A DNA stretch of 64,000 nucleotides from Candidatus Blautia intestinavium (GCA_019113745.1 DXGV01000031.1:5776-69775); one strand, 5' to 3'; shown: positions 1 to 64,000, counted from the stretch's first letter. The notes: generated by a model not told the origin, from the sequence alone. Translations and numbers: made by a program.

Positions 1-40
1 ATACGGTTAGACAGGATAAAAGCAGAAGGCAGGAATTTTT

Positions 41-472
41 ATGAAAAAAATAAAAGAACTGATAGTGAGATTTTATGAAAACGACGTGATCCGGTACATC
101 TTTTTCGGCGGCTGCACCACACTGGTGAATCTGGTCGTTTTCTATGTGATGAGAAAACTGGGAACAGGTCTTAATACCGCCAATGTGATCTCGATCATCA
201 CGGCAATCCTTTTTGCCTATGTAGTGAATTCCAGGTTTGTATTTCAGGATAAATGCAGGACGCTGAAAGATCATATCCATCCGTTCTGCAAATTTATCAG
301 CGCCCGCCTTGTCACTATGGTGATCGAAGTGGGCGGAGTGTGGCTTCTGGCAGAAATTCTGCATATGAACGATATGCTGAGTAAATTCCTTACGCAGTTT
401 ATCGTTCTTGTGCTGAACTATATTTTCAGTAAATTTTTTGTGTTTACCACGGGAAAAAGAAGGGAAGGGTAA
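41..472 (+). CDS. GtrA family membrane protein
   Basis: 143 aa, four hydrophobic segments, 'RYIFFGGCTTLVN', 'FAYVVNSRFVF', 'LNYIFSKFFVF' typical of GtrA. Confidence 0.85.
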   Translation: MKKIKELIVRFYENDVIRYIFFGGCTTLVNLVVFYVMRKLGTGLNTANVISIITAILFAYVVNSRFVFQDKCRTLKDHIHPFCKFISARLVTMVIEVGGVWLLAEILHMNDMLSKFLTQFIVLVLNYIFSKFFVFTTGKRREG

Positions 473-477
473 AGTTG

Positions 478-1530
478 ATGACATTAGAGGAAGCAGTAAA
501 GGAAATACGTCCTCTTGACAAAAAAGCAATGGACATTGCGGAAAAAAGATGGAACAGCATTGCCAAGCCGCTCCATTCTCTGGGAAAAATGGAAAAGCTG
601 GTGATCCAGATCGCAGGTATCACAGAAAGCCCGGATATCCAGATCAAAAAGAAGGCGCTGGTGGCCATGTGCGCGGATAACGGCGTGGTGGAAGAGGGCG
701 TTACCCAGACAGGCCAGGAGGTTACGGCTATTGTAGCGGAAAATTTCCTTACAGGGGATACTTCCGCCTGCGTGATGTGCAGACAGTGCGGTACGGACGT
801 ATATCCGGTGGATGTGGGAATGGCGGTGGACACCGGGGTTTCCACAGAATTTAAGGTAAGGTACGGCACCCGCAACATGACAAAAGAACCGGCCATGACA
901 AGAGAAGAGGCTGTAAAGGCAATAGAAGCCGGAATTGAAATGGTTCGCAGATTGAAAGAAAAAGGCTACGGGATTCTTGCTACAGGAGAAATGGGAATTG
1001 GGAACACGACCACAAGCAGCGCCGTGGCTTCCGTCCTTATGAATCGGCCTGTGGAAGAAATGACAGGACGGGGCGCTGGGCTTTCCAGCGATGGACTGAA
1101 AAGAAAGATTCAGGCCATCAAAAAAGCGGTGGAACAAAACCGGCCGGATCCCTCCGATCCGCTGGATGTGCTCTCGAAAGTAGGCGGACTTGATATCGCG
1201 GGACTGGCAGGTGTTTTCCTGGGAGGGGCGGCTTTCCGTATTCCCGTTGTAATGGACGGCTTTATTTCCTGCACGGCGGCCCTGGCGGCTCAGAGGATCT
1301 GCCCGGGTTCCGCGGATTATATGATCGCTTCCCACGTATCAAAGGAGCCTGCGGCGGAGCTGATTCTTAACGCTCTTCAGAAAGAAGCGGTGATCCATGG
1401 GGAAATGTGCCTTGGAGAGGGCAGCGGGGCAGTGGCGCTGTTCCCCTTCCTGGATATGGGAGCGGCGGTTTACCAATCTATGAGTACCTTTGAAGATATT
1501 AAGGTAGACCAGTATAAGGAGCTTGTATAA
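478..1530 (+). CDS. cobT: Nicotinate-nucleotide--dimethylbenzimidazole phosphoribosyltransferase
   Basis: 'KPLHSLG', 'ADNGV', 'GEMGIGNTT', 'LGEGSGA' motifs; cob gene context. Confidence 0.95.
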   Translation: MTLEEAVKEIRPLDKKAMDIAEKRWNSIAKPLHSLGKMEKLVIQIAGITESPDIQIKKKALVAMCADNGVVEEGVTQTGQEVTAIVAENFLTGDTSACVMCRQCGTDVYPVDVGMAVDTGVSTEFKVRYGTRNMTKEPAMTREEAVKAIEAGIEMVRRLKEKGYGILATGEMGIGNTTTSSAVASVLMNRPVEEMTGRGAGLSSDGLKRKIQAIKKAVEQNRPDPSDPLDVLSKVGGLDIAGLAGVFLGGAAFRIPVVMDGFISCTAALAAQRICPGSADYMIASHVSKEPAAELILNALQKEAVIHGEMCLGEGSGAVALFPFLDMGAAVYQSMSTFEDIKVDQYKELV

Positions 1531-2046
1531 ATGGTGATTCTTGTTACAGGAGGAAGCGGAAGCGGAAAATCTGCTTTTGCGGAAAACTGCGTGGTTTCTC
1601 TTGGCGAACAGAAACGGATCTATATCGCCACCATGTATCCCTATGATGAGGAAAGCCGTAAGAGAGTAGCACGCCACAGAAAAATGCGGGCCGGAAAGGG
1701 TTTTGAGACAGTGGAATGTTATACAGGACTTTCCAGAGCGGAGGCGTCGGAGGGATGTACGGTACTTCTGGAATGTATGTCGAATCTTGTAGCAAACGAG
1801 ATCTTTCAGGAGGAAGGAGCCGGAGAACACGCCCTGGAGGAGATAAAAAAAGGAATCCTTGGCCTGAAGAACAGAGCCGCCAATCTTGTGATTGTGACGA
1901 ACGAAATTTTTTCCGAGGCGGCGGTTTACCAGGGTGAAATGAAAACTTATCTTGAATGTCTGGGTAAGATCAACCAGTTTCTGGCAGAAGAGGCGGATCA
2001 GGTGGTGGAAGTGGTTTATGGAATACCGGTATATCATAAATCGTAA
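1531..2046 (+). CDS. cobU: Adenosylcobinamide kinase / cobinamide-phosphate guanylyltransferase
   Basis: N-terminal 'GGSGSGKS' P-loop, 'YIATM', 'RVARHR', 'VTNE', 'VVYGIP'. Confidence 0.9.
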   Translation: MVILVTGGSGSGKSAFAENCVVSLGEQKRIYIATMYPYDEESRKRVARHRKMRAGKGFETVECYTGLSRAEASEGCTVLLECMSNLVANEIFQEEGAGEHALEEIKKGILGLKNRAANLVIVTNEIFSEAAVYQGEMKTYLECLGKINQFLAEEADQVVEVVYGIPVYHKS

Positions 2047-2085
2047 GCCGCTTTTTCCCGTAAGAAAAATAAAAAAGAAACAAAG

Positions 2086-2871
2086 GTGTATTTCGTGAAA
2101 AGTTTATGGAACAGTTTTAAGGTGGCGTTCGCCATGTTTTCAAAAATTCCGGTTCCCCAGGCGGAATGGACAGAAGAGAATATGAAATATATGTTCTGCT
2201 TTTTTCCTTTTATAGGAACCGTTATCGGAGCCGTTTTTATAGGGGTAGATTATCTGGGAGAATGGCTGTCCCTGTCCCCGGGGCTGCACACGGCGCTTCT
2301 TGTTGTGGTTCCGGTGCTGATTACCGGAGGGATCCATGTGGACGGGCTTCTGGATACTGCAGACGCCTTAAGCTCCTGGCAGGAGAGGGAGCGGCGGCTG
2401 GAAATTTTAAAGGACTCCCATGCGGGAGCCTTCGCGGTGATCGCGGGATGCGTTTATTTTCTCTGCTGCTTCGGAGCCTGCAGTCAGATCGCCGGGGACA
2501 AAAAGGCCGTGCTCCTTACGGCGGCGGGTTTTATGGTTTCCCGGTGCTTTTCCGGTATCGGGGTAATGGCGCTTCCGAAGGCGAAAAAAAGCGGGACTGT
2601 GGCGGAATTTTCCCGGAAGGCGGAAAATATTCTGGTAAGGAATACCCTGATCGTTTATTTAATCCTTCTGGCTGTTCTGATGATCTTTATTCAGCCTGTA
2701 GCCGGGGCGGCGGCGTTCCTTTCCTCCTTTGTGATATTTCTTTATTACAGACATGTGGCCATGAAGTATTTTGGGGGAACCACAGGAGATCTTTCCGGAT
2801 TTTTTCTCTGTCTCTGCGAGGCGGGGACGGCACTGGTGATCGCGGTGATATCTGCGGCCATGCATGTGTAA
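2086..2871 (+). CDS. cobS: Adenosylcobinamide-GDP ribazoletransferase (cobalamin synthase)
   Basis: 'TGGIHVDGLLDTADAL', 'ILKDSHAGAF', 'FGGTTGDLSG'; membrane protein. Confidence 0.93.
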   Translation: MYFVKSLWNSFKVAFAMFSKIPVPQAEWTEENMKYMFCFFPFIGTVIGAVFIGVDYLGEWLSLSPGLHTALLVVVPVLITGGIHVDGLLDTADALSSWQERERRLEILKDSHAGAFAVIAGCVYFLCCFGACSQIAGDKKAVLLTAAGFMVSRCFSGIGVMALPKAKKSGTVAEFSRKAENILVRNTLIVYLILLAVLMIFIQPVAGAAAFLSSFVIFLYYRHVAMKYFGGTTGDLSGFFLCLCEAGTALVIAVISAAMHV

Positions 2872-2938
2872 AAGACCGGACGCCGCAGAAGAAATACAGG
2901 ATGTATTTTACGATAAAACGAACGGAGGGGCAGACAAA

Positions 2939-3319
2939 ATGGAAATGATTATCGGAGGAGCATATCAGGGAAAAGCCGCCTATGGAAAGAAAGCATATCC
3001 GGAAATCCTGTGGAAGAATGGAGCGGAGCTTTCCAGGGAAGAATTATTTAAGACGGAGGGAGTCCTGAATTTTCATGAATTTATCCGGAAGGAAATGAAA
3101 GCAGGAAGAGATACGGAGGACCTTGCCCCGGAGCTGATACAGAGAAATCCTGAAGTGATTCTTGTGTCGGACGAGGTAGGATATGGGGTGGTTCCCATAG
3201 ACGCCTTTGACAGAGCCTACAGGGAGAGAGTTGGAAGGATCTGTACGGAGCTGGCTTCCTACAGTAAAAAAGTAGTCCGCGTTGTATGCGGGATCGGGAC
3301 GGTGATAAAAAATGATTAA
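2939..3319 (+). CDS. Short CobU-like paralog
   Basis: 'IIGGAYQGK', 'DEVGYGVVP', 'YRERVGR', 'RVVCGIG'; start moved to ATG 2939 after GGAGG. Confidence 0.8.
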   Translation: MEMIIGGAYQGKAAYGKKAYPEILWKNGAELSREELFKTEGVLNFHEFIRKEMKAGRDTEDLAPELIQRNPEVILVSDEVGYGVVPIDAFDRAYRERVGRICTELASYSKKVVRVVCGIGTVIKND

Positions 3320-3902
3320 AATCTGGCTGATCAGACATGGAATGACGGCGGGAAATCTAAAAGGCAGGTATATCGGAAGAACGGACGAGCATCTTTGCCA
3401 GGAGGGGAAGAAGGCGCTGTCCGAGCTTTCCTATCCTGTTCCGGATGGACTTTTCGTAAGTCCAATGATTCGCTGCCGGGAAACGGCGGAAATTCTGTTT
3501 CCGGGAAAAGATTTCCGGATCATGGATCAGCTTTCAGAAACAGATTTTGGAAATTTTGAGAATAAAAACTACAGAGAGCTGGCAGGGAATCCTGATTATC
3601 AGGCGTGGATCGATAGCGGCGGGAACCTTCCGTTCCCAGGCGGAGAGAGCCGGGAGAACTTTCGAAAGCGAACTCTGGAGGGCTTTCAGAGAGTGATCGC
3701 CATATGTTCCAGGGAAAATCTGCAGTCTGCAGCTCTGATCGTCCATGGCGGAACAATTATGACGCTGATGGAAGCCTGGGGCCGTCCGGAACGGGATTTT
3801 TACAGCTGGCATGTGAAAAACGGCCACTGCTATGTGACTGAGACAGATGAAAAACTCTGGCAGTCCGGCGGAGGTGTACTGGAAGTAAAAGAAGAATATT
3901 GA
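3312..3902 (+). CDS. cobC: Histidine phosphatase, probable alpha-ribazole phosphatase
   Basis: 'LIRHG' and 'VHGG' phosphoglycerate-mutase-family motifs; last gene of cob cluster. Confidence 0.8.
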   Translation: MIKIWLIRHGMTAGNLKGRYIGRTDEHLCQEGKKALSELSYPVPDGLFVSPMIRCRETAEILFPGKDFRIMDQLSETDFGNFENKNYRELAGNPDYQAWIDSGGNLPFPGGESRENFRKRTLEGFQRVIAICSRENLQSAALIVHGGTIMTLMEAWGRPERDFYSWHVKNGHCYVTETDEKLWQSGGGVLEVKEEY

Positions 3903-3912
3903 TCTGCGTGGG

Positions 3913-3952
3913 AAAAGACATCCTCTTTCAGAGAAAAGGGGGTGCTTTTTTT
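3913..3952 (+). terminator. Rho-independent terminator of cob operon
   Basis: CATCCTCTTT/AAAGGGGGTG stem followed by T-run. Confidence 0.75.
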
Positions 3953-3964
3953 ATTTCTTGTCTT

Positions 3965-4038
3965 AATACAAAATTTTTTTGAAAACAAAAATAATTTTGT
4001 ATTTTACTATTGAAAAAGGGATGTAAGTATGGTACATT
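3965..4038 (+). promoter_or_regulatory. sigma-A promoter of ssnA operon with upstream inverted-repeat operator
   Basis: TTGAAA(4010-15)-17 nt-TACATT(4033-38) with TG extension; perfect inverted repeat AATACAAAATT(3965-75)/AATTTTGTATT(3993-4003). Confidence 0.6.
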
Positions 4039-4117
4039 AATAGTATAAAATTCCCAAAAGAAACAGGGGAAGTGCGCCTGAAATTATATGATTTTTACAA
4101 GAAAAGGAGGATGACAT

Positions 4118-5455
4118 ATGCGGATAATCGGAAACGGCAGGATGATCACAAGAGACGCTTCCAACACCTTTATTGAGAACGGTGCGGTGGCTATGGACGG
4201 AAGCGTGATCGTTCAGACAGGAACTACGGAAGAGGTCAGGAAAGCTTATCCTGACGCAGAGTTTATCGACGCAAAAGGCGGAGTGATCATGCCGGCGTTT
4301 ATCAACGCCCACGAGCACATCTATAGCGCTTTTGCCAGAGGACTGAGTATCAAAGGCTATAATCCACAGGGATTCCTGGATATCCTGGACGGGCAGTGGT
4401 GGACCATTGACCGGCACCTGACGCTGGAGCAGACGAAGCTTTCCGCTTACGCCACCTACATTGATTCCATCAAAAACGGCGTAACTACTGTATTCGATCA
4501 TCACGCCAGCTTCGGGCATATCACCGGTTCTCTGAACGCCATCGAGGAGGCCGCGCGGGATCTGGGCATCCGTACCTGTCTCTGCTATGAGATCTCGGAC
4601 AGGGACGGAATGGACAAATCAAAAGAATCTGTAATGGAAAACGTAAACTTTATCAAACACGCCCTTGCGGACGACAGCGATATGATCGCCGCAATGATGG
4701 GAATGCACGCATCCTTCACGATCTCCGATGAAACCATGGAGCTCTGCAATGAGCTGAAGCCGGAGGGCGTGGGATATCATATCCATGTGGCCGAGGGAAT
4801 TTATGACCTCCACCAGTGTCTGAAGGAGCACGGCAAGAGGATCGTTGACCGTCTGTACGACTGGAACATCCTGGGACCGAAGACCCTTCTGGGACACTGC
4901 ATCTATATCAATGAGCACGAAATGGATCTGATCAAAGATACAGACACCATGGTAGTGCATAATCCGGAATCCAACATGGGTAACGCCTGCGGGTGCCCGC
5001 CGACCATGGCGCTGGTACATAAGGGAATCGTTACCGGCCTGGGAACAGACGGCTACACCCACGACATGATGGAATCCTGGAAAGTGGCCAATATTCTCCA
5101 CAAGCATCATCTCTGCGATCCCAACGCGGCCTGGGGAGAGGTTCCCCAGATGCTCTTCGAGGGGAACAGGACGATCGCGAACCGTTACTTTAAGAAAAAA
5201 CTGGGCGTACTGGAACCGGGAGCGGCCGCGGATGTGATCGTGATCGACTATGATCCGCTGACCCCCATGAGAGCGGACAACACCAACGGACACCTTCTGT
5301 TCGGCGTGAACGGCAGCATGGTGCAGACCACTGTCTGCAACGGCGAAGTGCTGATGAAGGACAGAGAACTTCTGGTATGCGACGAGGCGAAGATCATGGC
5401 GGACTGCCGTCAGGCGGCAAAAGAGCTTGCGGACGACATCAATTCCGGAAAATAA
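4118..5455 (+). CDS. ssnA: Putative aminohydrolase SsnA (amidohydrolase family)
   Basis: 'NAHEHIYS' HxH, 'HIHVAEG', 'GLGTDG'; directly upstream of ygfK as in purine-degradation clusters. Confidence 0.9.
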   Translation: MRIIGNGRMITRDASNTFIENGAVAMDGSVIVQTGTTEEVRKAYPDAEFIDAKGGVIMPAFINAHEHIYSAFARGLSIKGYNPQGFLDILDGQWWTIDRHLTLEQTKLSAYATYIDSIKNGVTTVFDHHASFGHITGSLNAIEEAARDLGIRTCLCYEISDRDGMDKSKESVMENVNFIKHALADDSDMIAAMMGMHASFTISDETMELCNELKPEGVGYHIHVAEGIYDLHQCLKEHGKRIVDRLYDWNILGPKTLLGHCIYINEHEMDLIKDTDTMVVHNPESNMGNACGCPPTMALVHKGIVTGLGTDGYTHDMMESWKVANILHKHHLCDPNAAWGEVPQMLFEGNRTIANRYFKKKLGVLEPGAAADVIVIDYDPLTPMRADNTNGHLLFGVNGSMVQTTVCNGEVLMKDRELLVCDEAKIMADCRQAAKELADDINSGK

Positions 5456-5465
5456 GGAGGATATT

Positions 5466-8462
5466 ATGAGCGAAAAAATGACCTGTATGCCTTTCGGGCA
5501 GCTGATGGACTGGGTTCTCACCGAGCACGGGACCAGAGGCACCGTATTCGGCGTACACAGATCCTATAAGGCCGATCCGGCCAGAGATATGGAGATCTTC
5601 GGAAGGAATCTGGAGACTCCCATCGGACCTGCGGCAGGTCCCAATACCCAGCTTGCACAGAATATAGCGGCGTCCTACTTTGCGGGAGCGCGTTTCTTTG
5701 AGCTGAAGACTGTGCAGAAGATGGACGGCGACGAGCTTGCCGCCTGTATCAACCGTCCCTGTATTCTTGCGGAAGACGAATGTTATAACTGCGAGTGGTC
5801 CACAGAGCTTTACGTTCCCCAGGCTATGGGAGAATATATCAAAGCCTGGTTTATGCTCCATGTGATGGCGAAGGAGTTCGGACTGGGCTCAGCCGACGGC
5901 TTCCAGTTTAATATCTCCGTGGGTTACGACCTGGCGGGAATTAAAGAAGAGAAGATCGATACTTTTATCGAAAGCATGAAGGAAGCGAAGGATACGGAAA
6001 TATTCCAGGAGTGCCGCCAGTGGCTCCTGGATCATCTGGACAGATTTAAAAACGTGACCAGAGAGGATATTGAGGCGATCCCTTCCAATATCTGTAATTC
6101 CGCCACGATATCCACGCTTCACGGATGTCCGCCCAATGAGATCGAGAGCATTGCCAACCACCTGTATAAAGAGAAGCACCTGAATACTTTTATCAAGTGT
6201 AATCCTACGCTTCTGGGCTATGAATTCGCCAGAAAGACCATGGACGATATGGGTTACGATTATATGAAGTTCGGAGATTTCCACTTCCTGGACGACCTCC
6301 AGTACAAAGACGCCATCCCCATGTTCCGACGACTGATGGCGCTGGCTGATGAGCTGGGTCTTGCCTTCGGTGTGAAGATCACCAATACCTTCCCGGTGGA
6401 CGTGACCAGAAACGAGCTTCCCAGTGAAGAAATGTATATGTCCGGGAAGGCCCTGTTCCCCCTGTCCATATCTCTGGCGGCGAAGTTGTCCCGGGAATTT
6501 GACGGGAAGCTCAGGATCGCTTACTCCGGCGGAGCGGATTATTTCAACATCGACCGGATCGTAGACTGCGGCGTATGGCCGGTGACGGTTGCCACAACGA
6601 TCCTGAAAACAGGAGGCTACCAGAGATTTTCCCAGATGGCGGAAAAGATCATGGCCAAAGGCGTGAAGCCCTGGACGGGCATCGATGTGGACGCCCTGGA
6701 AAAACTGGCGGAAGACGCGAAGAAAGATAAACATCATTTAAAGAGCATCAAACCGCTTCCCAACCGGAAGAGCAGCGAGGAGGTTCCTCTTCTGAACTGC
6801 TATTTCGCGCCATGTCAGGAAGGATGTCCGATCCATCAGGATATTCCGGAATATATTTCTCTGGCAGGAAAGGGCGATTACGCGGGAGCTCTCAGGGTGA
6901 TCCTGGATAAGAACGCGCTTCCGTTTATCACAGGAACTCTCTGCGCCCACAACTGTATGTACAAGTGTACCAGAAACTTCTATGAGGAATCTGTAAATAT
7001 CAGAGGAACGAAGCTTCTGGCGGCTGAGAAGGGTTACGACGGGGTGATCGGAGAGATCCGTCCGGGAGAAAGCATTGGAAAGAAAGTTGCAGTGGTGGGC
7101 GGAGGTCCGGCGGGAATCGCGGCGGCCTATTTCCTTGCGAGAGCAGGAGCCGCGGTAACCATCTTCGAAAAAGAGGCGAAACCGGGCGGCGTGATCCGCT
7201 ATGTGATCCCCGGATTCCGTATTTCAGACGAGGCGATCGATAAAGATATTTCCTTCATTGAGAAAATGGGCGTGGAGATCCGTACCAATACAGAGATCAC
7301 ATCTGTGGCCGATGTAAAGGCGCAGGGCTACGACGCAGTGATCCTGGCAGTGGGAGCGAACAAACCGGGAACCCTGAAACTTGAGGAAGGGGAGACTGTA
7401 AACGCGCTTAAATTCCTTGCAGACTTCAAGGAAAAGAACGGCAAAGTGGACCTTGGCAGAAATGTTGTGGTGGTAGGCGGAGGAAATACCGCCATGGATA
7501 CCGCCAGAGCCGCGAAGAGGACCGAAGGCGTGGAGAACGTATATCTGGTATACAGAAGAACGAAACGCTACATGCCTGCGGCGGAGGACGAGCTTCTGGA
7601 AGTCCTGGAAGAAGGCGTGGAGTTCAGGGAACTTCTCTCTCCCGTAAGTCTCAGAGACGGAAAACTCCTCTGCAGGAAGATGGTTCTGGGCGAGATGGAC
7701 GCATCCGGAAGAGCCGGCGTGACAGAAACGGAAGAGACCGTGGAAGTTCCGGCTGATACCGTGATCGTGGCTGTGGGCGAAAAAGTTCCCACCGAATTCT
7801 ACCAGTCCATGGATATCAATGTAAACGAACGGGGCAAAGCGAAACTGAATCCGGAAACAATGGAATCCAGCGTGGATAACGTATATCTCATCGGAGACGG
7901 AGCAGGCGGAGCCGCCACGATCGTGGAAGCCATCCGTGACGCACAGAAGGCGGCAAAGGCCATTATCGGAGAAAAGGTGGTTTCCGACCGCGCCGTGACA
8001 GGAACAGAGGAAGAATGCTACGGAAAGAAGGGCGTCCTTAGAGAAGAAAAAGACGCGGAATGCGAGGCGGAGAGATGTCTGAACTGCAGCAAAGTCTGTG
8101 AAAATTGTGTGGACGTATGTCCGAACCGTGCGAATATCTCCATTAAGGTTCCGGGAATGGAAATGGCGCAGGTGATCCATGTGGATTATATGTGCAATGA
8201 ATGCGGAAACTGTAAGACTTTCTGCCCATACGCAAGCGCGCCTTATAAAGACAAGTTCACTCTTTTTGCAAAACCGGAGGATATGGATGAGAGTACCAAC
8301 GACGGATTTGCGGTGGTCAACAGGGAAACCAGAGAGTGTAAGGTACGTTTTCTTGGCAATATGTATGACTGCAAAGCTGACGGCCCGGCAGACAAAGTGC
8401 CGGAAGGACTTCACAGGCTGATGACAGCAGTGATCGATGATTACAGTTATCTGATCATGTAG
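5466..8462 (+). CDS. ygfK: YgfK Fe-S flavoprotein oxidoreductase ('putative selenate reductase subunit')
   Basis: 'GPAAGPNTQLAQNI', 'CYNCEWSTEL', GltD-like FAD/NAD(P) motifs GGGPAG and GGGNTAMD, C-terminal ferredoxin CxxCxxC; start at ATG 5466 after AGGAGG. Confidence 0.93.
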   Translation: MSEKMTCMPFGQLMDWVLTEHGTRGTVFGVHRSYKADPARDMEIFGRNLETPIGPAAGPNTQLAQNIAASYFAGARFFELKTVQKMDGDELAACINRPCILAEDECYNCEWSTELYVPQAMGEYIKAWFMLHVMAKEFGLGSADGFQFNISVGYDLAGIKEEKIDTFIESMKEAKDTEIFQECRQWLLDHLDRFKNVTREDIEAIPSNICNSATISTLHGCPPNEIESIANHLYKEKHLNTFIKCNPTLLGYEFARKTMDDMGYDYMKFGDFHFLDDLQYKDAIPMFRRLMALADELGLAFGVKITNTFPVDVTRNELPSEEMYMSGKALFPLSISLAAKLSREFDGKLRIAYSGGADYFNIDRIVDCGVWPVTVATTILKTGGYQRFSQMAEKIMAKGVKPWTGIDVDALEKLAEDAKKDKHHLKSIKPLPNRKSSEEVPLLNCYFAPCQEGCPIHQDIPEYISLAGKGDYAGALRVILDKNALPFITGTLCAHNCMYKCTRNFYEESVNIRGTKLLAAEKGYDGVIGEIRPGESIGKKVAVVGGGPAGIAAAYFLARAGAAVTIFEKEAKPGGVIRYVIPGFRISDEAIDKDISFIEKMGVEIRTNTEITSVADVKAQGYDAVILAVGANKPGTLKLEEGETVNALKFLADFKEKNGKVDLGRNVVVVGGGNTAMDTARAAKRTEGVENVYLVYRRTKRYMPAAEDELLEVLEEGVEFRELLSPVSLRDGKLLCRKMVLGEMDASGRAGVTETEETVEVPADTVIVAVGEKVPTEFYQSMDINVNERGKAKLNPETMESSVDNVYLIGDGAGGAATIVEAIRDAQKAAKAIIGEKVVSDRAVTGTEEECYGKKGVLREEKDAECEAERCLNCSKVCENCVDVCPNRANISIKVPGMEMAQVIHVDYMCNECGNCKTFCPYASAPYKDKFTLFAKPEDMDESTNDGFAVVNRETRECKVRFLGNMYDCKADGPADKVPEGLHRLMTAVIDDYSYLIM

Positions 8463-8558
8463 AAAAATGTGATGTCTGCAGAAACGGCAGACAGAAACAG
8501 GTTTAAGCAACGGGATCCGGGAAAACCGGATCCCGTTCAGAAAGGAGGCGGATCCTTC

Positions 8559-11114
8559 TTGTATACAATTACGGTAAACGGCAAAATTTATCAGGAAGAA
8601 CAGGATATGAAGCTGCTCCGTTTTCTCCGCGATAAATGTCACCTGAAATCGGTGAAGGACGGATGCAGTGAGGGAGCGTGCGGTACCTGCCATGTCCTGA
8701 TCGATGGAAAAGCAACGAAAGCATGCGTCCCGAAGCTTTCAAAGCTGGAAGGGAAGCAGATCCTGACCATTGAAGGATTTCCGGAGGAGGAGAAGGAGAT
8801 TTTTGTCCGGGCCTTTGGAGAAGCGGGAGCCGTTCAGTGCGGCTTCTGTATTCCGGGAATGGTGATCAGCGCAAAAGGGCTGATCGACAAAAATCCTGAT
8901 CCCACAAGAGCCGAGGCGGCAGACGCTATCAAAAACAATATCTGCCGCTGTACCGGCTATAAGAAGATCATCGACGGGATTCTTCTGGCGGCAAAATATA
9001 AAAGGGAAGGGCTTCCGCCTGAAAAAGAGTACGAGTGGAAGCTGGGAGACCGGGTTCCAAGGCTGGATGTAAGGGAAAAGGTTCTGGGATACGGAGAATA
9101 TCCTGACGATATGGAAGTAGATGGTATGATCTACGGAAGCGCCGTCCGCTCCAGATATCCGAGAGCCCTTGTAAAAGCCATTCATACAGAAAAAGCAAAA
9201 GCTCTGCCCGGCGTAGTCACGGTGTTTACTGCTGAAGATATCCCGGGAGACGTGAAGGTGGGACATCTGAAACAGGATTGGGACGGTATGATCCCGGTGG
9301 GAAAGATCACCCATTACCTAGGCGACGCCATCGCCCTTGTTGCGGCGGAAACTCCGGAGATCCTGGAAGAAGCCAAAAAACTTGTAGAAGTAGAGTATGA
9401 AGAACTGGAAATGGTGCGGGATCCATGGGAGGCCATGAAAGAAAACGCGCCTAAAGTACACAGCGACGGCAATCTGATGGCGCACTGGCACGTGCACAGA
9501 GGAGACGCCGATGAGGCGATCCGTAATTCCGCTCATGTGCTGACGGAGAAATTCCATACTCCCTGGACGGAACATGCTTTTCTGGAACCGGAGTGCGCGG
9601 TAGCCATGCCGGACGGAGAAGGGGGAGTGATCATCTATTCCGCAGATCAGGGCGTCTATGACACCCAGCATGAATGTATGCTTCTTCTTGGACTTCCGGC
9701 GGAGAAGGTAAAGGTCCGCAACAAGCTGGTAGGCGGAGGCTTCGGAGGGAAAGAGGACGTGACGGTGCAGCATCACGCGGCCATGATCGCTTATCTTACC
9801 GGGCGTCCGGTGAAGGTAAAGCTTACAAGGGCGGAGAGTATCCTGATCCATCCCAAGCGTCATCCCATGGATATGGAATTCACCATGGGCTGTGATGAGA
9901 ACGGAATTATACAGGGGGTCAAAGCTACTGTGATCGCCGATACAGGGGCGTATGCTTCGCTGGGCGGCCCGGTGCTCCAGAGAGCCTGCACCCATGCTTC
10001 CGGTCCCTATAATTATCAGAATTTTGACATTGACGGCAAGGCGTACTATACCAATAATCCTCCGGCGGGAGCTTTCCGCGGATTCGGCGTGACCCAGACC
10101 TGTTTTGCGGTGGAGATGCTTCTCACGAAGATGGCGGGCGTGGTGGGGATCTCTCCCTGGGAGATCCGTTACCGGAACGCTATCCGTCCGGGACAGGAGC
10201 TTCCCAACGGCCAGATCGTGGATGAATCCACAGGCCTTGCGGAGACGCTGGAAGCAGTGAAGGATATCTATGAGAGCAGTCCGTATGCGGGAATCGCATG
10301 CGCCATGAAGAACGCAGGCGTAGGCGTGGGACTCCCCGACTGGGGACGGTGCCGGCTATATGTCCATGACGGCAGAGTGGAGATCCATTCCGGAGCGTCC
10401 TGCATCGGCCAGGGACTGGGCACGGTGCTGGTGCAGATGGTATGTACCCAGCTGGAGCTTAAACGGGAGCAGGTTTATTACGACGCGTCCAATACGTATA
10501 ACGCCCCGGACTCCGGAACCACATCCGGATCCCGCCAGACCCTGATCACAGGAGAGGCGGCCCGCCGCGCCTGCGAAAAACTGAAAAAAGATCTGGAAGG
10601 CAGCAGTCTTACAGAACTGGAGGGCAGGGAATATCTGGGAGAATACCTGGCAAAGACAGACGCCATGGGTTCCGATATTAAGAATCCGGTGTCCCATGTG
10701 GCATATGGCTACGCGACGCAGGTCTGTGTTTTGAATGAAGACGGCACAGTGAAGAAAATAGCGGCGGCCCACGACGTAGGAAAAGCAGTGAATCCTCTTT
10801 CAGTAGAAGGCCAGATCGAAGGCGGCGTGATCATGTCCTACGGCTTTGCGCTGACAGAAAATTATCCCATAAAAGATTGCAAACCTACTGCCAGATATGG
10901 TACACTGGGATTACCAAAAGCGAACAAAATTCCTGAAGTGGAAAGTATTATTGTGGAGAAAGCAGGACTGAATGTAGCCTGTGGAGCAATCGGTATCGGA
11001 GAGATCACCGCCATTCCTACAGCGCCCGCCATTGCCGGGGCGTACTACAAGCTGGACGGCGGGTTCCGAACCTCTCTCCCCCTTGACAATACTCCATATG
11101 AGAAAAAGAAGTAA
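8559..11114 (+). CDS. xdh: Selenium-dependent xanthine dehydrogenase-type molybdoenzyme (fused 2Fe-2S + Mo domains)
   Basis: 'GCSEGACGTC', 'QCGFC', 'CRCTGY' then Mo domain 'GGGFGGK', 'AFRGFG', 'GIGE'; probable TTG start 8559 after AGGAGG (ORF track starts 8469). Confidence 0.88.
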   Translation: MYTITVNGKIYQEEQDMKLLRFLRDKCHLKSVKDGCSEGACGTCHVLIDGKATKACVPKLSKLEGKQILTIEGFPEEEKEIFVRAFGEAGAVQCGFCIPGMVISAKGLIDKNPDPTRAEAADAIKNNICRCTGYKKIIDGILLAAKYKREGLPPEKEYEWKLGDRVPRLDVREKVLGYGEYPDDMEVDGMIYGSAVRSRYPRALVKAIHTEKAKALPGVVTVFTAEDIPGDVKVGHLKQDWDGMIPVGKITHYLGDAIALVAAETPEILEEAKKLVEVEYEELEMVRDPWEAMKENAPKVHSDGNLMAHWHVHRGDADEAIRNSAHVLTEKFHTPWTEHAFLEPECAVAMPDGEGGVIIYSADQGVYDTQHECMLLLGLPAEKVKVRNKLVGGGFGGKEDVTVQHHAAMIAYLTGRPVKVKLTRAESILIHPKRHPMDMEFTMGCDENGIIQGVKATVIADTGAYASLGGPVLQRACTHASGPYNYQNFDIDGKAYYTNNPPAGAFRGFGVTQTCFAVEMLLTKMAGVVGISPWEIRYRNAIRPGQELPNGQIVDESTGLAETLEAVKDIYESSPYAGIACAMKNAGVGVGLPDWGRCRLYVHDGRVEIHSGASCIGQGLGTVLVQMVCTQLELKREQVYYDASNTYNAPDSGTTSGSRQTLITGEAARRACEKLKKDLEGSSLTELEGREYLGEYLAKTDAMGSDIKNPVSHVAYGYATQVCVLNEDGTVKKIAAAHDVGKAVNPLSVEGQIEGGVIMSYGFALTENYPIKDCKPTARYGTLGLPKANKIPEVESIIVEKAGLNVACGAIGIGEITAIPTAPAIAGAYYKLDGGFRTSLPLDNTPYEKKK

Positions 11115-11253
11115 GAACAAGCTGCATTGAAAACAGCTTTGGCAAACAGGCAGAGAAGCCGGATGACAGTCCTGAGGGAAAATGACAATTCCTGCGGACC
11201 CGTCCGGCTTTCTTTGTTCCAGAAAGGCATAACAATGTAAAGAAGGTGAAAAC

Positions 11254-13554
11254 ATGATTGGAAAAAGCGTGCCGAGAGTCGACGCTTACGAAAAAGTGAC
11301 GGGCAGGGCAAAATTTACAGATGATATCGCGCCGAAAAACTGTCTTGTGGCAAAGGTCTACCATGCTACGATCGGAAACGGGATCGTAAAATCTATCGAC
11401 ACCAGCGAGGCGGAGGCGTTAGACGGTGTAGTGAAGGTGGTAACTTTTAAGGACGTTCCGGATCACTGTTATCCTACGCCGGGGCATCCCTGGTCTGTGG
11501 AGCCGGCCCATCAGGATGTGGCGGACAGAAATATTCTTACGGGCCGTATCCGCTATTATGGGGACGATATCGCCGCCGTGGTGGCCCAGGACGAGGTAAC
11601 GGCGTCAAGAGCCCTGAGGCTTATCAAAGTGGAGTACGAGGAGTACCCGGTGGAGATCCATCCCCGGAAATCCATGTACGGGAGCCATCCGCCCATTCAT
11701 TTTGACAAGAAGGATAATGTGCTGAACAGAACGAACTTTTTTATCGGAAATGTGGACGAGGGTCTGGAACAGTCGGATACGGTGGTGAAGCGAAGCTACA
11801 AGACCTCCATGGTACAGCACTGCCATCTGGAGAATCCTGTCTCTTTTGCCTATATGGAGAAAGACCGGATTGTGGTGGTCACATCCACCCAGATCCCGCA
11901 TATTGTCCGCCGTGTGATCGGACAGGCCCTTGGCATCCCCTGGGGCAGAGTGCGCGTGATCAAACCCTACATCGGCGGCGGATTCGGCAACAAGCAGGAC
12001 GTGCTTTACGAACCCCTGAACGCCTTTCTTACCATGCAGGTGGGCGGCCGCCCGGTGAAGCTTGAGCTTACCAGAGAGGAAACTTTCTGCAATACCAGGA
12101 CGAGACACGCTATCGAGTACGACCTTACAGCCGGAGTGGACAAAGAGGGGCGTCTTTTGGCAAAAGATATGATGGCATACTCCAACCAGGGAGCTTACGC
12201 GTCTCATGGACATGCCATCGCCGCCAACGGACTGACGGCATGGCGGCTGCAGTACGCCTGCCCGAACATCCGGGGCGAGGCTTACACAATCTACACCAAC
12301 ACTCCTGTAGGGGGAGCCATGCGCGCGTACGGCATCCCGGAGGCAGCTTTCGCTATTGAATGCTTTATGGACGACATCGCGGCGGAGATACATATGGATC
12401 CTCTGGAATTCCGGAGAAAAAATCTGATAAAGGGCTACTACGAAGACGCTTATCTGAAGCCTATCGCGGCCAACACAAACGGAATTTTTGAATGTCTGGA
12501 AAAAGGCGCGGAATATATCCACTGGGAAGAAAAACGGAAGAAATACGCTTCCCAGACGGGATTTGTGCGAAGAGGGGTGGGAATGTCCCTGTTTTGCTAT
12601 AAAACCGGAGTATGGCCCATATCTCTGGAGATCGCGGGAGCCAGAATGTCCCTGAACCAGGATGGAAGCGTACAGCTCCAGCTTGGAGCGACGGAGATCG
12701 GACAGGGCGCGGATACTGTTTTTACCCAGATGGCGGCGGAGACTCTTCACCTGGAGATGAAAGACATTCATATCGTAACGGTACAGGATACAGACGTAAC
12801 TCCTTTTGACACGGGAGCCTACGCGTCCAGGCAGTCTTTTATCACCGGTACGGCTGTGAAGCAGTGCGCGGAGCAGCTCCGTGACAAAATCTTGGCCTAT
12901 GCGAAGACCCTTCTTCCAGAAGAGGAGACCAGGGAACTCTCTCTGGATCACGGCTGGATCTTCGCGGGAGACGAGGAAGCCATATCTCTGGAAGCGCTGG
13001 CGCAGGAATGCTATTACAGTCTTACTAATTCTTCTGTGATCACAGCGGAAGTATCCACCCAGGTGAAAAAGAATACCATTGCTACCGGATGCTGCTTTGC
13101 CGAGGTGGAGGTGGATCTGAAGCTTGGAACGATCAAAATCCTGGATATTGTCAATGTCCATGACAGCGGGAAGCTTCTGAATCCTCAGCTCGCCGAAATG
13201 CAGGTACACGGCGGCATGTCCATGGGAATGGGGTACGGCCTTTCTGAACAGCTTATCCTGGATGAAAAAACAGGCCGTCCTTTAAACGGAAATCTTCTGG
13301 ACTATAAACTGATGACGGCCCTTGACACGCCTGATATGAAAGCGGAGTTTGTGGAACTTGACGATCCCATGGGGCCTTACGGCAATAAAGCTCTGGGAGA
13401 ACCTCCGGCAATCCCGGGAGCCCCGGCTATCCGCAACGCGGTTCTTCACGCTACGGGAGTGGCTTTTAACGAGATTCCGCTGACGCCTCAGAGACTTATC
13501 GAAGGCTTTACAAAGGCGGGCCTCATCGGAAAGGAGGGAAAGCAGCATGTATGA
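11254..13554 (+). CDS. xdhA: Xanthine dehydrogenase molybdenum-binding subunit
   Basis: 'YPTPGHPW', 'IGGGFGNKQ', 'GAMRAYG', 'KALGEPP'. Confidence 0.92.
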   Translation: MIGKSVPRVDAYEKVTGRAKFTDDIAPKNCLVAKVYHATIGNGIVKSIDTSEAEALDGVVKVVTFKDVPDHCYPTPGHPWSVEPAHQDVADRNILTGRIRYYGDDIAAVVAQDEVTASRALRLIKVEYEEYPVEIHPRKSMYGSHPPIHFDKKDNVLNRTNFFIGNVDEGLEQSDTVVKRSYKTSMVQHCHLENPVSFAYMEKDRIVVVTSTQIPHIVRRVIGQALGIPWGRVRVIKPYIGGGFGNKQDVLYEPLNAFLTMQVGGRPVKLELTREETFCNTRTRHAIEYDLTAGVDKEGRLLAKDMMAYSNQGAYASHGHAIAANGLTAWRLQYACPNIRGEAYTIYTNTPVGGAMRAYGIPEAAFAIECFMDDIAAEIHMDPLEFRRKNLIKGYYEDAYLKPIAANTNGIFECLEKGAEYIHWEEKRKKYASQTGFVRRGVGMSLFCYKTGVWPISLEIAGARMSLNQDGSVQLQLGATEIGQGADTVFTQMAAETLHLEMKDIHIVTVQDTDVTPFDTGAYASRQSFITGTAVKQCAEQLRDKILAYAKTLLPEEETRELSLDHGWIFAGDEEAISLEALAQECYYSLTNSSVITAEVSTQVKKNTIATGCCFAEVEVDLKLGTIKILDIVNVHDSGKLLNPQLAEMQVHGGMSMGMGYGLSEQLILDEKTGRPLNGNLLDYKLMTALDTPDMKAEFVELDDPMGPYGNKALGEPPAIPGAPAIRNAVLHATGVAFNEIPLTPQRLIEGFTKAGLIGKEGKQHV

Positions 13555-14434
13555 TATAGAAGAATATTACAACGCGGATACGATCAAGGAAGCTGTAAGC
13601 CTTCTGAAAGAGCACCCTGAGGCAAGGATCATTTCCGGCGGAAGCGACGTGCTGATAAAGATCCGCGAAGGGAAGCTGGCGGGAACGTCTCTTGTGTGCA
13701 TTCGGAATATCAGGGAACTGAAGGGCGTAAAGAAAATGGACTCCGGCGATATCTACATCGGCGCGGGAACAACATTTTCCCACATCACTTCCGATCCGGT
13801 GATACAGGAAAATATCCCTGTTCTCGGGGAGGCGGTAGACCAGGTAGGCGGCCCTCAGATACGGAATATCGGAACTATCGGAGGAAATATCTGTAACGGG
13901 GCGGTCAGCGCTGACAGCGCGCCGGCACTGTTTTCTCTGAACGCCATGATCAGAACCGCAGACGGGGCAGGCGGAAGAACTGTTCCCATACATGATTTTT
14001 ATCTGGGTCCCGGCAAAGTTGACGTTAAGCCGGGAGAACTGGTGACACATATCCTGATTCCGGAAAAAGAATATACAGGCTATCAGGGCCATTACATCAA
14101 ATATTCCATGCGCAGGGCAATGGATATTGCAACTCTTAGCTGCTGTGTGGTAAGCAGGATCAATCCGTCCACGAATACTCTGGAGGATATCAGGATCACT
14201 TTCGGCGTGGCGGCGCCGGTGCCTCTCCGATGCGTGAACACAGAGGAGGCGTTAAAGGGATCGCCGGTAAATGAGAAGCTGTATCAGGCTATTGAAGATA
14301 AGGTGCGCGAAGAGATCCATCCAAGAGATTCCTGGAGAGCGTCAAGGGAATTCAGACTTCAGATCGGAGGCGAGATCGCCCGGAGAGCTCTTAAGAGGAC
14401 AGTGGAACTGGCGGCAGGAGGTGAGCAGAAATGA
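13547..14434 (+). CDS. xdhB: Xanthine dehydrogenase FAD-binding subunit
   Basis: 'ISGGSDV', 'GGPQIRNIGTIGGN', 'SWRASREFR'. Confidence 0.92.
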   Translation: MYDIEEYYNADTIKEAVSLLKEHPEARIISGGSDVLIKIREGKLAGTSLVCIRNIRELKGVKKMDSGDIYIGAGTTFSHITSDPVIQENIPVLGEAVDQVGGPQIRNIGTIGGNICNGAVSADSAPALFSLNAMIRTADGAGGRTVPIHDFYLGPGKVDVKPGELVTHILIPEKEYTGYQGHYIKYSMRRAMDIATLSCCVVSRINPSTNTLEDIRITFGVAAPVPLRCVNTEEALKGSPVNEKLYQAIEDKVREEIHPRDSWRASREFRLQIGGEIARRALKRTVELAAGGEQK

Positions 14435-14916
14435 AAAGAGAGAGAGTTCTTGTACAGTGTACTGTGAACGGGAAAGAGGTGGCGGAGTATGTGGATCCCG
14501 GAGAATCTCTCCTGGAGATGCTGCGGAACCGGCTGGGCCTTACTTCCGTGAAGAAAGGCTGTGAAGTAGGGGAATGCGGCGCCTGTACCGTGATCATAGA
14601 CGGGGAGACCATTGACTCCTGTATTTATCTGGCAGTCTGGGCGGAAGGAAAACATATCCGTACGCTGGAGGGTCTGGAGAAAAACGGAGAGCTCACCAGG
14701 ATCCAGGAGGCTTTTATTGAAGAAGGAGCCGTACAGTGCGGTTTCTGTACGCCGGGATTTATTATGTCCGCTACCGTTCTTCTGGAACGGGGCGAGGTTT
14801 TGTCCAGAGAGGCCATCAAAAAGCAGATGTCCGGGAACCTCTGCCGCTGCACAGGATACCAGAACATTGTCAACGCGGTGGAAAAAGTGATGAAGGAGAA
14901 CGCGGATCAAAAATGA
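14431..14916 (+). CDS. xdhC: Xanthine dehydrogenase 2Fe-2S subunit
   Basis: 'GCEVGECGACTV', 'QCGFCTPG', 'CRCTGY'. Confidence 0.92.
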   Translation: MKRERVLVQCTVNGKEVAEYVDPGESLLEMLRNRLGLTSVKKGCEVGECGACTVIIDGETIDSCIYLAVWAEGKHIRTLEGLEKNGELTRIQEAFIEEGAVQCGFCTPGFIMSATVLLERGEVLSREAIKKQMSGNLCRCTGYQNIVNAVEKVMKENADQK

Positions 14917-14967
14917 TCCTGAAAAAGCGCAGATGGAAAACGTCAGGTTGGAGGTTGAAAACAGTTT

Positions 14968-15774
14968 ATGTCTGAAGAAAATATAATAGTCGTCCGGGGC
15001 GGCGGTGATCTGGCAAGCGGAGTGATCCACAGGCTGTACCGCTGCGGATATAAGGTGCTTATCCTGGAAAGCGAAAGGCCCAGCGCCATCCGGAGGGAAG
15101 TGTCCTTCTGCGAGGCAGTGTACGACGGGGAGGCTTTCGTGGAAGGCGTTCTCAGCCATAAGATCGAAGACGTCAGCGAATGTGACAGAGTATGGAAACT
15201 GAAGGAGATCCCCCTCCTGGTAGATGAGACAGGAAAATCTATATCCTGCCTGAAACCTGCGGCAGTGATAGACGGGATCCTTGCAAAAAGAAATCTGGGA
15301 ACAAGCGAGGAGATGGCGCCGCTTACTATTGCTCTGGGGCCTGGATTTACTGCAGGAGAAGACGTGGACTATGTGATAGAGACACAGAGAGGGCACGATC
15401 TTGGCAGAATCATCGAGGAGGGGGAAGCCGCTCCCAATACAGGGATTCCCGGCGTGATCGCCGGAGTGGGAAAGGAAAGAGTGATCCACTCCCCGGCGTC
15501 CGGCAGCATCAAAAATCTTGCCGAAATCGCGGATTATGTAGAAAAGGGACAGGTGATCGCCGAAGTAGACGGGGTATCTGTGCCTGCGTCCATCACCGGG
15601 GTGCTGCGGGGAATCATCCGTGACGGCTATATTGTCCATAAAGGAATGAAAATTGCCGACATCGATCCCCGGAAGGAGCAGAAAAAAAACTGCAATACTA
15701 TTTCCGACAAAGCCCGCTGCATAGCGGGAAGCGTGGTGGAGATCCTTCTTTCGGAAGGCGTGCTGCCGGTGTAA
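14968..15774 (+). CDS. yqeB: Selenium-dependent molybdenum cofactor maturation protein YqeB
   Basis: 'VRGGGDLASG', 'AIRREVSF', 'IALGPGF', 'KIADIDPR', 'ISDKARCIAG'. Confidence 0.9.
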   Translation: MSEENIIVVRGGGDLASGVIHRLYRCGYKVLILESERPSAIRREVSFCEAVYDGEAFVEGVLSHKIEDVSECDRVWKLKEIPLLVDETGKSISCLKPAAVIDGILAKRNLGTSEEMAPLTIALGPGFTAGEDVDYVIETQRGHDLGRIIEEGEAAPNTGIPGVIAGVGKERVIHSPASGSIKNLAEIADYVEKGQVIAEVDGVSVPASITGVLRGIIRDGYIVHKGMKIADIDPRKEQKKNCNTISDKARCIAGSVVEILLSEGVLPV

Positions 15775-16031
15775 GCGGCAGACGGGAATGAATATACGTT
15801 CTGTGAGGATGGGGGATGGACAGCGAATGTGTGCTGGGCGTTGACCGGGGAAGAAGGGGGGCACAGGAGACAGGAACTAAAGTTGATTTTGATAAACATG
15901 TCAGGATTTACAGGTGATTTATGTATAGCTAGAATAGGAGATCGGTTCCATGAGAGCGCGGTATAACAATCGAATGTCTGTGGCGGCGCCGACAGAAGAG
16001 AAATGGAGATCGTGCAGATGGGAGAGAGATT

Positions 16032-16802
16032 ATGTCAGATAGTGGTTCAGAGAATACTGCTGTAGCAGGCAACGACAGGTTTTATAAAAAGCTCACGATA
16101 AATATACAGAATGGAAACTGTACGGTGATCGCATTCACAGGCGGCGGCGGAAAAACCAGCCTGATCTTCCGCCTGACAGATGAACTGACAGCGGCGGGCA
16201 AAAAGGTGATCGTTACCACTACCACCCATATGGCGGCCGAGCCGGAGCGTCCTTTTGCGGAAAACGGAAGTACCCGGCAGATTAAAAAAAATCTTGAACA
16301 GTACGGCTATACGCTTGCAGCCTGTGTGGACAAGGAAAGCGGGAAGCTCTGCGGCCTTCCGGAAAATATTCTGGAAAGCCTGACGGACTTCTGCAATGTA
16401 CTGCTTATCGAAGCGGACGGTTCCCGTGGATTCCCTCTGAAGGTACCGGAAGCCTGGGAGCCGGTGATTCCGGAGTTTACAGATATAGTAATAGGAGTGA
16501 TTGGGCTGGATTCTCTTTGGAAACCCATTGGAGAGATTGCTCACCGGAGCGGACAGACAGCGCGTTTCCTGAGGAAAACATTGAGAGATACGGCAACGGC
16601 AGAAGATCTGATAAAGATCACATGTTCCCGGGAAGGTCTGAGAAAAGGTACGGAGAACCGGGCATACAGAGTGTATCTGAATAAAGCGGATGTTTTGGCG
16701 TCCCCGGAGCCTGCAAAGGAAATTTGCCGGAAGCTAAGAGAACACGGAATCCGTGCGGCATATGGAAGCCTGAAAGCCGGAAAAATATGGCATCCTGAAT
16801 GA
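16032..16802 (+). CDS. yqeC: Selenium cofactor biosynthesis protein YqeC
   Basis: 'GGGGKTS', 'VTTTTHM', 'LIEADGSRGFPLKVP..WEPVIP'. Confidence 0.88.
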   Translation: MSDSGSENTAVAGNDRFYKKLTINIQNGNCTVIAFTGGGGKTSLIFRLTDELTAAGKKVIVTTTTHMAAEPERPFAENGSTRQIKKNLEQYGYTLAACVDKESGKLCGLPENILESLTDFCNVLLIEADGSRGFPLKVPEAWEPVIPEFTDIVIGVIGLDSLWKPIGEIAHRSGQTARFLRKTLRDTATAEDLIKITCSREGLRKGTENRAYRVYLNKADVLASPEPAKEICRKLREHGIRAAYGSLKAGKIWHPE

Positions 16803-16900
16803 AAGATAAATAAGATATCGGATTGTGGGAAAGACCGTAAAGACATGTCCGGCGGGAAACAAAGAGCAATTATAAAACTATCAGAAATAAGAGGTTAAAA

Positions 16901-17518
16901 GTGAAAATCGGTATGATACTCCTGGCGGCTGGATACAGCCGCCGGTTTGGTTCAAATAAATTATTATATAAGATAGAGGGGAAGTCTATGTACCTTTGCT
17001 CGCTGGAGAGACTACTGGAAGTGCAACGGAAAATGAAGAAGGTATATCTCGGCCCGAAGGAAAAAGCAACTGGTATAGATGATAAAGAAAAAATCATAGT
17101 CGCTGCTGCGGTGGTTACACAATATGAAGAAATTCAAAAAAACGCAGAAAGCATGGGCGTTCAGGTTATCTTGAATCCTCATCCGGCTGAAGGAATCGCC
17201 TCATCCATGAAACTGGGACTTGCTGAGTTTTCAGATACAGACGCCTGCCTTTTTTCAGTGGCCGATCAGCCCTGGCTGAAAGCGGAAACTGTAATAAAAC
17301 TTGTGAAACTTTTTCTTGATTCAGGGAAAGGAATTGCCTGTCTTTCAGAAAATGGAGTTCCCGGAAACCCCTGTATTTTCAGCAGAAAATATTATCCTGA
17401 GCTTATGGAGCTTACCGGCGACAGAGGTGGAAAACGCGTGCTGAATAAACACCTGGAAGATACGGCATTTCTCGAGGCAGAGAATAGCCGGGAACTGAGG
17501 GATTTGGACTGTTTCTGA
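16901..17518 (+). CDS. mocA: Molybdenum cofactor cytidylyltransferase-like nucleotidyltransferase (MocA/YgfJ)
   Basis: 'LLAAGYSRRFGSNKL', 'ADQP', 'GNPCIF', 'LTGDRGGK'. Confidence 0.8.
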   Translation: MKIGMILLAAGYSRRFGSNKLLYKIEGKSMYLCSLERLLEVQRKMKKVYLGPKEKATGIDDKEKIIVAAAVVTQYEEIQKNAESMGVQVILNPHPAEGIASSMKLGLAEFSDTDACLFSVADQPWLKAETVIKLVKLFLDSGKGIACLSENGVPGNPCIFSRKYYPELMELTGDRGGKRVLNKHLEDTAFLEAENSRELRDLDCF

Positions 17519-18004
17519 TCCGAAGAGATAGTCGATACATATGTGTAAGAGCAGTTTGTGTCAGAAACACAGAAAAATTAAATTTTGTTGGCAAATTTCT
17601 GCTTTTTTTCTTCATTAAAACCTTCCTTTTGCCGGGATTTTGCGAGCTAATAAAGTTAGCCCCCATTTTTTCTTCGCAGGCCCAAAAGAAGGGAGGTTTT
17701 TTCGGCAAAAACAAAAGATAAAATTACGTGGAAAGAAATGAGGAAACACCTGCCCCAGTTTAACCTTGCCTGTGAATTGATTAAAATTATCCGTCACTTT
17801 TTCACAGAATTTATATAAACGAAATATATTTTACTCGTCAGAGCTGCCTTATACCTTATACCATTGTTCCTTGTCAATAGAAAACGCCTATGATAATATA
17901 TTATAAAAGTGAATAATATAAACGAAGTTTATTTTAATTAATATATAATTGCCTTCCGTGGAGTATGTGGCTTTAGTTATGGCATGGAAAGGGGTGGGAG
18001 AATA

Positions 18005-19720
18005 GTGAGGAAGAAACTTCCCATCGGGATTGAAAACTTTGAAGAATTTTTCTCTGAGGATTTTTATTATGTAGATAAAACACTGTTTATAAAAGAACTC
18101 TTGCAGAATTGGGGAAAGGTAAACCTGTTTACCCGTCCAAGACGGTTTGGAAAGACATTAAACATGAGTATGTTGAAATGCTTCTTTGAGATAGGAAGAG
18201 ACCCGGCGCTGTTCGACGGCTTAAAGATAGCGCAGGAAAAGAGCCTGTGCGAAAAATATATGGGAAGGTTCCCTGTGATCTCTATCAGCCTGAAAAGTGT
18301 GGACGGTTTGAACTTTGAGTCGGCGTCTGTAGCATTGCGGACAATTATTGGCAACGAGGCTGGAAGATTCCGTTTTTTAAGGGACAGTGACAAATTGACG
18401 AATGATGAAAAAGAAGCCTATGCACAGCTGACAGAAGTTGGTTCGTCACAAGGCGGGGTTTATACGATGACAGGAAAAATGGCAGAAGCAAGCCTTCAAA
18501 CACTCTCCCTCCTTCTTGAAAAGCATTATGGACAGAAAGTCATCCTGCTGATCGATGAGTATGATGTTCCGCTTGATAAGGCGTTCCAGGCAGGATATTA
18601 TGATGAGATGGTCCGTCTTATCCGCAACCTCCTCGGCAATGCATTGAAAACGAATGACAGCCTGTACTTTGCCGTATTGACCGGGTGCCTGCGGATCTCG
18701 AAAGAGAGCATCTTTACAGGCTTAAATAACCTGAAAGTACATACGATCTCGGATGTACGATATGATGAGTATTTTGGGTTTACCAATGCGGAAGTGGATG
18801 AACTGCTGGAATTCTATGGACTGTCAGCTTACAAAGATACGATTAGGGACTGGTATGATGGATATTGTTTTGGAGATACGGACGTGTATTGCCCCTGGGA
18901 TGTGATCAATTACTGCGATGAACTGCTGGCAGCGCCGAATACTCCCCCAAAAAACTACTGGGCGAATACCAGCGGCAATGACCTGATCCGCCGCATGTTG
19001 AAGAATGCAAACCTGACTGCAAAGAACGAAGTAGAAGAACTGTTAAACGGCGGGCAGATAACTAAACGTATGAAACAGGAACTGACATACCGTGAGGTTG
19101 ACGACAGTATCGAAAATGTGTGGAGCGTGCTGTATGCCACAGGTTATCTGACAGGGAAGCATGTGGAGCAGGAGGATGCGGATATCTTCCGTCTGTGGAT
19201 CCCCAATGGAGAGATCCGGAAACTGTTCTATGAACTGGTTGAAGACTGGTTCCGTGAGGTAACGCGATCCGATACGGTCAAGATCAACCGCTTCTGCGCG
19301 GCGTTTCCGGCGGGGGATACGGAAACAATCCAGGAGATGCTTGGGGACTACCTGTGGGATTCCATCAGTGTGAGAGATACAGCAGTGCGAAGAAATATGA
19401 AGGAAAATTTTTATCACGGGATGTTGCTTGGGCTCCTGCAAAATCAGGATAGCTGGCTGGTAAAGTCTAATGCGGAGACGGGCGAGGGATACAGTGATAT
19501 TTCCATCCAGACCCCGGAGAGAACAGGAATCGTGATCAAGCTGAAATATGCGGATGACGGGAATCTGGAGAAGGCATGCGGTGAGGCGTTAAAACAGATC
19601 GAAGAAAAGAAGTATGCGGAAGGTCTGAAGCGCCGGAGCATGAAAAAGATCATCAAGTACGGTATTGCATTTTATGAGAAGGAATGTATGGTTAAAATAA
19701 TAACTCCGCCGCTGATATGA
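18005..19720 (+). CDS. AAA-ATPase-like + PD-(D/E)XK nuclease domain protein
   Basis: 'KLPIGIENF', 'YYVDKT', Walker A 'RPRRFGKT', Walker B 'LLIDEYD', C-terminal 'GYSDI..IKLK..ALKQI'; GTG start 18005. Confidence 0.88.
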   Translation: MRKKLPIGIENFEEFFSEDFYYVDKTLFIKELLQNWGKVNLFTRPRRFGKTLNMSMLKCFFEIGRDPALFDGLKIAQEKSLCEKYMGRFPVISISLKSVDGLNFESASVALRTIIGNEAGRFRFLRDSDKLTNDEKEAYAQLTEVGSSQGGVYTMTGKMAEASLQTLSLLLEKHYGQKVILLIDEYDVPLDKAFQAGYYDEMVRLIRNLLGNALKTNDSLYFAVLTGCLRISKESIFTGLNNLKVHTISDVRYDEYFGFTNAEVDELLEFYGLSAYKDTIRDWYDGYCFGDTDVYCPWDVINYCDELLAAPNTPPKNYWANTSGNDLIRRMLKNANLTAKNEVEELLNGGQITKRMKQELTYREVDDSIENVWSVLYATGYLTGKHVEQEDADIFRLWIPNGEIRKLFYELVEDWFREVTRSDTVKINRFCAAFPAGDTETIQEMLGDYLWDSISVRDTAVRRNMKENFYHGMLLGLLQNQDSWLVKSNAETGEGYSDISIQTPERTGIVIKLKYADDGNLEKACGEALKQIEEKKYAEGLKRRSMKKIIKYGIAFYEKECMVKIITPPLI

Positions 19721-20609
19721 CTACAGGTATTGTTAAGATAGAAAGTACTGTGGTGAAGGAGAAGATCTCCGACGCGTATGCATGATTTTTATTATACAAA
19801 ATAGACATCATGGTGATGGTTGTAGCCGTGGGACAGGCCGAGGCGATCAGTGTTGTGTAAGCCACAGTGGAATCCAGGGGCAGAAAACTTAAAAAGAGCA
19901 GAACGGCCAGAGGAACTACCAGGAGCTTCAGGGCGGCAACTTTGTAAATGCTAAGATTGGTACAGATATCCTTCAGGTTAGAATGCGCCACGGAAAATCC
20001 GGCTACCATCATCGCCAGAGGCGTATTCATATCGGCGATATAATTCATGGAGTCCAAAAGCGGACCGGGAATTTCAAATTGTATGAAAAACAGCGCCATG
20101 GCAAGCAGGGTAGAAAGCACCATAGGAGACAGAAGCCCGTCTCGTAAATTGCGCAGACGAAAATTCCCCTTCATCAGACTGAGCCCGTGGGTCCAGGTAA
20201 GGAGATTAAATACAGTCATATAAGCGGTGAGATAAAATACGCCTTCGCTTCCGAGAACACTCCCGATCAGAGGAATCCCGATGAATCCGCAGTTGGAGTA
20301 AACGGCGGCATAGCGTTCAAGCCCGGATTCCGCGGAACTGTTTTTCCGGATGAATGCAGTTGAGATCAGTATGGCGATAAAATGGGAGACAAGGGCGGCT
20401 GCGAAAGAGAGCAGTAGTCCGGCCACAAGAGTTTTATCATAATCTGTCTGATATACAGTTATGATCAGGCAGGGATTGACGATATTCAGAAGAAGATTGG
20501 AAATACACCGGCTGCCTTCCGTACTTACAAGACCGATTCGGCAGCAAAAAATTCCGACAAGCAAAATAACCAGCATTTTGAATAGCTGGCTGACAATCAA
20601 AAGAAACAT
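19692..20609 (-). CDS. AEC (auxin efflux carrier) family transporter
   Basis: 'SNCGFIGIP', 'PLAMMVAG', about 10 TM segments. Confidence 0.85.
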   Translation of the reverse strand: MFLLIVSQLFKMLVILLVGIFCCRIGLVSTEGSRCISNLLLNIVNPCLIITVYQTDYDKTLVAGLLLSFAAALVSHFIAILISTAFIRKNSSAESGLERYAAVYSNCGFIGIPLIGSVLGSEGVFYLTAYMTVFNLLTWTHGLSLMKGNFRLRNLRDGLLSPMVLSTLLAMALFFIQFEIPGPLLDSMNYIADMNTPLAMMVAGFSVAHSNLKDICTNLSIYKVAALKLLVVPLAVLLFLSFLPLDSTVAYTTLIASACPTATTITMMSILYNKNHAYASEIFSFTTVLSILTIPVVISAAELLF

Positions 20610-20720
20610 GGGATTATACCTTCCTGTGTGTTTTAAAATGCGTTTTTGCGATAATATGTGAAAGCGCTTGATTTCTTATGAAAACTGGCGTCAGTGAACG
20701 AGCGGATAATATGCTCTGTA

Positions 20721-20780
20721 AAAGAGTACAAGTCTTTCATAAATGAGAAATTTAAGAGATTGAAATGACTTGTACTCTTT
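20721..20780. terminator. Long hairpin/terminator downstream of BMC genes
   Basis: AAAGAGTACAAGTC ... GACTTGTACTCTTT perfect 14-bp inverted repeat. Confidence 0.65.
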
Positions 20781-20785
20781 GTTTC

Positions 20786-21076
20786 TTACGCAAAATGATG
20801 CTTAGCGGCTTCCTCCTCTACGATACGGGTAGTTTCCTCAGAAGGATTGGAGATGACCGCCGAGGCAATAATCTCACAGGGTGGATTAAACTTCACACTG
20901 TCCACTGCGGCAGTTACGGCAGCCACATCTCCGCTTAAGAATACTGTTGCGTGTCCTCCGCATTTCGTATGCCAGGTGCGGAAGGATACTTCAGATGCCT
21001 TGAGCATCTGGTCGATCACCAGGATCGCATTGCTGCTTCCCAGAACTTCTACTAATCCGAAAGCTCCGTATGTCAT
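20786..21076 (-). CDS. BMC-H bacterial microcompartment shell protein
   Basis: 'AFGLVEVLG...IDQMLKASEV...GDVAAVTAAV' single BMC domain. Confidence 0.85.
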   Translation of the reverse strand: MTYGAFGLVEVLGSSNAILVIDQMLKASEVSFRTWHTKCGGHATVFLSGDVAAVTAAVDSVKFNPPCEIIASAVISNPSEETTRIVEEEAAKHHFA

Positions 21077-21117
21077 AATGATTTCCTCGCTTTTTGAAAA
21101 ATTTACAGTTGATAATA

Positions 21118-21417
21118 TTATTTGTTGATCGTCATCTGTAAAGCCACTTCCGTATCGGATGTGGGAGATGCGATCACCGTATGATTGACGATTTTCGCCA
21201 GCGGTTCGGCTGTCCTGAGAGCTGCTTCCATAGCCGCGTTCACATCAGAAACAGACCCTCTCATTTTTACGCAGGCCCCGCTTTTCAGTCGGTTACGCTC
21301 TACACCCTGGATTTTTACGTTGGCTGCTTTGGAAGCAGCGTCAAGAGCTACAAAGCAGGCGACAAGATTATCCAGCTCAAATACGCCTACCGCCATTCCG
21401 TTATAATTCTCTGCCAT
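21118..21417 (-). CDS. BMC-H bacterial microcompartment shell protein (divergent)
   Basis: 'AVGVFE...ALDAASKAANV...RGSVSDVNAAMEAA...VIASP'. Confidence 0.82.
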   Translation of the reverse strand: MAENYNGMAVGVFELDNLVACFVALDAASKAANVKIQGVERNRLKSGACVKMRGSVSDVNAAMEAALRTAEPLAKIVNHTVIASPTSDTEVALQMTINK

Positions 21418-21618
21418 AATACCTCCCCAGATTTTGACTGTGAAAATCTGTATTTAAACCTGTTATTATAAACAGTATACCTTTTTTTTATACAGATTAC
21501 AAGAAAAATCAACACAGTCCGTCGGTCTGAGAGAAATGCAAAAATGAAAATATCACAGAAAACAGCAGTTGTATGAAAGCAGGGATAAGTAGTATAATGA
21601 GACGAAAGGGTGAGGAAA

Positions 21619-22986
21619 ATGAAAGTGCATCAGACAGATTTTTCTACAGGAAATGTTTACAGGAATATTATGGAAGTAGCGGTGCCAATGACGCTGGCAC
21701 AGCTTCTGAATCTTTTATACAATATTGTAGACCGGATGTATATCGGCAGAATACCCGATGTGGGAAGAGTGGCGCTTACGGGAGTAGGCATCTGCTTTCC
21801 GGTTATCACGCTGATCACGGCTTTTACTTATCTGTTCGGTAATGGAGGAAGCCCTCTCTGTGCCATGGAGATGGGACGGGGCAATCGTGATGAAGCAGAG
21901 AAGCTTATGGGAAATACCTTTTCCATGCTTCTTATTACCAGCGCTGTACTTATGGCTGTGGGATATCTTTTCCATCAGCCCATTCTCTATGCTTTCGGAG
22001 CCAGCGATACTACTTTTGGTTATGCCAGGGATTATCTGCTGATCTATCTGGCGGGAACGCCGGCGGTGATGATCTCGCTTGGACTGAATCCTTTTATTAA
22101 CTGCCAGGGATTTGGTAACATGGGAATGTTCACGGTTCTCATCGGCGCTGTGATGAATTTTATCCTGGATCCGGTCTTTATTTTTGTGTTCCATATGGGC
22201 GTGAGAGGAGCGGCGATCGCCACCATTATTTCCCAGATCTGTTCTGCACTCTGGGTTCTTAAATTCCTTACAGGGAAAAAAGCGGTCCTGAAGCTGAAAA
22301 GAGAATCTATGATCATTCAGTGGAAACGGGTTCTGAATATTGTCAGTCTTGGTATATCCGGTTTTATGATGGCGTTTACCAACAGTCTTGTGCAGATTTT
22401 CTGTAACGCGACGCTTCAGACTTTCGGCGGAGATATTTATGTGGGCGTTATGACTGTGCTGAATTCGGTGAGAGACATCTCTACCCTGGTAGTCCAGGGA
22501 CTGGGAAACGGCGCTTCTCCCGTTATGAGCTTCAATTATGGGGAGAAGGCTTACTGGAAGGTGCGCAAGGCGATTAAGTTCCTTACGCTGGCTGGCGGCG
22601 CTTACACCATCCTGTTCTGGGCGGTGATCGAACTGGTACCGGAATTCTTTATCCGGATCTTCAACAGTGAACCGGAACTGATCGCGAAGGGAGTACCGTC
22701 GCTGCATATTTATTTCTTCGGTTTCTGTTTTATGGCCCTGCAGTTTACGGCGCAGAGTGTGTTCGTGGCTCTGGGAAAGGCGAAGAGGGCGACTTTCTTT
22801 TCTATTTTCCGCAAGGTGATCATCGTGGTCCCTCTGACTGTACTCCTTCCCCGGATCGGTGGGCTGGGGGTCGACGGAGTGTTCTGGGCGGAACCGGTTT
22901 CCAACCTGATCGGAGGGTGCGCCAGTTTCTTCACCATGCTGCTGACAATCCTGCCAGAGCTGAAGGATGAAGGAAAAAATTTATAA
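21619..22986 (+). CDS. MATE family efflux transporter
   Basis: 'LYNIVDRMYIG', 'NFILDPVFIF..MGVRGAAIAT', 'SFNYG'. Confidence 0.92.
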   Translation: MKVHQTDFSTGNVYRNIMEVAVPMTLAQLLNLLYNIVDRMYIGRIPDVGRVALTGVGICFPVITLITAFTYLFGNGGSPLCAMEMGRGNRDEAEKLMGNTFSMLLITSAVLMAVGYLFHQPILYAFGASDTTFGYARDYLLIYLAGTPAVMISLGLNPFINCQGFGNMGMFTVLIGAVMNFILDPVFIFVFHMGVRGAAIATIISQICSALWVLKFLTGKKAVLKLKRESMIIQWKRVLNIVSLGISGFMMAFTNSLVQIFCNATLQTFGGDIYVGVMTVLNSVRDISTLVVQGLGNGASPVMSFNYGEKAYWKVRKAIKFLTLAGGAYTILFWAVIELVPEFFIRIFNSEPELIAKGVPSLHIYFFGFCFMALQFTAQSVFVALGKAKRATFFSIFRKVIIVVPLTVLLPRIGGLGVDGVFWAEPVSNLIGGCASFFTMLLTILPELKDEGKNL

Positions 22987-23059
22987 ATACTGAAAAATCA
23001 GATCTCTGATAGAAGAAATAGAATAGAGTAATAATATTTAAATTGTATCAATAAAGAAG

Positions 23060-23111
23060 CGCCGGATAAGCTATGCTGAGCAGATTGCAGAGCAGCATAC
23101 TTTATCCGGCG
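23060..23111. terminator. Bidirectional terminator between convergent MATE and arcC
   Basis: CGCCGGATAA..TATGCTG / CAGCATA..TTATCCGGCG stem. Confidence 0.65.
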
Positions 23112-23119
23112 TATGTTTT

Positions 23120-24064
23120 TTATAAATGAATCCGTGTTCCGGTTTTGCCCATGATGCCGTTCCGGGCTTTGTTCAGATGAGTGATCATCGCGGTGCGGTC
23201 AGGACCGGAGGAGGCGAAGTCTACGGCTGCCTGCACTTTGGGAAGCATGGAGCCGGCGGCGAAATGGCCTTCTTCGATGTATTTTTTCGCCTGCTCGACT
23301 GTGAGGTCCTCCAGCCATTCTTCGTTTTCTTTTCCGAAATTAATGGCGACTTTTTCTACGGCGGTAAGGATGATCAGCATATCCGCTCCCAGCTTTTCTG
23401 CCAGAAGACAGCTGGCGAAATCTTTGTCGATCACCGCGGACGCTCCTTTGAGATGATCTCCCTGCAGAGTGACGGGAATGCCTCCGCCTCCGCAGCAGAT
23501 CACGATCTTATTGGCGTCCACAAGGCTGTTGATGGCGTCCTGCTCCACGATCTCCACCGGTTTCGGGGAAGCCACGACTCTCCGGTAGCCCCGTCCCGCG
23601 TCTTCCTTCATGATATAACCATATGCCTTCTCGGCGTGTTCCGCCTGTTCCTTTGTCATAAAATGTCCGATCGGCTTGCTTGGATTTTCAAAAGCGGGAT
23701 CGTCCGGATCCACCCGTACCTGAGTGACTACGGTGACGACCGGCGTGCGGACGAAACCTCTTTTTCTCAGCTCTTCACGGAGCGCGTTCTGGAGATCGTA
23801 GCCGATATACGCCTGACTCATCGCCACACAGACAGAGAGGGGCGTGTTGGGCTGATTGGGATCCTCCCGGGAGAGGGCCGCCATGGCGTTGTTGATCATG
23901 CCTACCTGGGGGCCGTTTCCATGGACGACCACTACCTGATGACCGTCTTCGATAAGGTCGCAAAGGGCCTGCGCCGTGGATTTTACAGCGATCATCTGCT
24001 CCGGGAGCGTGTTCCCCAGGGCGTTGCCGCCAAGAGCGATGACGATACGTTTGCGTTTGTACAT
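23120..24064 (-). CDS. arcC: Carbamate kinase
   Basis: 'VIALGGNAL', 'HGNGPQVG', 'GYRRVVASP', 'VIDKD', 'GSMLPKV'. Confidence 0.95.
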   Translation of the reverse strand: MYKRKRIVIALGGNALGNTLPEQMIAVKSTAQALCDLIEDGHQVVVVHGNGPQVGMINNAMAALSREDPNQPNTPLSVCVAMSQAYIGYDLQNALREELRKRGFVRTPVVTVVTQVRVDPDDPAFENPSKPIGHFMTKEQAEHAEKAYGYIMKEDAGRGYRRVVASPKPVEIVEQDAINSLVDANKIVICCGGGGIPVTLQGDHLKGASAVIDKDFASCLLAEKLGADMLIILTAVEKVAINFGKENEEWLEDLTVEQAKKYIEEGHFAAGSMLPKVQAAVDFASSGPDRTAMITHLNKARNGIMGKTGTRIHL

Positions 24065-24140
24065 GTAAAAACCTCCTGATATTCAGAGACAGAAAAGGTC
24101 CTGCAAGAAAAAACTGCAGGACCTGTCTGTCTGAAATGGT

Positions 24141-25334
24141 TTATTTAAGGATTCTCGGAGCCGCTTTTACTTCCAGCTTTTTGAGGATTTCCTGCGGATT
24201 CTCAAATTTGGCAAGCAGGATCATGGCTGCGATCACATAAGGTTTAAAACTTGCTTCTTTGTAAAGCGGAACTCTGTAACGGTCAAATACGCTTGCGTCA
24301 ACTTCGCCGGTCTCACAGCTTACGCCGGTGATATCGGCAGGCAGACAGTGGAGATACAGAGCCTTTCCGTCCTTTGTAGTCTTCATCAACTCTTCAGTGC
24401 ACGCCCAGTCTTTGTGCTGTGCGTTCTGAGCCAGAAGTTCTTTTTCCAGTTTGTCAATACCGTCGAAGTCGCCCGCTCCGTAAAGGTCGGTACGTTTCTC
24501 CATGGCTGCGAAAGGAGCCCAGCTCTTGGGATATACGATGTCGGCGTCTTTAAACGCTTCTTCCATGCTGTTTGTCTTGGTGAAAGAACCGCCGGAAGCC
24601 GCTGCGTTCTTCTTTGCGATCTCCTCGACCTCAGGCATTACGTCGTATCCTTCCGGATGAGCGAGCACCACATCCATACCGAAACGTGTCATAAGTCCGA
24701 TGACGCCCTGGGGAACGGAGAGGGGTTTGCCGTAGGAGGGAGAGTAAGCCCATGTCATGGCCAGTTTCTTGCCTTTCAGGTTCTCCACGCCGCCGAACTC
24801 ATGAATAATATGCAGCATGTCGGCCATACACTGTGTGGGATGATCCACGTCGCACTGCAGGTTTACAAGAGTAGGTCTCTGCTCCAGAATGCCGTCTTTG
24901 TTTCCTTCGGTTACGGCGTCCATAAATTCTTTCTGATATGCGTGTCCTTTGCCGATGTACATATCGTCGCGGATACCGATCACGTCAGCCATGAAAGAAA
25001 CCATGTTGGCGGTTTCGCGGACAGTTTCCCCGTGAGCGATCTGGGATTTCTTTTCGTCCAGATCCTGTACGGTCAGGCCAAGAAGGTTGCACGCGGAAGC
25101 GAAAGAAAAACGGGTACGTGTGGAATTATCACGGAAAATGGAGATGCCCAGTCCGGACTCAAATACCTTGGTGGAGATGTTGTTTTCTCTCATGAATCTG
25201 AGTGCGTCGGCTACAGTGAAAACAGCCTCCAGCTCGTCGTCTGTCTTGTCCCAGGTCCAGAAGAAATCGTTGTTGTACATTTCTTTGAAATTCAGCTTGT
25301 TTAATTTGTCGATGTAATCCTGTAATGTTTTCAT
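24141..25334 (-). CDS. ygeW: Knotted carbamoyltransferase YgeW
   Basis: 'FRDNSTRTR', 'DHPTQ', 'WAYSPSYGKPLSVPQG', 'HCLPADI'. Confidence 0.93.
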   Translation of the reverse strand: MKTLQDYIDKLNKLNFKEMYNNDFFWTWDKTDDELEAVFTVADALRFMRENNISTKVFESGLGISIFRDNSTRTRFSFASACNLLGLTVQDLDEKKSQIAHGETVRETANMVSFMADVIGIRDDMYIGKGHAYQKEFMDAVTEGNKDGILEQRPTLVNLQCDVDHPTQCMADMLHIIHEFGGVENLKGKKLAMTWAYSPSYGKPLSVPQGVIGLMTRFGMDVVLAHPEGYDVMPEVEEIAKKNAAASGGSFTKTNSMEEAFKDADIVYPKSWAPFAAMEKRTDLYGAGDFDGIDKLEKELLAQNAQHKDWACTEELMKTTKDGKALYLHCLPADITGVSCETGEVDASVFDRYRVPLYKEASFKPYVIAAMILLAKFENPQEILKKLEVKAAPRILK

Positions 25335-25422
25335 TCCTGATCTCCTTTATATGGTAGTGTTGATGGTGCGTTTGTGATTGTTAAGCCAAAGCAGGCGGCG
25401 TATTTTGCCTGCTTCCGGCGTT

Positions 25423-26733
25423 CTATTTGCAGTAAACAGTAGGAAGAGCGGCGTAAACAGCGGCGCATCTTACCAGGTCGATCTTCCAGGTCTTTTCATT
25501 GGGCGCGTGAGCCTGTGCCTCTGCTCCCGGTCCGAAACCGATGCAGGGGATATTGTTGCGGCCCATGATGGAAACGCCGTTGGTGGAGAAAGTCCACTTG
25601 TCAGTAAGCGGGCGTGCTTTTCTCATGGCTTCCGTCTCCGCGTTGCCCAGACGTGTCTCGCCGTAGAGCCCTTTGTATGCTTCCTCAAGGGCTTTTGTTA
25701 CTTTGTGATCCTTGGGAATCGCCCAGGTGGGGAAGTAACATTCAATTTCATATACGCATCCGGTGTAGGAGGGACGGTCGTAATTATACATGGAAACAAC
25801 AACGTCGTCTCCGTATTTCTTTACGCTGGGGAGCTGACGGATCTCTTCAAGGCAGCTTTCCCATGTCTCGCCGAAAGTCATCCGGCGGTCAAGAGATACC
25901 GCGCAGGAGTCGGCAACTGCACAACGGCTGGGTGAGGTATAGAAAATCTGAGAAACAGTAACCGTGCCGCGGCCAAGGAAACGGGCCTCCTCCCAGTCGG
26001 GGTTGTATTTCGGGTTCAGCATTTTGACAAGGCCTTTGATCTCTTTATCGTCCGCATCGTCGTTTTCGTTGAGGGCGCGTACGTCCTGAAGAATATCGGC
26101 CATTTTGTAGATCGCGTTGTCGCCGCGCTCAGGAGCGGATCCGTGGCAGGAAACGCCTTTTACGTCCACACGGATCTCCATACGTCCGCGCTGTCCTCTG
26201 TAGATACCGCCGTCTGTGGGTTCGGTGGAGACAACGAACTCCGGACGGATTTTGTCTTCATTGATAATGTACTGCCAGCAGAGGCCGTCGCAATCTTCTT
26301 CCTGAACAGTACCGACCACCATGATCTTACATCCTTCCGGGATCAGATCGAGATCTTTCATGATCCTTGCGCCGTATACAGCGGAGACAAGGCCGCCGCA
26401 CTGGTCGGAAACGCCACGGCCGCCGATCTCTTCGTCAGTTTCATATCCTTCATAGGGATCGAAGGTCCAGTTGTCGATGTTTCCGATGCCTACGGTATCA
26501 ATATGCGCGTCGTATGCGATGATCCTGTCGCCGGTTCCCATGTAGCCGATCACATTGCCCTGGGGATCAATGAATACTTCATCGAAATCCAGCTTTTTCA
26601 TTTCAGCGGCGATGGTATCTACGTGGGCCTTTTCATCGCAGCTTTCCCCAGGATTTTTTACGATGGCCCTTAAAAAACGGGTCATATCGTCTTTGTAATT
26701 CAGAGCGGCCTCGTTGATTTTTGCGTAATCCAT
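25423..26733 (-). CDS. ygeY: YgeY family M20 hydrolase
   Basis: 'DAHIDTVG', 'QEEDCDG', '[10 protein letters not shown]', 'WTFSTNGV', 'AHAPNE'. Confidence 0.93.
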
Positions 26734-26777
26734 TCTAATTTTCCTCCCATATGATAGATGTGTGTAATGTTTTTTAC

Positions 26778-28007
26778 TTACTTACTCAGAGATTTGTCTG
26801 TTCCATAAAGACCGTCCCAGACAATTTCACGGTAGCGTACCGGGTCGGTGTCGCCCTCGGTAGAGATTACCAGAACACTGGAATTTTCATCAAGTTTCAG
26901 GGCGTCCTTAAGGTCTGAAGCATCCGCGTCGTGAAGAGCGGTGTATACAAGGCCGAGAGGTACGGATCCGGACTCGCCGGATACAATGTGGGGATCTCCA
27001 TTAAGCGGGTTGGCATAAATTCTGGTAGCTTTTGCGCTCATCCAGTCGGGGCAGGATGCGAATACGGCGGCATGGTTTCTGAGGATATCCCATCCGATAG
27101 TGTTTCCTTCCCCACAGGCAAGACCGGCCATGATCGTATTCAGATCGCCGGACACATTCACAAGTTCGCCTGTCTTTTTCACAGCAGAACGGTAGAGACA
27201 GTCGGCGGCACTGGCCTCGCAGACAACCATCACCGGCGGATTGTCTTTATATTTGTTGGCGAAATAACCTACTACAGCGCCGGCCAGGGAACCGACTCCG
27301 GCCTGGACGAATACGTGGGTGGGGCGCTCCACGCCGTCTTCTTTAAGCTGGTGGTCAGCCTCCATAACCATTGTGCCGTATCCCTGCATGATCCAGGAAG
27401 GGATTTCCTCATAGCCTTCCCAGGCGGTATCCTGTACGATAATACCGTGTTCTGTCTTTGCTGCTTCAGCCGCAGCCATTCGTACGCAGTCGTCATAGTT
27501 GACTTCCTCGATGGTAACGGTGGCGCCTTCTTTGGCAATGTTGTCAAATCGTGTTTTCGTAGTGCCTTTTGGCATTCTTACCACCGCCTTCTGTCCGAGA
27601 CGTCTGGCGGCCCAGGCAACGCCTCGTCCGTGGTTGCCGTCAGTAGCAGTGAAGAAAGTGGCCTGTCCGAATTCCTCTCTTAACTTCTCTGAGGAGAGTA
27701 CGTTGTAAGGCAGTTCGCTGATATCCCTTCCAAGTTCCTTGGCAATGTAACGGCCCATGGCGTAGGAGCCGCCCAGTACTTTAAAAGCGTTCAGACCGAA
27801 CCGGTAAGATTCGTCTTTGCAGTAGATATTCTTTACGCCCAGAAAAGAAGCCAGAGCGGAAAGCTTCTGCAGGGGAGTTACTGTATACTGGGGAAAACTT
27901 TTGTGAAATTCATTGGCTTTTTTTACATTTTCCTCAGACATTAATTCAAGATAAGCGTCATTGGATTTCGGGATCTCGTTTACGGTCCATTTTAACCCTT
28001 CTGTCAT
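26778..28007 (-). CDS. dpaL: Diaminopropionate ammonia-lyase
   Basis: '[17 protein letters not shown]' PLP lysine, 'ATDGNHG', 'QAGVGS', 'MAGLACGE'; start at ATG 28007 after AGGAGG. Confidence 0.95.
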
Positions 28008-28092
28008 AAAAAACCCTCCTTTGTTTTCGTGAATTCTCTGCCCGCCTGACATGGAACGCGGGACAACGGCCATTGATTCTTTTTATGCTTCT

Positions 28093-28163
28093 ATCATATC
28101 ATAAAACAGGGATTTTGCAATAGAGAAGCACAAAAATTTTTAGGTTTTTCAAAAAATATTTAG
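28093..28163 (-). promoter_or_regulatory. sigma-A promoter of dpaL-ygeY-ygeW-arcC with upstream block resembling ssnA operator
   Basis: Minus strand TTGCAA-16 nt-TATGAT (TG-extended); upstream AT block aligns with ssnA upstream block. Confidence 0.5.
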
Positions 28164-28281
28164 CAATATAAAAATAAGGCTTTACCGCGTTGAAATAAAG
28201 CAGATCCTGTGCTAAAATAAGCACGTATTTTGCATAATGAAACAGCTTTTGACAGCAGAATGAAGGAGGAAAGCGAGTATT

Positions 28282-29541
28282 ATGGCAATTTTTCAGGCAT
28301 TTCGCGCCCTGCGTCCCGTACCGGAGAAGGCGGAGAAGGTGGCCGCCCTGCCCTACGACGTGGTATCGCGGGATGAGGCGCGGCTTATCGGAGAGAAAAA
28401 TCCGGATTCCTTCCTGCATGTAGATCGAGCGGAGATGGATCTGCCTGCGGATACCGGTCTTTATGACAGCGTTGTGTATGAGAAGGCAAGAGAGAATCTT
28501 CAAATGATGGAAAAAAAGGGGGTTCTTATTCAGGATGAAAAACCCTGCTATTATATTTACGAGCTGACCAGGAAAGGAAAATCCCAGACAGGAATCGTGG
28601 GGTGCAGCTCTATTGATGATTATATAAACGGAACCGTGAAAAAGCATGAGCTCACAAGAGAGGACAAGGAGCTGGACAGAATCCGTCATGTGGACGCCTG
28701 CGACGCCAATACCGGTCCGATCTTCCTGGCCTGCCGCTATTCCGGAAAGCTGATGGGGCTTATGATGAACTGGAAAAAAGAGCATGCGCCGGTTTATGAT
28801 TTCCTGGCGGACGACCAGGTTGGACACCGGGTCTGGGTGATCGACAGCATGGAAGAAATGAAGGATATAGCGGAAGAGTTCCGGAAAATCCCCTCTTTAT
28901 ACATTGCAGACGGACATCACCGCGCGGCTTCCGCCGTCAAAGTGGGACTGAAGCGGCGGAAAGAACATCCGGGATATACCGGAAAGGAGGAATTCAATTA
29001 TTTTCTTTCCGTTGTATTTCCCTTTGACCAGTTGACGATCCTTGCGTACAACCGCGTGGTAAAAGATCTGAACGGCCTTTCCGAGAAGGCTTTTCTCGCA
29101 GGACTGAAATTCAATTATGAGCTTATGCTTATGCCGGGATTTCCCTGCAAGCCGGTGGAAAAGCATTGCATGGGTATGTATCTGGGCGGGGAATGGTATC
29201 ATCTGAAGGCCTGGGAGGATATTTACCGGAAAAAGGATATTGTGGGCCAGCTTGATGTGTCCATTCTTCAGGAAAAGGTTCTGTCTCCTGTTCTTGGGAT
29301 ACAGGACCCCAGAACGGACAAAAGGATCCGGTTTGTAGGAGGAAGCCATAAGCTTTCTGAACTTCAGGCAATGGCGGACGAGACGGGAGGAGTTGCTTTT
29401 GCGATGTTTCCCACATCTATGGAGGATCTGATGCAGATTGCGGACGAAGAGAAGCTGATGCCTCCGAAATCTACCTGGTTTGAACCGAAACTGCGCAGCG
29501 GCCTGTTTATCCACAAGCTGGAAACCGGCGAAAGCCCATGA
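28282..29541 (+). CDS. DUF1015 family protein
   Basis: 'AALPYDV', 'KKHELT', 'YIADGHHR', 'MPPKSTWFEPKLRSGL'. Confidence 0.9.
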   Translation: MAIFQAFRALRPVPEKAEKVAALPYDVVSRDEARLIGEKNPDSFLHVDRAEMDLPADTGLYDSVVYEKARENLQMMEKKGVLIQDEKPCYYIYELTRKGKSQTGIVGCSSIDDYINGTVKKHELTREDKELDRIRHVDACDANTGPIFLACRYSGKLMGLMMNWKKEHAPVYDFLADDQVGHRVWVIDSMEEMKDIAEEFRKIPSLYIADGHHRAASAVKVGLKRRKEHPGYTGKEEFNYFLSVVFPFDQLTILAYNRVVKDLNGLSEKAFLAGLKFNYELMLMPGFPCKPVEKHCMGMYLGGEWYHLKAWEDIYRKKDIVGQLDVSILQEKVLSPVLGIQDPRTDKRIRFVGGSHKLSELQAMADETGGVAFAMFPTSMEDLMQIADEEKLMPPKSTWFEPKLRSGLFIHKLETGESP

Positions 29542-29605
29542 ATAAGGGATTTTTAAAGAAAACTGAATAGAACAGGATCAAAATGAATAAAAATACGCGG
29601 GAGAG

Positions 29606-31054
29606 GTGACAGTTTTGAAAAAGATTTTGAGTGTTTTGACAGTTTTTCTTATGATTTCTCTGACCTGCCCTGTATCTGTATGGGCGGCGGGAGAAAGCGG
29701 CGCAAAGGCCGGCGTGCCGATATGGCTCTGTATTCCATTTGCCGGCCTGCTGCTCTGCATTGCGATCATGCCCCTTGTAAAAGGAGAATGGTGGGAGGCT
29801 CACCAGCCTCTGGTAGTGGCTCTGTGGATCATTGTCCTTGTGATCCCCTTCGCCGTACTTTACGGAGTGGGCGATACGGTAGAGACAGTGCTGGAATGTA
29901 CAGTGAATGATTATCTTACTTTTATCATCCTGCTTTTCGGCCTGTTCTGTGTCTCGGGAAATATCACCATGGAGGGCGATTTCGCAGGTTCCCCCAGGAT
30001 CAATGTGGGACTTCTTGCCATCGGAACTCTGTTGGCAAGCTGCATCGGAACTACAGGAGCCAGTATGCTGATGGTTCGTCCGGTGATAAAAATGAATTCC
30101 TGGAGAAGAAGAAAAAGCCACATCATGATATTTTTCATCTTTATGGTATCCAATATGGGCGGCTGTCTGACCCCCATCGGGGATCCGCCTCTTTTGATGG
30201 GCTTTATGAGAGGGGTTCCGTTTTTCTGGAGTCTCCATCTTTTCCCGGTGCTGCTCTTTAATATGGTGATCCTTCTCTTTATCTTCTATCATCTGGATAA
30301 GAGAAATTACCGGAAAGACATTGCGGAGGGACGGAAACCGGATATCAGCAAGCCGGGGACCGAGTTCAGGATCGACGGCCTTCATAATATTATTTTCCTT
30401 ATTATGATTGTGGCGGCTGTTATTTTAAGCGGCGTTCTTCCAGGTATGCCCGCTTTTCAGGACGCGGCGGGAAATGTAAGAGGAATCCATATTTTCGGAG
30501 AAGTTTCCTTAAGCTTCCCATCCCTGATCGAGATCGTGCTGATCCTTCTGGCCGCTTTCTTATCCTTTAAAACTACAAAGAAAGAGATCAGAACGCGGAA
30601 CCATTTTACCTGGGGAGCGATCCAGGAGGTTGCAGTTCTTTTTATCGGAATTTTTATCACCATGCAGCCGGCGCTTATGCTTCTGAAAGCGGTAGGACCG
30701 AACCTGGGGCTTACAGAACCGGCTCAGATGTTCTGGGCGACAGGAGCTCTGTCAAGCTTTTTGGACAATACGCCTACATATCTTGTGTTCCTGACGACTG
30801 CGGGTACTCTTGGATTTACAAGCGGAATTTCAACCACGCTTGGAACGCTGCCGGAAAAAATGCTTTCCGCCATTTCCTGCGGCGCCGTCTTTATGGGGGC
30901 CAATACTTATATCGGAAACGCGCCTAACTTTATGGTGAAGTCCATCTCTGATGAAAACGGTGTCAATATGCCGTCCTTCTTCGGATATATGCTGTGGTCC
31001 GTTTCAATCCTGATCCCGGTATTCATCATAGATATGCTTGTATTCTTTTTATAA
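29606..31054 (+). CDS. IT-superfamily sodium:proton antiporter-like transporter
   Basis: 'IGTTGASML', 'NMGGCLTPIGDPPL', 'SSFLDNTPTY', 'TYIGNAPNFMV'. Confidence 0.8.
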   Translation: MTVLKKILSVLTVFLMISLTCPVSVWAAGESGAKAGVPIWLCIPFAGLLLCIAIMPLVKGEWWEAHQPLVVALWIIVLVIPFAVLYGVGDTVETVLECTVNDYLTFIILLFGLFCVSGNITMEGDFAGSPRINVGLLAIGTLLASCIGTTGASMLMVRPVIKMNSWRRRKSHIMIFFIFMVSNMGGCLTPIGDPPLLMGFMRGVPFFWSLHLFPVLLFNMVILLFIFYHLDKRNYRKDIAEGRKPDISKPGTEFRIDGLHNIIFLIMIVAAVILSGVLPGMPAFQDAAGNVRGIHIFGEVSLSFPSLIEIVLILLAAFLSFKTTKKEIRTRNHFTWGAIQEVAVLFIGIFITMQPALMLLKAVGPNLGLTEPAQMFWATGALSSFLDNTPTYLVFLTTAGTLGFTSGISTTLGTLPEKMLSAISCGAVFMGANTYIGNAPNFMVKSISDENGVNMPSFFGYMLWSVSILIPVFIIDMLVFFL

Positions 31055-31069
31055 GGAGGTCGGACAGTT

Positions 31070-32059
31070 ATGCAGGAAAATCAGGAGAAATATACAGAAC
31101 TGGCAAACAGGATCTACGATCTGGACGGAGAGGTGTACGAATGTGTGGGCTCCAATCTGGGACGCACGTTTACAGGCGGCCGTGAGCGCACAGTGAGAAC
31201 TCTTAGTATGTTGATGTATACAAAGCCCGACGGACATCTGCTCCGGAGCGAGCTTGCCCTTATCAGCAACATGGCCAGGACGATCAAAGACAAAGAAGAG
31301 AAGTCCCGGCTGATGGAAAAATACAATCAGATACTGAAAGAGATCGAAGAGCTTCCGGATGTATTTGGCAAGGAAGATATTGTGGACGCGGAGCGTGTGG
31401 CCCTGAATAACCTTGTAGCGAAAAGAGAAAAAATATCGGAGGACGATCATCTGGTGATCTGTATTAGCAGAACCCAGGGAAGCGCCGGAAACGATATCGG
31501 CTTTGAACTGGCGGACGAGCTGAAGATCAATTATTATGATGTGGAAATTTTCGACCAGGTTATGAAGCGGCTGGAAGCGGAAAAAGATGCGGTAAGCGAT
31601 AAGGAAAATTTCACGGACTTCAATAAATATGGGAAGAAGAGCCCGGAAAGCCTCAAAACAAGATTGCGGGAGTTTAACCGTTATCACGGACTTCCAAAGC
31701 AGGACGCCGTGTTCTTTAATATGAGCGATCTGATATGTAATCTTGCCCGCACAGAAGACTGTATCATTATGGGACGCTGCGCAGACGCGATTCTGCGAAA
31801 TAATCATATCCCTCATGTAAGTCTGTTTATCAGCGCGCCTTTTAGCGTGCGTGTGCAGCACATTATGGCGGTGCGTAATATGGGGCTGAGACAGGCGGCC
31901 CGCTTCCTGAAAAAAATGGACAGGCAGCACAGAAGATATTATGAATTTTATACAGGCGAAAAATGGGGTAAACCGGAAAACTATGATCTTTGCATCAACA
32001 GCGCCAATTACGGCATCAAGGAAACAATCGATGTGATCAAACGTCTGCTTAAACAGTAA
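31070..32059 (+). CDS. Cytidylate kinase-like family protein with N-terminal extension
   Basis: 'ICISRTQGSAG', 'IIMGRCAD', 'YDLCINS'. Confidence 0.8.
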   Translation: MQENQEKYTELANRIYDLDGEVYECVGSNLGRTFTGGRERTVRTLSMLMYTKPDGHLLRSELALISNMARTIKDKEEKSRLMEKYNQILKEIEELPDVFGKEDIVDAERVALNNLVAKREKISEDDHLVICISRTQGSAGNDIGFELADELKINYYDVEIFDQVMKRLEAEKDAVSDKENFTDFNKYGKKSPESLKTRLREFNRYHGLPKQDAVFFNMSDLICNLARTEDCIIMGRCADAILRNNHIPHVSLFISAPFSVRVQHIMAVRNMGLRQAARFLKKMDRQHRRYYEFYTGEKWGKPENYDLCINSANYGIKETIDVIKRLLKQ

Positions 32060-32063
32060 AAGT

Positions 32064-32118
32064 AAATGAAAAACAGTCCCTGGGGAAAGGAAAATCCCTC
32101 AGGGACTGTTTTTCATTT
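32064..32118. terminator. Bidirectional terminator
   Basis: AAATGAAAAACAGTCCCTG / CAGGGACTGTTTTTCATTT inverted repeat between convergent genes. Confidence 0.8.
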
Positions 32119-32127
32119 TGCATGGCA

Positions 32128-32772
32128 TTACTTGTTTACGTCAATATAGCTGTAAAGCGTGTACTTGGAAATCCCGAAATAATTCGCCACTTTATCTCCG
32201 GATTTTGTGATCAGGAAGGCTCCGGAATCGTTGAGGAACTGGATCGCGGTCACCTTGTCCTCTTTATTCATCAGAGCCACAGGCTTGCCCACAAGAGCAA
32301 CGGACTCTTCGATCAGATGATCCAGCAGATCGTTCACATTGTGGGTGATCTCACGTGGCTTCTCTTCTTTGTTGACCGGGGTGATAAGAGAATGAAGAGC
32401 GCTTTCTACGATAGTAAGCTTTGAAATATCATAATTGATGCCGAAAACATAGTGGAGACTGCCGTCGTCGTCCCTGATATAAGAAGTACTGCATTTCAGG
32501 ATCTTGCCGTCGGATGTTTTCATTAAATAGCCGGCGTGGTCTTTCAGCTCCTCCTGTTTCTTATCTTTTTTATTATTGTGCCGTATTACGTCGAACACTG
32601 CATTGGAAGGACCGTCGCCAATCCCTCTGTTGGTGACGTGGCCGTTTTCGATATATACAATGGAGTGTTCCGGGTCGTTTGTTTTCAGGTCATGGATCAC
32701 AACTTCGCATTCCGGCCCAAACTGGCAGGCAATGTCGTGTGCGATTTGTTTTAATACAGTCAGTCGTCCCAT
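32128..32772 (-). CDS. YheO-like PAS + HTH transcriptional regulator
   Basis: 'FGPECEVVIHDL', 'IENGHVTNR', 'GAFLITKS..VANYFGISKYTLY'. Confidence 0.88.
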   Translation of the reverse strand: MGRLTVLKQIAHDIACQFGPECEVVIHDLKTNDPEHSIVYIENGHVTNRGIGDGPSNAVFDVIRHNNKKDKKQEELKDHAGYLMKTSDGKILKCSTSYIRDDDGSLHYVFGINYDISKLTIVESALHSLITPVNKEEKPREITHNVNDLLDHLIEESVALVGKPVALMNKEDKVTAIQFLNDSGAFLITKSGDKVANYFGISKYTLYSYIDVNK

Positions 32773-32956
32773 ATACATTCCTCCTCGTAGTTCTTATTCA
32801 TCAATATAACATACCGGAAAAAAAATAAAAAGATTTTTCCCAAAAAAATTTTGTGCGCCAAATGAAAATTGCTCTTTTTAGGGGCAGATTCAGGGAATTG
32901 TCAGTTGAAGAAAAAGGAAAACAATGATATATTAATAAAAAAGTGAGAATTTTGGG

Positions 32957-34339
32957 GTGAAGATGATGAAATATTTGTTAAAAAATGGGACGGTTATTTC
33001 CGGAACAGAGATGAAAAAAGCAGATATTCTGATCCAGGATGAAAAAATCGCAGAGGTAGGGAAAAATCTGAAGGCAGAGGACGCCAGGGTACTGGATGTG
33101 ACCGGAAAGCTTCTGTTTCCCGGATTTATCGACGGACATACTCATTTTGACCTGGAGGTTGCAGGCACGGTAACCGCGGACGATTTTGAGACAGGTACAA
33201 AAGCGGCTATACTCGGGGGAACTACCCTGGTGATCGACTATGCTTCTCAGGATAAAGGAGGACATACTCTCGGGGAAGGACTGGAGAAATGGCACAAAAA
33301 GGCCGACGGAAAATGTTCCTGCGACTATTCTTTCCACATGTCCATTGTAGAGTGGAACGAGAAAACGGAAGAAGAAATTCAGGATATGATCGATCATGGG
33401 ATCACAAGCTTTAAACTGTATATGACGTATCCGGCAATGATGGTGGACGACAAAGATATGTATAAAATCCTGAAAAAGCTAGCAAAGTGCGGCTGTTTTG
33501 CAGGAGTACACTGTGAGAACGCCGGGGTGATCGACGCACTGATCGATCAGGCGAAAAAAGAAGGCCGCACGGGTCCGGAAAATCATCCGCTGGTACGTCC
33601 GGATACTCTGGAAGCAGAAGCGGTCCACAGACTTCTGGTGATTGCCAGGGAGGCGGGAGCTGCTGTAATGGTCGTGCATCTGACCAACAGGAAGGCTTAT
33701 GAGGAAATCTTAAGAGCAAGAGCCCAAGGACAGACCGTATATGCGGAGACCTGCCCCCAGTATCTGCTTCTGGAGGACAGCGTTTACTCAAAGCCGGATT
33801 TTGGCGGAGCAGTCTATGTGTGCGCACCGCCGATCCGAAAAAAAGAAGACCAGGACTGTCTGTGGGAGGCTCTTAAAAAAGAGGAGATCCAGACGGTGGC
33901 CACAGACCAGTGCAGCTTTACGCTGGAGCAAAAAGCTCTTGGAAAAGATGATTTTACAAAGATCCCGGGAGGGCTGCCGGGAGTCCAGACCCGGGGAACC
34001 CTTCTCTACACATATGGGGTCCGTGCAGGAAAAATCACAGAAGAGCAGATGTGCAGACTGCTCAGCGAGAACGCGGCAAAGCTTTACGGCGTATATCCCA
34101 GAAAGGGAGCCCTCCTTCCCGGAAGCGACGCGGATATTGTGGTTTTTGATCCGGAGAAGGAGAGCGTGATCTCTGCAAAAACACATGCTTATAACACAGA
34201 CAACAATCCCTTTGAGGGATTTGCCCTCCACGGCGGGATCGATAAAGTATTTCTCAGAGGAAATCTTGCCGTAGAGGACGGAGAACTGAAAAAAGAAAAG
34301 CTGGGGATGTATATTTCCAGAGGTAAAAAACAACTGTAG
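32957..34339 (+). CDS. hydA: Dihydropyrimidinase/hydantoinase (HyuA-like)
   Basis: 'PGFIDGHTH', 'SFKLYMTY', 'HCEN', 'ETCPQY', 'KIPGGLPG'. Confidence 0.92.
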   Translation: MKMMKYLLKNGTVISGTEMKKADILIQDEKIAEVGKNLKAEDARVLDVTGKLLFPGFIDGHTHFDLEVAGTVTADDFETGTKAAILGGTTLVIDYASQDKGGHTLGEGLEKWHKKADGKCSCDYSFHMSIVEWNEKTEEEIQDMIDHGITSFKLYMTYPAMMVDDKDMYKILKKLAKCGCFAGVHCENAGVIDALIDQAKKEGRTGPENHPLVRPDTLEAEAVHRLLVIAREAGAAVMVVHLTNRKAYEEILRARAQGQTVYAETCPQYLLLEDSVYSKPDFGGAVYVCAPPIRKKEDQDCLWEALKKEEIQTVATDQCSFTLEQKALGKDDFTKIPGGLPGVQTRGTLLYTYGVRAGKITEEQMCRLLSENAAKLYGVYPRKGALLPGSDADIVVFDPEKESVISAKTHAYNTDNNPFEGFALHGGIDKVFLRGNLAVEDGELKKEKLGMYISRGKKQL

Positions 34340-34350
34340 ACGCCCTCTGT

Positions 34351-35643
34351 TCAGCAGTCCTGATTGATATTGGCCCGGTCGATCATAACGTTCAGGATTT
34401 CCGTATCGGTGGCGCGCATTCCCACCCGGCCGATATAGCCCATGCTTTTGATGGTTTCTTCTACGTCGCCTTTTATGATCCCTTCCCCGGGCAGGAAGCT
34501 TTTGTTCTGGATGCTCAGGTGGAAGGCCATAAGGGCGGCGTCTACAGAGGAAGCGATCTTTGCAGCGCAGGAGGGTTTCGCTCCGTCGCAGACAATGCCG
34601 CCTACGTTTCCGAGGGTGTTAATGATCGTCAGGGAAACCTGGTGATAATTTCCGCCATACATATAAGTAATTCCCGCTCCGGCGCCGCAGGCCGCGCTGA
34701 CAGCTCCGCAGTAGGCGGAAAGGCTGCCTATGTAATATTTCTGATGGATGGCGATGAGATTGCTGACAACGAGAGAACGGTACAGCTTTTCTTTTGACAC
34801 CTCCCATTCCTCCGCATAGACAATAACGGGAAGGGAAACGGTGATTCCCTGGTTTCCGCTGCCGGAATTGATGACGACAGGCATGGAACAGCCTCCCATA
34901 CGGGCGTCGCTTCCGGCTGCGGCTCTGGCGCAGGCCCGGGTGGTAGCGCCTTTTCCCCAGACGTGCATCAGTGTTTTTCCGATCTGGGCGCCGTAATTAT
35001 TGTCAAGGCCCTCCTGGGCAATGGCAGTGTTCAGCCGTATCTGCCGGCCGATCACCTCCTTAATATCCTCAAGTTTTACCTGGTCGGCAAAGTCCAGGAT
35101 ATCTTTCACAGTCAGCCTTGATTTGTCTACGGCGGAGCCTTCCTCTTTTTTCTGAAGACTATTTTCCAGAAGGACGTTTCCGTCTTTTTCCATTTTAACG
35201 ATATTAGTGTGCTGTTCGGCAATGGCAACTTCGGCGTAATGGCCGTCTTTTCTGACTTTTGCCGAAATATAGAGATTTGGCACATTCTCGGCCAGAGAAC
35301 AGGTGCAGATTCCTTTTTGAACCAGCTCCTTTGCCTTTTGAATATGTTCCGGAGTGATCCCTTCCAGAACTTCCAGGGCTTTGTCCGCGTTTCCTCCTGT
35401 TATGCCGAGAACAGCCGCGATGTCGATCCCTTTAAGACCTCCTGAATTGGGAACGGTGACGCCTTTCACATTTTTGATAATATTTCCGCTTAACTTCATC
35501 TCAACAGAATCCGGAAATTCTCCCAGAAGCTGGCGGGCCCTGGCTGCCGCGTAGGCAATGGCGATGGGCTCTGTACATCCCAGAGCCGGGACCAGTTCTG
35601 ATTTCAGAATATCCAGATAATTTTTATACAGTGCTGAATCCAT
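34351..35643 (-). CDS. L-cysteine desulfidase / serine dehydratase-alpha family (CyuA-like)
   Basis: 'PALGCTEP', 'SDARMGG', 'SGSGNQG', 'LSAYCG', 'CDGAKPSCAAK'. Confidence 0.85.
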   Translation of the reverse strand: MDSALYKNYLDILKSELVPALGCTEPIAIAYAAARARQLLGEFPDSVEMKLSGNIIKNVKGVTVPNSGGLKGIDIAAVLGITGGNADKALEVLEGITPEHIQKAKELVQKGICTCSLAENVPNLYISAKVRKDGHYAEVAIAEQHTNIVKMEKDGNVLLENSLQKKEEGSAVDKSRLTVKDILDFADQVKLEDIKEVIGRQIRLNTAIAQEGLDNNYGAQIGKTLMHVWGKGATTRACARAAAGSDARMGGCSMPVVINSGSGNQGITVSLPVIVYAEEWEVSKEKLYRSLVVSNLIAIHQKYYIGSLSAYCGAVSAACGAGAGITYMYGGNYHQVSLTIINTLGNVGGIVCDGAKPSCAAKIASSVDAALMAFHLSIQNKSFLPGEGIIKGDVEETIKSMGYIGRVGMRATDTEILNVMIDRANINQDC

Positions 35644-35780
35644 CTTTCTTTCCTTTCCATATCTGATATATATCTGTCGATACCTGGAAAGTATATTATA
35701 AATTTCCTGTGAATTCAATGAAAATCCACCATAAAATAATGGACAGGAGGGATTTTATTGTCGAAATTATCAAAAATTTC

Positions 35781-35937
35781 TTGTTGGGAAAAGAAAGCCG
35801 TGCTATAATAAAAAGAACACCGGACTTTTAAGGGAAAACCTGCGAAGAATGGCACAAGAAATCAATGAAAGAACAGACTGCGGCGGGAGCTGCGGTTTTT
35901 CTGCGTACATTCCGGTGCTTTCTGGCGCCGGTTTTTT
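35781..35937 (+). promoter_or_regulatory. Promoter plus leader with terminator hairpin upstream of hydrogenase maturation genes
   Basis: TTGTTG-17-TATAAT (35804-09, TG-extended); CCGGTGC/GCGCCGG stem (35912-31) followed by T6. Confidence 0.5.
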
Positions 35938-35969
35938 CTTACAGAAAAATCCGAAAAAAGGAGATGTAT

Positions 35970-36230
35970 ATGGAGACAAGAATTGCAGTAACTGCCATCA
36001 TTGTGGAGGACCGCTCCAAAAGCGGAGAGCTGAACCGCCTGCTCCACGATTATGGGGAATATATCGTGGGAAGAATGGGAGTGCCGTATCGGGAAAGAGG
36101 CGTGTCGGTGATCAGCGTTATCCTGGACGCGCCCCAGGAGGTGATCAGCGCCCTTACCGGCAAACTTGGAATGCTGGAGGGTGTTTCCAGTAAAACCGTC
36201 TATTCCAGACTTCCGGAGAAAAAAGAATGA
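35970..36230 (+). CDS. TM1266 family iron-only hydrogenase system regulator (ACT-like)
   Basis: 'METRIAV..IIVED', 'IVGRMGVPY', 'ISALTGKLG'; precedes hydE. Confidence 0.85.
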   Translation: METRIAVTAIIVEDRSKSGELNRLLHDYGEYIVGRMGVPYRERGVSVISVILDAPQEVISALTGKLGMLEGVSSKTVYSRLPEKKE

Positions 36231-37330
36231 GCGCCCCGTTTTCCGGACAGGAACAGGGGAAAGAGCTGGTAGACAAGCTGTACCGTAACGGCGGACTTAC
36301 AAAAGAAGAGTTCTGCGAGTTGATAAAAAAACGCGGAAAAGAAACGGAGAGGTACGCCAGAAAACTGGCCTGTCAGGTGAGAGAAAAAGTATACGGAAAT
36401 CAGATATATATCCGGGGGCTGATCGAATTTACCAATTACTGTAAAAACGACTGTTATTATTGTGGTATCCGGAAAAGCAACGGAAACGCCCAACGTTACC
36501 GTCTGAAGCAGGAGGACATACTGGAATGCTGTGAAGAAGGCTACAGCCTGGGGTTTCGGACTTTTGTCCTTCAGGGCGGCGAGGACGGCTATTTTACAGC
36601 GGAAAGGATGGAAAAGATCATCCGGACGATTAAAAAAAGATTTCCTGACTGCGCCCTGACCCTGTCGGTAGGAGAGAAGGATGAAGAGACATACAGAGTC
36701 TACCGGGAAGCGGGGGCGGACAGATATCTTCTCCGCCATGAAACGGCCGACGAGGCGCATTACAGGAAACTGCATCCGGAAAATCTGTCCCTGAAACACC
36801 GGAAAGACTGTCTCTGGACATTAAAAAAACTGGGCTTTCAGACAGGCGCGGGATTTATGGCAGGATCTCCGGGACAGACAGAGGAGACGCTGGCGGAGGA
36901 TTTCCTGTTTCTGAGAGAACTTCAGCCGGAGATGGTAGGGATCGGGCCTTTTATCGCGCACAGGGATACGCCTTTCAGGGACGAGCCTGACGGAACTTTG
37001 GAGGATACGCTTTTTTATCTTGCGCTGACCCGGCTGATGATGCCGCGGGTCCTTCTCCCGGCTACAACGGCGCTGGGAACGATCCATTCCGGGGGACGGG
37101 AACTGGGAATACTTTCCGGGGCCAATGTGGTGATGCCAAATCTTTCGCCCGTTTCAGTAAGGAAAAAGTATATGCTTTACGATGGAAAAATCTGTACAGG
37201 AGACGAGGCTGCGGAACATCTGTCCGACCTGGGCCGCCGTATGGAAAAGATCGGATGCCGGATCGTAACAGACCGGGGAGATTTCAGAAAAGATATCCCG
37301 GGGGAATCCGGGCGGACGCGGAAAAAATAA
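36227..37330 (+). CDS. hydE: [FeFe]-hydrogenase radical SAM maturase HydE
   Basis: 'CKNDCYYC', 'RYLLRHET', 'PATTAL', 'GANVVMPN', 'YMLYDGKIC'. Confidence 0.92.
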   Translation: MSAPFSGQEQGKELVDKLYRNGGLTKEEFCELIKKRGKETERYARKLACQVREKVYGNQIYIRGLIEFTNYCKNDCYYCGIRKSNGNAQRYRLKQEDILECCEEGYSLGFRTFVLQGGEDGYFTAERMEKIIRTIKKRFPDCALTLSVGEKDEETYRVYREAGADRYLLRHETADEAHYRKLHPENLSLKHRKDCLWTLKKLGFQTGAGFMAGSPGQTEETLAEDFLFLRELQPEMVGIGPFIAHRDTPFRDEPDGTLEDTLFYLALTRLMMPRVLLPATTALGTIHSGGRELGILSGANVVMPNLSPVSVRKKYMLYDGKICTGDEAAEHLSDLGRRMEKIGCRIVTDRGDFRKDIPGESGRTRKK

Positions 37331-37354
37331 AGAAAGAAAAGAGGAGTTCAGTAA

Positions 37355-38773
37355 ATGTATAATCCGAAATCAACACATGCAACAGAATTCATCGACCACC
37401 AGGAAATTCTGGATACTCTGGAGTATGCCAGACAGAACAAAAATAATACAGAACTGATCGAGAGCCTGATCGAGCGGGCAAAAGACTGTAAAGGACTGAG
37501 CCACAGAGAGGCGGCTCTTCTGCTGGAATGTGACGATCCCCGTCTGGTAGAAAAAATGTACCACACAGCAAAAGAGATCAAACAGAAATTTTACGGCAAC
37601 CGTATCGTAATGTTTGCGCCTCTTTATCTGTCAAACTACTGCATCAACGGATGTGTATACTGTCCTTATCACGCAAAAAACAAGCACATCCGAAGAAAGA
37701 AACTGTCCCAGGAGGAAATCCGTCAGGAAGTGATCGCTCTCCAGGATATGGGACATAAGCGCCTTGCCCTGGAAACGGGGGAAGACCCCAAGAATAACCC
37801 GATCGAATATGTGCTGGAAAGCATTAAGACCATTTACGGAATCAAACATAAAAACGGCGCTATCCGCCGTGTCAACGTGAATATTGCCGCTACTACAGTA
37901 GAAAACTACCGGAAACTGAAAGAGGCGGGGATCGGCACCTATATTCTTTTCCAGGAGACCTACAATAAAGAAAGCTATGAAGCCCTTCATCCCACAGGCC
38001 CCAAAAGCGATTACGCATACCACACGGAAGCCATGGACCGGGCTATGGAAGCGGGGATCGACGACGTAGGCTGCGGCGTTCTTTTCGGACTGGAAACTTA
38101 TCGTTATGACTTTGTGGGAATTTTGATGCATGCGGAGCATCTGGAGGCAAGATTCGGCGTAGGTCCTCATACGATCAGCGTTCCCCGTGTCTGTCCCGCA
38201 GACGACATTGACACTGCGGATTTTGAAAACGCAGTGCCGGATGAGATCTTCCAGAAGATCGTTGCGGTGATCCGTATCGCGGTTCCCTATACAGGAATGA
38301 TCATCTCTACACGCGAATCCCAGAAATGCAGGGAAAAGGTGCTGGATCTTGGTATCTCTCAGATCAGCGGCGGCTCCAGGACTTCCGTAGGCGGTTACGT
38401 GGAGGAGGAGACGGTAGACGAAAACTCCGCCCAGTTTGATATCAGCGACAGAAGAACACTGGACCAGGTAGTAAGCTGGCTTCTTGACCTGGGATATATC
38501 CCAAGCTTCTGTACCGCATGCTACCGGGAAGGACGTACCGGCGACAGATTTATGTCCCTGGTAAAATCAGGCCAGATCGCCAACTGCTGTCATCCCAACG
38601 CTTTGATGACGCTGAAAGAATATCTGGAAGATTACGCCAGCCCTGAAACAAAAGAAAAGGGCAATAAAGTGATCGAAAGAGAGCTTCAGAATATCACAAG
38701 AGAAAAGACAAGAGAGATCTGCAGAAAGAATCTTATTGAAATCGAACATGGAAAACGGGATTTCCGGTTCTGA
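37355..38773 (+). CDS. hydG: [FeFe]-hydrogenase radical SAM maturase HydG
   Basis: 'CINGCVYC' plus C-terminal 'SFCTACYR...NCCHPN' second-cluster motif. Confidence 0.93.
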   Translation: MYNPKSTHATEFIDHQEILDTLEYARQNKNNTELIESLIERAKDCKGLSHREAALLLECDDPRLVEKMYHTAKEIKQKFYGNRIVMFAPLYLSNYCINGCVYCPYHAKNKHIRRKKLSQEEIRQEVIALQDMGHKRLALETGEDPKNNPIEYVLESIKTIYGIKHKNGAIRRVNVNIAATTVENYRKLKEAGIGTYILFQETYNKESYEALHPTGPKSDYAYHTEAMDRAMEAGIDDVGCGVLFGLETYRYDFVGILMHAEHLEARFGVGPHTISVPRVCPADDIDTADFENAVPDEIFQKIVAVIRIAVPYTGMIISTRESQKCREKVLDLGISQISGGSRTSVGGYVEEETVDENSAQFDISDRRTLDQVVSWLLDLGYIPSFCTACYREGRTGDRFMSLVKSGQIANCCHPNALMTLKEYLEDYASPETKEKGNKVIERELQNITREKTREICRKNLIEIEHGKRDFRF

Positions 38774-38875
38774 TCTTCCTCTCACGCGCAGGCCGGGCTT
38801 TTTCTGAAAAAAGTCTTGCATAAAGCACCCGGAATGGGGTATAGTGTTGATATGCTATAAAGGAGGAAGATTCTT

Positions 38876-39367
38876 ATGAAGAAATCCAGATTGTTGATCT
38901 TACTGGCAGGGCTTTCCATATTTGCGTCGGGCTGCGGCTTCAGCACCGGCGGGGAAGATTCCACCGTAACCGTAATACACGCAACGCCAACCCCCACACC
39001 TGCGCCTACTCCGGCGGTTACGCCGACCCCGGCGGCAACGCCTACTCCGGCGCCGGTTGTTTCACCTACCGCACTTGGCGTAAATATTGTAAAGCAGGAC
39101 GCTACATATTATGCCACAACAGACGTGAACCTCCGTACAGACTGCAGTACGGATAATACGGCGGCTCCGGTCATCCAGGGCGTTCCGGCAGGCACACAGC
39201 TTACCAGTACGGGAGTCAGCGAGGACGGTCAGTGGGTTGAGGTCAACTATAACGGAACTGTCTGCTACGCGTCCGCGCAGTATGTATCCACTACGGCTCC
39301 TGCAGGCGCTGCTGCAGGTACAGCAGATGCGGCTGCCGCGACAACAGACACCGCTGCAGCACAGTAA
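38876..39367 (+). CDS. Lipoprotein with Pro/Thr/Ala linker and SH3b domain
   Basis: Lipobox 'FASGC', TPTP/APTP repeats, 'VNLR..WVEVNYNG..YASAQYV'. Confidence 0.75.
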   Translation: MKKSRLLILLAGLSIFASGCGFSTGGEDSTVTVIHATPTPTPAPTPAVTPTPAATPTPAPVVSPTALGVNIVKQDATYYATTDVNLRTDCSTDNTAAPVIQGVPAGTQLTSTGVSEDGQWVEVNYNGTVCYASAQYVSTTAPAGAAAGTADAAAATTDTAAAQ

Positions 39368-39369
39368 AG

Positions 39370-39430
39370 AACAGGCCGGAAATCATCGGTTTCATTTCCC
39401 GGAAGGGAGGTCAGATGATTTCCGGCCTGT
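39370..39430. terminator. Bidirectional terminator
   Basis: ACAGGCCGGAAATCATC / GATGATTTTCCGGCCTGT inverted repeat between convergent genes. Confidence 0.7.
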
Positions 39431-39441
39431 ATTATGTCTGT

Positions 39442-39921
39442 TTATTCCGGATAGACAAGTCTGTCCGGTTTGATATCGTAAAGAACATTCTTTAAATATC
39501 TATCGGCCAGATATTTTGCCATTCCAAGATTCATATCCAGATAATTACCGCAGTCTTTTGGAGAAGCTCCCGGAATTTCCCCTTCGTAATCCCGGATGAA
39601 TTCAAACATTTCCGTCATCAGACCGACAATATCTTTTGATTCGTAGTCTCCTGCCAGAAGAAGATAGTTTCCTGTCCTGCATCCCATAGGTCCCCAGTAG
39701 ATGACTTTAGGGCCGAATTCCTTATGATTCCGGAGAAAAGTCGCAGCCAGATGTTCAATAGCGTGAAGTTCTGCTGTATTCATTACAGGCTCTTCGTTGG
39801 GAGATGTCATACGGATATCAAAAGTAGTGATGACCTGATCGCCAAGATAATCTTTTCTGGAAACGTAGATTCCGGGCTGAAGCTTAATATGGTCTATAGT
39901 AAAGCTGGCGATTTTTTTCAT
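39442..39921 (-). CDS. luxS: S-ribosylhomocysteine lyase
   Basis: 'SFTIDH', 'HAIEH', 'GPMGCRTG', 'CGNY'. Confidence 0.95.
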   Translation of the reverse strand: MKKIASFTIDHIKLQPGIYVSRKDYLGDQVITTFDIRMTSPNEEPVMNTAELHAIEHLAATFLRNHKEFGPKVIYWGPMGCRTGNYLLLAGDYESKDIVGLMTEMFEFIRDYEGEIPGASPKDCGNYLDMNLGMAKYLADRYLKNVLYDIKPDRLVYPE

Positions 39922-40116
39922 GTGATTTTTCCTCCTTAAAAAAACTTTTCATCTGTATTCTACCAAAGTCAGACCCAGGTGACAAGTAATTGACTTTATT
40001 TCAGCAGAATGTTACACTGTTAGAAGTCCGGAAGGCAGAAAGAAAATGCAACGACAGAGTACGGACAGAGAAGCTACTGGCAATATGATACACAGGAAAG
40101 ATTATGGAGGACGATC

Positions 40117-41121
40117 ATGATAGATGGAAAAAAAGTACTGTTCAGCGGTATGCAGGCGACGGGAAACCTTACACTTGGAAATTACCTGGGAGCGCTGAAG
40201 AACTGGCTGACGTTAAGTGATGAATATGAATGTTTTTACAGTGTGGTGGATCTTCATTCCATTACTGTCCGTCAGAATCCGGCGGAGCTGAGAAAACGGG
40301 CGAGAAGCCTTCTGACCCTTTATATCGCGGCAGGACTTGATCCGAAGAAAAACTGCATTTATTATCAGTCCCATGTCTCCGGCCACGCGGAGCTTTCATG
40401 GATTTTAAGCTGCTTTACCTATATGGGCGAGCTGAACCGTATGACGCAGTTTAAGGATAAAGCGGCAAAACACGCGGATAATATCAACGCCGGCCTGTTT
40501 ACCTATCCGGTACTGATGGCGGCGGATATCCTTCTGTACCAGGCGGATGTGGTTCCCGTAGGCGTGGATCAGATGCAGCACCTGGAGCTGACAAGAAATA
40601 TAGCGGAACGCTTCAATAATATTTACGGAGATGTCTTTACTGTGCCGGAGGCTTATGTGGGCAAGGTAGGAGCAAAGATCATGAGTCTTCAGGATCCTTC
40701 CAGGAAAATGTCAAAATCAGATGAAAATCCCAATGCCAGCATCTACCTGATGGACGATCCGGATACGATCATGCGCAAATTCAAGCGCGCGGTTACAGAT
40801 TCCGAGGGATGCATCCGTTACAGCGACCAGCAGCCGGGAATCAAGAACCTTCTGGATATCTACTGTGCCTGCACAGGAAAAACGCCTCAGGAGGCGGTAA
40901 AGGAATTTGAAGGAAAAGGATACGGCGAGCTGAAGCCGGCAGTAGGAGAGGCTGTTATTTCTGTATTGAGACCTCTTCAGGAAGAGATGAAAAGGCTGTC
41001 GGGAGACAAGGCGTATATTGACTCTGTGATCAAAGAAAATGCGGAAAAAGCGAATTATTATGCAATGAAGACGCTGCGCAAGGTACAGCGAAAAGTCGGT
41101 TTTCCGGACAGGATCCGGTAA
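40117..41121 (+). CDS. trpS: Tryptophan--tRNA ligase
   Basis: 'TLGNYLG' (HIGH-like), 'YPVLMAADIL', 'KMSKS'. Confidence 0.96.
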   Translation: MIDGKKVLFSGMQATGNLTLGNYLGALKNWLTLSDEYECFYSVVDLHSITVRQNPAELRKRARSLLTLYIAAGLDPKKNCIYYQSHVSGHAELSWILSCFTYMGELNRMTQFKDKAAKHADNINAGLFTYPVLMAADILLYQADVVPVGVDQMQHLELTRNIAERFNNIYGDVFTVPEAYVGKVGAKIMSLQDPSRKMSKSDENPNASIYLMDDPDTIMRKFKRAVTDSEGCIRYSDQQPGIKNLLDIYCACTGKTPQEAVKEFEGKGYGELKPAVGEAVISVLRPLQEEMKRLSGDKAYIDSVIKENAEKANYYAMKTLRKVQRKVGFPDRIR

Positions 41122-41148
41122 AGCGGTAAGAAATAAGGAGGAACAGCA

Positions 41149-41868
41149 ATGAAATACAGGATATTTGCGGCGGCCTGCGCATTGATGATGGCAGCAGGTA
41201 TGCTTACAGGATGCGGGAACAGCGGCGGTACGGCAGAAAAGGAAAGCAGTTCATCTTCTTCCGGAGAGGTAGCCAGTGAAGAAGAGGCGGAAGCGGCAGG
41301 CTTCAGCGACGGGACAGATGAAGAGGGAACTGTTTCCGGAGAAACTGTCCTGGATACAAGCCAGGAGCTGACGGGGCTTCATCACGCAGAGATCAATATT
41401 GAAGATTACGGCACCATTGACCTGGAGCTTGACGCGGATACGGCGCCCATTACTGTGACAAACTTTGTGAAGCTGGCGCAGGACGGCTTCTATGACGGAC
41501 TTACTTTCTGGCGGATCATGGACGGATTTATGATCCAGGGAGGAGACCCTAACGGAGACGGAACCGGAGGAGCGGACGAGAATATTAAGGGAGAGTTTGC
41601 GAACAACGGAGTGGAAAATGATATTTCCCATACAAGAGGTACCGTTTCCATGGCAAGAGCGGCAGATCCGGACAGCGGAAGCTCCCAGTTTTTCATTGTT
41701 CAGGCGGACAGCACTTTCCTGGACGGAGACTATGCGGCTTTCGGCCATGTGACAGATGGAATGGACGTTGTGGACAAAATCTGCAAGGACGCCAAGCCTA
41801 CCGACAATAACGGCACCATTGAAAAAGACGAACAGCCGGTGATTGAAAGTATTAAGATCATAGACTGA
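41149..41868 (+). CDS. Lipoprotein cyclophilin-type peptidylprolyl isomerase
   Basis: Lipobox 'LTGC'; 'APITVTNF', 'FMIQGGDP', 'SQFFI', 'YAAFG'. Confidence 0.9.
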
Positions 41869-41884
41869 AAAAAGGAATAGATAC

Positions 41885-41926
41885 AGCGGGACAGGAATCC
41901 TCTGAAAAGGGGCTGTCCCGCTTTTT
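41885..41926. terminator. Rho-independent terminator
   Basis: AGCGGGACAG / CTGTCCCGCT stem plus T-run. Confidence 0.75.
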
Positions 41927-41978
41927 AGTTCATAGGAAACATACGGCTGAATATGGCAGGCTGCATCTGTGAAAAGGC

Positions 41979-42542
41979 TTAGAGACGGACGATCAGTACA
42001 GGAATGGGAGGATTGTTGGGACGGTTATAATAATCGCTGCGGATCACGAGATATTTTCCGGGATCCAGCCCGGACAGCCAGGAAAGTACAGCCTCCTTTT
42101 CCTCAAATCCGGAATCGCCTCCGCTGTAAATACAAAGAGAGATCAGCCCTCCGTTTTTAAGAAGAGAAAGGCTCTCTTTAAGCGCCAAAATCGTGGTTCC
42201 GGACTTCGTGGCCATGGAATGATCTCCTCCCGGAAGATAACCCAGGTTAAAAACAATGCAGCTTACGGATCCAGGCGGGGCGTAGCGGGAAATCCTTTCA
42301 TGGGAGTCGAGAAGCAGGGTATAGTTTTTGGGAGCGTCTGCCTCCTGAAGCCGTTTTTCCGTAAGACGGAGGGCTTCTTCCTGAATATCAAAGGCCAGAA
42401 CTCTGCCGGAAGGCCCTGCGAGCATACTCAGAAGCAACGTATCGTTTCCTTTTCCCATAGTGGCGTCAATACAAAAATCTCCCGGCTGAACCTGTTCGCG
42501 GATAAAGCGGGCACACCACTGGGTAATCTGATAATTTTTCAT
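41979..42542 (-). CDS. mnmM: SAM-dependent methyltransferase, YtqB/MnmM-like
   Basis: 'IDATMGKGNDT', 'AFDIQ', 'FNLGYLPGGD', 'NNPP'. Confidence 0.8.
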   Translation of the reverse strand: MKNYQITQWCARFIREQVQPGDFCIDATMGKGNDTLLLSMLAGPSGRVLAFDIQEEALRLTEKRLQEADAPKNYTLLLDSHERISRYAPPGSVSCIVFNLGYLPGGDHSMATKSGTTILALKESLSLLKNGGLISLCIYSGGDSGFEEKEAVLSWLSGLDPGKYLVIRSDYYNRPNNPPIPVLIVRL

Positions 42543-42776
42543 GTGATTTTCCTTTCCTGCCTTACGGCAGCGCCGGTACAATGAAATTTAAGGCGTACAG
42601 ACGCGGTTGTTACAGAAAACAAAAAGGTGTATAAAAATACAAACAGATGAAAAATGCATTGCATTTGTTTCCTATGCTGATTATAATATAACAGACATAA
42701 TTGGTACAGGGAAAATTCAGAAAAAGGTATGAAAAATCCGGAACGGAAACAGACAATGAAAGGGAGGATGGAAGAA

Positions 42777-43982
42777 ATGTTAAAAGGAAAGACGGTTCTT
42801 CTGGCAGTCACCGGAAGTATTGCGGCATATAAGATCGCATATCTTGCCAGCGTGCTGAAGAAGCTTCACGCGCAGGTACATGTGCTGATGACAGCAAACG
42901 CCACGAATTTCATCAATCCCATTACCTTTGAAACACTTACGGGGAATAAGTGTCTGGTGGATACTTTTGACCGGAATTTTCAGTTTCAGGTGGAGCATGT
43001 ATCGATCGCAAAGCAGGCGGACGTGGCGATGATTGCTCCGGCCAGCGCCAATGTGATCGGAAAGCTGGCTCACGGCATCGCCGACGACATGCTGACTACT
43101 ACCGTCATGGCATGTAAATGTAAAAAGATTATTTCCCCTGCCATGAATACGAATATGTATGAAAATCCTGTTGTCCAGGATAATCTTAAGATTCTGGAGC
43201 ATTACGGTTATCAGGTGATCGCGCCGGCCAGCGGATATCTGGCCTGCGGCGATACAGGAGCCGGAAAAATGCCGGAGCCGGAAACACTGCTTTCGTATAT
43301 CCTGAAAGAGATTGCTATGGAAAAGGATCTGGAGGGACGGAAGATCCTGGTGACGGCAGGACCCACCCAGGAAGCTATCGATCCGGTCCGTTATATCACA
43401 AACCACTCTTCCGGAAAGATGGGCTATGCCATTGCAAGACAGGCAATGCTCCGGGGAGCGCAGGTAACGCTTGTCAGCGGCCCCTGTTCCATTACTCCGC
43501 CTCCTTTTGTGAAAGTGGTTCCTGTGGTAACGGCGAAAGAGATGTTTCAGGTCGTAACTTCCGTAAGCGGAGAACAGGATATTATTATCAAAGCTGCGGC
43601 AGTGGCGGATTATCGTCCGTCCAGAGTAGCGGAAGAAAAGGTAAAGAAGCAGGATGGAAACATGTCCATTGAGCTGGAAAAGACGGACGATATTCTTCAG
43701 TATCTTGGAGAACACCGCCGCCCGGACCAGTTCTTATGTGGATTTTCCATGGAAACACAGAATATGATCGGTAATTCCAGGGTCAAGCTTGAAAAAAAGC
43801 ATCTGGACATGGTGGCGGCCAATAATCTTAAGGTCGCAGGCGCCGGATTCCAGGGCGATACAAATGTGCTGACCCTGATTACAGAGGATGAGGACGTATC
43901 ACTCGAGCTTATGAGCAAAGAGGATGCAGCCAATATCATCCTGGATAAAATTCTCTCCATGATGAAAGCGAGAGGAGTGTAA
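42777..43982 (+). CDS. coaBC: Phosphopantothenoylcysteine decarboxylase/ligase
   Basis: 'TGSIAAYK', 'PAMN', 'LACGD.G.GK', 'DPVRYITNHSSGKMG'. Confidence 0.96.
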   Translation: MLKGKTVLLAVTGSIAAYKIAYLASVLKKLHAQVHVLMTANATNFINPITFETLTGNKCLVDTFDRNFQFQVEHVSIAKQADVAMIAPASANVIGKLAHGIADDMLTTTVMACKCKKIISPAMNTNMYENPVVQDNLKILEHYGYQVIAPASGYLACGDTGAGKMPEPETLLSYILKEIAMEKDLEGRKILVTAGPTQEAIDPVRYITNHSSGKMGYAIARQAMLRGAQVTLVSGPCSITPPPFVKVVPVVTAKEMFQVVTSVSGEQDIIIKAAAVADYRPSRVAEEKVKKQDGNMSIELEKTDDILQYLGEHRRPDQFLCGFSMETQNMIGNSRVKLEKKHLDMVAANNLKVAGAGFQGDTNVLTLITEDEDVSLELMSKEDAANIILDKILSMMKARGV

Positions 43983-44070
43983 CCCGTTCACCAGGAAGCG
44001 GGTGATCATCCGCCCGCTGTTCCGCACCGTATTGTATCCCAAAAGGGAACGATAACAAGGAGGAATTCTC

Positions 44071-44721
44071 ATGGAAACAAACAAAAAAGACACTCGTTGG
44101 ATGGTCAGTGTTGCACTTATGGCTGCTATCGTCATTCTTCTGGCGAACACTCCGCTGGGAATGATCCAGCTCCCGATCATTAAGGCGACAACTGTACATA
44201 TTCCGGTAATCGTAGGAGCTATTCTTTTAGGCCCCTCTGCCGGAGTAATTCTCGGAGCAGTTTTCGGCGTATGCTCTCTGATCAGTAATACAATGGCGCC
44301 TACGCTTTTATCCTTTGCGTTTTCGCCTTTTTTAAGCACTACCGGACTGGCCGGAGTTCTGAAGGCTGTCTGGATCTCGGTGGGATGCCGTATCCTGATC
44401 GGTCTGATTTCCGGATGGCTGTGGATCCTGTTCAGAAGGATAAAGATGAATACATATTTATCACTTGTCATTACAGGATTTATCGGCTCTATGGTCAATA
44501 CTGTTTTTGTAATGGGGAGCATTTATTTTTTGTTTGCCCAGGAGTACGCCAGAGCTCAGGAAGTTGCCGTTACGGCGGTTTTCGGCCTGATCATGGGAAC
44601 TGTTACGGCGTCCGGCATTCCGGAAGCGGTTGCTGCGGCGGTGCTGGTGACAGCTCTTGGAAAAGCACTTTTGAAAGTATTTCAGGCCACTTGGAAGCGG
44701 CCGGCAAAACAGGCGGTATAA
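44071..44721 (+). CDS. panT: ECF transporter S component, probable pantothenate (PanT)
   Basis: 'TPLGMI', 'ATTVHIPVIVG', hydrophobic; flanked by coaBC and coaX. Confidence 0.75.
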   Translation: METNKKDTRWMVSVALMAAIVILLANTPLGMIQLPIIKATTVHIPVIVGAILLGPSAGVILGAVFGVCSLISNTMAPTLLSFAFSPFLSTTGLAGVLKAVWISVGCRILIGLISGWLWILFRRIKMNTYLSLVITGFIGSMVNTVFVMGSIYFLFAQEYARAQEVAVTAVFGLIMGTVTASGIPEAVAAAVLVTALGKALLKVFQATWKRPAKQAV

Positions 44722-44724
44722 TAT

Positions 44725-45489
44725 ATGATTTTAGCTATTGACATCGGAAACACGAATATTGTAGTTGGATGTATCGACAAAGAAAAAATTTATTTTATAG
44801 AAAGACTTTCCACTGTCCGTACCAAAACGGAACTGGAATATGCCATTGATCTGAAAACGGTTCTGGATATTTATCATATCAGGCGTACAGATATCGAGGG
44901 CTGTATTATTTCTTCTGTGGTTCCTCAGATCACCAATGTGGCCAAACTGGCTGCGGAAAAGATCCTAAAAAAAGAAGTTCTGGTTCTGGGACCGGGAGTT
45001 AAAACCGGGCTGAACATCATGCTGGATAATCCGGGAGAGATGGGAGCGGACCGGGTGGCGGACGCTGTGGCGGCGCTGACCTATTATCCGGTGCCTCTGG
45101 TGATCGTAGATATGGGAACTGCCACTACAGTGTCCGTGGTGGATGAGAAAAAGCGCTATCTGGGAGGTATGATCCTGCCGGGTGTGAGGGTGTCTCTGGA
45201 CGCACTGACTTCCAGAGCATCTCAGTTAAGCGGGATCAGTATTGAAGAACCGAAGAAATTCATCGGAAAAAACACAGTGGACTGTATGAAGAGCGGGATT
45301 CTTTACGGTAACGCCGCCGCGGTAGACGGGATCATCGACCGGATCGAAGAAGAGCTTGGAAAAAAGGTTACGGCGATCGCCACCGGCGGGATGTCGGGAA
45401 AGATCATTCCGCACTGCAAACGAAAGATTATTCAGGATGAAGATCTTCTTCTGAAAGGGCTTTTGATCATTTACGAAAAAAATAAATAA
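44725..45489 (+). CDS. coaX: Type III pantothenate kinase
   Basis: 'AIDIGNTN', 'SSVVP', 'GADR', 'DMGTATT', 'ATGG'. Confidence 0.95.
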   Translation: MILAIDIGNTNIVVGCIDKEKIYFIERLSTVRTKTELEYAIDLKTVLDIYHIRRTDIEGCIISSVVPQITNVAKLAAEKILKKEVLVLGPGVKTGLNIMLDNPGEMGADRVADAVAALTYYPVPLVIVDMGTATTVSVVDEKKRYLGGMILPGVRVSLDALTSRASQLSGISIEEPKKFIGKNTVDCMKSGILYGNAAAVDGIIDRIEEELGKKVTAIATGGMSGKIIPHCKRKIIQDEDLLLKGLLIIYEKNK

Positions 45490-45500
45490 GATAAGAACAG

Positions 45501-45560
45501 AAAACAGCCGCCTTCCTTCATATCCGGTTCATCGCCGGAGCCTGGAGGAGCGGCTGTTTT
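45501..45560. terminator. Bidirectional terminator
   Basis: AAAACAGCCGC / GCGGCTGTTTT inverted repeat. Confidence 0.65.
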
Positions 45561-46440
45561 AAAATTTTTCTGCAATGTCGGCAGGAACAGGTGCCGTAAT
45601 GCAGAGAGACTCGCCTGTTACGGGGCGGGTGAATACAAGCTGGAAGGAGTGCAGCGGCTGGCGGCTGAACCGGGAATAATCCGGACAGTAGAGATAATCC
45701 GCCGGCAGAGGATAGCCCAGATATCCCATATGAACCCGGATCTGATGAGTGCGGCCTGTTTCCAGATGAATTTCCAGAAGAGAGTGATCATGGCTGACAG
45801 CAAGCCGCTCAAAATGTGTAACAGCAGGATCTCCTTCTGCAAAATCCACCTGACGCTTGATCACAGAAGAGGAGACGCGGCTTATGGGAGCGGAGACGGT
45901 TCCTTTTTCCGGCGCGATTCCTTTTACCACCGCCAGATAAGTTCGGCGGATCAGGCGGTTTTTCATCTGCGAGGAAAGAATGGAGGCGCTGAGAGCGTTT
46001 TTTGCCAGAATCAGAGCGCCGGAGGTATCCCTGTCCAGACGGTTGATGCAGCGGAAAGGGCAGTTGATTCCTTTTGCCTGAAAATAGGCGGAGACGCCGT
46101 TGGCAAGGGTGTTTTCGTAATTGCCGTAAGAAGGGTGAACGGGCATATCGGCAGGCTTATTGACAACAAGCATATCCTGGTCTTCATAGAGAATGGAAAG
46201 CCGCATGGGAACAGGGACAATGTTTTCTCCTGATTCTGTCTCCGGAACATGTATCCGGAGAAGATCCCCCTCCCTGAGAAGAGTACGCCCTCCGGCATGA
46301 AGCCCATTTAAAAGAATGGCGTCTTTATCTGTTTTCATGGCGCTTAAAATATGTCTGGAAAATCCGTTTCTCCGAAGATATTCTAAAACAGTGAGTCCTT
46401 CCTCCTGTTCACTGATCTGGTAAGTTACTGTACGGTCCAT
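45559..46440 (-). CDS. RluA family pseudouridine synthase
   Basis: 'VVNKP', 'NRLDRDTSG', 'TGRTHQIRVH'. Confidence 0.93.
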   Translation of the reverse strand: MDRTVTYQISEQEEGLTVLEYLRRNGFSRHILSAMKTDKDAILLNGLHAGGRTLLREGDLLRIHVPETESGENIVPVPMRLSILYEDQDMLVVNKPADMPVHPSYGNYENTLANGVSAYFQAKGINCPFRCINRLDRDTSGALILAKNALSASILSSQMKNRLIRRTYLAVVKGIAPEKGTVSAPISRVSSSVIKRQVDFAEGDPAVTHFERLAVSHDHSLLEIHLETGRTHQIRVHMGYLGYPLPADYLYCPDYSRFSRQPLHSFQLVFTRPVTGESLCITAPVPADIAEKF

Positions 46441-46827
46441 TGCAACTCCTGAGTGATGGCTTTGTTTGAATACCGGGACTTTTGCATCCGATATTTTGTT
46501 TATAGAATATCATAAAAAATATAGCGGAGCAATCCGGGGGATACAGCTTTTCGTCTTTTTAGCAGAGAAGAATTGCCTGTAAGAGATGAAAGGACTATAA
46601 TTGAAGAAAAAATTCAGGAAAAATATTTATGTCTGAAAACAGAAATTACAGAAAGGAAAATTTTTCCTAATATAATATTGTAGGGCATTATTCTGGGGAA
46701 AGTCTGCCTTGGGGAACAGAAGATTTTCCTTCCAGATCTAAAAAACAGAAGAAAAGGTCTGTCCGGTTCCGGGGAGAAGGCCGGAATAATCACACAGACA
46801 GAGAATACAATAAATCAGGGGAAAAAT

Positions 46828-48270
46828 ATGAAGAAAAAATTAAGGTTAAGCAGGAAAACACAGAAGATTATTTTAGGAATATGCATTGCGGCTATGGTGC
46901 TTCTCGGCGCAGGTCTGTTTGTGTACATACAAATCTCGGATAACGGTACTCTGGGCAGGGGGATCTCCATATACGGCCTTGATGTGTCGAAGCTTAATGC
47001 GGAGGAAGCGGAGCAGAAGATCCTCCGTACTTTTCTGGACAGGGAGGTTGTTTTCCAGGAAGACGGAGAGGAGGTATTCCGTACAACTCTTAAAGATCTT
47101 GGATATTCTCTTGATGAAGAAATATTGAAGAACAGTCTGCAGAAGCTTCAGGTAAAAAGAGCTTCCAACCGCAGGATCTTTGCAGTAAAAGAAGACTATG
47201 AGATCATGTATCAGGTAACAAAAAACGAAACTCAGGAGAAGCATATTCTTAATGCCGACAATTTCGGCGGGAAGGAGAGAAGCGCCTCTAAAGACGCCTA
47301 TATCTCCTATGATGAAGGAAAACAGGAATTTGTTCTGGTAAAAGAAGTGCAGGGAAACCAGATTGACGAGGCGCGGCTTCTTACCTGTGTGGATCAGACG
47401 CTGGACAATGCGATCCGGCAGGAACCGCTGGGAGGACAGGTGGATATCACAATAGGAACGGAAGTATACCAGCAGCCCGTGACGGCAGAGTCCCAGGATA
47501 TGCAGGCAAAGCTTACCAGTCTGAACCAGCAGCTTTCCAACTACAGAAACGCTTCGGTCACTTATACCTTCGGAGAAACTACAGAGGTTCTTGGATCAGA
47601 TGTGATCAGTTCCTGGATCAAGGTTGAGGGGGAAACGATCAGTATTGATCAGGCGGCGGCAGAAGAGTATGTGTCAAACCTGGCAGCGACCTATAATACA
47701 ATTTATGTGCCAAGGACTTTCCATACCTCGTATGGGAATGATGTGACGGTATCCAGTAATGAATATGGGTTCCAGATCGACCAGGAGGCGGAGCTGGCGC
47801 AGCTTCTTAAAGATATCCAGAGCGGGAAGCCGGTTACCCGGGATCCCATTTACAGCATCAGCGGAATGAAGAGGAACGGTAAGGACGATCTTGCAGGCAG
47901 TTATATTGAAGTGAGCCTTGACAACCAGCATCTGTGGCTGTATAAAGACGGCGCGCTTATTACGGAAACAGATATTGTCAGCGGCGCGCCCACTCCGGAG
48001 CGGGAGACCTACAGAGGCGCCTGGCCCATTGCCTATAAGGCAAGTCCCTATACGCTGACCAGCGACGTATACGGATATACGACGCATGTGACATACTGGA
48101 TGCCCTTTGTGTACGGGCAGGGACTTCATGACGCCACCTGGCAGTCCTCTTTCGGAGGAAACCGGTATAAGTCAGGGGCGGGCAGCCACGGCTGCATCAA
48201 TCTTCCAAAAGATCAGGCAGCCGTGATCTACAACACTATTGACGGCGGATATCCGATTATTATTTATTAA
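46828..48270 (+). CDS. Membrane-anchored L,D-transpeptidase with peptidoglycan-binding domains
   Basis: N-terminal TM; YkuD 'GLHDA...SHGCINL'. Confidence 0.9.
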   Translation: MKKKLRLSRKTQKIILGICIAAMVLLGAGLFVYIQISDNGTLGRGISIYGLDVSKLNAEEAEQKILRTFLDREVVFQEDGEEVFRTTLKDLGYSLDEEILKNSLQKLQVKRASNRRIFAVKEDYEIMYQVTKNETQEKHILNADNFGGKERSASKDAYISYDEGKQEFVLVKEVQGNQIDEARLLTCVDQTLDNAIRQEPLGGQVDITIGTEVYQQPVTAESQDMQAKLTSLNQQLSNYRNASVTYTFGETTEVLGSDVISSWIKVEGETISIDQAAAEEYVSNLAATYNTIYVPRTFHTSYGNDVTVSSNEYGFQIDQEAELAQLLKDIQSGKPVTRDPIYSISGMKRNGKDDLAGSYIEVSLDNQHLWLYKDGALITETDIVSGAPTPERETYRGAWPIAYKASPYTLTSDVYGYTTHVTYWMPFVYGQGLHDATWQSSFGGNRYKSGAGSHGCINLPKDQAAVIYNTIDGGYPIIIY

Positions 48271-48273
48271 TAT

Positions 48274-48326
48274 AAAAATCAGAACAGGGATTTCATTAAT
48301 ATGAGAAATTCCTGCTCTGATTTTTT
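48274..48326 (+). terminator. Rho-independent terminator
   Basis: AAAAATCAGAACAGGGATTTC / GAAATTCCTGCTCTGATTTTT. Confidence 0.7.
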
Positions 48327-48416
48327 CTTTTTGGGGATAGCATTCGTGTACAAGAGAACAATGAGGTCGAGAAAGAACTGCCTTGCATATGAAATAAAAG
48401 TTGTACTGTCTGTATA

Positions 48417-48493
48417 TGACAAAAAAAGTTGTCATTTCATATTGACAAATATAGTTGTCAATGATATGATAATTATGACAAGAAAAGTTGTCA
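48417..48493 (+). promoter_or_regulatory. sigma-A promoter overlapped by three TGACAA-N6-TTGTCA palindromic operators
   Basis: TTGACA(48442-47)-17-TATGAT(48465-70); operators at 48417-34, 48443-60, 48476-93. Confidence 0.8.
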
Positions 48494-48533
48494 AAGTAAT
48501 CCGCGGAAAACATGACAGAAAGGAGATGGTACT

Positions 48534-48752
48534 GTGCCTTTATTAAATCAGTTAAAGGAATATCGGATCAGGCTGGGAGTCAATCAGACGGAAATGGGGA
48601 AGCTGGCAGGCGTATCCAGACAGACCATCAGCCTGATTGAGAGAGGCGACTATTCGCCTTCGGTTACACTGGCTTTAAAGCTGGCAAAGATCTGCAACGT
48701 AAGTGTAGAAGATATTTTCAGTTATGAGGAGGATGAAGAGGATGAAAAATAA
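48534..48752 (+). CDS. XRE-family HTH transcriptional regulator
   Basis: 'NQTEMGKLAGVSRQTISLIERGDYSPSVTLALKLA'. Confidence 0.92.
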   Translation: MPLLNQLKEYRIRLGVNQTEMGKLAGVSRQTISLIERGDYSPSVTLALKLAKICNVSVEDIFSYEEDEEDEK

Positions 48753-49539
48753 AAGGAAAACAGGCAATTCATATCTGAGATTTGCATTGATCATACTGAT
48801 CAGCGCGGCGGCAGGCGCTGTTCTGGGCTTCGGTCTTATGTATTTTATTGGAAAAAGCGGAGGGGGTATTGAGAATACATTTCATGAGTTTTACGCCGGG
48901 ATCCAGGCATACAGCCTTCCAATCTTAATTGTGATCACAGTTCTGGCGGTGATCCTGGGAGAATTTTACCTTAACAGATTGAAAAGCATTGGCAGAAAAA
49001 TACTCCGTTCCGACGATGAGGAATGCGACATTCTGGACTATCAGGAGGAGAAAACAGGAGCTATTGGTATAAATATCAGCATTATTGCAATGGTATGCAG
49101 CTTTATTTTCCTCTCCTTCGGGTACTCCACAGATTATATCAAAAGCTCAGAGAGCGCCAGATCGGGTTTCCTTTATACCTGCATTGTATTTTGTATCTGC
49201 GGGATCTACGAAGGGTTCTGGCAGGTGCGCTATGTGAAAGCCATCCGGATCGCACATCCGTATATGGAGGGCGATCCGTCTGACAGAAATTTTCAGAAGA
49301 AATGGCTGGAAAGCTGCGACGAGGCGGAGAGGGAGATGATTTACCGAAGCTCCTACAAAACGTATATGACATTAAATAAATTTATTCCGGTGCTGCTTGT
49401 AGTGACGATGATATGTCACCTTTTTTTCCAGACAGGAATTCTGGCCGTTTTTGCTGTAGCTGCTATCTGGCTTCTTGTATCTCTCACCTACACAGGCTCC
49501 TGCGTATCTTCAAAAAAGAAAAAGGCAGGAAGAAAGTAG
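48742..49539 (+). CDS. DUF3169-like membrane protein
   Basis: Multiple TMs, 'FQKKWLESCDEAER..IY.SSYK'; typical partner of XRE HTH. Confidence 0.75.
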   Translation: MKNKRKTGNSYLRFALIILISAAAGAVLGFGLMYFIGKSGGGIENTFHEFYAGIQAYSLPILIVITVLAVILGEFYLNRLKSIGRKILRSDDEECDILDYQEEKTGAIGINISIIAMVCSFIFLSFGYSTDYIKSSESARSGFLYTCIVFCICGIYEGFWQVRYVKAIRIAHPYMEGDPSDRNFQKKWLESCDEAEREMIYRSSYKTYMTLNKFIPVLLVVTMICHLFFQTGILAVFAVAAIWLLVSLTYTGSCVSSKKKKAGRK

Positions 49540-50709
49540 CTACGACATGGTTTTTCTTGTAAGAAGCTCGTGCATTACTGTCATCAGGACAAGGATGATC
49601 AGCATATAAACCGGAAACAGAGAAACGCTGATATGATTTGCGATCAGGCCGAACAGGGGCGGCATCAGGCAGGTGCCTATATAGGCGCTGGCCATCTGTA
49701 CTCCGATAATGGCCTGTGATCTGTCCGCTCCGAAACGGTCCGGCGTGGAATGGATGATACATGGATATATAGGGGCACATCCAAGACCGATGATGATCAG
49801 ACCGGCGAGAGAGGCGCCCGCTCCCAGAGGAAGGAGCATGATCAGAACGCCCGCTCCAATAAGTCCCTGTCCCAGACGGATCATCTGCACGTCATTCAGT
49901 TTCATTGTGAGAAAGCCGCTTAAGGCGCGTCCTACAGTGATTCCGATAAAAAACATGCCTGCAAATCTTGCCGCCGTCTCTGCCGGTACGCCTTTATATA
50001 AGGCCAGATAGCTGCTGGCCCACAGAGCCGCTGTCTGTTCTACCGCGCAGTAACAGAAAAAGCAGACCATCACTTCTTTTGCCCCTGGAATCCGCAGGAT
50101 ACTCTTTATAGAAAGAGCCCTGGGCAGCGCCTGGGAATTTTCCGAAGAAGAATCTGCAGATTTTTTTCCTTTCCACAGAGGAAGGCTGACTGCCAGAAGA
50201 ATGGTCAGAACAATCTGAAGCACGGAGATGATCCTGTAGCCTCCGTTCCAGGTCATTCCCCCTGTCAGGGCAAATCCCATGATATAGGGGCCTATGGTGG
50301 CTCCTACGCCCCACATACAATGAAGCCAGCTCATATGACGGCTTTCATAATGGAGCGCCACATAATTATTCAGGGAAGCGTCCACACTGCCGGCGCCGAG
50401 CCCGTAGGGAACAGCCCAGAGGCAGAGCATCCAGAAGGAATGGCTGATGGAAAAGCCAAATAAGGCTGCGGCCGTCATTCCCACACTGAAAGCAGTTACC
50501 TTTCCGGTTCCCAGCTTCCGGGTGAGACGGTCGCTCTGAAGACTGGAGACGATCGTTCCAAGAGCAATGATCATGGAAATGATACCGGCATAGGATACCG
50601 GAACCTTAAGTTCAGGGTATATGGAGGGCCATGCGGAGCCCAGAAGGGAATCCGGAAGCCCCAGACTGATAAAGGAAATGTAGATAATAACTAATAACAG
50701 TTGAAACAT
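49540..50709 (-). CDS. MFS transporter
   Basis: 'FISLGLPDSLLGSAWP', 'MSWLHCMWGVGA', about 12 TMs. Confidence 0.9.
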   Translation of the reverse strand: MFQLLLVIIYISFISLGLPDSLLGSAWPSIYPELKVPVSYAGIISMIIALGTIVSSLQSDRLTRKLGTGKVTAFSVGMTAAALFGFSISHSFWMLCLWAVPYGLGAGSVDASLNNYVALHYESRHMSWLHCMWGVGATIGPYIMGFALTGGMTWNGGYRIISVLQIVLTILLAVSLPLWKGKKSADSSSENSQALPRALSIKSILRIPGAKEVMVCFFCYCAVEQTAALWASSYLALYKGVPAETAARFAGMFFIGITVGRALSGFLTMKLNDVQMIRLGQGLIGAGVLIMLLPLGAGASLAGLIIIGLGCAPIYPCIIHSTPDRFGADRSQAIIGVQMASAYIGTCLMPPLFGLIANHISVSLFPVYMLIILVLMTVMHELLTRKTMS

Positions 50710-50909
50710 TTGTCAGACCTCCTGTTTATTATAGTGTCCGGCTTTTCAGGGAAAACCGGATCCGTTTTGAATTTTATAAAATAATAACGTCATAAAAACC
50801 TAAATTCAATTTATAAACAGCCATATAATATAACAAAAACGACTTATTGAAGAATAAACAGGAATTATTTTTAAAGAAATGGATAGACGGGAAGAATGGA
50901 GGAATAAAG

Positions 50910-50949
50910 AAAACGGAGCGCAGGAAGATTTTATCCTGTACTCCGTTTT
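50910..50949 (-). terminator. Terminator after ferredoxin gene
   Basis: AAAACGGAG.CAGGA / TCCTG.CTCCGTTTT. Confidence 0.65.
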
Positions 50950-50967
50950 CTGTCATATGATAACAAA

Positions 50968-51354
50968 TTATGATTCTACAACCTCGAGAACTCCTGCAGG
51001 ACAGGCTTTTGCGCAGATTCCGCAGGCAATACATTTGCTGCTTGTGGAGGAGGATTCTGCTTTGACCATTACGCCGAAAGGACAGGCCTCCACACATTTG
51101 CCGCAGCCGGTACATTTCTTTTTATTGATCATGTAAACGCCCTTCGCGTTCTGGGTGATCGCTTCCTCAGGACAGGCTTTCGCGCATTTGCCGCACTGTA
51201 CGCAGACCATTGGCTTCGGGCTTCCGTTCTTTTCAACGATCTGAATGCAGGATTTGTCCGGATCAAATTCCTTATAAAAGCTGGTGGAACATGCGATCAC
51301 ACACTCCAGACATGCCATACATTCCGCGCCTTTTACAACTTTAAGTTTCTTCAT
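50968..51354 (-). CDS. 4Fe-4S dicluster (polyferredoxin, HydN/CooF-like) protein
   Basis: Four CxxCxxCxxxC-type motifs. Confidence 0.88.
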   Translation of the reverse strand: MKKLKVVKGAECMACLECVIACSTSFYKEFDPDKSCIQIVEKNGSPKPMVCVQCGKCAKACPEEAITQNAKGVYMINKKKCTGCGKCVEACPFGVMVKAESSSTSSKCIACGICAKACPAGVLEVVES

Positions 51355-51502
51355 ATTTTTTCCTCCGCATTGTTGATAATATTCGCCGTGACAAAACAGT
51401 ACACAGCATAATAATAAAATAGCCGCTCATCAGAAATCGCTTCTGAAAGCCTACCTTGATTCTAACATTATCTTCCACTTTAGACAAGAGAGAAAAAGAA
51501 GA

Positions 51503-51851
51503 ATCCATTCCTGCGGCAGTGCCTTTTACCCTTCAGACTTTCGCAGTATTTTTTGCTGTGGGAGTGCTGGGAGGAAAAAGAGGAACTCTTGCGGTACTGG
51601 TCTATATTCTGCTGGGCGCGGACGATGTCTGTATCCAATGTCCTAATCGCAGAGAAAACGGCTGTGTTTCGGACGAAAAGGTAAAAGAATACGACAGCAG
51701 GGTTTTGAAAGCCTGTAGGCTGAAATACGGGGAGATTCTGTCCTGGGAAGAATTTACCTGGAAAGTGCGTAAGAAAATGATTTCCGGCGTCGGGAGAGAA
51801 AAAATCTGTCCTGGCTGCCAGTGGAGCAGTATCTACAAAAAGAAAAAATAA
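51503..51851 (+). pseudogene. Chimeric remnant: internal bioY fragment fused in frame to C-terminal DUF1284-like fragment
   Basis: 'SIPAAVPFTLQTFAVFFAVGVLGGKRGTLAVLVYILLGA' (BioY-like) joined at about 51620 to 'DDVCIQCPN...YDSRVL...ICPGCQW' (DUF1284-like); no good start/RBS. Confidence 0.7.
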
Positions 51852-51979
51852 GCCGCAAAGGGCGGAGGAGAGAAAAGACAGGAGCAGCCGGCCTGTGTCT
51901 TTTCTTGCGTATCCCAGTATCACATGCTAGAATAAAAAGTACGAAAATTCAGATGTATTTTTTGGAAAGGAGGTTCTCC

Positions 51980-53242
51980 ATGGAACATAAAACAGGCCTG
52001 GAGGATTATTACATTATAAAAAACAACAAAAAACTCCGTTTTGGATATACTACCGGAACCTGCGCGGCAGCAGCGGCAAAGGGAGCGGCGGAAATGCTCC
52101 TGGGCGGCGGCGAAATCAGGGAGATACCGCTTATGACGCCAAAGGGAATCCTTCTGAATCTGGGGCTTCTGGATATTCAGAGAGAAGACAATGCGGTATC
52201 CTGCGCGGTACGAAAGGACGCGGGTGACGACCCGGACACTACGGACGGACTTCTGATCTATGCGAGAGTGGAGAAAATGGACACGGAGCAATGGAAAAAA
52301 CAGAGAGATTCGTTAGTTAAAAAGAACAGATCGGAGAAAAACCATAGTTCATGTTTGAAGGATGATACGGAAATTTCGGAGATTGCTCCACAGATCGTTC
52401 TTGAGGGCGGCGTAGGAGTGGGCCGGGTAACGAAACGGGGACTTTCCCAGAAAATCGGCGAGGCGGCGATCAATCCTGTCCCGAAGGCAATGATCTTAAA
52501 AGCGACGGAAGAGACGGCGGATAAATACCACTATGAAGGACAGATGAAGATTACAATTTCTGTTCCTGAAGGAGAAAAAATCGCGCAGAAAACCTTTAAT
52601 CCCAGACTGGGCATCCAGGGAGGGATTTCCATCCTTGGAACCTCCGGCATCGTGGAACCTATGAGCGAGACGGCTCTTATTGAGAGTATCCGCGTGGAAA
52701 TGTCCCAGAAGAGAGCGGAAGGGATGGAATACCTTCTTGTAACGCCGGGAAATTACGGGGCAGACTACCTCAGGGAACATATGGATCTGCCTTTTGAAAA
52801 AAATATCAAATGCAGCAATTATGTAGGAGAGACGATTGATATGGCGGTAAATATGGGGGCAAAAGGAATCCTTTTTGTGGCCCATATCGGAAAATTCGTC
52901 AAGGTGGCGTCAGGGATTATGAATACCCATTCCCACAGCGCGGACGCCAGAATGGAAACTCTCTGCGCCAATGCTATCCGGGCAGGCGGAAGCCTTGCGT
53001 GCGCAAAAGAGGTTCTGGACTGCAATACCACGGACGAGGCTCTGGCAGTATTAAAAAAACACGGGATCCTGGAAGAAACTATGAAATATTTAATGGATCG
53101 GATACAGTTTTATCTGAATCACCGCTCCTATCAGCAGATCCTTCTGGGCGCAGTGGTGTTTTCCAATGAGTTCGGGTATCTGGGCCAGACGGAAAGTGCG
53201 GCGGAACTGATTGAGAAACTGCAGGGGACACAGGATGAATGA
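51980..53242 (+). CDS. cbiD: Cobalt-precorrin-5B C1-methyltransferase
   Basis: 'LRFGYTTGTCAAAA', 'KDAGDDPD', 'TFNPRLGI.GGISILGTSGIVEPMS'; ATG 51980 after AGGAGG. Confidence 0.95.
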   Translation: MEHKTGLEDYYIIKNNKKLRFGYTTGTCAAAAAKGAAEMLLGGGEIREIPLMTPKGILLNLGLLDIQREDNAVSCAVRKDAGDDPDTTDGLLIYARVEKMDTEQWKKQRDSLVKKNRSEKNHSSCLKDDTEISEIAPQIVLEGGVGVGRVTKRGLSQKIGEAAINPVPKAMILKATEETADKYHYEGQMKITISVPEGEKIAQKTFNPRLGIQGGISILGTSGIVEPMSETALIESIRVEMSQKRAEGMEYLLVTPGNYGADYLREHMDLPFEKNIKCSNYVGETIDMAVNMGAKGILFVAHIGKFVKVASGIMNTHSHSADARMETLCANAIRAGGSLACAKEVLDCNTTDEALAVLKKHGILEETMKYLMDRIQFYLNHRSYQQILLGAVVFSNEFGYLGQTESAAELIEKLQGTQDE

Positions 53243-53310
53243 AACATAAATGAAACAGAGTGAAAGAAACAAAAAGACGGCTTTGGAAACAGTACTTCGT
53301 ATATAATAAG

Positions 53311-53338
53311 AAAGACGGCTCCAGGGCCGTCTTTATTT
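53311..53338 (+). terminator. Terminator after cbiD
   Basis: AAAGACGGC-TCCAGG-GCCGTCTTT then ATTT. Confidence 0.65.
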
Positions 53339-53496
53339 CGTGAAGTAATATGATTCACGAAAGATTCACAAAAAATCCGGGGTGTTTTCCTATATAAAAA
53401 GAAGTTTCATTGGTCGAATTAATTATTTTATCTTTATATTATTGCCGAAAACCATATAAATGATCAAAATTGCATGATTTGCGTCAGATATATTTC

Positions 53497-53525
53497 TTTA
53501 CATAAAAAAAAATATGTGCTAAAAT
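53497..53525 (+). promoter_or_regulatory. sigma-A promoter of the TnpB-like gene with A9 tract in spacer
   Basis: TTTACA(53497-502)-17 nt (TAAAAAAAAATATGTGC)-TAAAAT(53520-25), TG-extended -10. Confidence 0.65.
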
Positions 53526-53590
53526 AACGCTTGTTAATAATAAATATCGCTTATCATATTACTTCACGAAAAATCTGAGGTGTTTTTTCT

Positions 53591-54853
53591 ATGGAAAAAA
53601 CGGGCTATTATTCCGTGACAGTCAGAAAATTTAATGTTTTGTCCCGTCATACAGACTGGATGAGAAAGACACAGGAACTTTATAACGAGATTGTTTATTT
53701 TTACTACAGTCTCTATCTGGATATCGTGGAGGAAAATAACGCAGTAGAACAGTTCGCGCATGAGGGAACTCCTCAATCTGCCGGAAGAGAAAGAAGGGGT
53801 GATTTTTCCAGTTCTCAGGAAGCCATGAGAGAGCTTGAAAAAATGACGATCATCGGGAGAGAGAAAAAACCTGTTTCCAATCCCCTTCCATGGAAAAAAG
53901 TTCCTCTCTACTTTCGCAGAGCGGCCATAAACACCGCTATAGCGGCGGCAAGAAGTTTCCTTTCCAGGAAAGAACAAAAAACGAGAACAGAAAAATTTGC
54001 AGAGCCGGTAACCTTTTACAAAGGAATGTATAAAGACTTTACCGGAAATGAAATTTTTTTGAAGCTGTGGAATGGTTCTGTATGGCAGTGGACGCGATGC
54101 AAGTTAAGGGGAAATACAGTTCCGCAGGAAGGACAGATGATGTCCCCGTCGCTGATCATGAGGGAAAAACGGATTGAGCTTCATATCCCGTGGAAAACCG
54201 CGATAAGCGACATGAGGACTGCAAAACAGAAAATGGCGGACAGTGAAAAAGTGTGTTCCGTGGTTTTTACAAACCGAAACGCATTGATGGTGTGCTGTAT
54301 CATAGGCCATTCCGGCGAAAAAGAAAGCTGTCTGTTCTTGAAAGGCGGAGCTGAGTATGCTTTCCGATGCCGGACTTTACTGGAAAGAATTGAAAAGTCT
54401 CAGAAAGCCGCGGGGGGAGGCGGAAATCCAAGAGCCAACAGAAAATACTGGGAGAAGCTGAAAAATCTGAACGATTATTATTCTCATCAGTACAGCAGAC
54501 AGGCAGTGGATTACTGCAAGGCTCATGAAGCGAAAATTATTGTACTACCGCAGTTTGAGAACGTTTATCAGACCTATATCATGAAACAGGCAGGAAATTT
54601 TTCTCCTATTCATCTTAGTTCTGCTATACGAGAGAAAATCAAATACAAAGCATGGCGGGAGGGAATCACCGTTTTGGAATCCGTACAGCATAATATTAAT
54701 TCTGTGTGCAGCGTATGCGGAGGACAAATAAAGACTTACGGCAGTTTGTATCAGTGCGAAAACGGGCATCAGGGGAACAGGTATCTGAATTCCGCCTGGA
54801 ACCTTGGAATAAAGTGCAGGGAGTCTTTTCGGACAAAACAGTCAGAAGACTGA
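53591..54853 (+). CDS. TnpB/Cas12f-like protein with predicted inactive RuvC (TldR-like)
   Basis: 420 aa; 'PLYFRRAAINTA', 'SHQYSRQAVDYC', 'KIKYKAWREGI', zinc ribbon 'CSVCG..YQCENGH', 'NRYLNSAWNLG'; catalytic positions read V225, P320, Y398 instead of D/E/D. Confidence 0.8.
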   Translation: MEKTGYYSVTVRKFNVLSRHTDWMRKTQELYNEIVYFYYSLYLDIVEENNAVEQFAHEGTPQSAGRERRGDFSSSQEAMRELEKMTIIGREKKPVSNPLPWKKVPLYFRRAAINTAIAAARSFLSRKEQKTRTEKFAEPVTFYKGMYKDFTGNEIFLKLWNGSVWQWTRCKLRGNTVPQEGQMMSPSLIMREKRIELHIPWKTAISDMRTAKQKMADSEKVCSVVFTNRNALMVCCIIGHSGEKESCLFLKGGAEYAFRCRTLLERIEKSQKAAGGGGNPRANRKYWEKLKNLNDYYSHQYSRQAVDYCKAHEAKIIVLPQFENVYQTYIMKQAGNFSPIHLSSAIREKIKYKAWREGITVLESVQHNINSVCSVCGGQIKTYGSLYQCENGHQGNRYLNSAWNLGIKCRESFRTKQSED

Positions 54854-54978
54854 TATATGCTTTACTTGTGAACAACAGATAATCAAGGCCGCATGAGTGG
54901 CCTGAAATTTATCACCTGGTATTAGATAAGTTAAAAATATTAGTTTAATATTGTTACCGCGAAAATGAAAAGAAAAAG

Positions 54979-55137
54979 ATGAAAACTGGCAGCTCAAGCG
55001 CCATTTTCATAGATCTTATGGGAAACCGTAAAAGGCCGGCGCCTACAGGGAGACGGCCATGGGTATGAGCACCGCCCGCCGGAGCCGGATAAGGCCCCGG
55101 GAAGACGGCAGTTTAGGAGCTGCGAAAGTGCTTGAAG
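54979..55137 (+). ncRNA. Candidate structured RNA (omega-RNA-like scaffold or EPS-operon leader)
   Basis: GC-rich island in AT-rich intergenic DNA with at least five stems incl. TTATGG-GAAA-CCGTAA and a multiloop closed by TGAGCAC/GTGCTTG. Confidence 0.55.
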
Positions 55138-55191
55138 TTATCAGAAAAGCTTAAAATATCAGCAGATAATAGACAGAAAAGGATGAAAATC

Positions 55192-55359
55192 ATGATTGTC
55201 TTTATAGTGATCATTATCGCTGTAGTAGCCGTGGCTGTGTCCTGGATGCTGATTGCCGGAGCTTGGTCCGGCATAGATGACCACAGAGCCAGCGATGAAG
55301 AACAGATGAAAGCCTGTCATATGATGAATGAGGCGCGAAAAAAGAAAAAAGGTAAATGA
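55192..55359 (+). CDS. Small single-TM hypothetical protein
   Basis: Hydrophobic N-terminus, basic C-terminus; AAAGGA RBS before ATG 55192. Confidence 0.5.
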   Translation: MIVFIVIIIAVVAVAVSWMLIAGAWSGIDDHRASDEEQMKACHMMNEARKKKKGK

Positions 55360-55386
55360 ACAATTGGGAGAAGAGAGTCAGAGGCA

Positions 55387-57453
55387 ATGGATAAGGCTAA
55401 AGATACACGGGGAATAAAAATCAAACACTGGAAAATTATCGCGTTTTATCTTCTGATCTATGACGTGGTGGCGGTTAATGCATCTTACTTTCTGGGACTG
55501 CTGCTTCGCTTTGATCTCAGATATTCCAATATACCTGAAGAATATTTATACGCTTTTTTGAAATTTGCCCCAATTTATACATTATTTACGGTTGCCGTAT
55601 TTTATGTGTTCAGGCTTTACAACAGTTTATGGCGTTTTGCCAGCTTCAGTGAGCTGAATCGTATCCTGGCAGCTACGGGAATTACGACATTGTTTCATGT
55701 GGCCGGGATTACTCTGACGATGAGCAGAATGCCGGTTTCCTATTATGTGGTAGGCGCTGTGGCGCAGTTCTGCCTGGTAACGGCCATCCGGTTTTCTTAC
55801 CGCTTTGTTATTCTTGAGAAAGCCAGAAGAGATAAAAATATCCGTTCCGTACATAACGCCATGGTCATCGGGGCCGGCGCCGCGGGCCTGGTAATCCTGA
55901 AAGAACTGAAGGTGTCAAACGACGCAAATTCCAGACCGCTCTGTGTAATAGATGATAATCCAAATAAATGGGGACGGGTGATGGACGGCATTCCCATCGT
56001 GGGCGGCCGGGACAAAATCCTGGAATCGGTGAAGAAATACAATATCGACCAGATTTTGTTTGCAATTCCCTCGGCTACAGCAGAACAGAAAAGAGATATT
56101 CTGAACATATGTAAGGAAGCAGACTGCGAACTCCTGACCCTGCCGGGAATCTATCAGATGACAAACGGCGAGGTATCTTTAAGCAAAATGAAGCCGGTTG
56201 CGGTAGAGGATCTGCTTGGGAGAGAGCCGATCAAAGTAAATATGGAAGAAATTTTCCGGCATCTCAAGGGAAAGACGATCCTCGTCACCGGTGGAGGAGG
56301 ATCCATAGGAAGCGAATTATGCAGACAGATAGCAGGACACGAGCCGGGTCAGCTTATCATTTTTGACATATATGAAAATAACGCTTATGAGATAGAACAG
56401 GAGCTAAAAAGAAAATATCCAAAGTTGAATCTTGTGGTTCTGATTGGTTCTGTCAGGGATAGCAGACGGATCAACTGGGTGTTCGAACATTACAAACCGG
56501 ATATTGTTTATCATGCGGCAGCCCACAAGCATGTGCCGCTGATGGAAACCAGTCCAAATGAAGCGATTAAAAATAATGTGATAGGTACATATAAGACTGC
56601 CTATGCAGCACTGAGAAACGGGACAAAAAGATTTGTTCTTATCAGTACGGATAAGGCAGTGAATCCTACGAACATCATGGGAGCAAGCAAACGTCTCTGC
56701 GAGATGGTCATTCAGAGTATGGACGCCATCAGTAAAGAAGGAAGAATCGACCTTCTTCCCTTCCTTCACGCCCATATGGATAAAGTTATTGACGGACAGC
56801 TAGCGTCTGATCCTATGGATCATATGGCAGTAGATGGTATGGAAAATGAAGAAAATTTTATCCGTATTGAGAGTACCAGTAATAAAGACAGGAATGGAAC
56901 ACAGTTTGTGGCAGTCCGGTTTGGAAATGTGCTGGGAAGCAATGGTTCTGTAATTCCGCTGTTTAAGAAACAGATAGAGGCGGGAGGTCCAATAACTGTT
57001 ACTCATCCGGACATTATTCGATATTTCATGACTATTCCGGAAGCGGTGAGCCTTGTGCTGCAGGCCGGAACTTATGCATGGGGAGGAGAAATCTTTGTTC
57101 TGGATATGGGAGAGCCGGTGAAGATTGACACTCTGGCCAGAAATCTGATCCGTCTCTCCGGCTATAAACCGGATGAGGATATCAGGATCGAGTATGTGGG
57201 CCTTCGCCCGGGAGAAAAACTTTACGAAGAGAAGCTGATGGCCGAAGAGGGAATAAAGAAAACAGACAATGACCTGATCCATATTGGTAAACCTATTCCC
57301 TTTGATACGAAAGTTTTTCTGAAACAACTGGAAGAACTGGCAAAAGCCAGCTACGAGAACTCAGAAAATATCGTAGAAATGGTAGAAAAGATTGTGCCGA
57401 CATTCCATCCGGCAGAAAAAAATCATACCACTGACAACAAAGTTACCGCTTAG
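55387..57453 (+). CDS. Polysaccharide biosynthesis nucleoside-diphosphate sugar 4,6-dehydratase (CapD/PglF family)
   Basis: N-terminal TMs, 'TGGGGSIGSEL', 'HAAAHKHVP', 'STDKAVNP', 'VRFGNVLGS', 'RPGEKL'. Confidence 0.93.
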   Translation: MDKAKDTRGIKIKHWKIIAFYLLIYDVVAVNASYFLGLLLRFDLRYSNIPEEYLYAFLKFAPIYTLFTVAVFYVFRLYNSLWRFASFSELNRILAATGITTLFHVAGITLTMSRMPVSYYVVGAVAQFCLVTAIRFSYRFVILEKARRDKNIRSVHNAMVIGAGAAGLVILKELKVSNDANSRPLCVIDDNPNKWGRVMDGIPIVGGRDKILESVKKYNIDQILFAIPSATAEQKRDILNICKEADCELLTLPGIYQMTNGEVSLSKMKPVAVEDLLGREPIKVNMEEIFRHLKGKTILVTGGGGSIGSELCRQIAGHEPGQLIIFDIYENNAYEIEQELKRKYPKLNLVVLIGSVRDSRRINWVFEHYKPDIVYHAAAHKHVPLMETSPNEAIKNNVIGTYKTAYAALRNGTKRFVLISTDKAVNPTNIMGASKRLCEMVIQSMDAISKEGRIDLLPFLHAHMDKVIDGQLASDPMDHMAVDGMENEENFIRIESTSNKDRNGTQFVAVRFGNVLGSNGSVIPLFKKQIEAGGPITVTHPDIIRYFMTIPEAVSLVLQAGTYAWGGEIFVLDMGEPVKIDTLARNLIRLSGYKPDEDIRIEYVGLRPGEKLYEEKLMAEEGIKKTDNDLIHIGKPIPFDTKVFLKQLEELAKASYENSENIVEMVEKIVPTFHPAEKNHTTDNKVTA

Positions 57454-57693
57454 ATAGAAAATAATTATCCGGGATTCTGAAAATACAGCAGGGTTTTCAT
57501 TTTCAACTCTGTCAGTATGGAACAAATTCTGCAGAATGCAAATCGTCGCATCGCCGCGTTTGCTTTCTGCGGATGCGATATGGGATCTGCTTTTCCGGCA
57601 TGAAGCCGGGGGAAAAGATCAGACAGGAATCTGCCCAATGGACAGAATGGCGAAGCCTGCCTTTTTTGAAAAAAGGAAAGAAGAGAAGACGCT

Positions 57694-58218
57694 ATGGACA
57701 ATATACATAACTGGTATGTGATGCAGGTCCGCACCGGTACAGAAGAAAGTATCTGTAAGCAGTGCAGAAAAGATATTGAAGAAGAAGTCCTGGAGAAATG
57801 TTTCCTGCCATTTTATGAAGAAAAAAGGAAAATCCAGGGCCAGTGGAAGATTCTAAAAAAACTTCTCTTTCCCGGATATGTATTTGTTATTTCCAGCGAT
57901 ATAGACTGCCTGTACCAACAGTTGAAGAAAGTAATCGGTCTGACAAAGCTGATCGGTACAGGAAAGGAGATCATTCCACTTACAGAAGAAGAGGTAAGAT
58001 TTCTCATGAAATTCGGCGGAGAAGAGCAGATCGTAGCCATGTCAGAAGGAATTATTGAAGGTAGTAAGGTAATTATCAACTCCGGCCCATTACAGGGAAT
58101 GGAAGGATACATAAGGAAGATTGACAGACATAAGCGGAAAGCATATCTGGAGGTCCCATTCTTTGGGAGAGTGCAGAAAGTACAGGTGGGGCTGGAGATT
58201 GTGGAGAAGAGGATTTGA
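57694..58218 (+). CDS. loaP: NusG-paralog transcription antiterminator LoaP
   Basis: 'WYVMQVRTGTE', 'LFPGYVF', KOW 'SGPLQGMEG.IRKIDRHKRKA' basic patch; within EPS locus. Confidence 0.85.
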   Translation: MDNIHNWYVMQVRTGTEESICKQCRKDIEEEVLEKCFLPFYEEKRKIQGQWKILKKLLFPGYVFVISSDIDCLYQQLKKVIGLTKLIGTGKEIIPLTEEEVRFLMKFGGEEQIVAMSEGIIEGSKVIINSGPLQGMEGYIRKIDRHKRKAYLEVPFFGRVQKVQVGLEIVEKRI

Positions 58219-58248
58219 AAATTAATAATCTATAGAGGTAATGTGAAC

Positions 58249-58683
58249 ATGCAGCATATAGATTTAAAAGGAAAGAGAATATTTGTAACAGGCGCCGCCG
58301 GATTCATCGGCGCAAATCTGGTTATGAATCTGTTGGAAACAATTTCACCGGTTACAATAATCGGGATTGATAATTTAAATGATTATTATGACGTTTCCAT
58401 AAAAGAATACCGGTTAAAAGAAATCAATAAGAAAGCAGAAAATCATCCGGAATCCTCCTGGACATTTATCAAAGCAGATATTTCCGATAAATCTGTGATC
58501 AATGTACTGTTTCAGATTTATAAACCGGAAATTGTGGTAAACCTGGCGGCCCAGGCAGGCGTGCGATACAGTATTACCAATCCGGATGTATATATCAGCT
58601 CCAATCTGAATGGATTCTATAATATTCTTGAAGCCTGCCGTCATTCCTATGACAACGGGGCAAAAGGCGTGGAACGTCTTTGA
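58249..58683 (+). pseudogene. Truncated NAD-dependent epimerase (UDP-glucuronate 4-epimerase-like)
   Basis: 'VTGAAGFIG', 'NLAAQAGVRYS' present; stops where 'LVYASSSSVYG' and the catalytic YxxxK should follow. Confidence 0.8.
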
Positions 58684-58963
58684 GACGGAAATGCAGGAAA
58701 ATTATTTGTAATAAATAGACAAAAATACAGGCTATTTTGGCTGATTTCAGAAGCTTTTTTGTTTATTTATTACAATGCACATCCGTCTCGAAAATGGGTT
58801 GTTCCGATAGAGATGAGATAAAGACATAAATCCGTCTCGAAGATGGGATGCTTCGATAGTTGAGATGGATGAAAAGACATAAATCCGTCTCGAAGAGGGG
58901 ACGGGTCGATAGATATGGAGACAGGAATCCGTCTCGAAGATGGGGTGTTCCAAGAGATGAGAT
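58681..58963. repeat. Degenerate tandem palindromic repeats (REP/MITE-like)
   Basis: ATCCGTCTCGAA(G/A)A(T/G)GGG at 58781, 58830, 58883, 58927 (periods 49/53/44); inverted copy TGAGACGGA at 58681. Confidence 0.75.
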
Positions 58964-59052
58964 ACCCACACTGGGAGAGAGAATCATCTGTCCCCTATTT
59001 TGAGGACAGTAAAGATAGACATTTTTAGAAACGATCATGGGAGATAGTAGAT

Positions 59053-60297
59053 ATGAATAAGAAAATTGCTGTAGCAGGAACAGGATATGTCGGATTGTCA
59101 CTGGCTGTCCTTTTGGCACAGCGCAATCAGGTGACGGCTGTGGATATCGTTCCAGAGAAAGTAGATTTCATTAATAATCGCATTTCTCCGATTCAGGATG
59201 AATACATAGAGAAGTACTTAGCAGAGAAAGATCTGAATCTGACTGCTACATTGGATGGCGCTTCAGCTTATAAAGATGCTGAGTTTGTGATCATTGCTGC
59301 GCCGACCAATTATGACAGCAATAAGAATTTCTTTGACACATCTGCTGTGGAATCAGTGATTGAGTTGGTTCTGAAATCCAATTCGAATGCCATCATGGTG
59401 ATCAAGTCTACAATTCCGGTTGGATATACGAAATCTGTGCGTGAGAAGTATCACTGTGACAATATCATCTTCAGCCCTGAGTTTCTAAGAGAATCTAAGG
59501 CTCTTTATGACAATCTGTATCCATCCCGGATTATCGTCGGTACGGATGAGAGTGATGAAAGACTGGTAAGTGCTGCACACGAGTTTGCAGGGTTACTGCA
59601 AGAAGGTGCCATTAAAGAGAATATTGACACATTGTTTATGGGATTCACAGAGGCCGAAGCTGTGAAGTTGTTTGCCAATACATATCTGGCACTGCGAGTA
59701 TCCTACTTCAACGAGCTGGACACATACGCAGAAATGAAAGGCTTAGACACACAGGCAATTATTAATGGTGTATGCCTGGATCCCAGAATTGGCAGCCACT
59801 ACAACAATCCGAGTTTCGGTTACGGCGGATACTGCCTGCCGAAAGATACGAAGCAGTTGCTGGCGAACTACGCTGATGTTCCTGAGAATTTGATAGAAGC
59901 CATCGTCGAGAGTAATCGGACAAGGAAGGATTTTATTGCAGATCAGGTTCTTCGTAAGGCCGGTTATTACTCTTACAGCGAGGATAGTGATTATGTAGCG
60001 GATCGTGAGAAGGAAGTTGTTGTTGGTGTGTATAGGCTCACGATGAAGAGTAATTTAGATAACTTCCGCCAGAGCAGTATTCAGGGCGTGATGAAAAGAG
60101 TGAAGGCCAAGGGTGCTGTTGTAGTGATCTATGAGCCTACATTGGAGGATGGCAGTACGTTCTTCGGTAGTCGGGTTGTGAATAATCTGGAGGAGTTTAA
60201 AAAGATTACTCAGGCGATTATCGCTAATAGGTACGATAGTTGCCTGGATGATGTCGCTGAGAAGGTTTATACGAGGGATGTTTTTATGCGGGATTGA
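59053..60297 (+). CDS. ugd: UDP-glucose 6-dehydrogenase
   Basis: 'GTGYVGL', 'SPEFLRE', '[12 protein letters not shown]', '[10 protein letters not shown]'. Confidence 0.95.
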
Positions 60298-60317
60298 GCA
60301 ATTAAAGGGGTATTCAA

Positions 60318-60755
60318 ATGATATGTCTTGATCATATCGCTCTGATTGTATCAACGGAGCGATCTATTCTATTCTACGAAAAGCTGGGCTTTAAAGAAAC
60401 AAAAAGAATAGAGCGTTCATATGACACAGTGGTGTTCATGCAATGTGGACAGGTCATTCTTGAAATTTTCGTTGATCCTAATCATCCGGACCGAGTTATG
60501 GCTCCAGAAGCTAAAGGGCTGAGACATATTGCTTTTTCGGTAGATAGTTTGGATGAGGTTATGAAAGAGCTTGAGTGTGAAAAAGTACGAACTGATTGGT
60601 TCGGGAGAAAATTTACATTCACAAAAGACCCTGATGGGCAGCCGATTGAGTTGATAGAGGTAAAACCTGAGATCAGATCAGCGGAATATAGCATGGAAGA
60701 TAAATGGGTGCAGGAATATAAAGCACAGTTCGGTACTGAACCGAGTTTTATGTGA
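60318..60755 (+). CDS. VOC/glyoxalase family protein
   Basis: 'LDHIAL', 'FYEKLGF', 'GLRHIAF', 'KDPDGQPIEL'. Confidence 0.85.
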   Translation: MICLDHIALIVSTERSILFYEKLGFKETKRIERSYDTVVFMQCGQVILEIFVDPNHPDRVMAPEAKGLRHIAFSVDSLDEVMKELECEKVRTDWFGRKFTFTKDPDGQPIELIEVKPEIRSAEYSMEDKWVQEYKAQFGTEPSFM

Positions 60756-60819
60756 GAGAACGTACGCTCTGGTCCGTGTAGTAACCACAGTAATATTAGT
60801 TTAAGGAGAGCATGAAGTC

Positions 60820-63558
60820 ATGTCTATTGATAAGAATAAAATCAAAAAAATCATAGGAGTTTCTATGGTCGCTATAGGAGCTGCGTTTGTAGGCATGAGT
60901 ATTCTTGCCAGAAAGAAAAACCCGTCTTCTGTGTATGAAGATGATAGAGAACAGAAAAATCCGTTTGAGGGTAAGACAGTTGTCCTCGTTGAGGATGAGA
61001 ATGATAAAGAAAATGCAGACGGTGTGAAAGGGCATCTGGAAGCGGTTGGTGATTCTGAGTATAACCCCTCTTTTTATGAGAAACACGTTAAAAGAGCCAT
61101 AGATATAGTTCTGTCATTCGGTGGTATTGTAGTCCTCTCTCCTGTTTTCGCTGCCATTGCTCTTGCTATTAAGATCGAAGATCCAGGTCCGGTATTATTC
61201 ACGCAGAAGCGGGTTGGTCAGAATAAGAGATATTTTAAATTACATAAATTCCGCTCCATGAAGATGAGCACACCGCACGACGTACCGACTCACCAGTTGG
61301 AGAATCCGGAGCAGTACATAACAAAGGTTGGAAGGTTTCTGCGTGCTCATAGTCTCGATGAGCTTCCACAGATCTGGGACATTTTCATTGGAAACATGTC
61401 TGTGATTGGCCCTAGACCTGGACTTTGGAATCAGGATCTGTTAACTGCTGAGAGAGATAAATATGGCGCTAACGATGTGAAACCTGGCCTGACTGGCTGG
61501 GCTCAGATTAATGGTAGAGATGAGCTGGAGATTCCTGACAAGGCGAAGCTAGATGGGGAGTACGTTAAGAAGATGGGGCTGGGGATGGATATAAAGTGCT
61601 TCCTTGGCAGCGTTCATGTAGTTGGAAAAGATGATACGGTAGTTGAAGGTGGAACTGGGGAGATGAGGAAAAAATCTGTCGGTCGCCATTACACAGATGG
61701 GAAAAGCAATGCTGAACTAATAGGACATATCGGATTCGGAGAAACTGTCCAGATTGATCAGGTCGTTCAGAAGCGCGTGTTAATCACAGGTGCCGGTTCT
61801 TATATTGGAGAAACCTTCCGAGCGTATGCTGCAGAGCATTATTCCGACAACTTTACGATAGATGCTGTGGATATGATAGATCCTTCCTGGAGAGATATGG
61901 ATTTCTCCTCCTACGATGTTGTTTATCATGTGGCAGGAATTGCTCACGCTGATGTAGGTAATGTATCGGATGAGGTAAAGGAAAAGTACTATTCTGTTAA
62001 CACTGATTTGGCGATAGAGGTTGCTGAAAAGGCGAAAGCTGATGGCGTCAAAGAGTTTATCTTCATGTCCTCTATGATTGTATATGGAGAGTCTGCGCCC
62101 TATGGAGTGAAAAAGGTTATTGATGAACACACAGTTCCAAGTCCTGCAAACTTCTATGGTGATAGCAAGCTGCAGGCTGATGTGGGAGTCCGGGAACTGG
62201 CTGATGAAAAATTCAAAGTAATCGTTCTCCGACCGCCGATGATCTATGGAAAAGGCAGCAAGGGGAACTACCCTACATTGGCGAAGCTGGCGAAGAAGTT
62301 ACCAGTATTCCCAGATGTAGATAATGAACGCTCCATGCTGTACATAGAGAATCTGTGTGAATTTCTGTGCCAGATTATGCTGGTGAAGAAAGTAAAGGAG
62401 AATGCCATTGTCCTGATTCCACAGAATGCAGAGTGGACTAAGACCAGTGAGATGGTTAAAGAGATTGCTAAAGTAACTGGTGGGAAGGCCAGAAGTGTTA
62501 AATTTTTTAATGCGGCAGTAACTATTGCAAGCAAGGTACCAGGTAAGATAGGAGGACTTGTAAATAAGGCATTTGGGAATAGCTGCTATGATCATGCGAG
62601 TTCTGTTTATCCGGGAATTGAATATCAAATTATCTCTTTGATAGGGTCCCTAAAGAAAACAGAGACTGTGATATCTAATAATCATATGTCATATGATCCT
62701 TTGACAGAAAGAGACTGTGAAAAATATAGTATATTAATGTCAGTATATAAGAACGATAAGGAAGATCATCTCCGTTTAGCTATTGAGAGCATGCTTAAGC
62801 AAACGGTACCTCCAGAACAGTTTGTTATTGTTGAGGATGGTCCGGTTCCATCTGCTTTGGATAACTTGCTTTTGAAGTACACTAAAACATACCCTCAGTT
62901 ATTTACGGTTGTAAAATTGGATCAGAATGGTGGATTAGGGAATGCTTTAAACCAAGGGTTAAAATTCTGCAGAAATGAACTAGTAGCACGGATGGACTCA
63001 GATGACATCTCAAAATCTAATAGATGTGAACTTGAATTAAAAGAATTTTCTAAACATCCCAATATGGGTATTGTAGGAACACAGATTGATGAGTTTATAG
63101 GTGATACTTCAAATATTACCTCTCAAAGGATTGTTCCAACTGAACACAAGGATATTGTTAAGTTTGCAAGACGCCGGAGTCCCTTTAATCATCCAACTGT
63201 TATGTATAGAAAAAGTGTTATAGAAAGTCTAGGAGGCTATACTGCATATGGAAGAAAAGAGGATTTGGATCTGTTTATACGCGCAGTTAACGAAGGTGTT
63301 TACACAAGAAATTTAGAAGAGTCTTTATTATATTATCGCACCAGCAATGATAATTTGAAAAGAAGAAAAACGTGGATTAATTGTAAAGAATACATTCAAA
63401 TCATGGTAGGCTTTAAGAGAAAAGGTTATATCAATTTTGATGATTTGGTTTATGTGATAACAGGCCAAATGATGATGTATATACTGCCTGATAAAATTAC
63501 GAAATCTTTGAGTGATATATTCCTTAGAAAAATGTCTGCCAATAAGGGGAAAAGATAA
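60820..63558 (+). CDS. Fusion: priming phosphoglycosyl transferase + NAD-dependent epimerase + GT2 glycosyltransferase
   Basis: 'KFRSM..SLDELPQ..GPRP..PGLTGWAQING'; 'ITGAGSYIG..YGDSK'; 'YSILMSVYK..RMDSDD..FNHP'. Confidence 0.85.
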   Translation: MSIDKNKIKKIIGVSMVAIGAAFVGMSILARKKNPSSVYEDDREQKNPFEGKTVVLVEDENDKENADGVKGHLEAVGDSEYNPSFYEKHVKRAIDIVLSFGGIVVLSPVFAAIALAIKIEDPGPVLFTQKRVGQNKRYFKLHKFRSMKMSTPHDVPTHQLENPEQYITKVGRFLRAHSLDELPQIWDIFIGNMSVIGPRPGLWNQDLLTAERDKYGANDVKPGLTGWAQINGRDELEIPDKAKLDGEYVKKMGLGMDIKCFLGSVHVVGKDDTVVEGGTGEMRKKSVGRHYTDGKSNAELIGHIGFGETVQIDQVVQKRVLITGAGSYIGETFRAYAAEHYSDNFTIDAVDMIDPSWRDMDFSSYDVVYHVAGIAHADVGNVSDEVKEKYYSVNTDLAIEVAEKAKADGVKEFIFMSSMIVYGESAPYGVKKVIDEHTVPSPANFYGDSKLQADVGVRELADEKFKVIVLRPPMIYGKGSKGNYPTLAKLAKKLPVFPDVDNERSMLYIENLCEFLCQIMLVKKVKENAIVLIPQNAEWTKTSEMVKEIAKVTGGKARSVKFFNAAVTIASKVPGKIGGLVNKAFGNSCYDHASSVYPGIEYQIISLIGSLKKTETVISNNHMSYDPLTERDCEKYSILMSVYKNDKEDHLRLAIESMLKQTVPPEQFVIVEDGPVPSALDNLLLKYTKTYPQLFTVVKLDQNGGLGNALNQGLKFCRNELVARMDSDDISKSNRCELELKEFSKHPNMGIVGTQIDEFIGDTSNITSQRIVPTEHKDIVKFARRRSPFNHPTVMYRKSVIESLGGYTAYGRKEDLDLFIRAVNEGVYTRNLEESLLYYRTSNDNLKRRKTWINCKEYIQIMVGFKRKGYINFDDLVYVITGQMMMYILPDKITKSLSDIFLRKMSANKGKR

Positions 63559-63559
63559 G

Positions 63560-64000
63560 ATGCATCATAGAGTACTTATTGTTGGAACAGTACCATATAA
63601 TAGACAGACTTCATCAAGAGCGTTTGAATCATATTTTAGTAATTGGGAAAAGGAAAATTTATATCAGATATTTTCCAATCCAAGAGAGCCTGTACATGGG
63701 CATTGTGACTCCCTTTATCAGATTACCGACAAAAGAATGCTTGTTAGGCATGTAAAAAAAATAGATACAGGTGTTATTTTTTATGACAAAGATCTGAATG
63801 ATGAATGGGAAACACTTCCCAAACAAAAAAGTACAAGTTTAATATCAAAATTATATGGATTGGGTAGCCACAAATCACCGGTAAATTATCTTTTAAGAGG
63901 ATGGCTTTGGAAAAAGAAATATTGGTGCACATCCAAATTAAATGAGTGGTTAGACGGTTTTTCGCCGGAGTGTGTTTTTCTTGCATTCTCGGATGATTAT
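63560..64000 (+). CDS. Partial ORF running off window, probable glycosyltransferase/EPS protein
   Basis: ATG at 63560, open to the window end (MHHRVLIVGTVPYN...); EPS context only. Confidence 0.5.
   Translation, partial: MHHRVLIVGTVPYNRQTSSRAFESYFSNWEKENLYQIFSNPREPVHGHCDSLYQITDKRMLVRHVKKIDTGVIFYDKDLNDEWETLPKQKSTSLISKLYGLGSHKSPVNYLLRGWLWKKKYWCTSKLNEWLDGFSPECVFLAFSDDY

Follow-up and report, generated by a model that had tools for sequence, protein, structure and literature searches.

Organization of the locus

The window, that is, the whole stretch of DNA analyzed here, comprises 64,000 nucleotides of the Candidatus Blautia intestinavium genome (GCA_019113745.1 DXGV01000031.1:5776-69775), and coordinates given without a locus or contig label count from its first letter. 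An intact ORF at 53591..54853 on the plus strand, recognized as such by the initial annotation, encodes a 420-aa nuclease-dead protein of the Cas12f/TnpB fold, an assignment drawn from the ORF, an AlphaFold model, structural matches and an alignment. It is preceded by an RBS (GAGGTG, 53577-53582) and followed, after the stop codon, by a GC-rich hairpin (54883..54905, plus strand), a structured RNA and a polysaccharide operon. The first polysaccharide gene (55387..57453, plus strand) encodes a CapD/PglF-type nucleotide-sugar dehydratase of 688 aa, which groups with Polysacc_synt_2 proteins of related loci; between it and the RNA lies a 58-aa hydrophobic ORF without a Pfam family (55183..55359, plus strand), and similar ORFs follow the RNA in L003, L034, L036, L080, L084, L086 and L091-L093. 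Further along the same strand the operon contains a LoaP antiterminator (57694..58218; NF033641, 185.6 bits against a cut-off of 125), a UDP-glucose dehydrogenase (59053..60297) and a 912-aa fusion of a priming sugar transferase, an epimerase and a GT2 glycosyltransferase (60820..63558). The epimerase/dehydratase ORF at 58243-58683 spans only the N-terminal part of its domain and is probably a broken gene. An association of the regulator with LoaP-containing loci, suggested earlier, appears incidental: LoaP formed no cluster with the neighbours of other loci and is not recurrent among them.

A nuclease-dead member of the Cas12f/TnpB fold

The AlphaFold model of the protein, built on 86 homologs, has a pLDDT of 92.6. 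Its closest structure is OsCas12f (9nzs; Z 23.3, rmsd 3.9, 353 aligned), and the further top matches are AsCas12f, SpCas12f1 and ISDra2 TnpB (8h1j; Z 20.7). The sequence profiles match weakly, with Pfam TNB at E 3.9e-8, above its cut-off, and NCBIfam guided_TnpB at 46 bits, for which the cut-off is 100. Homologs at E<=0.001 number 241. All 86 of these homologs keep the zinc ligands C373, C376, C389 and H393, a conservation that together with the structural match bears out the TnpB architecture and zinc ribbon proposed from the sequence. Position 320 is proline in 83 of the 86, and no acid stands among the top six residues listed for each of columns 225, 320 and 398 of alignment A1.

The RuvC register is fixed by P0163, a relative with an intact D-E-D triad (29% identity, E 2e-58), whose alignment equates V225 with D, P320 with E and Y398 with D and so confirms the three replacements that the initial annotation had named. 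More relatives with an intact triad were reached by a wider profile search: in the alignment of 43 long profile matches a group of 14 splits off (SH-aLRT 100), in which 11 proteins have the complete triad, and the remaining 29 retain at most one of the acids; because the tree was quick and midpoint-rooted, no order of events is claimed. Pairwise dN/dS within the dead clade has a median of 0.13 and a range of 0.07-0.25 over 36 non-independent pairs, in line with the selection on a retained frame that had been suspected, and the strain in run X17 differs from the window gene by a dN of 0.007 and a dS of 0.086. All three RuvC acids are thus replaced clade-wide, under purifying selection. Viral contigs yielded no relative of the protein, and in metagenomes the D-E-D relative appeared on one short contig, without usable RNA or TAM context.

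Gene neighbourhood and distribution

A GTDB scan returned 76 loci of the dead-Cas12f family, titled mostly Blautia and also Bariatricus, Coprococcus, Dorea, Frisingicoccus, Acetivibrio and Eubacterium. For 60 of them the first one or two downstream ORFs were annotated by Pfam, and a polysaccharide gene is among the first two in 49 of these 60 loci, co-oriented in 48, so that the conjectured synteny with polysaccharide genes holds among homologs. Of the loci outside the Pfam set, three are duplicates or fall into polysaccharide clusters, five have the same non-polysaccharide neighbours as loci within the set, and eight are without a usable downstream ORF. Polysaccharide genes are not next in 16 of the 76 loci, which is counted against a capsule-regulator reading. 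The family often has several copies per genome (up to eight matches) and is patchy, with carriers making up 8 of 36 genomes in the genus and 7 of 260 in the taxonomic family, and some copies are broken. The second copy in the window's genome, on contig C23, is 56% identical and lies ahead of a glycosyltransferase and rmlA.

Among the nearest upstream genes scanned there is no Y1 transposase, and the annotated neighbours in the window include neither tnpA nor a recombinase, as had been noted; fliC, oppF, csrA and ECF/sigma factors are likewise absent from the nearest annotated neighbours. The CRISPR array search of loci L001-L115 had a sole match, a spacer-free 55-nt repeat present three times in tandem (L032:4113-4277), 1.7 kb upstream of the gene. 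An ordinary IS605-type TnpB (L052:4417-5526) lies immediately upstream of one family member. Downstream of cbiD the window and L031 have the gene, whereas L120 has in the same slot a polysaccharide locus that bears a site but lacks the gene. In a Frisingicoccus-like group (L012, L015, L018, L021, L022, L029, L030, L033, L039 and L050) the gene mostly stands last in a locus for adhesins, pili or sortases, and several of these loci also contain a serine recombinase; L029 and L030 carry a 142-nt segment in opposite orientations.

An invertible promoter

The initial annotation gave the gene its own promoter and RBS; both stand, but it overlooked that the promoter sits in an invertible segment. The left recombination-type site (53336..53362) has palindromic arms and an asymmetric spacer, and the right one (53545..53571) lies just 5' of the RBS. 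The stretches 53336-53354 and 53553-53571 form a perfect inverted repeat of 19 nt, and the 198-nt segment thus enclosed (53355..53552) carries the promoter, which points towards the gene in the window. This predicted sigma70-type promoter (TTTACA-17-TAAAAT with a TG, 53497..53525, plus strand) has a layout also present in the paralog's segment; since the promoter scan overall was at chance level (4 vs 3.9), the call rests on position and conservation.

Paired inverted repeats occur upstream in 23 of 27 loci tested, seven of them enclosing a tyrosine integrase, and two pairs of close genomes carry the segment in opposite orientations (L023/L024, 96%; L044/L045, 97%). Three of four DNA runs had the window orientation only; the fourth, X14, from a different study, had one contig with 53355-53552 reversed and both joints in the repeats. 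This contig belongs to another strain, and contigs drop minor variants; the data show two promoter states across strains, rather than switching within one clone. A candidate trans-acting invertase is an integrase (G000:C49:16262-17251; L199:6278-7255) that shares 51-53% identity with three of the four family-linked integrases compared with it. It sits after a priming sugar transferase.

The gene is covered by contigs in four metatranscriptome runs from three studies. RNA contigs start at 53569-53583 in three runs, none of the assembled contigs of the RNA runs lies upstream of 53569, and in one run contig pieces extend through the structured RNA to 55496. In two runs of one study the RNA contigs end at 54872-54873 and restart at 54920, around the hairpin, and a run of another study bridges this gap.

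A 2023 survey (PMC10691335) described dead TnpBs beside phage-integrase-like tyrosine recombinases, in either orientation, between inverted repeats that also occur without an integrase, and it read these repeats as attachment sites in a transposase-like association. Its SI Table S5 contains a 391-aa protein of Blautia producta DSM 2950 flanked by an integrase and FlaA1, and the genome of that strain has three loci of the dead-Cas12f family; by description, the integrase-flanked dead TnpB of the survey is very likely of the same family as the window gene. Section 9 and the part of the supplement considered here contain nothing on phase variation, a guide, a target or capsule regulation. On the evidence of those parts, the conserved system has been glimpsed before, without a functional interpretation as capsule control. 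The association, of which the initial annotation knew no description, is therefore not wholly new to the literature, given the survey's integrase-flanked dead TnpBs, one of them beside FlaA1.

The same survey's reading of the repeats, the patchy distribution and the broken copies would fit a functionless mobile-element relic carried along with polysaccharide cassettes, its repeats being integrase attachment sites. We disfavour this explanation as highly improbable: the repeats are inverted rather than direct and the segment has been seen flipped, and a dN/dS of about 0.13, a covarying RNA and conserved target-like sites all speak for function.

The structured RNA and its predicted guide

A conserved element is found 3' of the gene in most loci, ending in GAAGTTAT and followed by A/T-rich sequence. 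In the window it forms a structured RNA scaffold at 55004..55134 on the plus strand, with an approximate 5' end. The multi-stem RNA that had been placed between the gene and the EPS genes is thus indeed structured, but it begins about 150 nt 3' of the stop codon, near 55004, and the 58-aa ORF intervenes before the first polysaccharide gene. In an alignment of 44 sequences of similar length, in which three pair columns were set after the alignment had been seen, six helices have 92% of cells paired and a covariation of 0.70, against 0.28 when shuffled and at most 0.17 when slid. Rfam has no family for the RNA at E<5 except two chance matches.

The 3' end of the scaffold is a pseudoknot in which the loop of a short invariant stem (55066-55072) pairs with the seven bases preceding AAGTTAT (55128-55134, plus strand); it is 95.8% paired, and five of its seven pairs are compensatory. 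In ISDra2 the corresponding pseudoknot spans positions -6 to -2 relative to the guide (PMC10097598). From this analogy and from the position of the pseudoknot directly before AAGTTAT, the guide is predicted to start at 55135 (55135..55150, plus strand); it matches and covaries with sites in operon leaders. A guide start after GAAGTTAT gave genome matches of 10-16 nt without a common flanking motif and was set aside because the pseudoknot ends before AAG.

Candidate target sites in polysaccharide operon leaders

The candidate target site in the window (54922..54940, plus strand) lies between the gene and the RNA and consists of the predicted TAM TTAGAT (54922-54927) and AAGTTAAAAATAT, which departs from the consensus at a single base, guide position 7. 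It is the sole match with at most three mismatches that keeps GAT-AAGT in the window's genome, which is 83% complete. The contiguous match to both guides of this genome is 6 nt only; overall the site agrees with the paralog guide at 9 of 10 positions and with its own guide at 7 of 10.

Across 55 kb of leaders the pattern GAT + AAGT(T/A)A(T/A), which was chosen post hoc, occurs 26 times in the forward and 0 times in the reverse direction, against 0.68 in shuffled sequence. Several further counts are independent of that choice. All exact TAGATAAGTTATA matches away from the gene in carrier genomes number 18, variant sequences lying outside this count; 15 of them are intergenic and co-oriented in polysaccharide operons, and seven of these 15 are directly 3' of a priming sugar transferase. 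Sites co-occur with the family, being present in 16 of 35 carriers versus 3 of 28 non-carriers; for a related pattern the figures are 3 of 7 carriers versus 12 of 253 non-carriers, with eight genomes in the backward control. Most pattern matches in non-carriers either have no AT-rich context or look like coding sequence, and one of two non-carrier sites examined is in a polysaccharide locus. In one such genome without a close family member, G054, the full motif precedes a fucose-pathway gene in a polysaccharide locus (L134).

In three guide classes the sequence match between guide and site spans only 6-11 nt, and in two lineages guide and site change together. Where guides read AAGTAAT, both leader sites read TTGAT|AAGTAAT. 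For GAGGTAT guides, six of 11 pattern matches are intergenic, read TTAGAT|GAGGTAT and in every case precede a glycosyltransferase, and four of the six were new after prediction; the raw count of 11 in this class is not above the backward control of 9, and only context separates the six sites. Target prediction failed in Eubacterium, where two genomes gave one match, before a gene without a family. The Eubacterium loci L053, L057, L058, L061-L063, L065 and L097 have the common guide start GAGTTTT, which four leader motifs match over at most 4 nt.

Five Frisingicoccus-like carriers, of which some copies were scanned, have 15 matches versus one in the control, and 12 of these are in cps or gmd loci: five precede cpsB-type genes, five follow the LCP gene of the same locus and two precede gmd, with three elsewhere. 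For four of the five cpsB-type sites a TTGACA-17 promoter lies about 20 nt upstream. The concentration of these sites in the cps locus hints at an adhesin-versus-capsule switch.

Most sites are at most 40 nt from a start codon, downstream of intact sigma70 promoters. They are conserved at positions 9-15, where the guides are not, which suggests a second constraint on the sites, and the motif is near-palindromic. These properties raise the question of whether the motif is instead a site for another protein or an RNA-polymerase pause, with a vestigial guide and a protein that acts in cis on the nascent RNA, for example as an antiterminator; the non-carrier motif in a polysaccharide locus, the location of the RNA in the operon leader and the RNA contigs that continue through it in pieces would be compatible with this. 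We nevertheless consider it distinctly unlikely, since the motif starts exactly after a TnpB-like GAT, tracks carrier genomes and changes together with the guide in two lineages; moreover, in the adhesin-linked group a terminator-like hairpin lies 3' of the RNA, leaving nothing to antiterminate.

It would also be conceivable that the ribonucleoprotein controls inversion, either hindering or assisting the invertase next to the right repeat, as one sub-group has its site about 15-30 nt downstream of that repeat. Many sites are far from the repeats, however, such as those after the gene (as in the window), after the RNA or in gene-less operons, which makes such a role very unlikely.

Own versus foreign guides

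Guides tend to match the site of their own locus poorly. Over 23 site-bearing loci for which a paralog guide is available, the summed own-guide prefix match is 146, versus 160.5 +/- 5.2 when guides are permuted within genomes (p 0.003), and guides matching over at least 8 nt belong to 4 of 23 site-bearing loci versus 17 of 23 site-less loci. The match of the best paralog guide is longer than that of the own guide at 13 of the 23 site-bearing loci, tied at seven and shorter at three; for the mean paralog guide the corresponding numbers are 12, six and five. Same-genome guides do not differ significantly from foreign guides (185 vs 175.8 +/- 7.0, p 0.11). As the loci are related, these p-values are overstated.

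G029 has the self-mismatching guide AAGATAT at each of its three site-bearing loci, and L163 and L168 have the self-mismatching GAGTTAT. In G238 the site of L156 matches the L163 and L168 guides, and the L163 and L168 sites match the L156 guide; L156 and L163/L168 are a possible mutual repression pair. The gene of L081 is intact, and its guide matches its own site over 9 nt. TldR seeds are about 6 nt long (10.1101/2023.11.30.569447), so that a locus may be hit despite a mismatch at position 8.

The guides could bind these same sites with a different outcome, either self-limiting feedback on all site-bearing operons or an aid to transcription through pausing, antitermination or activation. The first 7 nt, common to all guides of a genome, may exceed the seed, same-genome guides match no better than foreign ones, and nuclease-dead Cas12f activators exist (PMC13472631). 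Feedback or aid is nonetheless unlikely in our judgement, because self-mismatches at seed 4-5 recur in separate lineages (L064, L095, L096, L027, L089, L110, L115, L163 and L168), the sites are downstream of intact sigma70 promoters close to the start codon, and a sigma factor is absent among annotated neighbours.

A proposed RNA-guided road-block

The clade-wide loss of the D-E-D triad, purifying selection, synteny, the pseudoknotted RNA and the candidate leader target together support, at the level of sequence, a domesticated, nuclease-dead and likely RNA-guided regulator of surface glycans. We propose, with a probability of about 65%, that a cassette in the phase-ON state produces a ribonucleoprotein that road-blocks other surface-polysaccharide operons, as an RNA-guided analogue of UpxZ. 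The promoter, of which the flipped state was seen, would be inverted by a tyrosine invertase whose gene lies within the segment or acts in trans; the ON promoter would then drive a single transcript over gene, RNA and cassette, pieces of which were recovered. The protein would bind the RNA, whose pseudoknotted structure is derived from covariation, and the complex, guided from AAGTTAT to a predicted guide end, would recognise, on the coding strand, a predicted TAM, (T/A)AGAT, on the promoter side of AAGTTATA. For TldRs, repression from within a 5' UTR occurred only when the TAM faced the promoter (10.1101/2023.11.30.569447). Given this orientation rule, a road-block is favoured for the sites found here, which are on the coding strand of the transcribed leader with the TAM on the promoter side.

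Sites are present in gene-less and in some gene-bearing loci, and the own guide tends to mismatch the own site; the default coat may therefore be silenced by any ON cassette, with a hierarchy among the cassettes. The site of the default locus often lies right after the priming transferase, so that shared upstream genes would stay on, and one-base changes in guide or site might rewire the hierarchy. We give even odds to the wider proposal that Lachnospiraceae and relatives have an RNA-guided capsule logic in which self-sparing guides road-block a shared site in the default locus and in lower-ranking cassettes. The initial annotation missed the invertibility of the promoter as well as the guide and its target.

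Relation to known systems

The TldR clades named to date in the main texts are those linked to fliC, oppF and csrA only (10.1101/2023.11.30.569447, PMC13622181). The present family resembles them in its RuvC-dead TnpB fold, the lack of tnpA, a guide RNA encoded downstream, a short seed and a TAM-flanked target, predicted here, near genes of the linked kind. It differs in clade and neighbours, the main texts of both papers being without Blautia or Lachnospiraceae, and in its invertible promoter, the multiple paralogs within one genome and the placement of the predicted targets in many polysaccharide-operon leaders. The best structural matches, the similar size and the TNB zinc finger are shared with Cas12f; unlike Cas12f and the dCas12f-sigmaE systems (PMC13472631), there is no CRISPR array or sigma factor among the neighbours examined, and unlike the dCas12f-sigmaE activators the family has a single omega-like RNA and is predicted to repress, not to activate. 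Active TnpBs of IS200/IS605 or IS607 elements differ from it in the D-E-D triad, which is lost here.

Bacteroides fragilis has several polysaccharide operons with invertible promoters and one without inversion, under UpxY/UpxZ control (PMC11685472). There, too, the regulator is first in the operon and non-cognate operons are inhibited at elongation, as is predicted here; UpxZ has no homology to the present family and works as a protein, by blocking a NusG paralog (PMC11685472). Specificity here would instead come from RNA-DNA pairing. In the literature outside subscription papers, we found no report of a dead TnpB associated with invertible promoters of polysaccharide loci, or with a GAT-AAGTTAT target. 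The transposase-like integrase association of the 2023 survey is reinterpreted here as an invertible promoter.

The proposal makes concrete predictions, namely the guide start, the TAM, the target positions and which locus silences which, for a compact predicted repressor of 400 aa with a scaffold of roughly 130 nt. In Bacteroides, the choice of surface polysaccharide shapes phage resistance and immune recognition. If the proposal is true, the family would couple phase variation to a natural RNA-guided regulator, an independently evolved, CRISPRi-like counterpart of Bacteroides UpxZ, and it would provide a testable mechanism by which abundant gut Firmicutes choose one surface polysaccharide among several.
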